Assembly: GCA_963829525.1 (NCBI GenBank)
Contig: CAWHIJ010000003.1
Span: forward strand, 1,696,001 to 1,760,000
Reading direction: 5' to 3'
Source of the DNA: an uncultured Actinomycetota bacterium
GTDB taxonomy: Bacteria > Actinomycetota > Actinomycetes > JAHEKZ01
DNA: 64,000 nucleotides
Shown piece by piece: positions 1 to 64,000 of this stretch (position 1 is its first letter; each line of letters begins with the position of its first letter). The position numbers and the translations under genes were made by a program. The notes beneath the pieces were generated by a model. It had not been told where the DNA came from, did not search any database, and saw only the letters and a program-made list of their open reading frames with translations.

Positions 1-537
1 GAGATAGATGGCCAGATCCGCCATCGACACTGGGCACTGAACGAGATCGCTGTTGAGAAGGCTTCGCGTTCGCGGATGATCGAGGTGGGCATCGAAGTAG
101 ACGGTCGACGCCTCTCGCGGTGGGGCTGCGACGGCGTCGTATGCGCGACGCCGACCGGCTCGACCGCATATGCCTTCTCGGCAGGAGGGCCAGTCGTTTG
201 GCCTGACGTCGATGCACTGCTGGTGGTTCCTCTGTCTGCGCACGCCCTGTTTGCTCGCCCGCTGGTGATCGCGCCGACGTCGGTGATTCGGCTCGATCTG
301 CTGCCGATGAGCGCCCCAGCGGTGCTGTCGGCCGATGGACGCCGAGGTCTTGACCTGCCCCCAGGCTCCCGAGTCTCGGTGCGTCGAAGCGACGAGCCAG
401 TCCTCCTGGCCCGACTGCAGAAGACGCCGTTCACCGAGCGTCTGGTCGCCAAGTTCGCGCTTCCCGTGCAGGGCTGGACCGTCGACAGGGGTGGGTCAGA
501 AGCGAAGGGGGCGTCGGGGGCTGGGAAAGCGAAGTGA
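1..537 (+). CDS. nadK: NAD kinase, C-terminal part (5' end outside window)
   Basis: Frame open from base 1 (…WALNEIAVEK…); DGVVCATPTGSTAYAFSAGGP NAD kinase motif; directly upstream of recN. Confidence 0.95.
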   Translation, partial: EIDGQIRHRHWALNEIAVEKASRSRMIEVGIEVDGRRLSRWGCDGVVCATPTGSTAYAFSAGGPVVWPDVDALLVVPLSAHALFARPLVIAPTSVIRLDLLPMSAPAVLSADGRRGLDLPPGSRVSVRRSDEPVLLARLQKTPFTERLVAKFALPVQGWTVDRGGSEAKGASGAGKAK

Positions 538-2207
538 TCACCGCACTGAGTCTCGCCGGTCTTGGAGTGATCGAATCCGCGGACCTCGATCTGCAACCTG
601 GTCTCACGGTACTCACGGGCGAAACCGGCGCCGGCAAGACCATGGTTGTCACCGGTCTGCAGCTCCTCCTCGGTCAGCGGGCGTCTGCCGAGCTGGTAAG
701 GGCAGGTGCCGCGCGTGCCCAGGTGACTGCCCACATCTCGGTTGACCCGCGAGGTGGGGTGGCCGACCGAGTCCGTGATGCAGGGGGAGAGCTCGATGAT
801 GAGCAGCTCACTGTGGTCCGAACCATCGCGTCTGGTGGTCGTTCGCGCGCCGCGCTGGGTGGCGCCGCTGTCCCGGTGGGACTGCTCGGCGAGATTGGCG
901 CTGAACTGATCGCCATCCACGGACAGCACGACCAAGGGCACCTGACGGCGCCTGCCATGCAACGTGAGCTCCTCGACCGCTTCGGAGGTCTGGTCCCACT
1001 TGCGGTGGAGGTCGGTCGAGACTTCCTCGAGCTTCGGGCACTGGAGGCAGAACGCATTGAGCTTGCCGTCCATCGCCAGGCACGACTACAAGAGGCCGAC
1101 ACCTTGCGCTTCGGCCTTGCTGAGATCGGAGCAGTCGCACCGGTAGCGGGTGAGGACGCGGCACTTCGGGCCGAAGAGGACCGTCTGGCGCACGCGGTCG
1201 AGCTGAAGCAGGCAGCCCTCAGCGCTGCTGCTGCGCTCTCCGATGACGATCGTGCCGTGGTTAACCAGCTCGCGGACCTTCAGCGGACGCTGGACCTGGT
1301 GCGGCAGCACGACACCCACCTCGACCAAGTTGCTGGGCGTCTAGCCGATGCCACGTATCTGATGGCAGATCTGGCTAGCGACCTGAACGGCTACGGCGAG
1401 GGGGTCGAGGCGGACCCCGCTCGCCTCGCGGACCTGCAGGATCGTCGATCAGCGTTGACGGCGCTGACGCGAAAGTATGGACCTGGCCTGTCGGACGTGC
1501 TCAGCTGGGCTGCCGAAGCCGAGCAGCGCCTGACAGCTGTGGTGGGGACCGACGACCGGTTGGCAGAGCTCGACGCCGCGATTGAGTCAGCGGCCGGTGC
1601 TTGGCACCAGCGTGCTCTGGAGCTGAGTGCGCGGCGCTCAGCAGCGGCCGCGCAGCTGTCTTCGGCGGTGACCCATGAGCTGACGGCGTTGGCGATGCCG
1701 GACGCCGAGGTGCTGGTGGAAGTGCGGCAAGGCACCGAAGCCGCTGTGGCTGGGCTCGATGAGATCGCGTACCTGCTACGGCCACATCGAGGCGGCAGTT
1801 TCACGCCCGTTCAGCGGGGAACAAGCGGCGGCGAGCTATCGCGGGTCATGCTGGCGCTGGAAGTGGTCCTCGCCGACGCTGACCCGGTCGCCACGCTCGT
1901 GTTCGACGAGGTTGATGCAGGGGTCGGTGGAGCAGCTGCCGTGGAGGTGGGGCGCAGGCTCGGAGCTCTCGGACGCAGCCGTCAGGTACTCGTGGTGACC
2001 CACCTGCCCCAGGTGGCTGCCTTTGCCGACCAGCACTGGGTGGTGCACAAATCCACTTCTGGTGAGATCACCTCAAGTGGACTTCATCAACTTGATGACG
2101 AGGCCCGGGTGAAGGAACTGACCAGGATGCTCGCTGGGCTTGCCGACTCCGCCAGCGGTCAAGCGCACGCTGAGGAACTGCTGGCGGTGGCGCGAGCGGC
2201 CCAGTAG
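534..2207 (+). CDS. recN: DNA repair protein RecN
   Basis: Walker A GETGAGKT, Q-loop IHGQHDQ, signature SGGELSR, Walker B LVFDEVDAG, VTHLPQVAA. Confidence 0.97.
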   Translation: MITALSLAGLGVIESADLDLQPGLTVLTGETGAGKTMVVTGLQLLLGQRASAELVRAGAARAQVTAHISVDPRGGVADRVRDAGGELDDEQLTVVRTIASGGRSRAALGGAAVPVGLLGEIGAELIAIHGQHDQGHLTAPAMQRELLDRFGGLVPLAVEVGRDFLELRALEAERIELAVHRQARLQEADTLRFGLAEIGAVAPVAGEDAALRAEEDRLAHAVELKQAALSAAAALSDDDRAVVNQLADLQRTLDLVRQHDTHLDQVAGRLADATYLMADLASDLNGYGEGVEADPARLADLQDRRSALTALTRKYGPGLSDVLSWAAEAEQRLTAVVGTDDRLAELDAAIESAAGAWHQRALELSARRSAAAAQLSSAVTHELTALAMPDAEVLVEVRQGTEAAVAGLDEIAYLLRPHRGGSFTPVQRGTSGGELSRVMLALEVVLADADPVATLVFDEVDAGVGGAAAVEVGRRLGALGRSRQVLVVTHLPQVAAFADQHWVVHKSTSGEITSSGLHQLDDEARVKELTRMLAGLADSASGQAHAEELLAVARAAQ

Positions 2208-2406
2208 GTCCCGTCCCCTCCGGGGCCGTGCCGGCTCAGAAGGGCGGGGTCAGTAGGGCGGGGTCATAACCGACAACCGGCCGGTCACACCCTCGAACAA
2301 GGCTCGGCCGACGGTGGGGGTCGACGCGCTTCTGCTGCAGCGATGAGTCGCCTCGCGCCCCAGCGCGTTGGCGGGTCCGATCCGCCCGCTCTGGCAGGAT
2401 GGCCAG

Positions 2407-3579
2407 ATGCGACTGTCCCTGCTCCGCCGCTCGAGTCAGGTCACCGGACCTGAGCCACAAGGTGTGGCTCGCATGGACAAACGCACCAAAGACCTGACGA
2501 AGCGACTCAAGCCTGGCGAGATCGCAGTCATCGACCACCTGGACATCGATCGGGTGGCGGCAGAGGGTCTAGTCGCCTGCGAGCCGTCCGCAGTTGTCAA
2601 TGTCGCCGCCAGCATCAGTGGCCGTTACCCAAATCTTGGTCCCGAGATCCTCGTGGACGCCGGAATCCCACTTCTCGACGCCGTTGGCCCCGATGTCTTT
2701 GGCCGCATCAGCGACGGTGATCCGGTCGTACTCGATGGCAACCGGCTCCTGCACGACGGAGTGGTCGTTGCTGAGGGACAGCTGCTCGACGTGGAGACCG
2801 TTGAGAAGTCGATGGATGAGGCTCGAGCTGGTCTCGCCGTCCAGCTTGAGGCCTTCGCGAGCAACACGATGGAGTACCTGCGTCAGGAGCGCGACCTTCT
2901 TATCGACGGGGTCGGGGTTCCGGACATTGCGACCGAGATCGACGGGCGCCATGTGCTGATCGTGGTCCGGGGCTATCACTACAAGGAGGACCTGCAGACG
3001 CTGCGCCCCTACATCCGAGAGCATCGGCCTGTGCTGATCGGTGTCGACGGAGGCGCCGACGCCCTGCTTGAGATGGGTTATCGACCAGACCTGATCGTTG
3101 GCGATATGGACTCGGTGTCTGACGAGGCGCTGACTGCCGGGGCGGAGGTCGTGGTCCACGCCTATCGCGACGGACGCGCCCCTGGCCTTGACCGCGTGGA
3201 GTCGCTCGGTGTCGACCCGATCGTCTTCCCCGCCACCGGCACCAGTGAGGACGTGGCGATGCTTCTCGCAGACGACAAAGGTGCCAGCCTGATCGTCGCT
3301 GTGGGCAGTCACGTGACGTTGGTTGAATTCCTCGACAAAGGCCGTGCAGGGATGGCCAGCACTTTCCTCACCCGACTGCGCGTCGGCGGCAAGCTGATCG
3401 ATGCAAAAGGTGTCAGCCGCCTCTACCGCAGCCGCATCTCCACCGGACAGCTCCTCCTTCTGATCGCCGCAGGAATGGCTGCGCTCGTTGCCGCCATGGC
3501 GTCAACGACAGCTGGACGCAGCTTCTTTGACCTCGTTGGTTCCTGGTGGCATGACCTGGTGTTCTGGGTGACCGGGTGA
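2407..3579 (+). CDS. steA: Cell-division membrane protein SteA (thiamine pyrophosphokinase-like domain)
   Basis: IDHLDIDR, SISGRYPNLGP, VDGGADAL, PDLIVGDMDSV motifs, C-terminal TM; canonical recN-steA-steB synteny; ATG at 2407 chosen. Confidence 0.9.
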   Translation: MRLSLLRRSSQVTGPEPQGVARMDKRTKDLTKRLKPGEIAVIDHLDIDRVAAEGLVACEPSAVVNVAASISGRYPNLGPEILVDAGIPLLDAVGPDVFGRISDGDPVVLDGNRLLHDGVVVAEGQLLDVETVEKSMDEARAGLAVQLEAFASNTMEYLRQERDLLIDGVGVPDIATEIDGRHVLIVVRGYHYKEDLQTLRPYIREHRPVLIGVDGGADALLEMGYRPDLIVGDMDSVSDEALTAGAEVVVHAYRDGRAPGLDRVESLGVDPIVFPATGTSEDVAMLLADDKGASLIVAVGSHVTLVEFLDKGRAGMASTFLTRLRVGGKLIDAKGVSRLYRSRISTGQLLLLIAAGMAALVAAMASTTAGRSFFDLVGSWWHDLVFWVTG

Positions 3580-3619
3580 CCAGAATCCTCGTGCTTCGAC
3601 TTAATGAACGGACCGCCTC

Positions 3620-4537
3620 GTGATCGACTTTCGGTACCACATCGTCTCCATCGTGGCGATCTTCATGGCCCTCGCTGTTGGGATTGTCCTGGGGTCCGGA
3701 CCCCTCAAGGACGACATCAGTGGATTCCTCGAGGACCGAACCCAGCAGCTCGCCCAGGAGAAGGTCGATCTTCAGAGCCAAGTGTCGGCGCTGCGCCAGG
3801 AGATCGATTCGTCGGAGCAGTTCGCCGAGCTCTCCCAGCCCGTGCTCGTCGAGAATCTGCTGACCTCGCGCGTGACAACGGTTGTCGTCCTTCCCGATGC
3901 TGACGGCGACCAGGTCGACGCAGTCGAAGAAGTCGTGTCTGCCGCTGGCGGAACGGTCGGCGAACGCGTCACGATCGAGTCAGCTTGGAGTGATCCAGAG
4001 CAGAGCGAGATCTTGGGTCGAGTTGCCGAAGGCGTCGCGCGTGGCGGACGAGATGAAGACCCGTACCAACTGGCCAGCAAGGTATTGGCAGATGCGCTCC
4101 TGACCCCTGGCGGCCGTGCAGTCGGGGAACCTTCGCTCGACTCAGTCGCCGTTCTCGCGGCTTTCGAAAGCGAGGGGTTCATCTCAGCAGATGAAGAGGA
4201 GGTGATCCGGGGAGACACCGCCATCGTGATCGGACCAGCGGGTGTCGTTCCGAGTGCCGACCTGGCGCTCGTACCATTGTTCACAGCCCTCGATGACGTT
4301 GGTGTCGGAACTGTCGTGACTGCCCCGCTCGGAAGCGACCAGGCCGAAGGCGTCGTTGGTGTGCTACGTGGGTCAGACGCCGACGGCGTCGTGTCCTCAG
4401 AGGATCGGCTCGACACTGTCAATGGTGTGACGGTCACAGTCCTTGCGCTGGCCGAGCAGACCGCTGGAGGGGTCGGTCACTACGGCACTGGTGAGGGGTC
4501 AGACGGTCCTGCGCCTGATCCGCTCCCCAGAGGCTGA
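3620..4537 (+). CDS. steB: SteB / MctB-like (DUF3186, annotated 'copper transporter') membrane-anchored protein
   Basis: MIDFRYHIVSIVAIFMALAVGIVLG N-terminus, coiled coil, GHYG C-terminal motif; follows steA. Confidence 0.88.
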   Translation: MIDFRYHIVSIVAIFMALAVGIVLGSGPLKDDISGFLEDRTQQLAQEKVDLQSQVSALRQEIDSSEQFAELSQPVLVENLLTSRVTTVVVLPDADGDQVDAVEEVVSAAGGTVGERVTIESAWSDPEQSEILGRVAEGVARGGRDEDPYQLASKVLADALLTPGGRAVGEPSLDSVAVLAAFESEGFISADEEEVIRGDTAIVIGPAGVVPSADLALVPLFTALDDVGVGTVVTAPLGSDQAEGVVGVLRGSDADGVVSSEDRLDTVNGVTVTVLALAEQTAGGVGHYGTGEGSDGPAPDPLPRG

Positions 4538-4540
4538 CCC

Positions 4541-5371
4541 ATGATCGGTCGAGTGCTGAGCGTGACGTCGGCTGTTCTGGTGAGCAAACGGGTCTACGAT
4601 CAAATGTCCGACGCAGATGCGTCCGAGCGTTGGCAGCGCACCAACCATCGTGGCGAGACCGTCACCCTGGCGCAAGGCCCGGCTGTTTCGCTCGGATCCC
4701 TGGCTGGAATCGTCTTAGCACCCGGACTGCCCCCGTCGGTTCGGGCCGCGTCGACGCTGGCCGTTGGTGCGGCATCGGTGCTGGGGATGATCGACGACCT
4801 CACCGGCGCCACTGACGTCAAGGGCCTTCGGGGACACCTTGGCGCCCTGCGCAATGGCGAGGTCACAACGGGCACCGTCAAGCTGGTCGGCCTGGGGGTC
4901 ACCGGGCTCGTGACCGGGGCACTGGCCCGAAGCGGACGTGGTGGGCCAATCGATGCTGTACTCGCGGGAGCGGTGGTTGCTGGAGGTGCCAACCTGGCGA
5001 ACCTGTTCGACCTACGACCAGGGCGGGCCACCAAGATATTCCTCGTCGCGTCGGCCGGCCCGATCCTGGGCGGAGGGTCGACCAGGGCCATCCTGAGCGG
5101 TCCGGTGAGCGCGGCCGCAGCACTTCTGCCCGATGACCTCGCTGAGCGGTCGATGTTGGGCGACACCGGCGCGAATGCGCTCGGCGCTGCCTGGGGTATT
5201 GCGGTGGCAGCTTCATCGAGCCGTCGGGAGCTGCTGGTGACGGTGGCCGCCATGGTTGGGTTGACAGTGGTCAGCGAACGCGTCAGCTTTTCGCAGGTGA
5301 TCGAACGCACGCCGGTTCTGCGTGGGCTCGATGGCATCGGTCGCCGTCCGGGCCTCCCGGCCGATGACTGA
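4541..5371 (+). CDS. MraY/WecA-like polyprenyl-phosphate sugar-phosphate transferase family membrane protein
   Basis: Multi-TM; LGMIDDL, NLANLFDLRPG and MLGDTGAN resemble the three conserved PNPT loops. Confidence 0.65.
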   Translation: MIGRVLSVTSAVLVSKRVYDQMSDADASERWQRTNHRGETVTLAQGPAVSLGSLAGIVLAPGLPPSVRAASTLAVGAASVLGMIDDLTGATDVKGLRGHLGALRNGEVTTGTVKLVGLGVTGLVTGALARSGRGGPIDAVLAGAVVAGGANLANLFDLRPGRATKIFLVASAGPILGGGSTRAILSGPVSAAAALLPDDLAERSMLGDTGANALGAAWGIAVAASSSRRELLVTVAAMVGLTVVSERVSFSQVIERTPVLRGLDGIGRRPGLPADD

Positions 5372-7013
5372 ACCCGTACCACCTCCCCAGGGCGCGCCAG
5401 CACCTGGCTCACAAGGTGCCAGCCTGGTCAGCGCTGCATTGCTGATCGCCGCTGTAACCGTCGTTGCACGGATCATCGGTTTGCTGAGATTCATCGTGCT
5501 GGCTCAGGTCTTCGGAACTGAGTGTCTCGGCAAGGTGTATGCAACCGCAAACGCTGTGCCGAACATCGTGTACGAGCTCGTGGTGGGGGGAGCTCTCGTT
5601 GCGGTCGTGGTACCACTGGTGGCCGGTGCCATGGAGTCCGATCCGAAACGTGTCAGGGCGACGGTTGCGGCGTTGCACGGGTGGGCGCTGGTTCTTCTTG
5701 TCCCGATGACCGCCGTTATGTACCTTGCCTCGACCTGGGTGGTTCAGATCTTGCTTGGCCCCGCTAACGGGTGTGGCGCCGAAGCGCCAACAGTTGCGCG
5801 AGACATGCTCTGGGTCTTCCTGCTCCAGATCCCGATCTACGGGGCCACGGTGGTTGCTCAAGGAGCGCTGCAAGCCCATCATCGGTTTTTCGCGCCAGCC
5901 GTTGCACCCGCCATTTCGAGTTTGGTCGTGATCACCAGCTACCTCATCTATGCCCAGATGGCAGGTGAGGAAAGCGGTTCTCTCGTGGCCCTGAGCGATG
6001 CGGAGTTTCTCGTTCTTGCAGGCGGGACCACCCTCGGGGTCGTCGCACTTCTCGCGGTTCAGATCCCTGCTTTGGCCCGTGCTGGTCTGATCGTCAAGCC
6101 GTCCTTGAGTTTCCCCACCGGACGGTCAGCGCAGGCGCGCACCCTGGCATGGAGCGGCGCTGTGGTCGTGGGCATGCAGTGGATCGGGTACGCGGCTGCG
6201 ATCCGCTGGAGCAACGTCTATGCGTCCAGCGCCATCGTCTTCGTGCTCGGTTGGACGGTCTTTCTGCTGCCGTGGTCGATCCTCGTCCTCCCGATTGCAA
6301 CGAGTACCTTCCCGAGACTGTCAGCCTTGCACGCGCGAGGCGACCAAATCGGTTCAGCGCAGACAGTTGCACACAGCCTGCGCGCGGTGTTTGTGGCGTC
6401 GGCGATCGGGGCGGCAGGTTTGGCTGCAGCCGCAGAGCCGCTGGCCGCCATCATGTTCGAAAGTGCTCCCGGACGTGGGGGAGTCGCTGAGCTTTCGGCT
6501 TTCTTGATGGCTGTTTCGGTCGGTGCCCTCGGGTACGGCGTACACGGACATCTCGTGCGGGCCATGGCGGCGCGGCACCGTGCCCAGACTGCGGCCTGGA
6601 CCACCGCTGCAGGGTGGGGGCTGGGCATCTTGGCTGCTTGGGTGTTGGTCATACAGGCCGATGGGGCGCTTGAAGTTGCCCGTGGCATCGGTCTTGGGTT
6701 CAGCGGAGGACTTTTGGTAGCGGCCGGGCTGTTGCTCGTCGCGATTCGGCGAGATGCGGGACCGAGTGCGCTCACCGGAGTTCTGCGCGTCGCTTTGGTC
6801 TCCAGTGCTGCCGCACTCTGCGTTGGTTGGGTGGGACATGTCCTGCTGTCGGGTGGGTCTGGGGGCTCATCAGTGGGGGTGGCTGTCGTGCAGATCTTTG
6901 TGGCGGGAGTCGCGGCGGTCGTCGTCGTCGGTGGTGCCGCCGCTCTGGCTGACCCGACCTCAGTCCGTACTCTTCTGCGTGTGCGTTCACGAGCCAACGG
7001 CAGTCGGTCATGA
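5364..7013 (+). CDS. MurJ/MviN-family (MOP) lipid-linked glycan flippase
   Basis: ARIIGLLR, ANAVPNIVYELVVGG, FLLP…PIATSTFPRLS motifs; highly hydrophobic; ATG at 5364 chosen. Confidence 0.85.
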   Translation: MTEPVPPPQGAPAPGSQGASLVSAALLIAAVTVVARIIGLLRFIVLAQVFGTECLGKVYATANAVPNIVYELVVGGALVAVVVPLVAGAMESDPKRVRATVAALHGWALVLLVPMTAVMYLASTWVVQILLGPANGCGAEAPTVARDMLWVFLLQIPIYGATVVAQGALQAHHRFFAPAVAPAISSLVVITSYLIYAQMAGEESGSLVALSDAEFLVLAGGTTLGVVALLAVQIPALARAGLIVKPSLSFPTGRSAQARTLAWSGAVVVGMQWIGYAAAIRWSNVYASSAIVFVLGWTVFLLPWSILVLPIATSTFPRLSALHARGDQIGSAQTVAHSLRAVFVASAIGAAGLAAAAEPLAAIMFESAPGRGGVAELSAFLMAVSVGALGYGVHGHLVRAMAARHRAQTAAWTTAAGWGLGILAAWVLVIQADGALEVARGIGLGFSGGLLVAAGLLLVAIRRDAGPSALTGVLRVALVSSAAALCVGWVGHVLLSGGSGGSSVGVAVVQIFVAGVAAVVVVGGAAALADPTSVRTLLRVRSRANGSRS

Positions 7014-8161
7014 CCGACTCCACGCTGCGAGTGCTCATGGTTTTGGGGACGAGTACCGGGGGTATTGGCCAACACGTTCGCTCGCTGGCCGCCGGGCTCG
7101 TCGCGCGTGGGCAAAGGGTAGTCGTGGCTGGGCCGAAGGAAACCGAAGCGACCTTCTCGTTCACCGACGTCGGAGCCCGCTTCGTCGAGGCTCCGATCGG
7201 CGTCGTACCTTCCCCACGTGACCTAGCTGTCGCGCGATCGGTGGCTCGATGGGTGAAAGGTGCTGACGTCGTTCATGCGCACGGTTTTCGGGCGGGAGCC
7301 GTGGCGCTCAGCGCGGGTGCCGGCCAGGGTTGGCCGGTCGCGGGCGTCCGACGGAGTGGTGTACCCCTGCTAGTCACCTGGCACAACCAAGTGCTTGCCG
7401 GTGGTTTGAGGGGTGCCCTGATGCACCGCGTAGAGGGCGCGGTGGCGCGCGGCGCATCCCTCTCACTCGGGGCCTCGGTCGATCTTGTCGAAGCAGCAAC
7501 CGCTGCGGGCGGAAGCGCGGTCCTGGGACCGGTCGCCGCCCCGGTACCCCGCCAGTCGACCCGCGCCCGCGACGAAGTGCGCCAAGAGATAGGCATCGGA
7601 GATGCTCCCTTGGTCCTTGCCGTCGGCCGGCTTCACGCGCAGAAGGACTACCCTACGTTGGTTGCAGCCATGGGCAGTCTGCAGAGCCGAGATCCACGAC
7701 CAGTTCTCGTGGTGGCCGGTGACGGCCCTGAAGAGTCCGCTGTGCGAGCGGCCATTGCTGAGCACGGGGTCTCTGCTCAGTTGCTGGGCCGGCGTACTGA
7801 CGTCGCAGATCTGTTGAGATCTGCCGACCTGCTCGCGCTGGCCAGTGTCTGGGAGGCTCGGGCGCTGGTGGTTCAGGAGGCGATGCAAGTTGGTCTACCC
7901 GTCGTGGCGACAGCGGTCGGCGGTGTTCCCGAGCTGGTTGGCGACGACGCTCTTCTGGTGCCTCCGGGTGATCCTCGGGCGTTAGCCAGGGCGTTGGCAG
8001 AGGTACTCGACCACCCGACAGAGGCATCAAGGCGCGCTGAGCGAGCCCTTCATCGTGCCGCCGAATGGCCCGACGAGGACGAAGTCGTCGAACTGGTCCT
8101 CGGGCACTACCTCAGTCTGGAGCGTTCGGCGCATCGTGACGGAACGGGAACGCGCTCATGA
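7010..8161 (+). CDS. GT-B glycosyltransferase family 4
   Basis: GGIGQHV, DVVHAHG, VGRLHAQKD, WEARALVVQEAMQVGLPVVATAVGGVPE (EX7E). Confidence 0.92.
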   Translation: MTDSTLRVLMVLGTSTGGIGQHVRSLAAGLVARGQRVVVAGPKETEATFSFTDVGARFVEAPIGVVPSPRDLAVARSVARWVKGADVVHAHGFRAGAVALSAGAGQGWPVAGVRRSGVPLLVTWHNQVLAGGLRGALMHRVEGAVARGASLSLGASVDLVEAATAAGGSAVLGPVAAPVPRQSTRARDEVRQEIGIGDAPLVLAVGRLHAQKDYPTLVAAMGSLQSRDPRPVLVVAGDGPEESAVRAAIAEHGVSAQLLGRRTDVADLLRSADLLALASVWEARALVVQEAMQVGLPVVATAVGGVPELVGDDALLVPPGDPRALARALAEVLDHPTEASRRAERALHRAAEWPDEDEVVELVLGHYLSLERSAHRDGTGTRS

Positions 8162-10389
8162 GGCGCTCGACGCTCGCGCTTGTCGGCGCCGCCATCGCGG
8201 CCATAGTGATCCCAGCCGCCGCGTATGCGCAGGTGGTGCCCGAGTCGCCGCAGACGGGCCAAAGCCCTAACACTCCGCCGTTGTCAGTCGTCATCGTGGG
8301 CATGCCCGGTCTGCGTTGGAGCGACGTGAGTCCGGAGGCCACCCCCCATCTCTGGGCCATGCTGGACGACTCCGCCATCGGCCAGATGAGCACGCGTTCC
8401 GGGCGGTCACGCACGTGCCCCGCCGATGGTTGGGTGCAGCTCGGCACCGGGAACCGGGCCCGCTACCCCATCCTGGACGAGCCGGCCGACAACGAGTGCC
8501 AGTCGCTTCCGGAGATGACACCGGATGAGAACGGTGGTGCCCAGGTGGACCAATGGGATGCCGTTGTGACTGACAACGACGAGCTTGCCTTTGACGCAAT
8601 TCCTGGACTCCTTGGTCAGACCCTCGGTGACACTCTCGGCATCGACAGTGGGTGCACCGCTGCGTCGGGGCCAGGAAGTGGATTGGGTGCTGCCGACCGC
8701 GAAGGCTGGGTCGACCGCTGGACACCGGAGCCGATCTCGCTGACCCGACAGGGGCTGAGGGAGTGTCCGCTGCTGGTCGTCGGAGCCGACGAACCAACGC
8801 CAGAACGTCGTCTGGGTGATCTTTCCAGCTTCGACGAGATCGTGGCGGCCGTGGATCGGATGCGGCCTGCAGAGTCGCTGATGATGGTTCTTGGGGTGTC
8901 CGACCTGGCCGACGAGCGTGCCCAACTCCACGTCGTAGTGGCTCAAGGGCCGGGCTACGAAGGTGGGGTGTTGCAGAGTGGGTCAACGAGGCGGGCTCCG
9001 TTCGTGCAGCTATCTGATGTTGCGCCAACGGTCTTGGACTACCTCGATCTCCAGATCCCGAGCCAAATGCCGTACCAACCCATGCGAGCAGTGCCAGCCG
9101 CAGGGGTCGATGATCGGGTGGGCTGGTTGCGCGAGCTCGCTCAGCAGGCTGACGTCCAGGGCCAGCTGACACCGCCCTTCTTCGGGGTGCTGGTGCTTTC
9201 ACAGGCGGTCCTCTATCTAGGTGCCTTCTTGATCTTGCGTCGCCACCCCCGAGACCGCACCCGCTCGCGCGTTCTGGGCTTTACCCACGTTGTCGCGGTA
9301 GCTGCGGCAGCTGGGCCGGCTGCGACCTACCTCGCCAACGTGCTTCCGTGGTGGCAGGCGGCGCAGCCGGTACTAGCGCTGTTGGCCTCCATCAGCCTTG
9401 CCGGAGCGACACTGACCGCTATCGCCTTCGCCGGACCGTGGCGGCGTCACCCCTTCGGCCCGGCTGGTGCGGTCGCAGGCGCGACTGCGGTTGTCTTGGT
9501 GATCGATATCTTGGCCGGCGCCCCCCTTCAGCTGGCAAGCATTGCCGGCTACTCGCCGATCGTCGCTGGTCGGTTCGTGGGCTTTGGGAACCTGGCCTTT
9601 GCCATCTTCGGGACAGCGGCACTGCTGTGCACCGCCGCCATCGTGTCCGGCCGCTCGCCACGCATTTCCGGAGTGGTGGTGGCCGTCGTCGGGGTGCTGG
9701 CCGTCGCCGTCGACGGTGCACCGTCCCTCGGCAGCGACTTTGGCGGCGTGCTGGCACTGGTTCCTGCCTTTGGCACGTTGGGCATCATGGTGACCGGCCG
9801 TCGGATGTCCTGGATGCGGCTGGCCGGTCTCTTCGGCGCCGGTGTCCTCGTTGTGGGTCTCATCGCGTTCTTGGACTACCTCCGTCCAGAAGCCGACAGG
9901 ACTCACCTCGGGCGATTCGTTGACTCGCTGGTCTCTGGCGACGCCGCCTCCATCATCCAGCGGAAGATGGAGGCCAACGTCTCGCTGCTCACGACCAGCG
10001 TCCTTACCTTGATGGTGCCGCTGGTGCTGATCTTTCTCGCGTTTCTGGTGCGCAGGCCGAGCGGTCTGTTGCCTTGGACCTTCGTGCGGGTGCCGACATT
10101 GCGGGCCGGACTCTTTGCCGTGCTGGTGCTCGGCGTCGTTGGGGCGCTCGTCAATGACTCGGGCGTGGCCATCCCCGCAATGGCGGCGACCGTAGCGATT
10201 CCGGTTGCGGTGGCCGTCGTGGTCCGCTGCATGCAGCTCGACGATGGTGGGGCGGCGTCTGGGCGGGCAAAGGATGTCCCCGCGCTCGACACCGCCGTCG
10301 ACTCGGGGTTCGACCTAGGGTTCGACTCGGGGTTTGACCCAGGGCGCGACCCAGGGCGCGGCGCCACCAGAGAGCAGGGTCAGCACTGA
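8158..10389 (+). CDS. Large membrane protein: signal peptide, extracytoplasmic alkaline-phosphatase-like domain, multi-TM C-terminal half
   Basis: N-terminal signal; [11 protein letters not shown] and [13 protein letters not shown]-superfamily-like motifs; many TM helices with [18 protein letters not shown] loops. Confidence 0.7.
10300..10359 (+). repeat. Five degenerate 12-bp tandem units inside the 3' end of the membrane-protein gene
   Basis: gactcggggttc/gacctagggttc/gactcggggttt/gacccagggcgc/gacccagggcgc = [20 protein letters not shown]. Confidence 0.85.
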
Positions 10390-10462
10390 TAGCCTGATGT
10401 CCCGTAGATCGGTGCTCGACGGCCGCCTGCACCTCATCTGGGAACGATCACGGGAGCCCGCC

Positions 10463-12168
<1,706 letters not shown>

Positions 12169-12172
<4 letters not shown>

Positions 12173-12837
12173 GCGACCCTTCGGAGGTCCCTGAGGTCAC
12201 CGAGCCCCGTGAGGTCACCGATCGCGCTGGCTCGCTTCCGGTGGTCAGTCGGCATGAGCGCGTCGTCGGAGCCAAGTGGACCGTGGTCACCGATCACGTT
12301 CTGCTCGACGCAGACACCGCGGTCGACCGTGACGTTGTGGTGCATCCGGGTGCTGTCGGGGTCGTGGCGCTGGACACCGACGACCGCGTGGTGGTTCTTC
12401 GCCAGTATCGACATCCAGTCGCTGCGCACCTGTGGGAGATTCCGGCTGGGCTTCTCGATGAGCCGGGTGAGTCGCCCTGGTCGACCGCACAGCGAGAGCT
12501 TGTGGAGGAGGCCGGTCTGTTGGCTCTCAAGTGGCACACCTTGGTCGACCTGTACTCGTCGCCGGGCATGAGCAGTGAGACCGTCAGGGTCTACCTTGCC
12601 CGTGGGCTCAGTGACGTCGATCCAGCAGACCGCCCGCCGCGCACTGACGAGGAGCGTGACCTCGTGGTCGCTCGGGTGGATCTGGACGCACTGGTCCAGC
12701 GGGTCTTGGCCGGCCACATCCACAACTCGCTCGCAGTGGCGGGGTTGCTTGCGGCCGCCGAGTCCCGGCGCGGTGGGTGGGGCTCGCTGCTGCCCCCCGA
12801 GCATCCCTGGCCTGGCCCTTCCTGGGCGCTCGGATAG
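12169..12837 (+). CDS. NUDIX hydrolase (ADP-ribose pyrophosphatase-like)
   Basis: Nudix box [23 protein letters not shown]; HPGAV, RQYRHP, SPG; pyrG-NUDIX-xerD synteny. Confidence 0.92.
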
Positions 12838-12951
12838 ACTCCCTGCGCCCTCTCACCCCGAGGGGCGCGGCGGGCGGTCCACCCGGCTCAGCACGGCCAC
12901 CGCATTCAGCCGCTCACGCTGTCACAGCTGTCACAAAGGACGTTGATTTCA

Positions 12952-14067
12952 GTGAAGGTCGGCATCCCCCGCGAGGTCAAGAACCACGAGTACCGGGTAG
13001 CCATCACCCCCGCGGGTGTGCACGAGCTCACCCGCAACGACCACGAGGTCTTCATCGAGACTGATGCTGGTGTTGGCTCGTCCATCTCCAACGACGAGTT
13101 CGTTGCCGCAGGCGCATCTATCCTGCCCACCGCAGACGACGTCTGGCAGACCGGTGACCTCATCTTGAAGGTGAAGGAGCCGATCGCCGAGGAGTACCAC
13201 AGGATGCGCAAGGAGCAGGTGCTCTTCACCTACCTGCACCTGGCAGCCGGTCGTGAGTGCACCGACGCGTTGCTCTCCTCAGGCACCACCGCGATTGCTT
13301 ACGAGACTGTTGAGCTCCCCGACCGGTCGCTTCCACTGCTGGCACCGATGTCCGAGGTGGCCGGCCGAATGGGCCCCCAGGTCGGTGCTGCCACCTTGCA
13401 GCGAGCCAACGGCGGCCGCGGCACACTGCTCGGCGGGGTACCAGGCGTCAAGGCTGGCAAGGTCGTTGTCCTTGGTGGCGGTGTCTCCGGTCTCAATGCG
13501 GCACAGATCGCAGTTGGTATGGGCGCCAATGTGACGATCCTCGATATCAACGCCAAGCGCCTTGCCGAGATCGATCGCGTATACCAGGGCCGGCTCCAGA
13601 CCCTCATGTCCAGCTCCTACGCCATTGAGCAAGAGGTCGTCGAAGCCGACCTGGTGATTGGGGCGGTGCTCATCCCGGGAGCGAAGGCTCCGAAACTCGT
13701 CACCAACGACCTCGTCGCTCGGATGAAGCCTGGTGCGGTTCTGGTCGACATCGCGATCGACCAGGGTGGTTGCTTTGAGGGGTCACGCCCGACAACGCAC
13801 GCCGACCCGACGTTCAAGGTGCATGACACGGTCTTCTACTGCGTCGCCAACATGCCCGGAGCTGTTCCTCACACGTCCACCTACGCACTTACGAACGTAA
13901 CGCTGCCCTACGCGGTGCAGCTGGCCAATCTGGGGTGGCGCGAGGCTCTCAAGGGCAACGCGGCGCTTCGCCCTGGTCTGAACACCCACGAGGGCCAGAT
14001 CACCTATGCAGCGGTCGGCGAAGCATTCGGCCTGCCCACTGTCGATGTGGACGACCTGCTCGCCTGA
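12952..14067 (+). CDS. ald: Alanine dehydrogenase
   Basis: VGIPREVKNHEYRV, LFTYLHLA, PLLAPMSEVAGR, DIAIDQGGC, YCVANMPGAVP. Confidence 0.97.
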   Translation: MKVGIPREVKNHEYRVAITPAGVHELTRNDHEVFIETDAGVGSSISNDEFVAAGASILPTADDVWQTGDLILKVKEPIAEEYHRMRKEQVLFTYLHLAAGRECTDALLSSGTTAIAYETVELPDRSLPLLAPMSEVAGRMGPQVGAATLQRANGGRGTLLGGVPGVKAGKVVVLGGGVSGLNAAQIAVGMGANVTILDINAKRLAEIDRVYQGRLQTLMSSSYAIEQEVVEADLVIGAVLIPGAKAPKLVTNDLVARMKPGAVLVDIAIDQGGCFEGSRPTTHADPTFKVHDTVFYCVANMPGAVPHTSTYALTNVTLPYAVQLANLGWREALKGNAALRPGLNTHEGQITYAAVGEAFGLPTVDVDDLLA

Positions 14068-14077
14068 CGCAGTCTTC

Positions 14078-14113
14078 GTAGGAGGGCCCCCGCCGTTGCG
14101 GGGGCCCTCCTAC
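14078..14113 (+). terminator. Intrinsic terminator hairpin after ald
   Basis: Perfect 16-bp stem gtaggagggcccccgc-cgtt-gcgggggccctcctac, 10 bp after the stop codon. Confidence 0.85.
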
Positions 14114-14143
14114 ATACCAAGAGGTTCTGGCTAGGGTCGGCCT

Positions 14144-15091
14144 ATGGCAGGCAGCACCAGGGCGAGCTCGTCGGCTGCTGACGTCGCCGTCCGGCAGTAT
14201 GTGGACCACTTGGCGATTGAGCGCGGTCTGGCCCGAAACTCCCTCCTTTCCTATCGACGTGACCTCGGCCGCTATCTCGACTTCTTGGCTGAGGTCGGTG
14301 TCGTCGACGTTGACCAAATCACCGAGGGGCACGTCCTGGCGTTTCTGGGCCGGCTGCGTGAGGGCGATGTCGAGCATCAGCCGTTGGCGGCCTCGTCGGC
14401 TGCTCGCACCGTGGTGGCGGTCCGCGGGTTTCACCGATTCGCGGTGCTCGAGGACCTCGCGACCCACGACCCCGCTGCCGACGTACGGCCCCCCGCGCCG
14501 CCTCGTCGCCTGCCCAAGGCACTGACGGTGACACAGATCGAGGCGCTCTTGGCCGCAACGGGGGAGGGCCGAACCCCCAAGGAGCTCCGCGACCGAGCAT
14601 TGCTGGAACTGCTGTATGGGACGGGAGCCCGCATCTCCGAGGCGGTCGGTCTTGACATCGATGATCTGGACCGCGAATCCGGATCGCTCCGGCTGGTCGG
14701 CAAGGGGAGCAAGGAGCGGGTCGTTCCAGTCGGTAGCTACGCGTCAGGAGCGGTGGACGACTACCTGATCAGGGGGCGCCCGGTGCTATCTGAGAGGGGG
14801 ACAGGGGTGCCAGCACTCTTCGTCAACAGCCGTGGTGGGCGTCTCAGCAGGCAGAGCGCCTGGACCGTCCTGCGCTCAGCGGCTGCCAGGGCAAAGATTG
14901 CCGGTGAAGTCTCGCCACACACCCTTCGACACAGTTTCGCCACGCACCTGCTCGACGGAGGGGCAGATGTACGGGTCGTCCAAGAGCTGCTCGGTCATGC
15001 TTCCGTGACAACGACGCAGATCTACACCCTGGTCACGGTGGACACCCTGCGCGAGGTCTACGCGGCTTCGCATCCGCGGGCACGGGCCTGA
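14144..15091 (+). CDS. xerD: Site-specific tyrosine recombinase XerD
   Basis: [44 protein letters not shown]; housekeeping synteny. Confidence 0.95.
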
Positions 15092-15205
15092 GCGCTCCCG
15101 AGCAGATCGCACCCTCAACCACGGCTCGACCTTGCCCTGGCCGACACGGTCGGCCTAGAGTGCGCAGCGACTTGTCGTGAAGTCTGTGGAGAGGTTTAGA
15201 GATCA

Positions 15206-16108
15206 GTGGTTATGTCGACTTTTGGTTCTGATTCCCCCGAACTCGCCCCTGACCAGGACGTTCCTACCGTGGTGGAGGCGATCCTTGGTCCGACCAACCG
15301 CCCGCTGCCGCACTTCCCTGAACCGCCGGTGCTCCTCGAGCACGGTCCGGGGCGCATCATCGCCATGTGCAATCAGAAGGGCGGCGTCGGTAAGACGACG
15401 ACCACGATCAACCTTGGAGCGGCGTTGGCAGAGTACGGCCGCCGGGTGCTTTTGGTCGACTTCGATCCGCAGGGCGCGCTCTCGGTCGGGCTGGGAGTCA
15501 ACCCGCACGAGCTGGACCGCACTGTCTACAACCTGCTGATGGATCGAGGGGTCGAAGCGGAGGACATCCTGCTGAAGACCAATACCGCGGGGATGGATCT
15601 GTTGCCGAGCAACATCGACCTCAGCGCCGCGGAGGTCCAGCTGGTGGGGGAGGTCGCCCGCGAGCAGACGCTCGGTCGTGAGCTGGCCACGATTTCGGCC
15701 GACTACGACTACGTCCTGATCGACTGCCAGCCTTCCCTTGGGCTTCTTGCGGTAAACGCTCTGACTGCGGCACACGGTGTGATCATTCCGCTCGAATGCG
15801 AGTTCTTCGCACTCCGCGGAGTGGCGCTGCTCATGGACACTATCTCCAAAGTCACTGAACGGCTTAACCCTGAACTAGAGCTTGATGGCATCCTGGCGAC
15901 GATGTACGACAGCCGGACCACCCACGGCCGAGAGGTGCTAGCTCGCGTGGTTGAGGCCTTCGACGACCGGGTCTTCCATACGGTGATCGCCCGAACGGTG
16001 CGCTTCCCAGAGACCACCGTCGCAGGGGAGCCCATCACCGCCTATGCCTCGAAATCCACAGGGGCTACCGCCTATCGACAGCTTGCGCGGGAGGTGCTGG
16101 CCCGATGA
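15206..16108 (+). CDS. ParA/Soj-family ATPase
   Basis: Deviant Walker A NQKGGVGKTTT, DFDPQG, IDCQPSLG; xerD-parA-scpAB synteny; start uncertain (15206/15212). Confidence 0.93.
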   Translation: MVMSTFGSDSPELAPDQDVPTVVEAILGPTNRPLPHFPEPPVLLEHGPGRIIAMCNQKGGVGKTTTTINLGAALAEYGRRVLLVDFDPQGALSVGLGVNPHELDRTVYNLLMDRGVEAEDILLKTNTAGMDLLPSNIDLSAAEVQLVGEVAREQTLGRELATISADYDYVLIDCQPSLGLLAVNALTAAHGVIIPLECEFFALRGVALLMDTISKVTERLNPELELDGILATMYDSRTTHGREVLARVVEAFDDRVFHTVIARTVRFPETTVAGEPITAYASKSTGATAYRQLAREVLAR

Positions 16109-16545
16109 GTCGCCGCGCCGCTCTCCCAGGAGCCAGCGAGCTCTTCCGCACGACCTCGTCGGCCGCCGCTCTGGCCGACGTCGTTGAGGTAAAGCCTGAG
16201 ACTCCACAGGAACAATCCCCAGCGGGGGATAAAGGCTCATCCTCTAGTGTAGATCGAGAGTTGACCAATGGCCGTCCATCGGCTGCCTCCCGGCTGAGCT
16301 CGCGCGCATCGCGCTCGGCACCGTCTGGCAGACAGCGGCACGACGAGAAGATCACCGTCTACCTGTCGTTCGACGAACTGGTCGCCCTCGATGAGGCAAA
16401 GGCCACCCTGTACCGCGATCAGGGGATCAAGGTGGACCGGGGCCGGATCGTTCGGGAAGCCGTTGCCGTGGTGGTGGCCGACCTCCAGGCCAAGGGGGAG
16501 GCCAGCATCGTGGCCCGCCGGCTGCGTGAGGGACTCGACGGCTAG
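16105..16545 (+). CDS. Small ParA-associated protein, C-terminal ribbon-helix-helix-like domain
   Basis: ATGA overlap with parA; SRRAALPGASELFR N-terminal peptide, low-complexity linker, KITVYLS…VDRGRIVREAV C-terminus. Confidence 0.75.
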   Translation: MSRRAALPGASELFRTTSSAAALADVVEVKPETPQEQSPAGDKGSSSSVDRELTNGRPSAASRLSSRASRSAPSGRQRHDEKITVYLSFDELVALDEAKATLYRDQGIKVDRGRIVREAVAVVVADLQAKGEASIVARRLREGLDG

Positions 16546-16613
16546 CGGCTCAACCTCGGCAAGCTGACCATGCCGTGCACCGCGACCCCAGGGTGCTCGG
16601 CTAGCGTTCGGCC

Positions 16614-17507
16614 GTGACCTCGACGACGACGGACCTGCCGGAACCGGCCAGCGCCGGTGGCTTCCACGTCCGACTCGCGGTCTTTGAGGGACCGTTCGAC
16701 CTGCTGCTGGGCCTCATCGCCAAGCACAAGCTCGATGTCACGGAGGTGGCACTGGGGGTCGTCACCGATGAGTTCATCGCCTACATCAAGGGCGCCGGCG
16801 AGACATGGGACCTCGAGCAGACCACCCACTTCCTAGTGGTGGCTGCCACGCTCCTGGATCTGAAGACAGCCAGACTCCTGCCGTCGGCGGAGGTGGAGGA
16901 CGAGGATGACCTTGCGCTCCTTGAGGCCAGAGACCTGTTGTTTGCCCGCCTTCTGCAGTACCGCGCCTACAAGACCGCGGCAGCTGAGCTAGCCAAGATC
17001 ATGGCCGAGGCCGGTCGTAGCTATCCGCGCGCTGTTGGCCTCGAGCCGCAGTTCGCCTCGCTGCTGCCCGAGGTGCTTCTCGGTGTAGGAGCCGATGGTC
17101 TCGCAGCGTTGGCGGCCAAGGCCCTTGCTCCCAAGCTCGTCCCGGAAGTGGCGATCGGCCACATCCACGCGCCGCCGGTCAGCGTGAAGGAACAAGCAGC
17201 GCTACTCATCGAACGGCTCCGGCGCGTCCGGACGGCCAGTTTTCGAGGGCTGGTGGGCGATGCTGCAGACACGATGACGGTCATCGCTCGGTTCCTGGCA
17301 CTCCTGGAGCTCTTTCGCGAAGGCGCCGTCGCCTTCGATCAGGTTCAGCCGCTCGCCGAGCTCACGGTGCGCTGGACGGGGACCGACGAGGGGGATCTTG
17401 ACGTCCATGACGAGTTCGACGACGAAGACGCAACACCTGGCGATCCATCCGCCGAGCAACCCAACGACCCGCAACCCAACGAACCGCAACCGAGCGAGGA
17501 AGCGTGA
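16614..17507 (+). CDS. scpA: Segregation and condensation protein A (kleisin)
   Basis: FEGPFDLLLGLI, FLVVAATLLDLK, FLALLEL. Confidence 0.95.
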   Translation: MTSTTTDLPEPASAGGFHVRLAVFEGPFDLLLGLIAKHKLDVTEVALGVVTDEFIAYIKGAGETWDLEQTTHFLVVAATLLDLKTARLLPSAEVEDEDDLALLEARDLLFARLLQYRAYKTAAAELAKIMAEAGRSYPRAVGLEPQFASLLPEVLLGVGADGLAALAAKALAPKLVPEVAIGHIHAPPVSVKEQAALLIERLRRVRTASFRGLVGDAADTMTVIARFLALLELFREGAVAFDQVQPLAELTVRWTGTDEGDLDVHDEFDDEDATPGDPSAEQPNDPQPNEPQPSEEA

Positions 17508-18151
17508 CTGACGAAACAGCAGGCGCCGACAGCGTTCTCGAGGACATCCCGCGTGAAGAGAGCGGCAAAGATCTGGCTGATGCCAGTACCGAGCCAGATG
17601 AGGTGATGATCAGCGATCTCGATCTGGGACCGGCCATCGAGGCGGTCCTGATGGTCGTCGATGAACCTGTGGAGACGGTCACCTTGGCTCAGGTGCTGCG
17701 ACGCCCGGAGGCCGATGTCGCGGCTGCGTGTGCACAACTGGCGGGGGAGTACCTCGAGCAGGGCAGAGGATTCGAGCTCCGGGAGATTGCCGGAGGATGG
17801 CGTTACTACAGCAGCCCGGTCTATGCCGAAGCCGTCCAGAACTTTGTCCTCGATGGCCAGCAGGCCCGTCTGACGCAAGCGGCACTGGAGACGTTGGCCG
17901 TTGTGGCCTACCGCCAACCGGTCTCCCGAGCTCGGATCTCGGCAGTGCGTGGGGTCAACGTCGACGGCGTCATCCGCACTCTCCTCTCCCGTGGCCTGGT
18001 CGAGGAGAGCGGCACGGACGGCGAGTCAGGTGCGCACCTGTACCGGACCACTGGCTACTTCCTGGAACGGCTGGGGGCGGCTTCGCTCGAGGATCTACCC
18101 GACTTGGCTCCGTATCTGCCGGACCTCGAGACGCTCGAGGCGGAATTGTGA
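17504..18151 (+). CDS. scpB: SMC-Scp complex subunit ScpB
   Basis: IEAVL, LTQAALETLAVVAYRQPVSR, RGVN, LYRTT…FLERLG…LP. Confidence 0.95.
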   Translation: MTDETAGADSVLEDIPREESGKDLADASTEPDEVMISDLDLGPAIEAVLMVVDEPVETVTLAQVLRRPEADVAAACAQLAGEYLEQGRGFELREIAGGWRYYSSPVYAEAVQNFVLDGQQARLTQAALETLAVVAYRQPVSRARISAVRGVNVDGVIRTLLSRGLVEESGTDGESGAHLYRTTGYFLERLGAASLEDLPDLAPYLPDLETLEAEL

Positions 18152-18915
18152 CTAAACCTCTACTAGAAGGTGATTCCAATGCAGGCATCCGTCTGCAGAA
18201 AGTGCTGGCAACCGCTGGTATCGCCAGCCGTCGTGCGGCTGAGGAGCTGATCACCGCAGGCAGGGTGAGCGTCGACGGCAAGGTGGTACGAGTTCAGGGT
18301 GTGAGGATCGACCCAACCACCGCCGTTGTCCGTGTCGATGGCGAGCGGATTCCGGTGGCTCCTGGTCAGGTCTATCTCGCACTCAACAAGCCTGAGGGGA
18401 CCGTCAGCACGATGAGTGACCCAGAGGGCCGCCCCTGTATCGGTGACATGGTCGCCGACCGCGACGAGCGCCTGTTCCACATCGGCCGACTCGACATCGC
18501 CACCGAGGGGCTCATCTTGATGACAAATGACGGTGAGGCGGCCCATCGCCTCGCCCACCCGTCGTTCGAAGTTCCCAAGCTTTATCGGGCCGTTGTTACT
18601 GGACCGGTTCCCAGGGACACCGGTCACCGGCTCAAGGCCGGTGTCGAGCTCGAGGACGGCATGGTCTCCGTTGACGACTTCCGGGTCGTCGAACAGGTCG
18701 GCAAAGAGGCCCAGATCGAGCTCACGATCCATGTCGGCCGCAACCGGGTGGTTCGGCGCCTCATGGCTGAGGTCGGCCTCCCCGTACGGCGTCTCGTACG
18801 CCTGCAGTTCGGCCCGATTCGGCTCGGACGGCTGCACCCTGGGGGAGTACGGCTGCTCTCGCAGCCTGAGCAAGGCGCGCTGCTCGATCTTATCGACATG
18901 TCACCAAGTCGCTAA
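18148..18915 (+). CDS. rluB: 23S rRNA pseudouridine synthase, RsuA/RluB family
   Basis: S4 domain RLQKVLATAGIASRR, LNKPEG, IGRLD, GRNRVVRR; GTG at 18148 overlaps scpB stop. Confidence 0.92.
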   Translation: MTKPLLEGDSNAGIRLQKVLATAGIASRRAAEELITAGRVSVDGKVVRVQGVRIDPTTAVVRVDGERIPVAPGQVYLALNKPEGTVSTMSDPEGRPCIGDMVADRDERLFHIGRLDIATEGLILMTNDGEAAHRLAHPSFEVPKLYRAVVTGPVPRDTGHRLKAGVELEDGMVSVDDFRVVEQVGKEAQIELTIHVGRNRVVRRLMAEVGLPVRRLVRLQFGPIRLGRLHPGGVRLLSQPEQGALLDLIDMSPSR

Positions 18916-19129
18916 ATCTTCCGACATGTCTCGCCACCCTACTGTCGTCCGACTTGTCGACAAAACGTTCGGTCAGGCTGACGGACAAATGTCGATCTAA
19001 TCCGTACACATCTCAGCCGGCTCGGCTTCGAGGCCCACCGCCGCAGATCTTGTCGACAAATCGCCTGCGGCTGTCGGAGCATGGGCCGGTCTCGTCCGGG
19101 CCGGTTACCGTAACTCGACATGTCGATAA
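18890..19129. repeat. Cluster of TT(A/G)TCGACA / GACATGTC motifs between rluB and aroH
   Basis: TTATCGACA 18890, GACATGTC 18895 and 18923, TTGTCGACAA 18954 and 19050, TCGACATGTCGA 19115, TGTCGATAA 19121. Confidence 0.6.
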
Positions 19130-19178
19130 GAGGTTGTGTCGGATCCTCTCTTCGTCGAGAGGCCGCTAAGGTGAACGA

Positions 19179-19538
19179 GTGATTCGAGCACTCCGCGGAG
19201 CGACCCAGCTGACAGCCGATGACCCGGTTGAGATGACCGAGGCCGTCGTCGAACTGGTGTCGGCAATCCTTGAGCGAAACCAGCTGTCTACTAACGCGCT
19301 CATCAGCGTCGTGTTCACCAGCACGCCTGACCTCAAGAGCGCGTTCCCGGCGGCCGCGGCTCGAACACTGGGTATCGGCGATGTCCCGCTGCTCTGCGCG
19401 CAGGAGCTCGACATCCATGGAGCGCTTCCGCGCGTGGTGCGTGTTTTGGCCCACGTCGAGCTCGACCGGCCGCGAAAGGACGTTGTGCACGTCTACCTCA
19501 GGGGCGCCGAGACACTTCGCCAGGACCTTGCCCAATGA
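19179..19538 (+). CDS. aroH: Chorismate mutase, AroH class
   Basis: IRALRGAT, FTSTPDL, FPAAAAR, HVYLRGA..LR.DL. Confidence 0.95.
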   Translation: MIRALRGATQLTADDPVEMTEAVVELVSAILERNQLSTNALISVVFTSTPDLKSAFPAAAARTLGIGDVPLLCAQELDIHGALPRVVRVLAHVELDRPRKDVVHVYLRGAETLRQDLAQ

Positions 19539-20629
19539 GTCGATCGCTACAGATCGTCGGGGCTGGTCTGCTCGGTACGTCCGTTGGGCTGGCCTTGGCG
19601 CGGTCGGAGTGGAGAGTGTGGATTGCCGACGCCGACCAGCGGGCCCAACGACTGGCCGGCGAGCTCGGGGCAGGGACAGCAGGGTGGTCTCCTGTCGATC
19701 CTGACGTCGTTCTGCTTTGCGTGCCACCCTCGGCGGTCTTTGAGATCATCCAGAGAGTAGAACGACTATATCCCACGTCGACAATTAGCGATGTTTCAAG
19801 TGTTAAGACTCAACCTCAAGTGAATGCCGAGAATTTGGGCTGTTCTCAGCGATTCGTGGGAGGCCACCCCATGGCGGGGCGGGAACGTTCGGGTGCGGTC
19901 GCCGCCCGAGGCGACCTCTTCGAGGCGAGGCCGTGGGTGATCTGTCCGAACGGGGTGGCAGACCCCGCACGCGTGACGGTCGTCGAGCAGCTGGCCCGCG
20001 ACTGTGGCGCCGATCCCGTTATCGTGGATGCTGAGTCGCACGACACGGCCGTCGCGCTCGTGTCACACCTGCCACAGATTGCTGCGAGTGCGGTGGCCGG
20101 ACAATTGGGCAATGCTTCGTCAACAGCGATGGCATTAGCTGGCCAGGGCCTGCGCGACACCGTGCGTATCGCCGGAAGTGACCCACGGCTATGGGTGGAT
20201 ATCTTGACCGCCAATGCTGCTGCACTAGCCCCGATGGTCAGTCGACTGGCTGCCGACCTTGGCCAAGTCGCTGAGGCTCTGGCGGCTGTGGCCGGACGTG
20301 TGACCAGCGACGATGCCGGCATTGATCGAGATGTCGATAAAACGATTGAGCGATTTCTCGATCAAGGACTGCACGGATTCGAGCAGATCCCCGGCAAGCA
20401 CGGGGCACCCGCTACGTCCTACACCGTGATTCCTGTGGTGATCCCGGATCAGCCTGGTGCGCTGGCTCATCTCTTCGCCACGGTGGCCAAAGCAGGAGCC
20501 AGCGTCGAGGACATCGCACTCGAGCACTCACCGGGCCACCCCATAGGAATTGTCGAGCTCTCGGTCCGCCCCGAGGATGCGCCGGGCCTCGTAGGGGCCC
20601 TTGCTGCGGACGGCTGGTCGTCCCACTAG
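19535..20629 (+). CDS. tyrA: Prephenate dehydrogenase with C-terminal ACT domain
   Basis: GAGLLG, DVSSVK, GGHPMAGRE, HD…SHLPQ; PDQPGAL ACT motif. Confidence 0.92.
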   Translation: MSRSLQIVGAGLLGTSVGLALARSEWRVWIADADQRAQRLAGELGAGTAGWSPVDPDVVLLCVPPSAVFEIIQRVERLYPTSTISDVSSVKTQPQVNAENLGCSQRFVGGHPMAGRERSGAVAARGDLFEARPWVICPNGVADPARVTVVEQLARDCGADPVIVDAESHDTAVALVSHLPQIAASAVAGQLGNASSTAMALAGQGLRDTVRIAGSDPRLWVDILTANAAALAPMVSRLAADLGQVAEALAAVAGRVTSDDAGIDRDVDKTIERFLDQGLHGFEQIPGKHGAPATSYTVIPVVIPDQPGALAHLFATVAKAGASVEDIALEHSPGHPIGIVELSVRPEDAPGLVGALAADGWSSH

Positions 20630-20755
20630 AGCGCCGCTCGGCTTCGGACACGACCTCGCGGGCGTCGAACCGATACCCTCGGCCGACCACATTTGGTGCC
20701 GCCCCAGGCCGGGGCCAGCTTCAGGCAGAGCGAGCAGCGACGGGAAGGAGCGATC

Positions 20756-21457
20756 ATGGTGCACGACGCCACAGGTGCGCTTGTTGCTGTCGCCGTCGAC
20801 GGACCTTCAGGTTCGGGGAAGTCGAGCACTGCACGTGGAGTGGCCTCCAGGCTGGGCTGGAACTATGTCGACACCGGCGCGATGTACCGGGCCTTGACCT
20901 GGTGGCTCATCAATGAAGGTGTCGAGGTGTCGGACGCCGCTGCTGTGGCTGCACGCGTGGGAGAACCCGCCGTCGACATCTCGGTGGATCCGGCCTCCCC
21001 TGGGGTCTTTGTAAACGGCCATGAAGTGAGCGCCGAGATTCGCGACCCACACGTCACTGCATCGGTGAGCGCGGTCAGCGCGGTTCCCGCTGTGCGAGAG
21101 AGACTCGTCGCGATCCAACGCGAAATCATGGAACGCGGCGCCGTCGTGGTTGAAGGCCGCGACATCGGCACGGTGGTGGCACCAGATGCCGCGGTCAAGA
21201 TCTTTCTCATCGCCGCTACCGAAGCTCGTGCTCAACGTCGTGCGGCGGAGTGGGCACACGATCACGGCATCACGGTGGAGACGACCGCGGCCATGCTCGA
21301 TCAGCGCGACCATCTGGACTCGACTCGCGAGTTGTCACCGCTCACCCAGGCCGATGACGCCGTGATGATCGACTCAACGTTCCTGACGCTCGCCGAGGTT
21401 GTCGACCAAGTTGTTGCGTTGGTACGAGACCGCGTCCCCAGTTTCGCAACGTCGTGA
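20756..21457 (+). CDS. cmk: Cytidylate kinase
   Basis: [23 protein letters not shown]; ATG at 20756 after GGAG. Confidence 0.96.
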
Positions 21458-22803
21458 CCGAGAACAACGAACGCCCGGTCATCGACGTCGCCCTTCCGGT
21501 CGTCGCGGTCGTCGGACGCCCGAATGTCGGCAAGTCAACGTTGGTGAACCGAATCATCGGCCGACGTGAGGCAGTCGTCGAGGACCGACCGGGCGTCACT
21601 CGCGATCGGGTCGCCTATGACGCCACATGGTCGGGACGTGACTTCATCGTTGTCGACACCGGGGGATGGGAACGGGATGCGCGGGGTCTCGCCGCTCGCG
21701 TTGCTGCACAGGCCGAGATGGCCGTCGACGCTGCAGATGTTGTGCTGCTGGTGGTGGATGCCGAGGTAGGCATCACCGATACCGACGAAGCTGTTGTGCG
21801 GGTGCTGCGGCGAGCCAAGAAACCGGTCATCCTGGCGGCCAACAAGGTCGACGACACTCGCCAAGAACTGGAGGCGGCATCGTTGTGGAGCCTTGGTCTC
21901 GGCGAGCCGTTCCCCGTCTCGGCACTCCATGGCCGAGGGTCGGGCGATCTCCTTGACGCGATGCTCGCGGCGATGCCCGAGGAACTGGATGGAACTGCAG
22001 CAGCAGGGGGGCCGCACCGGGTGGCTCTGCTCGGGCGCCCGAACGTCGGCAAGTCGAGCTTGCTGAATCGTCTCGCTGGGGAGAACCGGGTCGTTGTCGA
22101 CTCCGTGGCGGGCACGACTGTCGACCCAGTGGACGAACTCATCGAACTGGGCGGCGAAGAGTGGCGGTTCGTCGACACCGCGGGAATTCGCAAGAGGGTC
22201 CACGAGGCAAGTGGCAGCGAGTATTTCGCGAGCCTGCGTACCAAGTCGGCATTGGCGAAGGCAGAGGTTGCTGTCGTGCTCATCGACGCGAGCGAACCGG
22301 TTAGCGAGCAGGACACCCGCATTCTGTCGCTGGTGGTTGAGGCCGGGCGCGCACTCGTGTTGGCGTACAACAAGTGGGACCTGGTCGATGACGAACGGCG
22401 CTACTACTTGGACAAAGAGATCGAGCGAGATCTTCTGCGCGTTCAGTGGGCCCCCCGAGTGAACGTGTCGGCCGAAACCGGGCGTCACATGGACAAGCTC
22501 GTCCCGGCCATCCACGCGGCACTCGAGGGGTGGTCGACTCGAATACCTACGGCCCAGCTCAATGCGTTTCTGGGTCGGATGGTGGCTGAGCACCCGCACC
22601 CGGTGCGCGGGGGCAAGCAGCCTCGGATCCTGTTCGCCACCCAGGCGGGTAGTAGGCCGCCGACGTTCGCGCTCTTCACATCCGGATTCCTCGAGTCTGG
22701 TTACCGACGCTTCATCGAGCGTCGCCTCCGCGAGGAGTACGGCTTCGTCGGTACGCCCATCCACGTGACGATGAAGGTGCGCGAGAAGCGCTTCAAGAAG
22801 TAG
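21454..22803 (+). CDS. der: Ribosome biogenesis GTPase Der (EngA)
   Basis: Two GTPase domains (GRPNVGKS twice, DTGG/DTAG, NKVD/NKWD). Confidence 0.98.
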
Positions 22804-22835
22804 GCCAAAAGCGCCTCGCGACGAGGGGAGAACTT

Positions 22836-23783
22836 GTGAAGGCGACGCGGTTCGGACGGCCGTTGCCCGCAGGGGGGACCATCGGGGTCTTCGCCCCCTC
22901 AGGTCCCTTCGAGAACCGTAGCGACGTGCTTCGTCCAATCGAGTGGTGGAAGTCGCGGGGCTACGACGTACGGTTGACCGACAGCGTCTGGGCACGTCAG
23001 GAGTACGTCGCTGGCCCGGCGCAAGGCAGAGTCGACGACCTGCATGCGCTGCTGGTCGATGATGAAGTGGCTGCGATCTTCTGTCTCTGGGGCGGCGTCG
23101 GGGCGATCGAGATGCTTCCGCTCATCGACTACAGCCTGGTTGCGGAGAATCCCAAGGCAATCATGGGGTTCAGCGACGTCACCAATCTGCACGCGGCGCT
23201 GTTGAAGCTGTCGGGACTCTGTACCTTTCACGGCCCGGGATTCGGTTCGTTTGGCGCGAGCGATCGAGAAGCGTTCACTCTCGACTCCGCGGTGGACGCC
23301 TTCACCAGGGGAGGCCTTGGCGAAGTGCCTCGGCGTCCTGACGACCAGTACATCCGCGCCATTGCTGGGGGACGGGTGTCGGCACCAATCATCGGCGGAA
23401 ACCTATACACGTTGAACCACTTAATCGGTACCCCGTATGAGGTCGACCTGTCGGGCGCCATCGTGATGCTCGAGGAGGTCGACCTCCGCGCCATCGACTT
23501 TGACGTGATGTTCTGGCAGATGCGTTTGGCTGGCATGTTCGAGAACGTGGCCGGCTTCGTGGTGAGCGACCTGCACGGCTGTGGCCAGCCAGACCCTGAG
23601 GTTGTCGCTGATCGATCCCTTGAGGACGTACTGGAGCAGCACTTGGGATCACTGGGCGTGCCGGTGATCTACGGCCTGCCCCTGGGGCACGGACCGCATC
23701 TGGCATCGATTCCGTTCGGGGTGATGGCCACCCTGGACGCCGACTCGCGCACCCTGACCATCGACGAGCCGGGCGTCCGCTGA
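22836..23783 (+). CDS. Peptidase S66 (LD-carboxypeptidase/MccF-like)
   Basis: APSG, GFSDVT (Ser), GGNL, LEEV (Glu), GHG (His). Confidence 0.9.
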   Translation: MKATRFGRPLPAGGTIGVFAPSGPFENRSDVLRPIEWWKSRGYDVRLTDSVWARQEYVAGPAQGRVDDLHALLVDDEVAAIFCLWGGVGAIEMLPLIDYSLVAENPKAIMGFSDVTNLHAALLKLSGLCTFHGPGFGSFGASDREAFTLDSAVDAFTRGGLGEVPRRPDDQYIRAIAGGRVSAPIIGGNLYTLNHLIGTPYEVDLSGAIVMLEEVDLRAIDFDVMFWQMRLAGMFENVAGFVVSDLHGCGQPDPEVVADRSLEDVLEQHLGSLGVPVIYGLPLGHGPHLASIPFGVMATLDADSRTLTIDEPGVR

Positions 23784-23842
23784 GTGCCGATTCAAGTGAG
23801 CAGCGATGTTGCGTTAGTGTTGGCAGGCCCTCTTGAGGGCAC

Positions 23843-23916
<74 letters not shown>

Positions 23917-23932
23917 CGGTGTTTGTGCACGT

Positions 23933-23970
23933 CAGAGCGGGTGCAGCCCTGCGGGGTCGCACCCGCTCTG
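23933..23970 (+). terminator. Hairpin downstream of tRNA-Pro
   Basis: Perfect 12-bp outer stem cagagcgggtgc…gcacccgctctg. Confidence 0.7.
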
Positions 23971-24133
23971 TCGCGTCTCGAGCAGCGCACTAGCAACGCG
24001 GGGAGAGGCAGCCGTCTCACGCTGCCACTACGGTCACGCAATGGGTCAAATCAACCGGGGCAGACCAGCCCCGAAGATGTGGCAGCGTGAGCCTAGGCGC
24101 AAGCGCGAGAACACTCGAACAGACGGAGTCCTC

Positions 24134-25249
24134 TTGAACACCAACTTGACGACCAACGCCCGACACGCCCTTCCCTCCGACTACTACTACTCGGAGGAGC
24201 AGTACCAGGCGGAGAAGGAGATCATCTGGTTCGAGCAGTGGGTCTACGTCGGACGCGCCGAGACAGTGGCACTGCCGGGGCAGTTCCGCACGGTGGACAT
24301 CGCCGGCGAGAGCATCCTGGTCACCCGAAATGACGCCGGTGATCTTCGAGCGTTCTACAACGTGTGCAGTCACCGCGGCTCGCGGCTGTGCGAGGAGACA
24401 GCTGGCACGACCAAGGAGGTGTTCCAGTGCCCCTACCACGCCTGGTGCTACAACCTGAATGGTGACCTGGTCGTCACGCCGCGCGTCGCCGACGACGAGG
24501 TTGATCGGTCGGTCCTTGGGCTGAAACCGGTGCACGTTGACGAGTGGCAGGGGTTCATGTTCGTCAACCTCACCAGTGGATCACCAGTGCCATTGCGTGA
24601 GTCGATCGATCGTTCCAGCGTGGAGGCGTTGACGTTCGAACGACACAAGATGGACAAACTGGTTACGGTTCAGAGCACCGAGACCTTAGTGGCGGCCAAC
24701 TGGAAGATTCTCGTCGAGAACTACGCCGAGTGCCTGCACTGTCCCATCGTCCATCCAGAACTCGTTGAAATAGTTCCAACATTTCGTACCGGTAGTACCA
24801 GTGACAGCAACAGGGTCGATGGCGGCGTCCTGACTACGACTGGCGGTACCAGTTACTCCCCGGAGTCCAAGGGCCGCAACGCGATCCTTCCCGGCATGAC
24901 CGAGGAACAGGCACACTCGATCTTCGGAAGTCGTGTGTTCCCCAACATGTGGATCGACCTGGCTGGCAGCAACGTGGTGGTTGGTCGCCTCGTTCCCGAA
25001 GGCCCAACCCAGACGCGCGTTCTGATGGACTACCTGTTCTTGGTCGAGGACATCGCATCCGAGGACTTTGATCCTGAGCCAGTCGTCGAGTTTGTCGAAC
25101 TGGTGAATCGCCAGGACTACGCCGTATGCGAACGCGTACAACGCGGGGTCACCTCGCGTGGCTTCAAGCACGGCGTCTACCCAGCTCTCGACGAGTCGGT
25201 CCACGGCTTCAACGAGCACTACCGCAAGGTGATGGCGTCGGGCGCCTAG
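24134..25249 (+). CDS. Rieske non-heme iron oxygenase alpha subunit (choline monooxygenase/GbcA/Stc2-like)
   Basis: Rieske CSHRG…CPYH, mononuclear Fe site ENYAECLHCPIVHP, QD…CERVQRG; TTG at 24134 after GGAG. Confidence 0.9.
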   Translation: MNTNLTTNARHALPSDYYYSEEQYQAEKEIIWFEQWVYVGRAETVALPGQFRTVDIAGESILVTRNDAGDLRAFYNVCSHRGSRLCEETAGTTKEVFQCPYHAWCYNLNGDLVVTPRVADDEVDRSVLGLKPVHVDEWQGFMFVNLTSGSPVPLRESIDRSSVEALTFERHKMDKLVTVQSTETLVAANWKILVENYAECLHCPIVHPELVEIVPTFRTGSTSDSNRVDGGVLTTTGGTSYSPESKGRNAILPGMTEEQAHSIFGSRVFPNMWIDLAGSNVVVGRLVPEGPTQTRVLMDYLFLVEDIASEDFDPEPVVEFVELVNRQDYAVCERVQRGVTSRGFKHGVYPALDESVHGFNEHYRKVMASGA

Positions 25250-25464
25250 CCGTCCTCGATGAATCCGGTTCTGAGTTCAAGAAGCACTCGGGGCATGCGG
25301 CTGCGACGTCCAAACCCCAGTTGGTGCTGGCTCAGCGACTCGAGCTGCCGCCGCGAGTCGCTGAGCCCTCGGAGTCTCACAGGATTCTCACGAACCGGTC
25401 CAGGCGGCGAGCTTGGAAACCGTCCCGACCGCGTTAGCCGTTCCAGGCCGAGCCGAGAGTCCGG

Positions 25465-25630
25465 TCAGTAAATGGCAATGTTGAAGTTGCCGTTGGCCTC
25501 GGTCGTCGTCCCAGGCTGGTAGACGCGGATCTGGATCTGCGACTCGGACGGGCACGGAGCAGCGTCACCCCAGTTGCCCCCGAGGCCGTACACCTCGATG
25601 TCGTGGTGGGAGCCATCCGGCTCGTAGGTG
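25465..25630 (-). pseudogene. Probable 3' fragment of a truncated gene
   Basis: Protein-like C-terminus (YEPDGSHHDIEVYGLGG…QIRVYQPGTTTEANGNFNIAIY*) with high GC3; upstream part is AT-richer with no convincing start; inside islet. Confidence 0.4.
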
Positions 25631-25833
25631 CTGCGCTTCAGCGGCAAACTCTGCTCGGGAGATATCATCAGGTTGATTCTGGAGGGATAACGATCGAAGG
25701 CCAGTAACGGTGCCAATGAGTGCGCAGTTGCATCCGGACACGACCAGATGAGGCGTGTCGTTTGTGGACGATCTCCGTACGGGGCATAACATCTCCATCA
25801 GGCTGGATGCAGCTGCACTTCGTACCCCCTCCC

Positions 25834-25891
25834 GGGGTCAAGGGGTCGCAGGTTCAAATCCTGTCGTCCAGACGATGTTTGTGGAGGTCAG
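25834..25891 (+). repeat. Duplicated 3' half of tRNA-Pro plus trailer (att site)
   Basis: ggggtcaaggggtcgcaggttcaaatcctgtcgtcc identical to the tRNA 3' half; 5' half of the tRNA absent. Confidence 0.9.
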
Positions 25892-26046
25892 GCTTGGCGC
25901 GGGAGGCTCGGGAACGTGGCGACAGGTTCTTCGAGATTCAACTGGAGATTCCAGAGTCAGCGGGGGACGTACGTTTCGGCGAAGCAGACCCCGCTATCGA
26001 CCGTGTCGTTGAATGGTTAATTGACAGGGCAAGAAATAGCAAACCG

Positions 26047-26802
26047 ATGAAGAGCGCTGCAGTCCTAGCTGTCGTTGTTCTTGCTCTTGCCGCGACCCCA
26101 AACGTTCAAGCAGCCACTGCTTGTCTTGAGCCACTTGCTCATCGGGGAGTTCATACCGGCGATGTGGACGAGAACAGCATCACGTCAATCACTCGTATGA
26201 AGAATAAGGGTGCAGCCGAGGTAGATGTTCACATCACCAAGGATGGTTACCCGATCCTGATGCATGATGCCGCAGTCAACCGAACAACTACCGGCAGCGG
26301 ATTAGTGCATGACCTTACTTTGGATCAAATCAAACAACTAGAACTTGAGAAGTCAGGTGAGCAGGTACCCACCTTCCGCGAAGCAGTGAATGCTGCCGAA
26401 CTAGCCAACGTTCGTCTAGTTGTGGACTTGAAGCAGTACCCACAGTGGACACCTGAATTGTTCAGCCGCGTGGGCCAGACTGCAGCCAATGCGGATGTAA
26501 GAGTCTACTTAGGAGGTGTGGGAAAGTTCGCTACCACTGTTCCGACTTACACAACATGGGTGTACTGGCGACCACAAGGAATCCCACCGACACCAATCAA
26601 TGCAGCCGAGTATGGAGCTGACCTGATCCTGGCACGTACTGCGGAATGGACAAGAGATTCTGTCACTGCTGCTGAAGCCGCTGGGTACGTTACTGGAACC
26701 AGATTGACTAACGGTATAGGACCATCGGTCGATCTGGGTGTCGGATACATGCTGACCAATCGTCCACGCAAGGTGATTACGTATTGTCGGTCATTGACAT
26801 GA
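26047..26802 (+). CDS. Secreted glycerophosphodiester phosphodiesterase-family protein
   Basis: Signal peptide MKSAAVLAVVVLALAA…VQA; AHRG, ENS, EVDVHITKDGYPILMHD; visibly lower GC than flanks. Confidence 0.85.
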   Translation: MKSAAVLAVVVLALAATPNVQAATACLEPLAHRGVHTGDVDENSITSITRMKNKGAAEVDVHITKDGYPILMHDAAVNRTTTGSGLVHDLTLDQIKQLELEKSGEQVPTFREAVNAAELANVRLVVDLKQYPQWTPELFSRVGQTAANADVRVYLGGVGKFATTVPTYTTWVYWRPQGIPPTPINAAEYGADLILARTAEWTRDSVTAAEAAGYVTGTRLTNGIGPSVDLGVGYMLTNRPRKVITYCRSLT

Positions 26803-26964
26803 ACACTGAATCATGAATGCCAGGAACACTGACGTCCACACACGGGCGTTCGACTGCTCCTCAGACCTTGAGCTCGACGAGCGCGAAACGATCGTTCTGC
26901 GTCGCGAGCCCGACGGTCGCTGGCTGGGAATCCACGAGCACCTCAGCCCGAGACCGAGCACATC

Positions 26965-27975
26965 ATGAGCGCGGCGGAGCCTGTGCCAGCTGCAGCATCG
27001 GGGGAGGCATCGGGAGAGGGGCCGGTCGGGCCGCCGGATGCCAGGGTCGTACCGCGGTTCGCCGGTCCCGACACGTTCGCCCGGCTGCCTCGCCTGTCCG
27101 ACGTTGAGCGGGCCTCTGTTGCGGTTCTGGGCGTACCGTTCGACTCCGGTGTCTCCTACAGACCTGGCGCCCGGTTCGGGCCCGCCGGCATCCGCGCCGG
27201 GTCGAAGTTGCTGCGTCCGTACCACCCCTTCCTGAACGTTGAGCCGTGGACGGTGCACCAGGTCGCCGACGCTGGCGACGTCGCGGCGAACCCGTTCGAC
27301 ATCCGCGAGGCGGTGGGCCAGGTTGAACGAGCAGCCGGTGAGCTGCTGACCATGGCCGACCACCTGGTTGTCATCGGCGGTGACCACACGATCGCACTGC
27401 CGCTGCTTCGGGCGACAGCCGCGCGTCACGGCCCAGTCTCACTGGTGCATTTCGACGCGCACCTGGACACCTGGGACACCTACTTCGCGATGCCCTACAC
27501 CCACGGAACGCCGTTTCGTCGTGCCGTCGAGGAGGGGCTGCTCGAGCTCGGCACCTCAGCCCATGTCGGTACCCGTGGACCGCTCTACTCCACCGGCGAC
27601 CTCGAGCAGGACCGCGACCTTGGGTTCGCCACCGTCAGCACAATCGATATCGCGCGGCAAGGCGTCGATGCGGCGATCGACCGGGTGCTCGACCGCGTTG
27701 GGAATCGACCGGTATATGTGTCGATCGACATCGATGTCCTCGACCCGGCACATGCGCCCGGCACTGGGACGCCAGAGCCCGGTGGCATGACAACTCGCGA
27801 GCTGCAGATGATTCTTCGCGGTCTGGTTGGGGTCAACCTCGTGGGGGCAGACGTCGTCGAGGTCGCACCTGCGTACGACCATGCAGAACTCACCACTGTC
27901 GCGGCAGCCAACGTGGCCTACGAGCTGCTCGGCCTTTTCGCCCGCCAGTCCCAGCGAACTGAACTTAGGCGGTAA
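26965..27975 (+). CDS. speB: Agmatinase / guanidinobutyrase (ureohydrolase family)
   Basis: [46 protein letters not shown]. Confidence 0.92.
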
Positions 27976-28213
27976 CGGTGATCTCGTGTACCTCGTCCGC
28001 CGGGTGCCCGGCGCGCTCGTGGATCTTGCGCACCGCGTCGGCATTGGGGGCTTCACTTAGGCAAAACACGTGTCCACTTTTTGGGTCCGCCCATGCATGG
28101 GTGAAGTTGACGCCCTCTTCGTCCTGGATGTCGAGGTCGGCCTGATGAGCTGCCATCAGTTGGTCGTGAGTCACGCCTGCCATGCTGGTGTGAACGTCCA
28201 TGAACTGGGCCAC
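27965..28213 (-). CDS. DUF4242 / SCO4226-like small metal-binding protein
   Basis: FMDVH…AHQADLDIQ…[26 protein letters not shown]; GTG at 28213. Confidence 0.85.
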
Positions 28214-28268
28214 GAGAGCTCCCGGAGGTAGGTGCCCGACGATGTCAGGCGGTAGGTGCTCACTTTCC

Positions 28269-29630
28269 TCAGGAATCAGCCCCACGTCTAGGCGATGCCG
28301 ACCAGAACATCAGTGCGTAGCCTGCGGCCAATATCAATGCTGATGTCAACGCTGCCATAGGCACGACTACGAGCGTGGCCGTTCGAAGGGACAGAACTCC
28401 GGCAAAGCCGGCTACGGAGAAGCCCAGGATGCCCAAGAGGGCGAGCGCTGCGCCGAGGGCAACGGCGGCATCACGATGCTTACGGCGCAACGCGACCTCC
28501 GGTATGTGCCACGGGCGTGGGCGCTCGAATCGGCGCAACAGCATGACGACACCGAGCAGAACGGTCGCCATGAGGACGAGCAGAGGTAGCCGAAGCAGCC
28601 ACCACGCTGTCGAACCAATTGGCGGGAAGAGCGGGGCACCTACCAGAACAAGGGCTCCGGTGACCGAGACGATCACGGTGAAGTGCCAGAGGAAGCTGGT
28701 CATGGGTACCCCGTTGGCCGCGATCGTTGCTCGCCAGATCGACGAGTGACCGAGGAGGGCCTGTGTGGGGGAGCGGAGGAGGAGCGCAAGTCCCATCAAC
28801 CAAAACGACAGGGAGAGCAGCGCGACAGATGGCGGTGTCATGTTGGAGACGGACTCTCCCGGAAGTGTCACCATCGAAACGGGGTAGGGGCCCCACACGA
28901 CAAGAAGCATCGTCAGCAACAGACTGCCGAGAGCCGCGCCCGCAACAACTCGACGGTTGCCGAGAGCTGGAATCCGGTCCGCGTAGAAGAATCCGCACTG
29001 GTGCACGGCCAGCCAGACAAATGCAAAGTTGAGGTAACCAATGATGGCCGGAGCATCCATACCGAACCTGAGCACATCAACAGTGACGGTCCCGATTACG
29101 AGGAGTGCCAGTACACGCCACCCCCATCGGCGGTGCAGCATGTACATCGGCGGTGCGAGGGCGACAACGGCCAGGTATATGCCGATGAACCACAAAGGCT
29201 GAGCAATTACGCGCAGCACCATGACGGCGGTCTGGTTCAGATGACCGCTTGCCTCGACGACGACGCCAATTGCCAGACCAGTCACGATGAAGACCAGGGT
29301 CGGCCGGAGCAAACGCTCAGCCCGAGAGAACATGAAATCCGCGTAGGTGCCACCCCGACGCTGGTAGGACGTCCATGCGACAGCGTTCGAGAAACCGCCA
29401 ACAGCGAAGAAGACGGGCATGACCTGAAGAACCCACGTGAGCCACTGGGCCCAGGTGATGACAGTGAGAGTGTTGGTGACCTCAACCGCACCGTCGGCCG
29501 TGACCTCCACACCGACCATGAAGAAGTGCGCGATCATCACGACGCCGAGCGCAACAACCCGGAGCAGATCGACGTACCGGTCTCGATCGACCGGCGTTGC
29601 GGCCGCTAGGTGGCGGCTCGAATAGGTCAT
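28269..29630 (-). CDS. Integral membrane acyltransferase (acyltransferase-3 family)
   Basis: RDRYVDLLRV…H, QVMPVFFAVGG, PLWFIG.Y, SNMTPPS; multi-TM. Confidence 0.88.
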   Translation of the reverse strand: MTYSSRHLAAATPVDRDRYVDLLRVVALGVVMIAHFFMVGVEVTADGAVEVTNTLTVITWAQWLTWVLQVMPVFFAVGGFSNAVAWTSYQRRGGTYADFMFSRAERLLRPTLVFIVTGLAIGVVVEASGHLNQTAVMVLRVIAQPLWFIGIYLAVVALAPPMYMLHRRWGWRVLALLVIGTVTVDVLRFGMDAPAIIGYLNFAFVWLAVHQCGFFYADRIPALGNRRVVAGAALGSLLLTMLLVVWGPYPVSMVTLPGESVSNMTPPSVALLSLSFWLMGLALLLRSPTQALLGHSSIWRATIAANGVPMTSFLWHFTVIVSVTGALVLVGAPLFPPIGSTAWWLLRLPLLVLMATVLLGVVMLLRRFERPRPWHIPEVALRRKHRDAAVALGAALALLGILGFSVAGFAGVLSLRTATLVVVPMAALTSALILAAGYALMFWSASPRRGADS

Positions 29631-29753
29631 ACACACCCCCGACCGAGTCTGCAGCATGGTGAGCGCGAGCGCTCCTAAACGGGTGGGAAGAACGACAGGG
29701 GGACAGAGAACGTTGAACCGGGCTTCTGGGCCCGCCAGGCGGGGCCGACTGGA

Positions 29754-30446
29754 TCAGGGGTGATGAGCAAACCCGGTCTCGGTGTGGCTCCCGTCGCAGA
29801 GCGGTTTGTTCTTGGACGCCCCGCAGCGACACAGCGTCACACGGTTCCGGGACTCCAGCGACACTCGGTCGGAGCGCTCTACTGCGACAGATCCCGTCAC
29901 CCATAGGGGGCCGTCCGGCACCAGTACCACTTCGGCGGGCAACGCTGGCTCTATGTCTGCGCCGTCTGCACTGACCGAGATCGCCCCAGACGGACAGTGT
30001 TGGGCCATCGCGACGAGCTGCGTTGTTCCTGGGGTGTCGAGATCGTCGCGGGCGGCCAGCTTCCACGCGTTGGTGACCTTGTTCGCACAGAATCCCGTGT
30101 GAACGCACAAACCACGGTCATCCTGAAGGGTGACTTCGCCTTCGCCGTAGGACGTCGCACGCGCGGAGCGTAGGCCCGGCTCGGCTGCGTCCTCCGCGAC
30201 GAACCCCACTCTCCGGTGGCTTCCGTCGCAAAAAGGCTTGTTGGCCGAGTGGCCGCAACGACACAGCCAGTACTCACTGTCAGACTCGGCGATGACGCCA
30301 CGCTCACGCCATGCGATCGGCTCGCCTTCGGGCGTCTCCACCACCTCGCGCCAGACAATTCGCCGAATGCCGGTGACATGGTAAGGCCCATTTGGCGTGG
30401 CGGTGACCTTCGGTGGGGGAGGAGTTACATCACCGGCTTCTTCCAT
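29754..30446 (-). CDS. CDGSH iron-sulfur protein with two CDGSH domains and a central divergent ferredoxin-like domain
   Basis: CRCGHSANKPFCDGSH and CRCGASKNKPLCDGSH; central CVHTGFC…CPSGAI. Confidence 0.9.
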   Translation of the reverse strand: MEEAGDVTPPPPKVTATPNGPYHVTGIRRIVWREVVETPEGEPIAWRERGVIAESDSEYWLCRCGHSANKPFCDGSHRRVGFVAEDAAEPGLRSARATSYGEGEVTLQDDRGLCVHTGFCANKVTNAWKLAARDDLDTPGTTQLVAMAQHCPSGAISVSADGADIEPALPAEVVLVPDGPLWVTGSVAVERSDRVSLESRNRVTLCRCGASKNKPLCDGSHTETGFAHHP

Positions 30447-30555
30447 GAGGTGAACGTACCGGCGCCCGGGCACGTCGGCACGCGCAAGGACGTGCTCAGC
30501 CCAGGTTAGGCTCGGCGATGAATGTGGGGCGACTCAGAAGGTGGGGAGGTGCGGC

Positions 30556-31155
30556 ATGACGGAGAGCGCTCCGGAAGAGGTCTCCGGCGAGGTCTTCACG
30601 ATCCCGAACATCCTGTCCTTTCTCCGCTTGCTGCTGATTCCCGTATTCATGTGGATAGCGCTCGGCCCAGAAGACGACACGCTGGCCTTCGGGATACTGG
30701 CGCTCAGCGCTCTGACCGACTGGCTTGACGGGGTCATTGCCCGTCGATTCAAGATGGTGTCGCGAGTCGGCCAATTGCTCGACCCCATTGCAGACCGACT
30801 CTTCGTCGCCAGCACCATCATCGTGCTGGCGCTGCGTGAGATCGTCCCGTGGTGGTTGGTCCTGGTGCTCCTGACGCGCGATGTGGTCATGTTCTTCGTT
30901 CAGCTCTACGTACACCGCCGGGGCATCGAACCGCTACCGGTTCACTATGTCGGCAAGGCTGCTACTGCGTGCCTGTTGTACGGGATGCCCACGCTGTTCC
31001 TCACGACGGGCGACGGTCTCGTCGCCAATATATCGACTCCGATCGCCTGGGCTTTTGTCATTTGGGGAACGTGCATCTACTGGTGGTCGGTGGTCCTCTA
31101 TGTGGAACAGGCATCGGCGGTCATCCAGGGTCGCCGTCTGGAGCTAAGCGCGTGA
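30556..31155 (+). CDS. CDP-alcohol phosphatidyltransferase (PgsA2-like)
   Basis: TIPNILSFLR; DWLDGVIAR…GQLLDPIAD motif. Confidence 0.92.
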   Translation: MTESAPEEVSGEVFTIPNILSFLRLLLIPVFMWIALGPEDDTLAFGILALSALTDWLDGVIARRFKMVSRVGQLLDPIADRLFVASTIIVLALREIVPWWLVLVLLTRDVVMFFVQLYVHRRGIEPLPVHYVGKAATACLLYGMPTLFLTTGDGLVANISTPIAWAFVIWGTCIYWWSVVLYVEQASAVIQGRRLELSA

Positions 31156-31985
31156 CCTCAGGCACGACCACCCCTGCCGACGCGTCGCTGTCTCTGCTGC
31201 GACGGCTCGTCGACGACGCGATGGACCCCGGCTACCAGGAAGCAACTGACCGGGGCGATCGGCGCGGCACTGACTGGCGTCACTCGGTTTCCTTCGGCAT
31301 CGCGATCGCGGTGACGGCGGCGCTTGCCGTTGCCGCCGTTCTGCAGGTCCGGGCTGGGGCACCCGATGAGGGGCGCACCCGGGCCGAACTCACCGAACGC
31401 GTGCTGGACACGGCTTCTTCGGTCGAGGAAATCGACACCACGCTGGGTGGTCTCAACAACGAAGTGAGCATGCTGCGTCGGGAGGCACTAGACGGCTCGG
31501 GCCCTGACCGTGCGCTTGCCGACGAGGTCGCCGCCCTAGAGGCCGAAGTCGGCGTCACCGCTGTAGAAGGGTCGGGACTGGAGGTCGTCTTAGCCGATGG
31601 TCCACCGGCACCGGTCGATGAGGGCGGCCCTGACCTCGCCCGAGTCCTCGATACCGACATCCAGCTTGTCGTAAACGGGCTCTTTGCCGCTGGCGCCGAC
31701 GCAGTTGCGGTTAATGGACAACGGATGACAGCCCTGTCACCAATCCGATCAGCTGGCCAGGCCGTTCTCGTTGGTTTCCGTCCGCTGACTCCTCCCTACA
31801 GGGTCACCGCGGTCGGACCAGGTGACCTGGCTGGAGAGTTCGAATCTGGGCAAGCTGGGTCTGAGCTCGACCAGCTCGAGGTGGCCTACGGAATCCGGGT
31901 CGACGTGCTCCCGGAGGAGAACTTGAGCATTCCCGGCAGTGGTGATCTTCTGCTGAGGTACGTGACTGAGGGGAAAGGCCCATGA
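31152..31985 (+). CDS. DUF881 family protein
   Basis: MDPGY, one TM, coiled coil, DIQLVVNGLFAAGADAVAVNGQR; GTG at 31152 overlaps upstream stop. Confidence 0.88.
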   Translation: MTSGTTTPADASLSLLRRLVDDAMDPGYQEATDRGDRRGTDWRHSVSFGIAIAVTAALAVAAVLQVRAGAPDEGRTRAELTERVLDTASSVEEIDTTLGGLNNEVSMLRREALDGSGPDRALADEVAALEAEVGVTAVEGSGLEVVLADGPPAPVDEGGPDLARVLDTDIQLVVNGLFAAGADAVAVNGQRMTALSPIRSAGQAVLVGFRPLTPPYRVTAVGPGDLAGEFESGQAGSELDQLEVAYGIRVDVLPEENLSIPGSGDLLLRYVTEGKGP

Positions 31986-32314
31986 TCGCTCTGCTGGCAC
32001 TGGTGATTGGGGTTGTCTTAGGCCTCGTTCTGCAACCGACCATCCCGGCCGGGCTGCAGCCTTATCTGCCAATCGCAGTAGTAGCTGCACTCGATGCTGT
32101 ATTTGGAGCGAGCCGTGCCCTGCTGGATGGCATCTTCAATGACAGGGTCTTTGTCATCTCGTTCATCGGCAACGTGTTCGTTGCAGCCCTCGTAGTCTTT
32201 CTGGGTGACCAGCTTGGCGTCGGTGCTCAGCTGTCGACGGGTGTCGTCGTGGTCTTCTCGATTCGCATTTTCGCGAATGCCGCCGCCATCCGTCGCCACC
32301 TCTTCCACGCGTGA
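31982..32314 (+). CDS. sbp: Small basic protein (DUF1290)
   Basis: YLPIAVVAALDAVFG, RIFAN..AIRR; between two DUF881 genes. Confidence 0.9.
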   Translation: MIALLALVIGVVLGLVLQPTIPAGLQPYLPIAVVAALDAVFGASRALLDGIFNDRVFVISFIGNVFVAALVVFLGDQLGVGAQLSTGVVVVFSIRIFANAAAIRRHLFHA

Positions 32315-32326
32315 TCGGGTAAGAAG

Positions 32327-33061
32327 TTGACTGTTCCCCCAAGCATCGGGACTGAAGGAGCCGAGTCCCACGGTGCAGCACCAAAGGTTGCTGGGTGGGC
32401 TGTCGTGCGTGAGGCAGTCACCCGGCGTCCGAACAAGGGCCAGTGGATCGTGGCACTGCTGCTGTTCGGGCTGGGGTTCGGCCTCGCCATCCAGGTGCGG
32501 ACGACGCAGCAGGACGCGTTGAGCGCCGCCCGGACGTCGGATCTGGTCCGGATTCTCGACGACTTGTCAGCACAGCGTGATCGACTCGCTGCTGAAGAGA
32601 CGCAGCTACGAGCAACGATTGCCGAGCTGGAGACCGGGGCTGACCAGGCGCAGGTAGCTCGACAAGCGTCCAAAGAGCGTCTGCAGAGCCTGCGCATTCT
32701 GGCGGGGACCGTACCCGTGACCGGACCGGGTGTCACCCTGACGATTGCCGACCCCGAAGGCGTTCTCGACGCCGGTGACATTCTCGATGCGGTTCAAGAG
32801 CTGCGCGATGCCGGAGCCGAGGCCATTTCGGTCGATAGTGAACGTGTGGTCGCCACGACGGCGATCGTTGACACCCCCGAGGGGATCGCGGTGGCGGATA
32901 CGGCGCTGACATCGCCGATCGAGATTCGGGCGATTGGTGACCCGGACACCTTGACAACCGGCCTCTCGTTTCCAGGCGGAGTCGTGGAGAGCGTTCGTGA
33001 GGCGGGCGCCGAGGGCATCGTGGTTGAGCGGGAAGCGGTCGACATTGCCGCAGTCGAGTGA
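32327..33061 (+). CDS. DUF881 family protein
   Basis: TM, coiled coil, LAGTVPVTGPG, ELRDAGAEAI, PGGV; start uncertain. Confidence 0.88.
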   Translation: MTVPPSIGTEGAESHGAAPKVAGWAVVREAVTRRPNKGQWIVALLLFGLGFGLAIQVRTTQQDALSAARTSDLVRILDDLSAQRDRLAAEETQLRATIAELETGADQAQVARQASKERLQSLRILAGTVPVTGPGVTLTIADPEGVLDAGDILDAVQELRDAGAEAISVDSERVVATTAIVDTPEGIAVADTALTSPIEIRAIGDPDTLTTGLSFPGGVVESVREAGAEGIVVEREAVDIAAVE

Positions 33062-33147
33062 GGGTGCCAGATTCACCCTGGACTAGGCTCGGCAGTGCCC
33101 AGACGACTCGACACGAGAACTCGCCCACGACCTGAACGGAGGATGCG

Positions 33148-33531
33148 GTGTACCCCGAGGACCTGAAGTACACGACAGACCACGAGTGGGTGAGGACCGT
33201 CGCAGAGACGACCGTCCGGTTCGGAATCACCGACTACGCACAGGACGCCCTCGGCGACATCGTCTACGTCTCCCTGCCCGACGTCGGCACCTCGTTGGCT
33301 GCCGGTGACGCCTGCGGCGAGGTTGAGTCGACGAAGAGCGTCAGTGACCTCTACGCACCGGTCACCGGCACGGTCACCGCGCGCAACGACGCGCTCAGCG
33401 CCACCCCTGAGGTGGTCAACGCCGACGCCTATGGAGAAGGCTGGATGGTCGAGGTTGAGCTCGCGGACCCAGCCCAGCTCGCCAGTCTCCTGGACTCCGC
33501 CGGGTATGCAGCGCACGTCGCGTCAGCCTGA
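33148..33531 (+). CDS. gcvH: Glycine cleavage system H protein
   Basis: HEWV, GITDYAQDALGDIVYV, lipoyl motif EVESTKSVSD. Confidence 0.97.
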   Translation: MYPEDLKYTTDHEWVRTVAETTVRFGITDYAQDALGDIVYVSLPDVGTSLAAGDACGEVESTKSVSDLYAPVTGTVTARNDALSATPEVVNADAYGEGWMVEVELADPAQLASLLDSAGYAAHVASA

Positions 33532-33572
33532 CCCAGTTGACCGGCTGAGGGCTCACCGCGTAAGTTCAGAGC

Positions 33573-33608
33573 ACCCTCAACCTTCACCTGAACTTCGTAC
33601 TGAGAGTT
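33573..33608. promoter_or_regulatory. Putative FtsR/MerR-type operator upstream of garA-ftsR
   Basis: ACCCTCAACCTTCACCTGAACTTCGTACTGAGAGTT: CCCTCA…TGAGAG ends with 6-bp periodic interior; similar element at 35577. Confidence 0.5.
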
Positions 33609-33635
33609 CATGGGTTTCCCCGCTTTGGAGGCGTC

Positions 33636-34166
33636 ATGCCGATCTGTCCCCACTGTGGACACGACACCACGGACAGCGAGGCGCGCTTCTGTGCAGCCTG
33701 CGGTCTTCAGCTCGAGGATTCCAGGGCGGGGGAGAGCGCATCGGAGTCGACATCGGTGCTGCACCTCGGTGGGCCCGAGCACGAGGGCTCCGAGCCGGTC
33801 GGTAGCGGTGACGGAGTAGGGAGCGACGACGTCGCCGAACGGCTGCAGACGGGCACCGCTCTTCTCGTGGTGCGCCGCGGACCCGCCTCCGGGGCGCGCT
33901 TCCTGCTCGACGCCGACGTCACGACCGCTGGCCGTCATCCGGACAGCGACATCTTCCTCGACGACATCACCGTGTCGCGCCATCATGTGGAGTTCCGCCG
34001 GTCGGCCGATGGGTTCAGCATCCGAGACATGGGCAGCCTCAACGGCACCTATGTGAACCGCACGCGAATTGACGACGTCGCCCTGGTCAGTGGTGACGAG
34101 GTACAAATCGGGAAGTACCGTCTCCAGTTCTTGACCGGTGCCCGACAGGCAGAAGGACAGTCATGA
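33636..34166 (+). CDS. garA: FHA-domain protein, GarA/OdhI-like, with N-terminal zinc ribbon
   Basis: CPHC…CAAC, ESTSVL, FHA core GRHPDSDIFLDDITVSRHH, GSLNGTYVN; conserved synteny. Confidence 0.88.
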   Translation: MPICPHCGHDTTDSEARFCAACGLQLEDSRAGESASESTSVLHLGGPEHEGSEPVGSGDGVGSDDVAERLQTGTALLVVRRGPASGARFLLDADVTTAGRHPDSDIFLDDITVSRHHVEFRRSADGFSIRDMGSLNGTYVNRTRIDDVALVSGDEVQIGKYRLQFLTGARQAEGQS

Positions 34167-34924
34167 GCCCGACGGCCGGCCAGCGGTCAGCGGTCATCCC
34201 GGCCCACGCATACCTCAGCATCGGTGAGGTACTCGCCAAGCTGCGCCCGGAGTTCTCCGACGTGACGATCTCGAAGATCCGGTTCCTGGAGTCCGAAGGG
34301 CTTATCGAGCCGCAGCGGACGCCGTCCGGCTATCGGAAGTTCACCCCCGACGACATCCAACGGTTGCGCTACGTCCTCAGTGCCCAACGTGACCAATATC
34401 TGCCGCTAAAGGTGATACGCGAGCACCTCGAGGCGATGGACCGCGGTCTCGAGCCGCCGGAGACACCAGGATCGAGCCCGCGCGTTCCGGTGTCTGTTGT
34501 GCGCGGCGGCGGCTACCCAGAAGCAGAGGACTTCGCTCGAGATGGCGCAGATCTTCGGCTGTCACGAGATGAGCTTCTCGCCACCGCAGAGATCAACTCA
34601 GACCTGCTGTCCGCGCTTGAGAGCTATGGGCTCATCGCCACGAGGCGCAGCGGAGAGCACTACGACGGTGACGCGGTCGTCGTCGCCAAGGCCGCCGGTG
34701 AGCTCGCTGCCTACGGCATCGAGCCACGGCACCTCCGGGCTTTCAAGTCAGCGGCTGAACGCGAGGCCGGGCTCATCGAACAGGTGGTGACACCCCTCCT
34801 GCGAGGGCGAGGTGCTGACGCGAAGGGCCGCGCAGAAGAGACAACTCGCGCCCTCGCCGCTCTGAGTGTTCGGTTGCATGCCGCTCTGGTGAAGGCGCAG
34901 CTCGGCCCCGATTTTCGCACCTGA
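34163..34924 (+). CDS. ftsR: MerR-family regulator, FtsR/Rv1828-like
   Basis: SIGEVL…TISKIRFLESEGLI.P.RTPSGYRKF, GIEPRHLRAFK. Confidence 0.85.
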   Translation: MSPTAGQRSAVIPAHAYLSIGEVLAKLRPEFSDVTISKIRFLESEGLIEPQRTPSGYRKFTPDDIQRLRYVLSAQRDQYLPLKVIREHLEAMDRGLEPPETPGSSPRVPVSVVRGGGYPEAEDFARDGADLRLSRDELLATAEINSDLLSALESYGLIATRRSGEHYDGDAVVVAKAAGELAAYGIEPRHLRAFKSAAEREAGLIEQVVTPLLRGRGADAKGRAEETTRALAALSVRLHAALVKAQLGPDFRT

Positions 34925-35002
34925 CGCCACCAGTTCTCGCCTTGGTTCCGGACGGTCAGCCGGCCGGAACCGGGGTAGGGTGAAGCTATGGAGCCCGTTG
35001 AC

Positions 35003-35578
35003 ATGAAAGCCGTTGACGTGGTCGGCGTCCGGGTAGAGATGCCGACGAACCAGCCCATCGTCTTGCTCCGTGAGCGTGATGGTGAGCGATACCTTCCGAT
35101 CTGGATCGGCGCCGTCGAAGCCACCGCGATTGCGTATGCCCAGCAGGGAGTTGAGCCGGCGCGGCCACTGACACATGATCTGCTGGCCGATGTCGTCGGA
35201 GGCTTGGGGCATCTCCTCGTCGAGGTACGCATCACCGACCTGTCCGACGGCGTCTTCTTCGCTGAGCTCGTCTTTGACAGTGGCCAGATCATCAGTGCTC
35301 GGCCCTCCGACGCCATCGCGCTTGCTTTACGGGTCGATGCTCCCGTTGTTGCATCTCCGGACGTACTGGACGAGGCAGGGATCGCGCTGCCGGACGACGA
35401 TGATTCCGAGCTCGGGGCTGAGATCGAGGATGCGCTCGGCGAGGTGGGTGAGCGACGAGCACCCAGCGAGGGAGAGCTCGAACGCTTCCGTGAGTTTCTT
35501 GAGGGAATCTCGCCAGAGGACTTCGGGACTCCTGGGGCGTCAGGCCCGGAGACTGCTGGACCCGAAACACCCTCTTAA
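35003..35578 (+). CDS. Bifunctional nuclease family protein (DUF151)
   Basis: LPIWIG..EA, RPLTHDL, ARPSDAIALA, FREFL…PEDF; start could be 34988. Confidence 0.92.
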   Translation: MKAVDVVGVRVEMPTNQPIVLLRERDGERYLPIWIGAVEATAIAYAQQGVEPARPLTHDLLADVVGGLGHLLVEVRITDLSDGVFFAELVFDSGQIISARPSDAIALALRVDAPVVASPDVLDEAGIALPDDDDSELGAEIEDALGEVGERRAPSEGELERFREFLEGISPEDFGTPGASGPETAGPETPS

Positions 35579-35601
35579 CTCTCGATCTCTACCTGAGGGT
35601 T
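35577..35601. promoter_or_regulatory. Putative FtsR/MerR-type quasi-palindromic operator
   Basis: AACTCTC-N11-GAGGGTT upstream of the second MerR gene. Confidence 0.5.
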
Positions 35602-35656
35602 TGGAAATCTCGATCATTCGTGGAGACTTTGCCTCGGCGTGTCGAGAGCCGGTGCG

Positions 35657-35685
35657 TTGACCCGACATCGGCAGGGGCTTAGCGT
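35657..35685 (+). promoter_or_regulatory. Housekeeping-sigma promoter of the MerR gene
   Basis: TTGACC-N17-TAGCGT; GTGTC (reverse GACAC, WhiA-like core) at 35639-35643 just upstream. Confidence 0.55.
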
Positions 35686-35776
35686 GCTCTCGACACCACG
35701 GTAATGCCAGGCGTGTACTTTCCTCCGAGCCACCGGCTCCACGCGACTGGTAACCCGGGGCAGACGGAGGTCAAGA

Positions 35777-36421
35777 GTGACTGGTGGCGGACCCCAAGCG
35801 GGCGATGACGTCGGCCTCGCAGCGGCGCAGCAGGAGGCCAAAGAATCGGCTCGTAAGAGCGCTGGCCAGCAAGGGCTGCTCTTTACCGATGAGGTGCGTG
35901 CGCTGCCAGAAGACATCGGCTACCGCGGACCCACGGTCTGTGCCGCGGCTGGAATCACCTACCGTCAGCTGGACTACTGGGCGCGTACCGGGCTCGTCGA
36001 GCCGAGCATTCGGGGCGCCAGCGGGTCGGGCACCCAACGGCTCTACGGTTTCCGCGACGTCCTGGTCCTGAAGATCGTCAAACGACTGCTCGACACGGGA
36101 GTGTCCCTTCAGCAGATCCGAACCGCTGTCCAGCATCTGCGCGAGCGGGGGACCGACGACCTGGCCAACATCACCCTGATGAGTGATGGTGCTTCGGTCT
36201 ATGAGTGCACCAGCGCCGACGAGGTGATCGACCTCGTCCAAGGTGGACAGGGCGTCTTCGGTATCGCGGTCGGACGCGTGTGGCGTGAGGTTGAGGGCAG
36301 TCTCGCCGAGATGCCGTGGGAACGTCCCGACTCCGATGACCTCGAGGATCCATTCGCTGTCACGGTTGGCGAGTCATCCGACGAGCTCGCGGTACGTCGT
36401 CGCGCTCGCACTGCCGGCTGA
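35777..36421 (+). CDS. MerR-family regulator (Rv1830-like)
   Basis: GYRGP..C.AAGITYRQLDYWARTGLVEPS, GSGTQRLY, GGQGVFGIAV. Confidence 0.92.
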   Translation: MTGGGPQAGDDVGLAAAQQEAKESARKSAGQQGLLFTDEVRALPEDIGYRGPTVCAAAGITYRQLDYWARTGLVEPSIRGASGSGTQRLYGFRDVLVLKIVKRLLDTGVSLQQIRTAVQHLRERGTDDLANITLMSDGASVYECTSADEVIDLVQGGQGVFGIAVGRVWREVEGSLAEMPWERPDSDDLEDPFAVTVGESSDELAVRRRARTAG

Positions 36422-36439
36422 GGATAGACTGGAAGGAAG

Positions 36440-36641
36440 CCGATGACCCCGGCGGAAGAGTTCCTCGCAGCCAGCGAGGACGCCGAAGGAGCAATTCTCC
36501 CCAGAAACTCTCAGGCCCCCGGACCGCTTGGGTGAGGCATCTCTGGAAAGCGGGCTTCGTGCCCCACCGACGGTGCAAGCGCCACAGCTGCTTCGGCAGT
36601 CTCTGGCGCGAACCTCTCAGGTGCCGATGACAGAGGGGGAG
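36440..36641 (+). ncRNA. Tandem glycine riboswitch
   Basis: Two aptamers (GGAAGAG…GCCGAAGGAGCAA…CTCTCAGG and CTCTGGAAAG…ACCGACGGTGCAA…CTCTCAGG…ACAGAG) directly upstream of gcvP; TAGACT -10 at 36425. Confidence 0.92.
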
Positions 36642-36670
36642 CCCGATCCACCTTTTTGGAGGCGCTCCCG

Positions 36671-39625
<2,955 letters not shown>

Positions 39626-39654
39626 CCCCACCCTCCAGCGTGGTCGACGTCGCG

Positions 39655-40245
39655 TCAGCGTGACGCCGCGATGACACCGGCTCTCCACCCCGGCGCTCGG
39701 CCGCTGGCCGGTGGCGTGATCGACAAGGCATCGATGTCGGCGCGTGAGATGGCCCACGCCACCAATGAGTTGGAGTTCCACATGTCCCCGGCCGTCAGTT
39801 CATCGCGGCCCCATGTCGATCTTGGAAAGGACGCAACCCCCTCAAAGACAGCGAGCGCACGATCAGGTTCATTGGTGACGGTGGTGATGCCACCGACAGC
39901 CTCGCTCAGGTCAGGTATCACGCCGTCCCGCCAGCGGCGAACCTCATACCGGAAGAAGCGCGAACGGCCTAGGAGCCTGAACCCGACTGGGCCGTCCCCG
40001 ACAATGCCGTCCTGACCGTGACCGCTGCCCCATGCAGGCGCCATCTCGACGGCGTGCCGCACGTCGCCGAGCCAGATCTCAAGTGCGGCGTGGTACAGAT
40101 CCTGTGGCTGGCGCCCGGCGCGCCGAGCCGCGACCCGTTCGTAGAGGCGGCCGCTCCAGCGGACGACAGGCAGCGTCGCGCCAGCCCCTAGTGGTATCCA
40201 GTACAGGTCCACCCGACCCCTGTCCGGAGTGCATTTTGCGCCCAT
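39655..40245 (-). CDS. Hypothetical protein, possible permuted papain-like (PPPDE/DUF3750-like) fold
   Basis: DLYWIPLGAG, LYHAALEI, WNSNSLVAW; start uncertain. Confidence 0.6.
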   Translation of the reverse strand: MGAKCTPDRGRVDLYWIPLGAGATLPVVRWSGRLYERVAARRAGRQPQDLYHAALEIWLGDVRHAVEMAPAWGSGHGQDGIVGDGPVGFRLLGRSRFFRYEVRRWRDGVIPDLSEAVGGITTVTNEPDRALAVFEGVASFPRSTWGRDELTAGDMWNSNSLVAWAISRADIDALSITPPASGRAPGWRAGVIAASR

Positions 40246-40272
40246 CCCGGCCAATGGTGTCAGGATGCAAGG

Positions 40273-41382
40273 GTGCCCGTCCTCCTTGCAGCTGCCACGG
40301 CGCTGCCTCTTCACCGCTACCCCCAGGGGCAGATCACCGAAGCATTCACCGAACTCATGGTCGGCGGTGGGCCAGCAAATCACGCTGGCGCCGATACCGA
40401 AGATCGATCGATGGCTGGCCTCCGCAGTGCGATCGCTCGAACTCATGCGGCGACAACGGTCGAGTGGCGGCACCTTGCCTTGCCCTTGGCTGACTACGAG
40501 AAGCTCGAAGACTTCGGCGCTGCAAACGACGCATTTCTACGCGAGGCACCACCCCTGGCCGCACGGGCCGTCTCGCTGGCACTCGAACGGGCTGGCCTGA
40601 GGGCAAGGGATGTCGACCTGGTTGTCTCCACGACCGTCACCGGTGTTGCGGCCCCGAGCCTGGACGCGCGCCTCATGCCGCTGCTTGACCTTCGCCAGGA
40701 CGTCAAGCGCATGCCGCTCGTCGGACTTGGCTGCGTGGCTGGTGCCGTGGGGATCGCTCGTGTGGCTGACTACTTGCAGGGGCACCCCGATGAGGTCGCC
40801 GTCCTGGTCAGTGCCGAGCTCTGCTCGCTGACTCTTCAGCAGGACGATACGTCGATGGCTAACGTCGTCGCATCCGGACTGTTTGGTGACGGCGCAGCCG
40901 CTGTCGTTTTGGTTGGCGACGGCCGCGCCGACCTGCTTGGACGTGGCGGTGTTCGGGTCTGTGACTCGTTGTCGCACTTCTTCCCCGATACCGAGCGAGT
41001 GATGGGATGGGACGTCGGATCCTTTGGGATGCGGGTCGTGCTGTCACCTAACGTCCCCGACCTGGTGGCAAACGAGTTGCGCCCAGTGATCGACGCGCTG
41101 CTTGAGCGCAATGGGCTCAGCGCAGGTGACATCGAGCACTGGGTGGCGCACCCCGGCGGCCCAAAGGTGCTGACGGCTCTGGAAGACGCGCTGGGGGTGG
41201 ATGCCAGCGCGACAGCGCTGACCTGGGACTCGCTGCGAGAGGTGGGAAACCTCTCCTCTGCATCGGTGCTCCATGTGCTTGAGAAGACTCTCGACCGGTC
41301 GCCGGCTGGATCTGGTAGTCCGGGCGTCCTGCTGGCAATGGGGCCCGGGTTCTGTGCCGAGCTAGTCCTGCTCGAGTGGTGA
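40273..41382 (+). CDS. Type III polyketide synthase (SrsA-like)
   Basis: Cys-His-Asn triad: GLGCVAG, HPGGPK, GNLSS; ELCSL, LFGDGAAA. Confidence 0.95.
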   Translation: MPVLLAAATALPLHRYPQGQITEAFTELMVGGGPANHAGADTEDRSMAGLRSAIARTHAATTVEWRHLALPLADYEKLEDFGAANDAFLREAPPLAARAVSLALERAGLRARDVDLVVSTTVTGVAAPSLDARLMPLLDLRQDVKRMPLVGLGCVAGAVGIARVADYLQGHPDEVAVLVSAELCSLTLQQDDTSMANVVASGLFGDGAAAVVLVGDGRADLLGRGGVRVCDSLSHFFPDTERVMGWDVGSFGMRVVLSPNVPDLVANELRPVIDALLERNGLSAGDIEHWVAHPGGPKVLTALEDALGVDASATALTWDSLREVGNLSSASVLHVLEKTLDRSPAGSGSPGVLLAMGPGFCAELVLLEW

Positions 41383-41386
41383 TCGA

Positions 41387-41926
41387 GTGACATCGACAGC
41401 ATGGTTTGTCCTCTTGGTAGCTGCCGTTGGTGTCGAACGCGTCGTGGAGCTCGTCATCTCGCAGCGTCACATCGCCTGGGCGAAGGCTCGCGGCGGAGTC
41501 GAGCTCGGCCGTGAGCACTACCTGCCGATGGTGCTCATCCATGTCGGACTCTTGGTCGGTTCAGTGCTCGAAGTCGTTCTGCTGGGGCGGGTCTTCCTGC
41601 CCTGGCTGGGCTGGCCCGCGCTCGTCGGGGTTGGCCTCGCTCAGGGGCTTCGCTGGTGGTGCATCGCCTCGCTGGGAAAGCAGTGGAACACCCGCATTGT
41701 TGTCGTCCCCGGCGCCGCGCGTGTCAGCGGCGGGCCGTATCGGCGGATGCGTCACCCGAACTACCTTGCCGTGGTAGCCGAAGGAGTCTGCCTCCCCTTG
41801 GTCCATACCGCGTGGATCACGGCGACGCTCTTCACGATCGCCAATGCGTGGGTACTGCGCCAACGGATCCCGGCCGAGAACAAGGCGCTGCTACTGCTCG
41901 ATGGTGCAGCTGCGGGTGACCGATGA
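41387..41926 (+). CDS. ICMT-family methyltransferase (SrsB-like)
   Basis: ERVVEL, LGKQWNTRI, GPYR.MRHPNY. Confidence 0.92.
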   Translation: MTSTAWFVLLVAAVGVERVVELVISQRHIAWAKARGGVELGREHYLPMVLIHVGLLVGSVLEVVLLGRVFLPWLGWPALVGVGLAQGLRWWCIASLGKQWNTRIVVVPGAARVSGGPYRRMRHPNYLAVVAEGVCLPLVHTAWITATLFTIANAWVLRQRIPAENKALLLLDGAAAGDR

Positions 41927-42957
41927 AGCTGGTCGTCGTCGGCGGGGGACCGGTGGGGCTCTACTCCGCGATCGCGGCACAGTTGGCCGGAATGGACGCG
42001 ACAGTCGTCGAGCAGCGAGAAGGCGTCATCGACAAAGCATGCGGCGAAGGGCTGATGCCAGCAGCCATTGGTGCCCTGCACGAGATCGGTGTCGATCCCG
42101 TCGGGGTCGAGTTCGGCGGCATCCGCTACCTCGATGCGCGTGGGCGCAGGCAGGTACGCGCCCCGTTAGCCAGTGCCCCTGGGCGCGGAGTTCGCCGAAC
42201 GGTTCTGATGGCCGCCCTGCAAGCGAGGGCTGACACTGTCGGTGTCAACGTGATCCACGACCGCTGCATCGGCATCGACCAGGACGCCATCAGGGTTTGC
42301 CTGTCACTGGCAGACGGTGGCGAGATCTATGCGGACGTCGTTCTGGGGTGCGATGGGCTCACGTCGGGCGTTCGTCACGCCTTGGGGTTGGACCGCGCGA
42401 CGACCGGTCCGGTGCGTTACGGGCTTCGACAACACTTCGCGGTGCAGCCATGGAGCGACGACGTCGAGGTGTACTGGGCCGAGCGGGCAGAGGCGTACGT
42501 GACACCGGTGGCGGATGAGCTCGTTGGCGTGGCACTACTGGGCGAGCGTGGAGGCACGTTCAGCGATCGACTGGACGACTTTCCGGCACTCGTTGCCCGT
42601 GTTGGCGGAGCCCAGCCCGCTGGGGCGACGCTTGGGGCAGGCCCCCTGCGACGCCGTGCGGCCCATCCGAGTCGTGGACGAGTTCTGCTTGTCGGCGATG
42701 CTGCCGGATACGTCGACGCCCTGACAGGTGAGGGGCTCGCCATCGGGTTTCTAGGCGCCCGGGCCGCCGTAGCAGCGGCGGCGTCGGGTCGCCTCGATCG
42801 CTACCCGGCCGATTGGAGCCGCATCACCCGGCGCTTTCGTTGGTCGACCGAGGCGCTGCTGCGGGCCACCCAACGGCCACGTTCGCGGTCGGCGCTGCTA
42901 CCGCTGGCGCAGGGGCTGCCGACGGTGTTCGCCCGCGCCGTGCGCACGATGACCTGA
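41923..42957 (+). CDS. FAD-dependent monooxygenase/oxidoreductase (SrsC-like)
   Basis: GGGPVG, DKACGEGL, GCDG..S, LVGDAAGYVDALTGEG. Confidence 0.88.
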   Translation: MKLVVVGGGPVGLYSAIAAQLAGMDATVVEQREGVIDKACGEGLMPAAIGALHEIGVDPVGVEFGGIRYLDARGRRQVRAPLASAPGRGVRRTVLMAALQARADTVGVNVIHDRCIGIDQDAIRVCLSLADGGEIYADVVLGCDGLTSGVRHALGLDRATTGPVRYGLRQHFAVQPWSDDVEVYWAERAEAYVTPVADELVGVALLGERGGTFSDRLDDFPALVARVGGAQPAGATLGAGPLRRRAAHPSRGRVLLVGDAAGYVDALTGEGLAIGFLGARAAVAAAASGRLDRYPADWSRITRRFRWSTEALLRATQRPRSRSALLPLAQGLPTVFARAVRTMT

Positions 42958-42967
42958 CGTTCCTCAC

Positions 42968-43453
42968 TCAGGTGCGACCTTCACGCTCCTGCGCTTCGAA
43001 AAGTGACGCTTGCTGAGGCTCGGTCTCGGGCATCCACTTCGCATGCTCGACGGTGAAGCCGGCTGCCGTGAGCGTGTCGATCACAAGTGCGTCGTCGTCG
43101 ACGACAACGTCGATGGTGCCGGACGCAGCGAGGCGCCGGACTTCGTCGAGCTTGAACATCCGGGCCGGGCGGCGATCGGTGTCCGGACGCATCAACACGG
43201 TGGAGCGTGGAAACCCGTGTGCCGCCAGCCAGGTCTCGGTGTCCAGGCGGCAACGTTCGGGGCGTCCGGTCAGGTAGATGATGTCGCCGCGCGTTGCCAG
43301 CTCGGTGGCACGGTCGAGACCCTCGGGCAGGGGAGTGTCGTCTGGCGCCGCAGCGAAGAAGGCGTCCCAGTCCTTGGGGCGACGTTGAACATGGGCGAGC
43401 CGGTGCCGCACGTCAGCCAGAACGCCGTCGATGTCGAGAACAGCCAGGCCCAT
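42968..43453 (-). CDS. HAD-superfamily phosphatase (polynucleotide-kinase phosphatase-like)
   Basis: DIDGVLAD, LTGRPE, MRP.D.RP…K, VDDD. Confidence 0.82.
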   Translation of the reverse strand: MGLAVLDIDGVLADVRHRLAHVQRRPKDWDAFFAAAPDDTPLPEGLDRATELATRGDIIYLTGRPERCRLDTETWLAAHGFPRSTVLMRPDTDRRPARMFKLDEVRRLAASGTIDVVVDDDALVIDTLTAAGFTVEHAKWMPETEPQQASLFEAQEREGRT

Positions 43454-43500
43454 GGGGGCAACTGTAGGGACCGGGGCCAGGCCCTGGTCGCGTCCGGCCC

Positions 43501-43551
43501 TTGACAGGGCCTCTTGCTGAGTGAACACTGTAAGCAGTGAACAGCGTTTAC
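43501..43551 (+). promoter_or_regulatory. Promoter with repeated operator-like sequence upstream of the epimerase gene
   Basis: TTGACA at 43501; GTGAACA repeated at 43521 and 43537, the second as near-palindrome GTGAAC-AGC-GTTTAC. Confidence 0.45.
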
Positions 43552-43566
43552 TCCAAGGAGGCAGCA

Positions 43567-44517
43567 ATGACCGGCACCCACGTAGTCCTCGGTGGCACTG
43601 GCGGAATCGGCGGCGCGTTGGCCGTAGCCCTGCAGTCCCAAGGACGGGCGGTACTCGTCGTCAGCCGGAGTGGGAACCGGCCGGCCACGATGACAGGGGA
43701 GACCGACGGGGTGGAGACGCTGGCCGCCGACCTGACCGACCCTGCGGGGCTGGCCAGCGCGGTGAAGGGTGCTGCGGTGGTCTACCACTGCGCCCAGCCC
43801 GAGTACACCCGGTGGTCGGAGGAGTTCCCCCAGCTGACCACCGGGATCGCCGACGCGTGTGAGCGCGCCGGTGCCCGGCTGGTGTTCGCGGACAACCTGT
43901 ACATGTACGGGCCGGTGGACGGTCCCATCGTGGAGGGGAGTCCGACCCGTCCGACATCGAAGAAGGGCCGGCTTCGACTCGCGATGGCCCAAGACCTGTT
44001 GGCACGGCACGAGGCTGGACGACTCGAAGTGGTGCTGGGTCGAGCCTCTGACTACTACGGTCCCGGCGGTGCTGGATCGACGCCCGGCGCGCTGCTCTTC
44101 ACGCCGCTGGCCAATGGCAAGACGCCGCGCTGGATGGGCCGCCTGGATCAGCCACACACCCTGCACTACCTCCCCGATGTCGGGCGTGCGCTCGCCGCTC
44201 TGGGCAGTTCAGAATCGGTCACCGGACGGGCGTGGATCCTGCCAGCTGCGCCGGCTCGCACCGGGGCGGAGTGGATCTCCGCAGCGCGTGCCGCAGCCGG
44301 CCGGAGCGGGCGCCCGAAGGTGCTGGCCCCCTGGCAGAACCGCATGGCTGGAGTGTTTGTCCCCATGGTGCGCGAGCTGAACGAGATCATGGACCAGTTC
44401 ACGTCACCCTTCGTCAGCTGTGACACCGAGTTCCGTGACCGGTTTGGCGACTCGGGCTGGGTGACCTCCGTCGATGAGGCCATGGCGGAGACGGTTCGCT
44501 GGTTCGCCGGTAACTGA
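43567..44517 (+). CDS. NAD-dependent epimerase/dehydratase family (atypical SDR)
   Basis: GGTGGIG, DNLYMYG, RASDYYGP; AAGGAGG RBS before ATG 43567. Confidence 0.88.
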   Translation: MTGTHVVLGGTGGIGGALAVALQSQGRAVLVVSRSGNRPATMTGETDGVETLAADLTDPAGLASAVKGAAVVYHCAQPEYTRWSEEFPQLTTGIADACERAGARLVFADNLYMYGPVDGPIVEGSPTRPTSKKGRLRLAMAQDLLARHEAGRLEVVLGRASDYYGPGGAGSTPGALLFTPLANGKTPRWMGRLDQPHTLHYLPDVGRALAALGSSESVTGRAWILPAAPARTGAEWISAARAAAGRSGRPKVLAPWQNRMAGVFVPMVRELNEIMDQFTSPFVSCDTEFRDRFGDSGWVTSVDEAMAETVRWFAGN

Positions 44518-44693
44518 GGGGTAGCGAAGCGGCCTGCTGGATCGCCTGGGGTAGCCGCTCGTGACCCCTCGCTAACGGCCAAGAGCGGGGGTCTATCTTC
44601 TCGTATTGACATAATGTCGATTATCGGCGGTTTGCTCTGACCAGCTCCTCCAAAGGGCTTGGATCACTCGATGCACCTGGGTACCTTCCTTCT

Positions 44694-45380
44694 GTGACTT
44701 CAAGGTGTCGCTGGCGACCCCGTGTTCTCCTCCTCACGGGCATCGGTCTGGCACTTGTAGGGACCTTGGCTCTTCCCGCTGACGGAGCCACTGTTGTCGG
44801 GCTCTGGCACATGGACGACACCGGCTCAGTGATGAACGACTCATCGCCGAACAATCTGGACGGCACAATCTCATCGAATGTCGTCACCGGAGTCGACGGC
44901 TCAATCGATGACGCTTTTTCATTCCCGAGGAAGCCGTCGACGGTGACAGTGCCCAACTCGACGAAGCTCAACCCCGGCACCAGCACGTTTACCGTCAGCG
45001 TTCGGGTGATGTTCTCCGATAACCCGTCCTCGTCCGTCGGTGATTTTGACCTGGTTCGGAAGGGCCTTAGCTCGACTAACGGAGGCGATTGGAAGTTGGA
45101 GATTCTGCAGAACGGCTACGCCTTCTGTCAGTTCCAGGGGTCAAGTGGCAAAGTTACTGTTCGTCGCGGGCCTGATCTGTCCGATGGACGCTGGCACACC
45201 ATCAGCTGCACGCGTTACGGCTCTAGTGTCCGCCTCTCCGTCGATGGTTCTGTGACGAGCAACAGTGGCTCGACGGGCACCATCGCGAACACGAGTGCCA
45301 TGTACGTCGGTGCCAAGAGCCCGGCAGGTGCGGACCAGTACATCGGCCGCTTGGATGAGTTGCAGATTACGCGGGGCTAG
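44694..45380 (+). CDS. Secreted LamG/concanavalin A-like jelly-roll protein
   Basis: Signal peptide; W.MDD…DSS.N..G, DGRWHTI, L.VDG, G.LDEL.I motifs. Confidence 0.78.
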   Translation: MTSRCRWRPRVLLLTGIGLALVGTLALPADGATVVGLWHMDDTGSVMNDSSPNNLDGTISSNVVTGVDGSIDDAFSFPRKPSTVTVPNSTKLNPGTSTFTVSVRVMFSDNPSSSVGDFDLVRKGLSSTNGGDWKLEILQNGYAFCQFQGSSGKVTVRRGPDLSDGRWHTISCTRYGSSVRLSVDGSVTSNSGSTGTIANTSAMYVGAKSPAGADQYIGRLDELQITRG

Positions 45381-46213
45381 GTTGATTCTCCCTGCTTCGA
45401 CTGGACTACTGGGTGGAGGAACTCGCGAATCGCGTCGATGAGTAGTGCCGGCGCCTCTAGTTGCGGAAGGTGTGCGACTCCGCCGAGTTCTGTGAACGTG
45501 GCGCCCGGAACCATGGCCACGAGTTGCTGCCCGATCGCTCTCAGGTCGGTCACGTCGAGATCACCACACAGAACCTCGGTCGGGACGGCAATCTCCCCCA
45601 GTCGTGGCCAGGCGTCAGGCAAAATGGCCGGGTCACCGGGATCCGGTGACCGTAGTGCCTGCCCATTCATCTGCAGGAAGAGCTCGCGCGCTGCTCCCGA
45701 CACTCGGCCCTCGGGCGACGTTGGTCCGTCCAACCAGAGATGGGCCTCCAGACGGTTGGCGTCGTCGATACGACCTTCCGCGGCTGCCTGTTCGGCTGCC
45801 TCGTCAAGTGCGGTTTCGGTCCCAGTTGGGTCCGGGTAGGGCGCACCGCGAACAGCCGGCGCGATCAGCAACAGGGCTGCAACTCGGCCCGGATGGGCAA
45901 GCGCCAAGTCGATCGCTGTCCGACCACCAAGTGATGATGCGACCAAGACGGCACGCTCTGAGCCCACAGCATCGAGCACCTGAAGCGCGTCGGCGACCGC
46001 GGACCACCCGGGTTCGAGCTGATAAGTCGTTTCGCCAAATCCCCTGGCGTCAAACGTGATGCATCGATGGCGATCGGACAACGCCGCCACTACCGACCGC
46101 CAGCTGCGTTTGTCCGTCACCCCGGCATGCAGAAAGAGCAGGTCGAGATTCTGGCGATTTGCGCCATCGCCTATCGCGACCGAGAGCGTGGCTTGACCTG
46201 AGGTTACGTTCAC
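45377..46213 (-). CDS. Alpha/beta hydrolase
   Basis: LHAG, DARGFG, ASSLGG nucleophile elbow, GDLD, AHLP; GTG at 46213 overlaps upstream stop. Confidence 0.88.
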   Translation of the reverse strand: MNVTSGQATLSVAIGDGANRQNLDLLFLHAGVTDKRSWRSVVAALSDRHRCITFDARGFGETTYQLEPGWSAVADALQVLDAVGSERAVLVASSLGGRTAIDLALAHPGRVAALLLIAPAVRGAPYPDPTGTETALDEAAEQAAAEGRIDDANRLEAHLWLDGPTSPEGRVSGAARELFLQMNGQALRSPDPGDPAILPDAWPRLGEIAVPTEVLCGDLDVTDLRAIGQQLVAMVPGATFTELGGVAHLPQLEAPALLIDAIREFLHPVVQSKQGEST

Positions 46214-47397
46214 GGCTGGCCGCGACCGGCTCTGACGCGACCGGCTCTGATAAGCGCAGTGACATGCTGCGCGACCCTTTGTTTCTGTGCCCGCAACGCT
46301 GGGAGGCGACCTCCGAATGGACTCATGCCTGCGCTGGGCGGTTGCACCGGCTCGGCCAGGTCGTCGGCCAGGGCCCATCCGCTGCCGAGCTTGACCAGAG
46401 ATTCGTGTTTCGTCCGGTAGTAGTCCTTCGACACCGGGACCGCCACTCCCCAGGCACCAACTGCAGCGGCGAGCAAGTGGGGATGGAATCGGGTACTGAT
46501 CCAACGCTGGCCGGGGTTGACAGGTAGACCCGACCGCCACAGATCCGCGAACGGAAGTAGCCGAAGCGCCGGGAGATGGACTGCCAGGAGCGGCATCACC
46601 ACGCTGTCGTCGGGTGGCAGACACTCGACAAGCGTGACTGGTTGGGTATCCGCCTCCCACGCCTGAAGCGTGCGAACCACGTAGTCAGCGATCTCTGTCA
46701 ACGGACGCTCGATGTGGTCTGACTGGATGCACAGCATCGTGCCGGCCGAACCATGGGCGGCACGAGATGGGGTGCCGCTGAGGGAGAGCAGCGCATCATC
46801 GCCCGTGAGGGTGGCGCGAGGGACCTTTGTCCGGATAGCCGTGTACGAGGCCTCGTCTCTGACGTCGACAACATCGAACTGGGATAGGGCGCTCCCGAGG
46901 GCGTCCCCACTACCTTCAGCGAGTGGAATCAGTCCCGCCCCGGTCATCGCTACGCGGCTTCCGTAGCGATGCGCAATAGCGCGCGCAGCACCCACCAGGG
47001 CCAGGTGATGGGGCCAGATGCCATTGAGGTAGCCACCACCGAGGATGTGCACCAGGTCGACGCGCTCCAGGCCCAGTACCCCCGAGACCTCTCGAGGTAT
47101 GAGCCGAGGATTGGTCAGGACGCGGCCACCGAAGGCGATGGCCTCCGCCGGGTCGTCGGTCGGCGCGTTCCAGCAGGCGTGAAAGAGCGTGTCGACACAC
47201 CGCAGCCCAGGGTGAATGCCGTCAAACAAGACCGCAGCCTGACCGGGACGCGGGGTGTCCAGCCATACCTCTGCATCTGGAAAAGTGTGCGCGAGCTCGC
47301 GCAGCCATCCCGCGGTGATCAGCTCATCACCGTAGTTCGGGTGGCCAGCTGTTGCGATCAGGTAGATGACCGGTGGCTTCGGCTTCTTCAGGAACAC
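46210..47397 (-). CDS. Polysaccharide pyruvyl transferase family protein
   Basis: GHPNYGDELI, GGGY, VRD..S, STRFH. Confidence 0.85.
   Translation of the reverse strand: MFLKKPKPPVIYLIATAGHPNYGDELITAGWLRELAHTFPDAEVWLDTPRPGQAAVLFDGIHPGLRCVDTLFHACWNAPTDDPAEAIAFGGRVLTNPRLIPREVSGVLGLERVDLVHILGGGYLNGIWPHHLALVGAARAIAHRYGSRVAMTGAGLIPLAEGSGDALGSALSQFDVVDVRDEASYTAIRTKVPRATLTGDDALLSLSGTPSRAAHGSAGTMLCIQSDHIERPLTEIADYVVRTLQAWEADTQPVTLVECLPPDDSVVMPLLAVHLPALRLLPFADLWRSGLPVNPGQRWISTRFHPHLLAAAVGAWGVAVPVSKDYYRTKHESLVKLGSGWALADDLAEPVQPPSAGMSPFGGRLPALRAQKQRVAQHVTALIRAGRVRAGRGQP
46221..46250. repeat. Perfect 15-bp tandem duplication at the 3' end of the pyruvyl transferase gene
   Basis: cgcgaccggctctga x2 (IRAGR/VRAGR). 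Confidence 0.8.
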
Positions 47398-47545
47398 GTG
47401 TACAGCTCCTCATTGTCCGGAGTGCAGTTTACGGCCGGAGGCCAGACTCGATTGGGCGCCTCCGGCGCCGGCCTGCCCACAGTCCAACGACTCTGGTGAG
47501 GCCGCCACAGGTGAGATATCCCTGAGTTGAGCTAAGGAGGACATC

Positions 47546-48658
47546 ATGGCGTTCATCGAGTTTCCGGAGGTCGACGCGTTCGGGCCAGAACAGGTCATCG
47601 TGGTCAACGACGCGGCGCTTGGCCTGACCGGGTACGTCGTTGTCGACAATCTCGCTGCCGGCCCGGCCATCGGGGGCGTGCGCATGGCTGCCGACGTTTC
47701 TGTCATGGAAGTGGCGCGTCTGGCCAGAGCCATGACGCTGAAAAACGCCATGGCCGGGCTTCCGCACGGTGGCGCCAAGGGTGGCATCGTCGGCGACCCC
47801 ACCATGCCTCGCGAGGTCAAGGTGGCGCTGGTCCGTGCATTCGGCTCCCGCATCCGCGATGTCGCCGGGTACATCCCTGGACCCGACATGGGGCTGGACG
47901 AGGGCTTGATGGCTCACCTTCGTGAAACGTGCGGTCGCGCCGTTGGACTCCCCCCGGTTCTCGGCGGAATCCCGTTGGACGTGCTGGGCGCCACGGGCTT
48001 TGGGCTCGCGGTGTCGGTTGAGGTAGCTGCCGAACGCGGACTCATCGAGCTCGAGGGGGCGCGGGTTGTGGTTCAGGGCTTCGGGTCGGTCGGCCAGCAC
48101 ACTGCGCGCTTCCTCAGCGAACGCGGCGCGGTTTTGGTGGCCGCCTCCGACAGCCGTGGCGCGGTCAGTTCCGCGGACGGCTTCAATGTCGCCGATCTGA
48201 TTGCCCACAAATGGGCCGCAGGTACCGTGACAGGGTTTCCCGGGTCGACCCAGGTGCCACCTGAGTCGTTGATATCGCTCCCGTGCGACATCTGGGTTCC
48301 AGCAGCACGTCCTGACGTCTTCAACGCTGGTAACGCATCGGAACTTCAGGCGAAGATCCTTCTCGAGGGCGCGAACATTCCAGCGAGCCCAGAGGCTGAG
48401 GAAGCACTGCACACGAGGGGGGTGCTGGTTCTTCCCGACTTCGTGGCTAACGCTGGAGGAGTGATCTGCGCTGCGGTCGAGTATGCAGGCGGAACGTCCT
48501 CGCAGGCCTTCGCCGTCATCGAGGAACGGATTCGCACCAACACCGTTCAGATGCTCGACATGGCGACCGAGACGGGGCAGCCTCCCCGAGTGGTGGCACA
48601 GCACCTCGCCCAGTCGAGGGTCACGGAGGCGATGAGTTACCACCGGCCCCGTGGCTGA
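47546..48658 (+). CDS. Glu/Leu/Phe/Val dehydrogenase
   Basis: GGVRM, MTLKNA, GGAKGG, GPDMG, QGFGSVG, EGAN, PDFVANAGGV; AAGGAGG RBS. Confidence 0.93.
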   Translation: MAFIEFPEVDAFGPEQVIVVNDAALGLTGYVVVDNLAAGPAIGGVRMAADVSVMEVARLARAMTLKNAMAGLPHGGAKGGIVGDPTMPREVKVALVRAFGSRIRDVAGYIPGPDMGLDEGLMAHLRETCGRAVGLPPVLGGIPLDVLGATGFGLAVSVEVAAERGLIELEGARVVVQGFGSVGQHTARFLSERGAVLVAASDSRGAVSSADGFNVADLIAHKWAAGTVTGFPGSTQVPPESLISLPCDIWVPAARPDVFNAGNASELQAKILLEGANIPASPEAEEALHTRGVLVLPDFVANAGGVICAAVEYAGGTSSQAFAVIEERIRTNTVQMLDMATETGQPPRVVAQHLAQSRVTEAMSYHRPRG

Positions 48659-48675
48659 ACCGACAACTGGCGCGC

Positions 48676-48707
48676 TAATGCGGAACACGCGTTCCGCATT
48701 ACGGAAC
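48676..48707. promoter_or_regulatory. Overlapping palindromes upstream of fhs (operator or hairpin)
   Basis: TAATGCGGAAC-ACGC-GTTCCGCATTA (11-bp arms) overlapping GTTCCG-CATTA-CGGAAC. Confidence 0.55.
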
Positions 48708-48768
48708 ATTGCGATCCAGCGGGACCAATGGCCTGGATCGGCAGGCATCTCTACGTCAAGGTATCTCC

Positions 48769-50469
48769 GTGAGCATCCCCAGTGACCTTGACATCGCCCG
48801 TGCGTCCACCGTTCGCCCCATAGGCGACATCACAGCCTCGATGGGCCTCCCCGAGCATCTGTGGGAACCGTATGGACGCGAGATCGGAAAAGTCAGCCTC
48901 GATGCGATTGAGGAGCTCGCCGACCGTCCTCCGGCGAAGTACATCCTCGTCACAGCGATCACCCCCACGCCCCTCGGCGAGGGGAAGACCACAACCTCGA
49001 TCGGACTGGCCCAGGGATTCGGACACATCGGTAAGCGGGCCACCCTGGCTTTGCGTCAACCCTCCATGGGGCCGACGTTCGGGATCAAGGGTGGGGCCGC
49101 TGGTGGTGGGTACAGCCAGGTCATCCCGATGGAGAAGCTCAACCTGCACCTCACCGGTGACTTCCATGCCATCACCGCTGCACACAACCTTCTGGCTGCG
49201 ATAGTCGACAACCACCTGTACCAGGGAAACGAGCTCGGCCTCGACCCACACGCCATCGAGTGGCGCCGGGTCATGGACGTCAATGACCGTGCCCTGCGCA
49301 ACGTCGTTGTCGGCCTCGGGACGCGCCTCGATGGTGTCCCCCGCCAAACGGGTTTCGACATCACCGCGGCCAGCGAGCTCATGGTTCTTCTCGCGCTCGC
49401 GACGTCAGAGAAGGACCTGCGCGAGCGCGTCGGGAAGATCGTGGTCGGCTACACCAAGTCTGGCGAGCCGGTGACTGCCGAAGACCTCAAGGTGGCTGGC
49501 TCCATGGCGGTCATCTTGCGAGACGCGCTGAAGCCCAACGTGCTGCAGACGATCGAGGGTCAGCCCGCACTTGTGCACACAGGCCCCTTTGGCAACATCG
49601 CGACAGGGCAGTCATCGATCGTCGCCGACATGATCGGTATCCGCACCGGTGACTACCTGATCACCGAGGCCGGGTTCGGCGCCGACATCGGAGCTGAGAA
49701 GTTTTTCGACATGAAGTGCCGGTTGTCTGGCCTGACGCCCTCGGCAGCGGTCGTTGTGGCCACTGTTCGAGCGCTCAAGGCCCACTCGGGACGCCATTCG
49801 ATCAAGCCGGGTAAGCCGCTACCGCCAGAATTGCTGGCTGAGAACCCTGACGAGGTGGCAACCGGTGGCGCCAACCTGCGTAAGCACCTCGAGAACCTCA
49901 AGAAGTTCGGGATCACGCCGGTCGTGGCGATCAATGCGTTCCCCACCGACCACCCGAGTGAGCACGCGATCATCGCCGAAATCGCTGCCGAGGCTGGAGC
50001 ACGTTCTGCCGTAGCCACCCACGTCGTAGACGGCGGCGCAGGTGCGGTCGACCTGGCACGCGTCGTCGAGGAAGTGGCGAACGAGCCCAACGACTTCAAG
50101 TTCCTGTACCCGCTGGAGGACACGATCGAGAAGAAGATCGAGACGATCGCTACCGAGCTCTACGGAGCGACCGGCGTCGACTTCACTCCCGCTGCGGCGG
50201 CTCAGGCCAAGAAGTACGCGGCCCTCGGCTACGGCAACTTGCCGATCGTCATCGCCAAGACCCACCTGTCGATCACCAGCGACGCGAGTCTGCTCGGCGC
50301 TCCGCAGAACTGGGGGCCGTTGCCCGTTCGTGAGTTGCGCCTTGCCGCTGGTGCTGGCTACGTCTACGCCGTCTGCGGAGAGATCCGGACGATGCCAGGG
50401 CTCTCCAGTCACCCTGCGGCGGAGCGGATCGATATCGACGCTGACGGGAACATCGTCGGCCTCTCCTAG
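48769..50469 (+). CDS. fhs: Formate--tetrahydrofolate ligase
   Basis: TPTPLGEGKTTT, GIKGGAAGGGYSQV, HTGPFGNIA, TEAGFGAD, MPGL. Confidence 0.97.
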   Translation: MSIPSDLDIARASTVRPIGDITASMGLPEHLWEPYGREIGKVSLDAIEELADRPPAKYILVTAITPTPLGEGKTTTSIGLAQGFGHIGKRATLALRQPSMGPTFGIKGGAAGGGYSQVIPMEKLNLHLTGDFHAITAAHNLLAAIVDNHLYQGNELGLDPHAIEWRRVMDVNDRALRNVVVGLGTRLDGVPRQTGFDITAASELMVLLALATSEKDLRERVGKIVVGYTKSGEPVTAEDLKVAGSMAVILRDALKPNVLQTIEGQPALVHTGPFGNIATGQSSIVADMIGIRTGDYLITEAGFGADIGAEKFFDMKCRLSGLTPSAAVVVATVRALKAHSGRHSIKPGKPLPPELLAENPDEVATGGANLRKHLENLKKFGITPVVAINAFPTDHPSEHAIIAEIAAEAGARSAVATHVVDGGAGAVDLARVVEEVANEPNDFKFLYPLEDTIEKKIETIATELYGATGVDFTPAAAAQAKKYAALGYGNLPIVIAKTHLSITSDASLLGAPQNWGPLPVRELRLAAGAGYVYAVCGEIRTMPGLSSHPAAERIDIDADGNIVGLS

Positions 50470-50517
50470 GCTCGCCGCTCGCCAGAGTGGCGATGGGTCT
50501 GTGAGGATGCTGCAGTG

Positions 50518-51891
50518 ATGACAGCATCAGATTCACCAACGTCCTTGGACGACCTGCGAGCTCGGGTCAGCGCCGTCATGCCAGGTGTCGTTGACGACCT
50601 CGCGCGGCTCGTGACGATTCCCTCGTGCGCCTTTCCCGGTTTTCCGGCAGAGCCGGTGCTCGAGATGGCCCGACAGACCGTCGCGCTGCTTCAGCGCAGC
50701 GGCTCGCTGAACGCACGGTTGCTGGAGGTAGCCGGCGGCTACCCAGTGGTTTACGCCGACCGCCCCGCTCCCCCGGGTGCACCGACGGTGCTGCTCTATG
50801 CGCACTACGACGTCCAACCCGCACCACCGGAGCAAGGCTGGACGATCGACCCCTGGAGCCCGATGGTTCGAGACGGCCGGCTCTATGGGCGGGGTGCCGC
50901 CGACGACAAGTCAGGCATCGCCATGCATGCGGCGACTCTTCAGGCCCTCGGTGATGATCTGTCAGTCGGCTTGCGCATCGTCATCGAGGGCGAGGAAGAG
51001 ACCGACTCGCACCTTGAGACCTTCGCCTTGGCAAACCCCGAGTTATTCACCGCCGACGTCTACGTCATCGCAGACGGTGGCAACGAGCAGGTTGGCCAAC
51101 CGGTCATCGAAGTCACGACGCGGGGCGGAGTGGTACTCGACGTCGAGGTGACAACGCTCGACCGCCCGGTCCACTCCGGACTTTTCGGAGGAGGTGCGCC
51201 GGACGCCCTTATGGCACTGATGCGGCTGCTCGCCACCTTGCACGATGAGGCCGGAGACGTCACGGTGGCTGGACTTGCTGGCTCGGATTGGGAAGGCTGG
51301 GACACCGACGAGCGGCTCTTCCGGCGAGCATCGGGGATGCTCCCCGGTCAACCTCTCATCGGAACTGGGCGGCTCTCCAGCCGGCTGTGGTCCCGCCCAT
51401 CGATCTCGGTGATCGGCCTGGACGCGGCGCCAACGCATGGTGCTGTCAACGCACTCGCCCCACGTGCCAAGGCGACGGTCTCGATGCGGATCCCTCCGGT
51501 GGCCGACGCCGATCGAGAGTGCCAACTGTTGATCGACCACCTGACGGCCGCCGCTCCCTGGGGTGTGGGTGTCGACGTCAAGGCCACCGCGGTTTGGCCA
51601 GGGTGGACTACTTCACCTGACGGACCAGCCATGACGATCGCACGCGGCGCCATGGCAGATGTCTACGGCAAGGCCACCGAAGTCATCGGTAGCGGTGGCT
51701 CGATCCCCCTGCTCACAACGCTGGCGGAGATCAATCCTGCCGCCGAGTTCGTGTTGTGGGGCGCTGAGGACGGCGCGCAGGCCAACATCCACTCCGCCGA
51801 CGAAAGCGTTGACCTGGAGGAGCTTGAGCGGGCAGCACTGGCGCAGACGGTCTTCCTGCATCGACTGGGTGCTGGCGTTTTCCCCGGGTAG
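50518..51891 (+). CDS. M20 family metallopeptidase/dipeptidase
   Basis: YAHYDVQP, GRGAADDK, EGEEE, HSG, GGSIP, IHSADES. Confidence 0.92.
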   Translation: MTASDSPTSLDDLRARVSAVMPGVVDDLARLVTIPSCAFPGFPAEPVLEMARQTVALLQRSGSLNARLLEVAGGYPVVYADRPAPPGAPTVLLYAHYDVQPAPPEQGWTIDPWSPMVRDGRLYGRGAADDKSGIAMHAATLQALGDDLSVGLRIVIEGEEETDSHLETFALANPELFTADVYVIADGGNEQVGQPVIEVTTRGGVVLDVEVTTLDRPVHSGLFGGGAPDALMALMRLLATLHDEAGDVTVAGLAGSDWEGWDTDERLFRRASGMLPGQPLIGTGRLSSRLWSRPSISVIGLDAAPTHGAVNALAPRAKATVSMRIPPVADADRECQLLIDHLTAAAPWGVGVDVKATAVWPGWTTSPDGPAMTIARGAMADVYGKATEVIGSGGSIPLLTTLAEINPAAEFVLWGAEDGAQANIHSADESVDLEELERAALAQTVFLHRLGAGVFPG

Positions 51892-52697
51892 TGGTGCCGA
51901 CTTCAGGGGTTGCTCCCCCGCACCCATTTCTTGAGCACGATGGACCAATCCCGATGGTCCATCGCGGCGCTCCGTTGAACGGTGGCTCAGAGGTCGTCGA
52001 GAACACCGGGGCCGCGTTTCGTCGCGCCTATAGACGCGGATTCCGCTACTTCGAGACCGATGTCCGCGTCACGAGGGACGGCGTGCTGGTTGCGTGTCAT
52101 GATCACTCACTTCGTCGCGTGGCGGGTGAGCGAGTCCAGATCGCCAAGGTGACGTGGGGTGAGCTTTCGGAGATTCCAGTCGGTGACGAACCTCTCCCCC
52201 GGCTGGTCGACCTGATCGACGAGTACCCCGATGTGGCGTTCAACATCGATCCGAAGGTGGACGGGGCCGTACGACCACTTGTGTCGACGCTCCTCGAGCG
52301 CGACGTGCTTGCCCGAGTCTGTGTGGCGTCCTTCAGCGATGACCGCCTCAGGTGGGTACGGGCCGCCCTCGGATCGCGGGTCTGTACTGCCGCCGGCCCC
52401 GGCGAGCTGAGGAGAGCGATGCTGCAGATTGCCCGTGGTCAGTCGCTGGACCTCCCTGGCGTCAATGTGCTGCAAGTGCCGAGGTGGCTCAGTCGGGAGG
52501 CGCCCTGGCCGGGCCCGAGAAAGGCCGATCTCCTTGATGTCGCCAAGCGTGTCGACCTTCCGGTGCATGTCTGGACGGTCAACGATGGCGCAGAGATGGA
52601 ACAACTGCTGGCAAGGGGTGCGGGCGGCGTCATGAGCGATGACACCGACGTTCTCATGGAGGTCTTCACGGCCAACGGTTGGCGACCGCACTCGTGA
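51891..52697 (+). CDS. Cytoplasmic glycerophosphodiester phosphodiesterase
   Basis: HRG, ENT, ETDVRVTRDG….HD, VHVWTVND. Confidence 0.9.
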   Translation: MVPTSGVAPPHPFLEHDGPIPMVHRGAPLNGGSEVVENTGAAFRRAYRRGFRYFETDVRVTRDGVLVACHDHSLRRVAGERVQIAKVTWGELSEIPVGDEPLPRLVDLIDEYPDVAFNIDPKVDGAVRPLVSTLLERDVLARVCVASFSDDRLRWVRAALGSRVCTAAGPGELRRAMLQIARGQSLDLPGVNVLQVPRWLSREAPWPGPRKADLLDVAKRVDLPVHVWTVNDGAEMEQLLARGAGGVMSDDTDVLMEVFTANGWRPHS

Positions 52698-54061
52698 CTG
52701 ACACGAACACCGCCCTCACGGACGACGAGCGCCGCCGGCAGCAGCGTGCCTGGTACTTCTACGACTGGGCGAACTCTGCGTTTTCGACCACGGTTGTCAC
52801 GGTCTTCCTCGGTCCTTACCTGACAACCCTCGCCGAGGATGCTGCCGGCCCGGACGGCCGTGTGGGCTTCCTCTTCTGGGATGTTCGGCCCGGCACCTAC
52901 TTCTCGCTGCTCGTCTCGATCTCGGTGATTCTCCAGGTTCTCGTACTTCCCGTGACGGGTGCGATTGCTGACCGGTTAGGGCACCAGCGTCAGCTACTTG
53001 CGACCTTCGCGGCGATTGGCTCCGTCGCGACGATGACCATGGTCGTGCTCACCGATGGGCGGTTTGTTCTCGGTGGCTTCTTGCTTGTACTGGCCAACCT
53101 TGCGTTCGGTATGAGTGTTGTTGTCTACAACGCCTTTCTCCCCCAGATCTCAACGGCTGACGAACGGGACCGTGTCTCTTCGCAGGGTTGGGCGTTGGGC
53201 TATCTCGGCGGAGCGGTGCTGCTGGTCCTGAACCTTGCCCTGTACTTGGGGCATGACGCCTTTGGGCTCTCTGAGCGAGAAGCTGTGCGGATCAGTCTGC
53301 TCTCTGCTGGGATCTGGTGGGCGGCATTTTCGATCATCCCGGTGATGGGGTTGCGAAACCTGCATCGCCCGCCGGTCGGTGAGACCGAGCCCGGTACATC
53401 GGTCAGGGGCGGTCTCCTCACCAGTGGCTTCCGCCAGCTTGGTGAAACGCTCCGCGATATCCGCCGATATCCGCAGACCGTTCTCTTCCTGTTTGCGTAT
53501 CTGCTCTACAACGACGGTATCCAGACCGTGATTGCACTTGCGGCTGTCTATATCGAGAAGGAACTGCTCCTCGACACGTCCGTCTCCATCTCGGTCATCC
53601 TGTTGGTGCAGATCGTTGCCTTCGCCGGGGCGCTAGCCCTGGGGCGGCTCGCTGCCCAATGGGGTGCCAAGAGGGTGATTCTGGGCGCACTGGTCGTGTG
53701 GGGCGCCATCTTGGTCGTGGCGTACTTCCTGCCCGAAAAGGAGGCGATCTGGGTCTATGGAATCGCAGCCGCGATTGGATTCGTGCTGGGCGGTTCCCAA
53801 GCACTTTCCCGATCGCTCTACTCACAGCTGATTCCCCGAAGCCGTGAGGCAGAGTATTTCGCCTTCTACGAGATCTCTGAACGCGGGACGAGCTGGCTCG
53901 GGACGCTGACCTTTGCCCTCACCTATGAGGTGTCCGGCTCCTACCGGGTCGCCATCGTTGTCCTGGTGACCTTCTTCGTTCTCGGTGGCCTGCTCCTGCA
54001 CCGGGTGCGCGTCGGCGAAGCAATCGACGCCGTGGGGAACCAGCGGCCGGCCGTCATCTGA
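52694..54061 (+). CDS. MFS transporter (UMF1/Atg22-like)
   Basis: AWYFYDWANSAF, YNAFLP, GWALGYLGG, GGSQALSRS; about 12 TM. Confidence 0.9.
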   Translation: MTDTNTALTDDERRRQQRAWYFYDWANSAFSTTVVTVFLGPYLTTLAEDAAGPDGRVGFLFWDVRPGTYFSLLVSISVILQVLVLPVTGAIADRLGHQRQLLATFAAIGSVATMTMVVLTDGRFVLGGFLLVLANLAFGMSVVVYNAFLPQISTADERDRVSSQGWALGYLGGAVLLVLNLALYLGHDAFGLSEREAVRISLLSAGIWWAAFSIIPVMGLRNLHRPPVGETEPGTSVRGGLLTSGFRQLGETLRDIRRYPQTVLFLFAYLLYNDGIQTVIALAAVYIEKELLLDTSVSISVILLVQIVAFAGALALGRLAAQWGAKRVILGALVVWGAILVVAYFLPEKEAIWVYGIAAAIGFVLGGSQALSRSLYSQLIPRSREAEYFAFYEISERGTSWLGTLTFALTYEVSGSYRVAIVVLVTFFVLGGLLLHRVRVGEAIDAVGNQRPAVI

Positions 54062-54360
54062 ACCTCGGGCCGGCGTTGGCCAGTCCGGGGATGGCGAATC
54101 ACTTGAGGTTTACGTCTCGAAATCGTGGGTAGAACCGCACGATTAGCGTTTCGTCGACGGTGATCGAGAGCGACCAGGACCAGCCCACCGGAACCAGAGG
54201 AGCTGTCCCCCGCTCGGCGGCTTGCGAAAGGTGGCATGTCGGCGTCACCCTGGAGGTCCAGTAATGCGACAAAACAGACAGATCGGGCGGGAACCAATCG
54301 CACCGGGAATCCGTCGGACCAGAAAGACGTTGCGGTAGGCATAGACATTGGAGGCTGACC

Positions 54361-54714
54361 ATGGCTGAGCGCTCGCTTCGGGGAACCCGTCTGGGTGCGA
54401 CGAGCTACGAGAACGATGAGGGTGTTGAGCCCGCGGCTCGCCTCGACGTCACGTATGACTGCCCTGAAGGTCACTCCTTCACGATGCCGTTCTCGGTGGA
54501 AGCCGATGTACCGGCTCGCTGGGAGTGCCGCGTGTGCGGTGCTGTTGCCATCGGTCGGGATGTGCCTCTCTCGGAAGAGAAAGCGATCAAGCCTTCCCGC
54601 ACCCACTGGGACATGCTGCTGGAGCGACGCTCTATCCCTGAACTCGAAGAGCTGCTCGAAGAGCGCCTAGAGCTGTTGCGGGCCTCCGGTGCTGCCGTCC
54701 GTCGCTCAGCCTAG
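54361..54714 (+). CDS. rbpA: RNA polymerase-binding protein RbpA
   Basis: LRGTRLGATSYE, C..H…C..C, RTHWDMLLERRSIPELEELL.ERL. Confidence 0.96.
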   Translation: MAERSLRGTRLGATSYENDEGVEPAARLDVTYDCPEGHSFTMPFSVEADVPARWECRVCGAVAIGRDVPLSEEKAIKPSRTHWDMLLERRSIPELEELLEERLELLRASGAAVRRSA

Positions 54715-55190
54715 GAGCGGTCGTCGAGATCTTCGCCCGGATTCTGCACGATCTCCCCGCGCACGACGCGTCCCCCGGTCGAGTCGTCCTGGACGACCTC
54801 ACCCGGCACGATGTCAGTACGGGTGAGCCGCCCACTGTCATCATCCCAGCGCAAGATGCTCAGGTTCCAAGACGCAAGACGGCGGGCGACTCGTTGTCCG
54901 ATCCAGACCCGCAGCAGGGCGCGGACTGGTGGCAGCAACAGAAGCAGCCCTACTACGTCCGACACGTAACCCGGCAGCAGCAACAGGACGCCGGCCGTCA
55001 TCAGGATCGCGCTGTCGGTGTTGCGCGGCCGCCGGCGCCACGCTGATCGCATCACGACGATGCCGAGAATGACTCCTGCGAGCAACAGCAGCGTCGCTGG
55101 GCCGAACCCAACCGCCTCGACCACCAGGGAGCCGACGTACAGCTCAAGGACAGGAATTGCGACGAAGAACAGCAGGAAGACGATAAGCAT
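54711..55190 (-). CDS. fxsA: FxsA family membrane protein
   Basis: P..E, GVLLLLPGYVSDVVGLLLLLPPVR; lnt-ppm1-fxsA-rbpA synteny; TAATG overlap. Confidence 0.85.
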   Translation of the reverse strand: MLIVFLLFFVAIPVLELYVGSLVVEAVGFGPATLLLLAGVILGIVVMRSAWRRRPRNTDSAILMTAGVLLLLPGYVSDVVGLLLLLPPVRALLRVWIGQRVARRLASWNLSILRWDDDSGRLTRTDIVPGEVVQDDSTGGRVVRGEIVQNPGEDLDDRS

Positions 55191-55930
55191 TAACCGCGAC
55201 CTCGTTGACTCACGTGGCCGGCGCGGCTCAGCACACCCCACTGCGTGACGCGCCAGAGTGCTTCGGCAACGATCGCCCCGCTCATCTTGCTGTCCCCCTG
55301 CTCGCGTTCGACGAATGTGATCGGTACCTCGACGATCCGCAGCCCAGCTGCTGCGGCACGTCGGGTCAGGTCGACCTGGAAGCAGTAGCCCTGCGAGGAG
55401 ACCGTGGACAGGTCCATCCGCTCGAGGGAACTGCGGCGATACGCGCGGTACCCGGCAGTGGCGTCGCGGACCCCGAGCCCGAGCATGATCTGGGTGTAGC
55501 GGTTTCCGCCTTGGGAAAGCCATTGCCGGTGGCGTGGCCAGTTCGCCACGCCTCCTCCGGGAACCCAGCGAGATCCGATGACCGCGTCGGCGTCCTGGAG
55601 GGCAACCAGCATCGCCGGCAGGTACTCGGGACGATGGGAGCCATCGGCATCCATCTCCACGAGCACGTCAAAGCCACGGCTCATTCCCCACCGAAAACCC
55701 GCCAGATATGCCGCACCGAGCCCATTCTTGGCGGTGCGGTGCAGAACTTGGATGTGGTCGTCACCTGACGCAAGCGAGTCGGCGAGATCGCCGGTGCCAT
55801 CGGGACTGTTGTCGTCGACGATGAGGATGTGCGCGTCGGGCGTGGCCGTTCGAACCCGCTGCACGATGGGCGGCAGTGAGTCCCGTTCGTTGTAGGTCGG
55901 GATGATGACCAGGACGTCGTCGTCGCTCAT
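55190..55930 (-). CDS. ppm1: Polyprenol monophosphomannose synthase (GT2)
   Basis: IIPTYNE, VDDNSPDGTG, EMDADGSH, GSRWVPGG; ATG at 55930. Confidence 0.93.
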   Translation of the reverse strand: MSDDDVLVIIPTYNERDSLPPIVQRVRTATPDAHILIVDDNSPDGTGDLADSLASGDDHIQVLHRTAKNGLGAAYLAGFRWGMSRGFDVLVEMDADGSHRPEYLPAMLVALQDADAVIGSRWVPGGGVANWPRHRQWLSQGGNRYTQIMLGLGVRDATAGYRAYRRSSLERMDLSTVSSQGYCFQVDLTRRAAAAGLRIVEVPITFVEREQGDSKMSGAIVAEALWRVTQWGVLSRAGHVSQRGRG

Positions 55931-57498
55931 GTTGCGATTCTGCCTCGTCGGCGCACGGCGGCCAGCACGACCGCACCGAGTCCCAAAAGGGAGAGGATCA
56001 ACTCGGGCCAAGCCCCCAAACGGGTAGCGAGCGTCTCGTCGGTACGAGCCACCACAGGCTCGACAACGACCTGCTGCACGAACTCGGGGGTCTTGGCCCG
56101 GACTGAGCCGTCGGGGGCGACGACGCCGCTGATGCCGCTGGTGGAGGCAACCAGGACGCTGCGGCCATGCTCCACCGCTCGGAGTCGGCTCATGGCCCAC
56201 TGCTGCTCAACCTGACCAGTGCGTCCATACGTGGCGTTGTTGGTCTGCACCGTGATCAACTCGCCCCCGCCGGCCACGGCATCACGGACGGCCGCGTCAT
56301 ACGAGACGTCGAAGCAAATGACATCGGCAACAGTCACCGGACCAAGGTCGAGCACCCCTGGTGCGTCACCAGCGACGAAGTCGCGCGGAATTCGGTCGAG
56401 TCGCGAGATGAACTTCTGGGCGATGGATCGGTACGGGACGTACTCGCCGAACGGCACCAAGTTCTGCTTGACGTACGACGCACCCGGTCCGGTGACTGGG
56501 TCCCAGACCGTGCCCTGGTTAGCCACCCGCTCCCCGCCGTCGACCTCTATGACCATTCCGACAAGCACCGGGACGCCCACATCCTTGACCGCAGCATCGA
56601 TAGCGGCAAACGCCTCGGCGTCCAGGGCCGGGTCGATGTCTGAGGCGTTCTCCGGCCAAATGACCACGTCAGGCGCAGCGACCCTGCCAGCTCTGACGTC
56701 ATTGGCAAGTTGGTGGGTAGCCTGCAGGTGAGCCGACAGCACCGCCTCGCGCTGTCCAAAGGCATCCATCCCGGTTCGCGGAACATTTCCCTGCACGATC
56801 GCGACGGTGACTTGACGCCCATTGGTTGTAAGCGGGATCGCGAGGCCGCTGAGCACGATGACAGCAGCGGCGCCAGCCGCGAGAGAAGCCCGAAGCACGC
56901 GTCTCCGAACGGCAGCCCTGACCGCCACAAGCACCAGAGCGCCCGTGAGCACGAGAAGGAAACCCAACAAGGGCACGCCACCCACCGAGACCCAGGCTGC
57001 GGTGGGGGCATCGGCCTGGGAATGGCCCAATCGGCCCCAGGGGAAGCCGCCGAACGGCACCCGGCCCCGAAGCGCCTCGACGCCGACCCACCAACACGCA
57101 ACCCAGAACGGCCATCCCGGTAGGCGCAGGAGCAGTGCGGCTCCGACTCCGAACAGCGCGGTGAAGGCCGCGGACATGCCCACCACCAGTAACCAGGCAT
57201 CGGGGCCGATGACCCGCAGCCACGGCGTCAGCAGGCCGAAGAAGACCAGTCCGAAGACGGACCCGAGGAGGGCGCCGCGGGGCACCGGGCGGCGGGCCCG
57301 CGTGCCGATTTCCACGGCGCCGAGCACGCCTGCCACGGCAAGGGGGGCTAACCACCACAGGTCGTAGGGGGGGAAGGCAAGCACCAAGACCCCGCCGGCC
57401 GCTGCCGATGCCAGAACGGCCGTCCAGAGGGGAACGGGTCGGACTGGATCCGGCTCAATGTCTTGAGCCGTGGGCAGTCCCTCGGCGACAGCACTCAC
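55927..57498 (-). CDS. lnt: Apolipoprotein N-acyltransferase
   Basis: GGFPW, VQGN, WPEN (Glu), KQNLVPFGEY (Lys), ICFD (Cys), TNNA. Confidence 0.95.
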   Translation of the reverse strand: MSAVAEGLPTAQDIEPDPVRPVPLWTAVLASAAAGGVLVLAFPPYDLWWLAPLAVAGVLGAVEIGTRARRPVPRGALLGSVFGLVFFGLLTPWLRVIGPDAWLLVVGMSAAFTALFGVGAALLLRLPGWPFWVACWWVGVEALRGRVPFGGFPWGRLGHSQADAPTAAWVSVGGVPLLGFLLVLTGALVLVAVRAAVRRRVLRASLAAGAAAVIVLSGLAIPLTTNGRQVTVAIVQGNVPRTGMDAFGQREAVLSAHLQATHQLANDVRAGRVAAPDVVIWPENASDIDPALDAEAFAAIDAAVKDVGVPVLVGMVIEVDGGERVANQGTVWDPVTGPGASYVKQNLVPFGEYVPYRSIAQKFISRLDRIPRDFVAGDAPGVLDLGPVTVADVICFDVSYDAAVRDAVAGGGELITVQTNNATYGRTGQVEQQWAMSRLRAVEHGRSVLVASTSGISGVVAPDGSVRAKTPEFVQQVVVEPVVARTDETLATRLGAWPELILSLLGLGAVVLAAVRRRGRIAT

Positions 57499-57528
57499 CC
57501 GATGACGGTAACCCGTGAGAAGCCTCGA

Positions 57529-57954
57529 TCACGAGTCGGACGTGTCGGGGGCTGCCGTGGCTGGCGGGACGACGATGGTGCCGATGGCAGAGACAGCCAG
57601 TTCTGGCTGGGCGAGCACCTCGGCTGCAGCCTCGCCGAGGTCTGGGCGACCTCGACTGACGACGTGGGCAGTGAACGTGAGCTCGCGGCTGCGCCGCCCC
57701 ACCCTGCTGACCGCCGCGGTCACCTCCAGGACGTCGCCTGCGCGCACGGGGGCGGTGAACTGGATGTCGGAGTAAGAGGCGAAGAGCCCCTCGTCGCCAT
57801 CGGTAACGATCATTAGGTCCGTGGCGACATCGCCAAAGAGCCCTAGTGTGTAGGCGCCGTCGACGAGGTTGCCTGCGTAGTGGGCGTGTGAGTACGGAAC
57901 ATACCGCCGATGGGTGACGCTCTTCCCCAACCTGATGTCGTCCGTGCTTGACAT
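57529..57954 (-). CDS. kal: 3-aminobutyryl-CoA ammonia-lyase (hotdog fold)
   Basis: AHYAGNLVDGA, FGDVAT, DGDEGLF, F.APV.AGD; in operon with kamDE/kdd. Confidence 0.88.
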   Translation of the reverse strand: MSSTDDIRLGKSVTHRRYVPYSHAHYAGNLVDGAYTLGLFGDVATDLMIVTDGDEGLFASYSDIQFTAPVRAGDVLEVTAAVSRVGRRSRELTFTAHVVSRGRPDLGEAAAEVLAQPELAVSAIGTIVVPPATAAPDTSDS

Positions 57955-58778
57955 CAGCGTGCTCCCGCCTTGTTGGTCGACTTCTTCTTGGCCCTGGTCT
58001 TCTTCTTGGCCTTTGCCCGACGAGTTCCTGCCGGTGTCGCACAGAGTCGGTGCGCCAGGTAGCTGGCGACCTCGCCGGGTGTCGTGCCCTTCACAAAAAT
58101 GCGGTCGACGCCCAGCTCGGAGGCCGCACCTTCATCGAAGCGCGGGCCCCCAACGATCAGGACCGGGGTGGTGCCCGTCGGATACGCCTCGCGAAACGCA
58201 GCCGACATTTGTGTGACGTTGTGCAGGTGCGCCTCTCGCTGCGTGACGACCTGGCTGACGAGGACGGCATCGGCCTTGAGGTTCTGTGCATGCTCCACCA
58301 GGTCTGGGACCGATACCTGCGCACCTAGGTTGTGGACCTCGAGACCGCTGTAGGCCTCCAGGCCCTTCTCCCCCGCCCAGCCCTTGATGTTCAAGATGGC
58401 GTCGATGCCGACGGTATGTGCATCGGTACCGATGCAGGCACCCATCACGACGAGCGGGCGCCGCAACGCGCGCTTGACCGCAGCGCTCACCTCTTTGGGA
58501 GTGAGCAGTGGAAACTCGCGTTCGATGACGACGACTTTGTTGAGATCGACCAAGTGACTGCATCGTCCGTAGACGACGAAGAAGGTGAAGTGCGGTCCCA
58601 TCTGCTTGGCATGCACCACCATCGCCGGTTCCAGCCCCATCTTGGCCGCCAGCTGGAGTGCTGCTCCCTCAGCCCGCTTGTCGTGGGCGATAGGCAGTGT
58701 GAACGAGACCTGAACCTGGCCGTCACCGGTGGCATCACCGTACGGTCGGATGATGTGCGACTCCTCTCGCTTGCTCAT
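57954..58778 (-). CDS. kamE: Lysine 5,6-aminomutase beta subunit (B12-binding)
   Basis: PYGD..GDG.VQVSFTLP, GTDAHTVGIDAILNIKG (DxHxxG plus PLP Lys), LVSQVVTQ. Confidence 0.93.
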   Translation of the reverse strand: MSKREESHIIRPYGDATGDGQVQVSFTLPIAHDKRAEGAALQLAAKMGLEPAMVVHAKQMGPHFTFFVVYGRCSHLVDLNKVVVIEREFPLLTPKEVSAAVKRALRRPLVVMGACIGTDAHTVGIDAILNIKGWAGEKGLEAYSGLEVHNLGAQVSVPDLVEHAQNLKADAVLVSQVVTQREAHLHNVTQMSAAFREAYPTGTTPVLIVGGPRFDEGAASELGVDRIFVKGTTPGEVASYLAHRLCATPAGTRRAKAKKKTRAKKKSTNKAGAR

Positions 58779-60367
58779 CAAGCTTGCCCCTTCGCGTCGG
58801 CGAAGTACTCATCGAGTAGCTCGCTGGCCGGGTTGTAGTACGCACTGGAGTGCCTGGCGACGCCATCGAGTCCGCGACCAGCGTCAGCTGGCCGCTTCAT
58901 CAGCCCAAACGTTCCGTCGGCGATCGCGTTCAGCAGCTGGTCGTCCACGATGCGTTCGAGCAGCTCGATGGCCTCACCGAGCACCTGGTGGGAGCGCTGC
59001 ACGATGAAGCCGTCATGGGCTGGAACGAAGTCCTCGGCGAGCCCACGGGTCGACTCCATCACATAGCGAACGTTCTGCAAGGCAAGGTCACGATCCGACA
59101 GCCACGGAGTGTGGACGGCCTCGGTCAACATGCCGACCAGCAGGATGTCCTGGGCCGTCATAGAGCCAACCAGGTTGAAGAACCCGTTAAGCAGGTAGCC
59201 ACCGAACACGTCGCCGGTCATGTGCTTGGTGGGTGGCATCCACTTCAAAGGTGCGTTCGGAAAGAGCTCTCGGGCCAGCAACGCGTGCGCCAGTTCGAGT
59301 CGAAAGGACTCCGGGACCGTGGGATTGATCTCGAAGGCGTGACCAAGGCCGAGCTGTGCATCGGCCAGCCCAGCCTCTTTTCCGAAGAACTCGTTGAGCA
59401 GCTGACTGACTGTGACGGTGTGCGCCGCCTCGACTCCATCTGCCGTTGTGAGGTAGTTGTCTTCGCCGGTGTTGATGATGATCCCGGCCCGTGCATGGAC
59501 CTGCCGACTGAAGCGCTGGTCGACGAAGGTGCGAATCGGGTTGATGTCGCGAAAAAGGATCCCGTACATCGAGTCATTGAGCATCATGTCAAGTCGTTCA
59601 AGGCCAGCCAGCGTCGCGATCTCAGGCATACAGAGGCCCGACGCGTAGTTGGTCAGTCGCACGTAGCGTCCGAGTTCGGCTGAGACATCGTCCAGGGCTG
59701 CACGCATCAGACGGAAGTTCTCTTGGGTCGCGTACGTGCCTGCGTAGCCTTCTCGGGTCGGCCCTTCCGGAACGAAGTCGAGCAGCGACTGTCCCGTTGA
59801 TCGAATCACAGCGACGATGTCAGCGCCTTCACGCGCGGCTGCCTGAGCCTGCGGCATGTCCTCGTAGATGTCACCGGTGGCAACGATCAGGTAGATCCAA
59901 GGTTTTGGCGGATCGCCATACTTCTTGGTGAATCGGTCGCGCGTCTTTCGATTGTTATCGATCTTGCGTAGGCCAGCCGCCGCCGCTTTACGCGATGCGG
60001 TTCGGGCGCGGCTGGCCTCTCGACCTTCCGGCGCATGGAAGATGACTCCTCCCGCGGCGGCCTTCTGCGCAAGCTCGGTGAGGTCGGCGTACTCGCCGGA
60101 CGCCAGTGCATGCCAGACCGGGAGGGAGACGCCGTGCTCGAGACCCACGTCTTGTCTGACCGCGTCGACAACGTGGTTTACCCAGGGCTCGCCCTCGGCG
60201 TCAGCGCCGGAAAGACCAGCCAGACGCAGTACCGCCCGCTCGACAGAAACCGTGGTGTGTGTCTTGGCAAGAGTCACGATCGGCCTGCCGGCCTTTCGCG
60301 CGAGGCTGCGTGCCTTGCGGACCACCGTCGGATCGAGTTCGAGCTTTCCCTTGCCCCGTCGCGTCAC
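58778..60367 (-). CDS. kamD: Lysine 5,6-aminomutase alpha subunit
   Basis: HTTVSVERAVLRL, IYLIVATGDIYED, IRSTGQSLLD, NYASGLCMPE, INTGEDNY, MPPTKHMTG; GTG at 60367. Confidence 0.94.
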   Translation of the reverse strand: MTRRGKGKLELDPTVVRKARSLARKAGRPIVTLAKTHTTVSVERAVLRLAGLSGADAEGEPWVNHVVDAVRQDVGLEHGVSLPVWHALASGEYADLTELAQKAAAGGVIFHAPEGREASRARTASRKAAAAGLRKIDNNRKTRDRFTKKYGDPPKPWIYLIVATGDIYEDMPQAQAAAREGADIVAVIRSTGQSLLDFVPEGPTREGYAGTYATQENFRLMRAALDDVSAELGRYVRLTNYASGLCMPEIATLAGLERLDMMLNDSMYGILFRDINPIRTFVDQRFSRQVHARAGIIINTGEDNYLTTADGVEAAHTVTVSQLLNEFFGKEAGLADAQLGLGHAFEINPTVPESFRLELAHALLARELFPNAPLKWMPPTKHMTGDVFGGYLLNGFFNLVGSMTAQDILLVGMLTEAVHTPWLSDRDLALQNVRYVMESTRGLAEDFVPAHDGFIVQRSHQVLGEAIELLERIVDDQLLNAIADGTFGLMKRPADAGRGLDGVARHSSAYYNPASELLDEYFADAKGQA

Positions 60368-61983
60368 GGACCACTCCCAGGTTTGATCGACTGAACAACG
60401 TCCCTGGCGTAGACCGTACGACCAGCGACGACCGTCTGCAGGCAGACGGGGTCGGTTGTGCCAGGTTCGAGTGACGGCAGACCTGGAACCCCTGCCCGCG
60501 GATCGGTCGACCAAGCGGAAACCCGATCGTCAGGCGTCTCGACGACGAGGTCGTCGCACTGCCAGACAGCCAGGTTCGCCGGCTCGCCCGGCGCAACCAC
60601 GCCACCACCGCGACCGGCTGCCCGCCAGCCACCCCTGGTGTGTGCAGTGAATGCGGCTCTGGCCGTCAGTCGTTCAGCCGGCTGGTGATGGTGAACCGCG
60701 GCTCGAATTGCCTGCCACGGGGCGAGCGGTGTCACCGGGGCGTCGGAGCCGAAGGCCATCGGGATGCCGGCGTCCTGCAGGGAGGCGAAAGGATTGAGTG
60801 TCGCGGCTCGACCGGAACCAAGCCGCTCGGAGTACATGCCGGAATCTCCACCCCACAAGAAGTCGAAGACTGGCTGCACGCTGGCGATCACGCCGAGCCG
60901 GGCAAGAAGCATCCGGGCCTGCTCGTCGACCATCTCGACATGCTCCAGACGGTGTTGGGCGGCCCGGATGACGTCGACGCCGACAGCGTCGGCGGCTTCG
61001 GCGAAGCCGCTGACGACCAGATCCATCGCACCGTCCCCGATCACGTGGTAACCCGCTTGAACACCGGCTGTCGAACAGGCAATGACGTGATCGCGGATCG
61101 TGGCCACCGAGGTGTAGGCGGCCCCAAAGGTGTCAGAGTCGGCGTACCGCTCACGCAGCAACGCGGTGCGGGAGCCGATGGCCCCGTCGACAAAATGATC
61201 TCCGGCAGCGCCGCGGGCGCCAAGCGACAGAGCGACGTCTGGCCCTCCACCCTCGCCCCAGTAGCCGACAACCTCGACACCCGATTCAGGGCCAACGGTT
61301 CCGAGCAAGTCGGTGAAGTCGTCGGCGCTGGAGATCTCCGGACCGCCGAGCTCGTGCACCATGCCGATCCCCAGCGACGCTGCGTGCTGCAGGCAAGCAC
61401 GCTGTGCAGCACGACGCTGGGAAGGGGTGACCGAGTCGAGTGCAATTCGACGGACCACATGGTGTGCCTCCTGCGACAGCCAGCCGTCAGCTGAGAACCC
61501 GGCAGCAGAGGACACTTCGGGCGCCAGGGCCAGCAGCGCCGATGAGGCAACGCACGAGTGCACGTCAACGCGCGACAGGTAGACCACTCCGCCGTATGAG
61601 GCCCTGTCAACCTCATCTCGTCTCGGCGGTCGTGCTTCTGGCCACCGGGTCTCGTCCCAGCCGTGGCCGAGGACCACCGCGCCACGCACGCTTCTCGCGT
61701 GTATCTCCAGACGGTGCAGCGCATCTTCGAGAGTCTTGGTGCCCGAGAGGTCGAGCCCGGACAGGTTCAAGCCCGTAGAAGTCGTGTGGACGTGGGCGTC
61801 GACGAATGCCGGGGCGAGGAGTGCCCCATCGAGCTCGACGACCGCATCAACGCTGTCGGCGTGGACGCGGGCAGCCTCTTCTGACCCAACCCAGACAATG
61901 AGGTCGTCCTGGGTCACCAGGGCGCTCGCGAAGGGGTCGACTGAGCTGTACACCGGTCCCCCGCGGTACAGCGTGGTGGTCAC
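60364..61983 (-). CDS. Metal-dependent amidohydrolase (Amidohydro_3/YtcJ-like)
   Basis: PAFVDAHVH, GWDE, DGAIGSRTA, YHVIGD, RLEH, FGSDAPV; GTGA overlaps with both neighbours. Confidence 0.9.
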   Translation of the reverse strand: MTTTLYRGGPVYSSVDPFASALVTQDDLIVWVGSEEAARVHADSVDAVVELDGALLAPAFVDAHVHTTSTGLNLSGLDLSGTKTLEDALHRLEIHARSVRGAVVLGHGWDETRWPEARPPRRDEVDRASYGGVVYLSRVDVHSCVASSALLALAPEVSSAAGFSADGWLSQEAHHVVRRIALDSVTPSQRRAAQRACLQHAASLGIGMVHELGGPEISSADDFTDLLGTVGPESGVEVVGYWGEGGGPDVALSLGARGAAGDHFVDGAIGSRTALLRERYADSDTFGAAYTSVATIRDHVIACSTAGVQAGYHVIGDGAMDLVVSGFAEAADAVGVDVIRAAQHRLEHVEMVDEQARMLLARLGVIASVQPVFDFLWGGDSGMYSERLGSGRAATLNPFASLQDAGIPMAFGSDAPVTPLAPWQAIRAAVHHHQPAERLTARAAFTAHTRGGWRAAGRGGGVVAPGEPANLAVWQCDDLVVETPDDRVSAWSTDPRAGVPGLPSLEPGTTDPVCLQTVVAGRTVYARDVVQSIKPGSGP

Positions 61984-63053
61984 CCCACACTCTCTTCGTG
62001 GGCCAGACGCCGTTCGAAGAGATCCCGAACGCCAGTCGATCGACGCAGAAGGTCGAAGGCGTACTCGGCATGGCCCGGCGTGTACCCGTTCCCGATCAGC
62101 ATGGTCGTGTCGGAGGCGAGCCCTTCGGCTCCGAGAGCGGCTGCGGTGAAGGACGTTGCCATCGAGAAGAAGATCACCGTGCCGCCGTCGGGCGACGTTG
62201 CCAAAATCGCGCCGTGCTCGCATCCGGGGACGTCGACGCAGACGACGGTGATATCTGCAGGAGCTCCGAGGGATTGTTCGACAGCCGCGGACAAAGCCAC
62301 TGGATCGCGTGCGTCTGCGATCGCAACGACGTCGGCTAGTGAAACCTCTCGCAGCAGGAGCGCCTCTGAGTCGATCGGGACGATGCCCACCGACTTGGTT
62401 GCACCACTGTCGCGGGCCGCCGCCAGCGAAAGTGAGCCACTCTTTCCGGCCCCACCGATCACCGCAACGGTCGGCGCCCGACCACGCTCCACGTACTGGC
62501 GCACCACGCGCGCAGTCAGGGCCGGCGCACCCGCGACATCCATGACCGCCATGGCAAGTGTCGGCGGGAGGTCTTCCGGTACCGAGGCTGCGATCGTACG
62601 GCCGAACAAGATTGCGTACCCCTCGCACGGCACCTGCTCACTGAGGCCGGTCCACCGTACGAGGCCGTCGGTGATGACGAGCGGCGTCAGGCTGAGTGAG
62701 ACCAATGTGGTGACTTGCTGCCCCACCTCCACGTCCAAGGTGGCCTCCGGGCCGACCTCGTCGACCAATCCGATGAGCATGCCACCCGACCCTGTGACGG
62801 GGTTCTGCATCTTGCCTCGGTCGGCGATGATCTGGAGTACCTCAGCCCTGACTGCGTCACCGTCGCCGTCGTGCTTGGTGATGAGCTGCCGGAAGGATGC
62901 GGCATCGAGGTTGAGCACTGAGACCGCGATCCGAATCTCGTCCGGCCAGATCTCGGGGCTGGCATTGACTTGTCGGGCCGCCTGCGGCAGGACCCCGCGT
63001 GGCTCAATGACACGGTGTAGTCCGACGGGGGACGATTGAGTCGTTCGGGTCAC
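61980..63053 (-). CDS. kdd: L-erythro-3,5-diaminohexanoate dehydrogenase
   Basis: GLHRVIEP.GVLPQ.A, LNLDAASF, RGKMQNPVTGSGGML, DVAGAPA, FSMATSF, IGNGY..GHA. Confidence 0.92.
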   Translation of the reverse strand: MTRTTQSSPVGLHRVIEPRGVLPQAARQVNASPEIWPDEIRIAVSVLNLDAASFRQLITKHDGDGDAVRAEVLQIIADRGKMQNPVTGSGGMLIGLVDEVGPEATLDVEVGQQVTTLVSLSLTPLVITDGLVRWTGLSEQVPCEGYAILFGRTIAASVPEDLPPTLAMAVMDVAGAPALTARVVRQYVERGRAPTVAVIGGAGKSGSLSLAAARDSGATKSVGIVPIDSEALLLREVSLADVVAIADARDPVALSAAVEQSLGAPADITVVCVDVPGCEHGAILATSPDGGTVIFFSMATSFTAAALGAEGLASDTTMLIGNGYTPGHAEYAFDLLRRSTGVRDLFERRLAHEESVG

Positions 63054-63225
63054 CGGGAGATCTTGTCAGCAGCCCAGGGGCAATCGCCAGCACCCGTGAG
63101 GGGGAACTCCGCAACAACATGGCAACAAACCGCTATCTGATGGACAAGTTGCTGTTTGTCATTGATTCCGCAGGAAGATCTCCGTACGCTCGCGATACTG
63201 CGATAACGGCGTTATAGGAGAGCCC

Positions 63226-64000
63226 GTGAGCCATCCACTGCCCCAGCCGTACGACTACCGACAGCGCGAAGTGCACGAGCCTGACTGGACTCGCTTGCCT
63301 GGCTGGAGTCAGGTCACGACGGCCGATTGGGAGAACGCGCAGTGGCAACGCTCTCACTGCGTCAAGAACATCAAGCAGCTCCGTGGTGTGATGGGCGATC
63401 TGCTCACCGATGACTTCTACGACGACCTCGAGCTCGACCAGGCCGAGCGCGCCACGATGTCAATGCTGATCCCGCCGCAAATGGTCAACACGATGGTTCC
63501 TGACTCACATGACACCGGAACTCCCACGGCACTGACCTTCACTGAAGCGTTTCTCGCCGATCCCATCCGTCGGTACATGCTTCCAGTGTTCAGTGACAGG
63601 CGAACCGATTGGCCATCCCACCCCTACTCCAGTCGCGACTCCCTGCACGAGCACGACATGTGGCGTGCCGAGGGCCTGACACACCGCTACCCCACGAAGG
63701 TGCTCGCAGAGGTGCTATCTACGTGTCCTCAGTACTGCGGTCACTGCACCCGAATGGACCTCGTCGGCAACTCGACCCCTACTGTGAAGAAGCTCAAGCT
63801 CGAGCTGAAGCCAGTCGACCGTATGCAGCAGCATCTCGACTATTTGCGCGCCACGCCTTCGGTTCGTGATGTCGTTGTCTCTGGTGGCGACGTCGGCAAC
63901 ATGCCATGGAAGAACCTCGAGGCCTACGTCGACCAGATCCTCGACGTCGAGAACATCCGGGACATCCGGTTGGCGACCAAGGCCTTGATGGGTCTTCCTC
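63226..64000 (+). CDS. kamA: Lysine 2,3-aminomutase family radical SAM protein (3' end outside window; absent from the ORF track)
   Basis: AGGAG RBS then GTG 63226: MSHPLPQPYDY…WQRSHCVKN…HRYPTKVLAEVLSTCPQYCGHCTR (CxxxCxxC)…DVVVSGGD; open to the window end. Confidence 0.9.
   Translation, partial: MSHPLPQPYDYRQREVHEPDWTRLPGWSQVTTADWENAQWQRSHCVKNIKQLRGVMGDLLTDDFYDDLELDQAERATMSMLIPPQMVNTMVPDSHDTGTPTALTFTEAFLADPIRRYMLPVFSDRRTDWPSHPYSSRDSLHEHDMWRAEGLTHRYPTKVLAEVLSTCPQYCGHCTRMDLVGNSTPTVKKLKLELKPVDRMQQHLDYLRATPSVRDVVVSGGDVGNMPWKNLEAYVDQILDVENIRDIRLATKALMGLP

Follow-up and report, generated by a model that had tools for sequence, protein, structure and literature searches.

The window, the whole 64,000-nucleotide stretch of actinobacterial DNA analysed here, ends in genes of the lysine fermentation type, with a metal-dependent amidohydrolase in their midst and no gene for Kce in view. 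The locus raises the question of whether the amidohydrolase makes up for the missing Kce step in a variant pathway, as a preliminary description of this DNA had proposed, or whether the route is complete and its remaining parts are encoded elsewhere. The evidence presented below probably describes a canonical beta-lysine route with Kce encoded elsewhere in the genome, in which the embedded gene, an orthologue of characterised epsilon-lysine acylases, would be a dispensable feeder of free lysine. On this route, the KamA-like protein would make beta-lysine, KamDE would make 3,5-diaminohexanoate, and Kdd would make 3-keto-5-aminohexanoate, after which Kce would use acetyl-CoA to form acetoacetate and 3-aminobutyryl-CoA, and Kal would yield crotonyl-CoA and ammonia. 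The acylase would supply free L-lysine ahead of KamA, replacing no pathway step.

Locus organization and gene identities

Gene calls and a reading of the junctions bore out the arrangement described previously, with kdd, the amidohydrolase gene, kamD, kamE, and kal following one another on the minus strand, all five intact, and a KamA-family gene divergent from them (Table 1). The kdd/amidohydrolase and amidohydrolase/kamD junctions are 4-nt GTGA overlaps, while kamD/kamE and kamE/kal meet in TGATG junctions with 1 nt in common, such that the ATG of kal shares a base with the kamE stop. Start/stop overlaps are frequent among co-directional genes in high-GC bacteria and reflect tight packing, not function. 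The five genes are presumably co-transcribed, and the 172-nt region between kdd and kamA, which had no Rfam family at E ≤ 1 and only short repeats of chance size, may, judging from the divergent arrangement, have a promoter role.

Table 1 Features at the lysine catabolic locus (positions in the window)
Feature	Position	Strand	Details
lnt, apolipoprotein N-acyltransferase	55927-57498	-	TIGR00546, 272 bits (cut-off 133); 30 nt downstream of kal
kal	57529-57954	-	141 aa; NF052388, 179.3 bits (cut-off 160); PF03061 hot-dog fold
kamE	57954-58778	-	NF052385, 335.4 bits (cut-off 280); PF16554 and PF02310
kamD	58778-60367	-	NF052384, 694.9 bits (cut-off 600); PF09043, 800 bits
Amidohydro_3 / YtcJ-like metal hydrolase	60364-61983	-	539 aa; PF07969, 245.7 bits; orthologue of Streptomyces epsilon-lysine acylase (EC 3.5.1.17)
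kdd, L-erythro-3,5-diaminohexanoate dehydrogenase	61980-63053	-	357 aa; NF052381, 249.1 bits (cut-off 200)
kdd/kamA-like divergent intergenic region	63054-63225	.	172 nt
kamA-like radical-SAM aminomutase, 5' part	63226-64000	+	leaves the window; whole gene 485 aa at L007:6226-7683

The gene identities first assigned also held, that of KamA at the level of a KamA-like protein. Kdd, KamD, KamE, and Kal all score above their curated cut-offs, with Kdd lacking a Pfam match in a search of the 357-aa protein. The KamA-like protein falls below the cut-offs of the KamA family (TIGR00238; 158.7 bits, cut-off 199.2) and of lys_2_3_AblA (143.7 bits, cut-off 525.4); a CxxxCxxC motif was found in its translation, and its gene divergently adjoins kdd in 20 of 20 loci (L080-L099). 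As had been observed, neither kce nor an accessory gene lies nearby: both the window and the 13 kb past kamA lack BKACE and MutL-type genes.

Kce-like and candidate reactivase genes elsewhere in the genome

The genome search that had been suggested for Kce returned two BKACE (PF05853) loci. One of these, at G000:C3:2903724-2904559 and 1.15 Mb from the operon, is Kce-like and has 94–98% protein identity, in all three of the frames over which it is spread, to an intact 279-aa orthologue from a congener (P0001); the second locus is just 28% identical to P0001. The top solved relative of P0001 is an authentic Kce (2Y7D, 208 bits; next BKACE, 141 bits), and its top NCBIfam model is Lys_ferment_KCE (275.8 bits, cut-off 382; next model, 204.6 bits).

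Co-occurrence was assessed in 401 genomes of the same class, divided into 149 kdd-positive and 252 kdd-negative genomes. A Kce-like gene was present in 144 of the former and 24 of the latter, leaving five genomes with kdd only and 228 with neither gene. The curated KCE cut-off of 382 bits was reached in none of the 401 genomes (best, 289.7), such that the Kce step is probably missed by curated annotation. In two genomes (G046 and G194) the Kce-like gene directly follows kal, and these were the only cases of kdd/Kce-like adjacency noticed when coordinates were compared by eye. The assignment as Kce-like draws on best-hit rank, co-occurrence, and the two adjacency cases, not on an equivalog call, and points to a protein that in this organism would presumably act on the Kce substrate.

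As deposited, the assembly has two extra bases in the Kce-like gene compared with the congener (+1 insertions at C3:2904327 and C3:2904000). Neither lies in a long homopolymer, and one does not offset the other. Taken at face value, these insertions would make the gene a recent pseudogene and the pathway broken in this organism, with the operon a remnant or put to another use. This is very unlikely given that protein identity to the congener is retained in every frame and that the inserted letters are absent from contigs of four sequencing runs, the first from runs X1, X2, and X5 and the second from runs X2 and X3; these near-identical public contigs are of low depth (2–10) and may represent either the source sample or different strains. 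Similar frame breaks occur in other genes of this assembly, which suggests consensus errors, while the five operon genes are unbroken.

The same frameshifts, along with the lack of a BKACE gene near the operon, could be taken to favour the variant pathway proposed at the outset, in which Kce is dispensed with and the amidohydrolase replaces the C-C cleavage. That proposal is now barely tenable. Almost every kdd-positive genome has a Kce-like gene, which in two cases adjoins kal, and the frameshifting letters are missing from the public contigs. Further, 42 of the 149 kdd-positive genomes yielded no amidohydrolase orthologue at E ≤ 1e-60, and in four kdd-kamD-kamE-kal loci examined kdd and kamD are contiguous without it. 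We know of no way in which a metal amidohydrolase could make the CoA thioester needed by Kal. No support was obtained for an amidohydrolase role in C-C cleavage or in lactam opening, both of which had been suggested.

A candidate for the aminomutase reactivase was found as the single copy of the MutL family (PF13941) in the genome (C3:833140-834462, 465 bits). This family, a glutamate mutase-associated chaperone/reactivase type, tracks kdd, with 93 of the 100 PF13941-bearing genomes being kdd-positive, and is absent from 56 of the 149 kdd-positive genomes. The gene occurs ~5 kb from kdd in three genomes (G230, G289, and G366), in one of which (G230) it lies between lnt and kal, and its product is a candidate for reactivating KamDE. 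More generally, apparent gaps in a pathway within a single window do not by themselves imply a novel variant; in this genome the Kce-like gene and the reactivase candidate are simply unlinked.

The amidohydrolase is an orthologue of epsilon-lysine acylases

The epsilon-lysine acylase of Streptomyces griseus (SgELA, an N-epsilon-acyl-L-lysine hydrolase) could be located by sequence, as its description gives both the primers and the metal ligands H76, H78, H330, H365, and D431 (PMC10699109). Part of the published primer matches 28 contigs of the S. griseus clade, and the ORF between both primers in one of the loci (L126) has exactly the named residues. The window amidohydrolase is 55% identical to SgELA over 531 aa (517 bits), and the L126 gene occupies the same chromosomal place, with the Lrp (64%) and acyl-CoA dehydrogenase (67%) genes of the window-type locus again in front of it. 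A single orthologue per genome was present in 22 of 22 genomes of one family (f29).

Residues H64, H66, H313, H348, and D414 of the window protein align with the five SgELA ligands, and all five are unchanged in each of 42 orthologues. The earlier claim of intact metal ligands held for these five residues; it did not extend to the position of the lysine in 3IGH, which is occupied by an equally invariant Asp (D262, aligned with SgELA Asp279). A review states that epsilon-lysine acylases lack the carboxylated lysine (PMC11511702), which fits the invariant D262. The proposed oxyanion-hole His177 of SgELA is not kept, aligning with Ser164 in a variable loop. The mismatch is of low weight, as the role of His177 was assigned from proteins that are ~21% identical (PMC10699109).

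Overall, the most likely reaction of the window amidohydrolase is the hydrolytic release of L-lysine from N-epsilon-acyl-L-lysine (for example, N-epsilon-acetyl-lysine), its substrates being predicted from its orthology with the characterised acylases. This orthology lends support to the one role in the preliminary description that had the enzyme feeding the pathway through deacylation of an N-acyl-lysine. The characterised acylases are all from Streptomyces and are >80% identical to each other, as summarized in the review (PMC11511702), so that a protein only 55% identical to SgELA may differ in specificity.

It is conceivable that a kdd-linked enzyme has a substrate specific to the pathway, either N-epsilon-acetyl-beta-lysine, which serves other microbes as a compatible solute and would be opened to beta-lysine for KamDE, or a cyclised or acylated intermediate such as the lactam of 3-keto-5-aminohexanoate. 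The location of the gene between kdd and kamD, and not beside kamA, would agree with such a substrate, as would the modest identity to SgELA and the unkept His177, with assayed members reported only from Streptomyces (PMC10699109, PMC11511702). In a tree of 43 rows chosen by hand, though, enzymes of kdd-negative genomes, SgELA included, interleave with those of kdd-positive genomes (at least four state changes), groupings follow taxonomic family without a separate kdd-linked clade, and kdd-positive genomes supply the enzymes among which the SgELA clade nests. Neither the ligands nor D262 vary within or between the two sets. We consider improbable both this specialised substrate and, to the same degree, the broader view of the block as one for the catabolism of beta-lysine derivatives.

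Distribution and synteny of the acylase orthologue

The order Lrp - kamA<>kdd - acylase - kamDE - kal - lnt forms a block that is conserved widely across actinobacterial chromosomes, with lnt flanking it in kdd-positive and kdd-negative genomes alike. An amidohydrolase orthologue was identified in 107 of the 149 kdd-positive genomes, and the acylase adjoins kdd in 81 of the 89 genomes with listed coordinates. The preliminary description would have been undermined by a kce elsewhere in most genomes together with a poorly conserved amidohydrolase; the former is what was found, as a Kce-like gene, while the latter is at odds with these counts.

The orthologue also occurs in 103 of the 252 kdd-negative genomes. 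At kdd-negative loci it holds the corresponding syntenic position even though the lysine genes are missing, lying between Lrp/acad/M24 and lnt (L070-L077) or adjoining Lrp (L068, L069, L077, and L126). In five further loci (L081-L083, L087, and L098), a phosphoketolase with pta, a kinase, a sigma factor, or other unrelated genes are inserted between the acylase and kdd or kamD, and in L090 the slot holds a decayed amidohydrolase copy. It appears that the lysine genes were lost in some lineages and the acylase in others, losses being the presumed direction of change.

Its presence in kdd-negative genomes, its absence from kdd-positive ones, and the inserted genes indicate that the operon place of the acylase may be historical and not functional. 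The amidohydrolase could then be an old resident of the Lrp...lnt neighbourhood with a role of its own, unconnected with lysine catabolism, around which the lysine genes merely happen to lie. This explanation is unlikely. In the available accounts, the relatives that have been characterised are specific for a derivative of lysine, so that their orthologue would hardly lie within a lysine operon by chance, and the acylase is a near-constant neighbour of kdd where both occur and is overlap-coupled on both sides in the window.

Implications for lysine catabolism in Actinomycetia

The ‘fermentation’-type route from lysine to acetyl-CoA is widespread in Actinomycetia, with kdd above the NCBIfam cut-off in 139 of the 401 sampled genomes. 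The epsilon-lysine acylases are handled as biocatalysts in PMC10699109 and PMC11511702, and their physiological role is not addressed in the relevant sections of those papers. The conserved operon place suggests such a role for the acylase, namely recovering N-epsilon-acylated lysine for catabolism. A link between the acylase and a lysine operon was not found in a limited search of the published literature, and it is about an even call whether the operon provides the first physiological role for a bacterial epsilon-lysine acylase, as the entry step from N-epsilon-acyl-lysine to acetyl-CoA in Actinomycetia.

Comparison with known systems

The enzyme families at hand (KamA-like, KamDE, Kdd, Kce-like, and Kal) are those of lysine fermentation in Fusobacterium nucleatum, Clostridium, and ‘Candidatus Cloacamonas acidaminovorans’. 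Kdd, KamD, KamE, and Kal are recognised at the level of NCBIfam equivalogs, and the top solved relative of the Kce-like protein is the Cloacimonas Kce (2Y7D). A lysine pathway has already been stated for several Actinobacteria in a passage of Vital et al. 2014 (PMC3994512). Unlike the lysine fermentation clusters, kce is unlinked in most of the genomes here, the Kce-like (about 255–290 bits) and KamA-like proteins are below curated cut-offs, kdd and kamD are separated by an inserted orthologue of acyl-lysine deacylases, and the block has no CoA-transferase or butyrate genes.

The only solved structures with a near-full-length sequence match are the uncharacterised metal-dependent hydrolases of Pyrococcus, 3ICJ and 3IGH (profile E = 2.9e-60 and 1.5e-55), though both have Lys where the window family has Asp262. 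With the Streptomyces enzymes SgELA, SmELA, ScELA, and SamELA (EC 3.5.1.17; YtcJ-like / MEROPS M38), the window enzyme shares the five ligands and the lack of a carboxylated lysine, and its locus shares the Lrp and acyl-CoA dehydrogenase neighbours. In contrast to these acylases, it is outside the >80% identity range and without His177, and, unlike at the Streptomyces acylase loci examined, its gene is found inside a lysine catabolic operon.

Organization of the locus

The five tightly packed minus-strand genes and the divergent KamA-like gene beyond them were borne out as first read (Table), together with the overlaps at the junctions (GTGA twice and TGATG twice). The amidohydrolase had no NCBIfam equivalog match in the NCBIfam model search. 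An lnt gene lies 30 nt beyond kal on the same strand, with FxsA, RbpA, an Atg22-like MFS transporter and a GDPD esterase on its far side, while beyond kamA the series consists of a CAP-domain gene, an Lrp/AsnC regulator, an acyl-CoA dehydrogenase, an M24 peptidase, a 5'-3' exonuclease, a DUF222/HNH gene and a Ski2-type helicase. Neither a BKACE nor a MutL-type gene was found in the surroundings examined, in agreement with the preliminary description, which had seen no kce or accessory gene in view. An Rfam scan of positions 55000-64000 for lysine or cobalamin riboswitches returned no element (a chrB-b match was weak, 22.7 bits vs 36.5), and a search for repeats between the divergent kdd and kamA genes gave short ones of chance size only.

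The block is surrounded by a conserved actinobacterial core neighbourhood, which we take to resemble the Mycobacterium tuberculosis regions Rv2050-Rv2053c and Rv2089c-Rv2092c. A DUF222 + HNH endonuclease gene, of a kind frequently found in multiple copies in actinobacterial genomes, is located between the exonuclease and helicase genes.

Table. Features of the locus, of the remaining genome (G000; contig C3) and of related loci. L numbers are extracted loci, L007 being the own locus beyond kamA and L002 the own Kce-like locus; other G numbers are genomes of the class.
Feature	Position	Strand	Details
Five-gene block	window 57529-63053	minus	kdd to kal
kdd		minus	NCBIfam equivalog, 249 bits (curated cut-off 200)
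Amidohydrolase	between kdd and kamD	minus	Amidohydro_3, 246 bits
kamD		minus	NCBIfam equivalog, 695 bits (cut-off 600)
kamE		minus	NCBIfam equivalog, 335 bits (cut-off 280)
kal		minus	NCBIfam equivalog, 179 bits (cut-off 160)
KamA-family radical-SAM gene	window, from 63226	divergent	485 aa; CxxxCxxC motif; scores below curated cut-offs
Core neighbourhood: rbpA, fxsA, lnt	window 54361-57498		
Core neighbourhood: M24 peptidase, 5'-3' exonuclease, Ski2-type helicase	L007:10378-17221		
DUF222 + HNH endonuclease gene	L007:13020-14384 (G000:C3:1766020-1767384)		
Kce-like BKACE gene	G000:C3:2903724-2904559 (L002:1221-2056)		outside the window
First single-base insertion	C3:2904000 (L002 place 1497)		
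Second single-base insertion	C3:2904327 (letter absent from run contigs at L002 place 1825, C3:2904328)		
Second BKACE gene	C3:1390770-1391639		
Second BKACE locus with frame breaks	L001:397-2454 (G000:C3:1389660-1391717)		dehydrogenase ORFs at L001 930-1493 and 397-975
MutL-family gene	C3:833140-834462		PF13941, 465 bits
MutL-family gene between lnt and kal	L095 about 3421-4740 (G230:C1:878421-879740)		
Kce-like gene directly after kal	L066:12374-13174 (G046)	same as kal	
Kce-like gene directly after kal	L067:9012-9815 (G194)	same as kal	
Insertion between kdd and amidohydrolase	L082:11144-15653 (G334)		813-820-aa and 689-693-aa genes
Insertion between kdd and amidohydrolase	L083:10951-15493 (G098)		813-820-aa and 689-693-aa genes
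Decayed amidohydrolase between kdd and kamD	L090:7910-9486 (G143)		N- and C-terminal parts in different frames

Kce-like genes in the genome and across the class

The rest-of-genome search for Kce proposed in the preliminary description located two BKACE loci in the genome (2.96 Mb, three contigs), one of them Kce-like; the 'missing' Kce is probably this unlinked gene. Its protein is 94-98% identical to P0001, the intact 279-aa Kce-like BKACE protein of a congener. The best solved relative of P0001 is the authentic Cloacimonas Kce (2Y7D), at 208 bits compared with 141 bits for the next BKACE structure. Among NCBIfam models P0001 scores best with Lys_ferment_KCE, at 275.8 bits, short of the 382-bit cut-off (next model, 204.6). 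In the deposited assembly two single-base insertions, relative to the congener, break the Kce-like gene of G000 into three frames. When contigs of four public sequencing runs were aligned to this locus, the first inserted letter was absent from contigs of X1, X2 and X5 and the second from contigs of X2 and X3, these being the two letters that shift the frame; parts of L002:1100-2200 that contigs of some runs did not reach were not counted as absence. As these contigs are shallow (depth 2-10) and the source sample may be among the runs, the frameshifts are read as a probable assembly error, not a proven one, suggesting that the assembly contains consensus indel errors. Crude GC3 gene calls, which are unreliable there, around the Kce-like and MutL-family genes revealed no further recognizable lysine genes.

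The other BKACE gene was ruled out as Kce, with 28% identity to the kdd-linked type. It adjoins a 3-hydroxyacyl-CoA dehydrogenase and an IclR regulator, and the cluster, with its thioesterase-like and IclR neighbours, presumably resembles a carnitine catabolism cluster. The middle stretch of this BKACE gene is out of frame and the neighbouring dehydrogenase is broken into two ORFs, probably further frameshifts of the assembly.

All four gene searches covered one set of 401 genomes from the class, with G000 among them. kdd was matched in 150, 139 of them above the cut-off, and removal of one weak match (G181, 5.7e-4) left 149 kdd-positive genomes. A Kce-like gene (E ≤ 1e-40) was present in 168 of the 401. 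The two occurred together in 144 genomes, kdd alone in 5, the Kce-like gene alone in 24 and neither in 228, counts that represent a pattern and not a test, since genomes that are related cannot count as independent samples. Completeness was 68-89% in four of the five kdd-only genomes and 98% in the fifth, G125. The variant route without Kce put forward in the preliminary description, with the embedded amidohydrolase possibly standing in for C-C cleavage, thus fails by its own standard, a Kce-like gene being found in 144 of the 149 kdd-positive genomes. The Kce-like gene is mostly far from kdd, and the only linkages noticed were two loci in which it directly follows kal (Table). None of the 401 genomes reached the Lys_ferment_KCE cut-off (382 bits), most of the listed homologues scoring 255-290 bits, and this curated cut-off probably leaves the Kce step unnamed in Actinomycetia, a practical annotation gap. 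The tallies include genomes flagged as unpublished (G025, G033, G042, G050, G054, G308 and G372), on which no conclusion rests.

Distribution and synteny of the amidohydrolase

Orthologues of the amidohydrolase (E ≤ 1e-60, ~50% identity or more) occurred in 210 of the 401 genomes, including 107/149 kdd-positive genomes, 103/252 kdd-negative genomes and all 20 genomes of the window's order. For genomes with both coordinates listed, kdd and the amidohydrolase shared a contig in 85/89 and were ≤2.5 kb apart in 81/89 (the flagged G054 and G372 are also in this adjacency list). Arrangements were mapped by tblastn in 40 loci, picked by category and from the top of the lists, which illustrate arrangements and not frequencies. 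The block recurring in kdd-positive genomes was M24 - acad - Lrp - kamA<>kdd - amidohydrolase - kamD - kamE - kal - lnt, and kdd-negative genomes had M24 - acad - (Lrp) - amidohydrolase - lnt or Lrp - amidohydrolase.

In several genomes unrelated insertions separated the amidohydrolase from the adjacent lysine genes. In two loci (L082 and L083) the inserted pair is, from its sequence, presumably a phosphoketolase and a phosphate acetyltransferase (pta). In four loci (L088, L089, L091 and L092) kdd-kamD-kamE-kal was contiguous without the amidohydrolase, which was also lacking from L066. In L090, the out-of-frame copy has its HxH motif replaced and later ligands changed, and appears to be an acylase gene on its way out of the operon. 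Given the loci without the amidohydrolase, the insertions and the decayed copy, the route cannot strictly require this enzyme. The decayed copy and the same-slot synteny suggest, with the direction as we infer it, that the two modules stood together in an ancestral block, with either one dropping out in later lineages.

Identity of the amidohydrolase

In excerpts of Haeger et al. 2023 (PMC10699109), found by a literature search on YtcJ/COG1574, the Streptomyces epsilon-lysine acylases belong to a YtcJ-like family, and the Streptomyces griseus enzyme (SgELA) is specific for N-epsilon-acetyl-L-lysine and has H76, H78, H330, H365 and D431 as metal ligands. The gene-specific part of the SgELA reverse primer in these excerpts matched 28 S. 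griseus-clade contigs. The forward primer part was located 1.6 kb upstream in S. griseus NCTC13033 (L126), and the 548-aa ORF that the two primers delimit has exactly the named residues. The window protein is 55% identical to this ORF (531 aa, 517 bits), and the same two neighbours, Lrp (64%) and acyl-CoA dehydrogenase (67%), stand ahead of the S. griseus acylase gene. The five ligands align with H64, H66, H313, H348 and D414 of the window protein, invariant in 42/42 orthologues. According to excerpts of a review (PMC11511702), epsilon-lysine acylases are without the carboxylated lysine of related enzymes, matching an invariant Asp262 where the Pyrococcus hydrolase 3IGH has Lys. Against simple membership, however, the proposed His177 of SgELA is replaced by Ser164, and the characterised acylases are, in the same review excerpts, >80% identical among themselves, compared to 55% between the window protein and SgELA. 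Searches of the PDB by sequence and profile gave two uncharacterised Pyrococcus structures as the only full-length matches.

In a quick maximum-likelihood tree of 43 hand-picked rows, chosen like the mapped loci as illustrations and not for frequencies, from the 210 orthologues plus SgELA, sequences clustered by taxonomic family, the SgELA/Streptomyces clade was sister to an enzyme from a kdd-positive genome, and the kdd label switched at least four times. With the labels interleaved, the 43-row sample contains no kdd-linked subfamily set apart from the rest. The embedded amidohydrolase is best explained, from its sequence relationships, as a putative N-epsilon-acyl-lysine deacylase that would feed the lysine route. 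In a limited search of the lysine-acylase literature, by excerpts, no mention was found of an acylase orthologue inside a kdd-kamDE-kal operon, which is not proof of absence.

A candidate reactivase

The search for an aminomutase reactivase, likewise proposed in the preliminary description, yielded an unlinked MutL-family gene (Table), which from glutamate mutase biology we take to be a candidate KamDE reactivase. This family was present in 100 of the 401 genomes, 93 of them kdd-positive, while 56 kdd-positive genomes were without it. It lies ~5 kb from kdd in three genomes of one genus (G230, G289 and G366), in G230 between lnt and kal; elsewhere, as in G000, the MutL-family gene is unlinked. 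Excerpts of a paper on a variant lysine pathway (PMC3149608) contained no mention of reactivases, kamB/kamC or Actinobacteria.

Predicted pathway and comparison with known systems

With the family assignments and distribution established, the acylase orthologue would release L-lysine from a presumed N-epsilon-acyl-L-lysine substrate, the KamA-like enzyme would convert L-lysine to beta-lysine, KamDE (B12, PLP) would form 3,5-diaminohexanoate and Kdd would yield 3-keto-5-aminohexanoate. The unlinked Kce-like enzyme may then combine this predicted substrate with acetyl-CoA to give acetoacetate and 3-aminobutyryl-CoA, from which Kal would produce crotonyl-CoA and ammonia. The operon is presumably co-transcribed and may be regulated by the neighbouring Lrp. 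The locus is real, correctly read and ordinary in chemistry. The pathway chemistry is established for these families in excerpts of PMC3149608 and PMC3994512, the pathway is already noted in several Actinobacteria in the latter (Vital et al. 2014), and the acylase family is already characterised.
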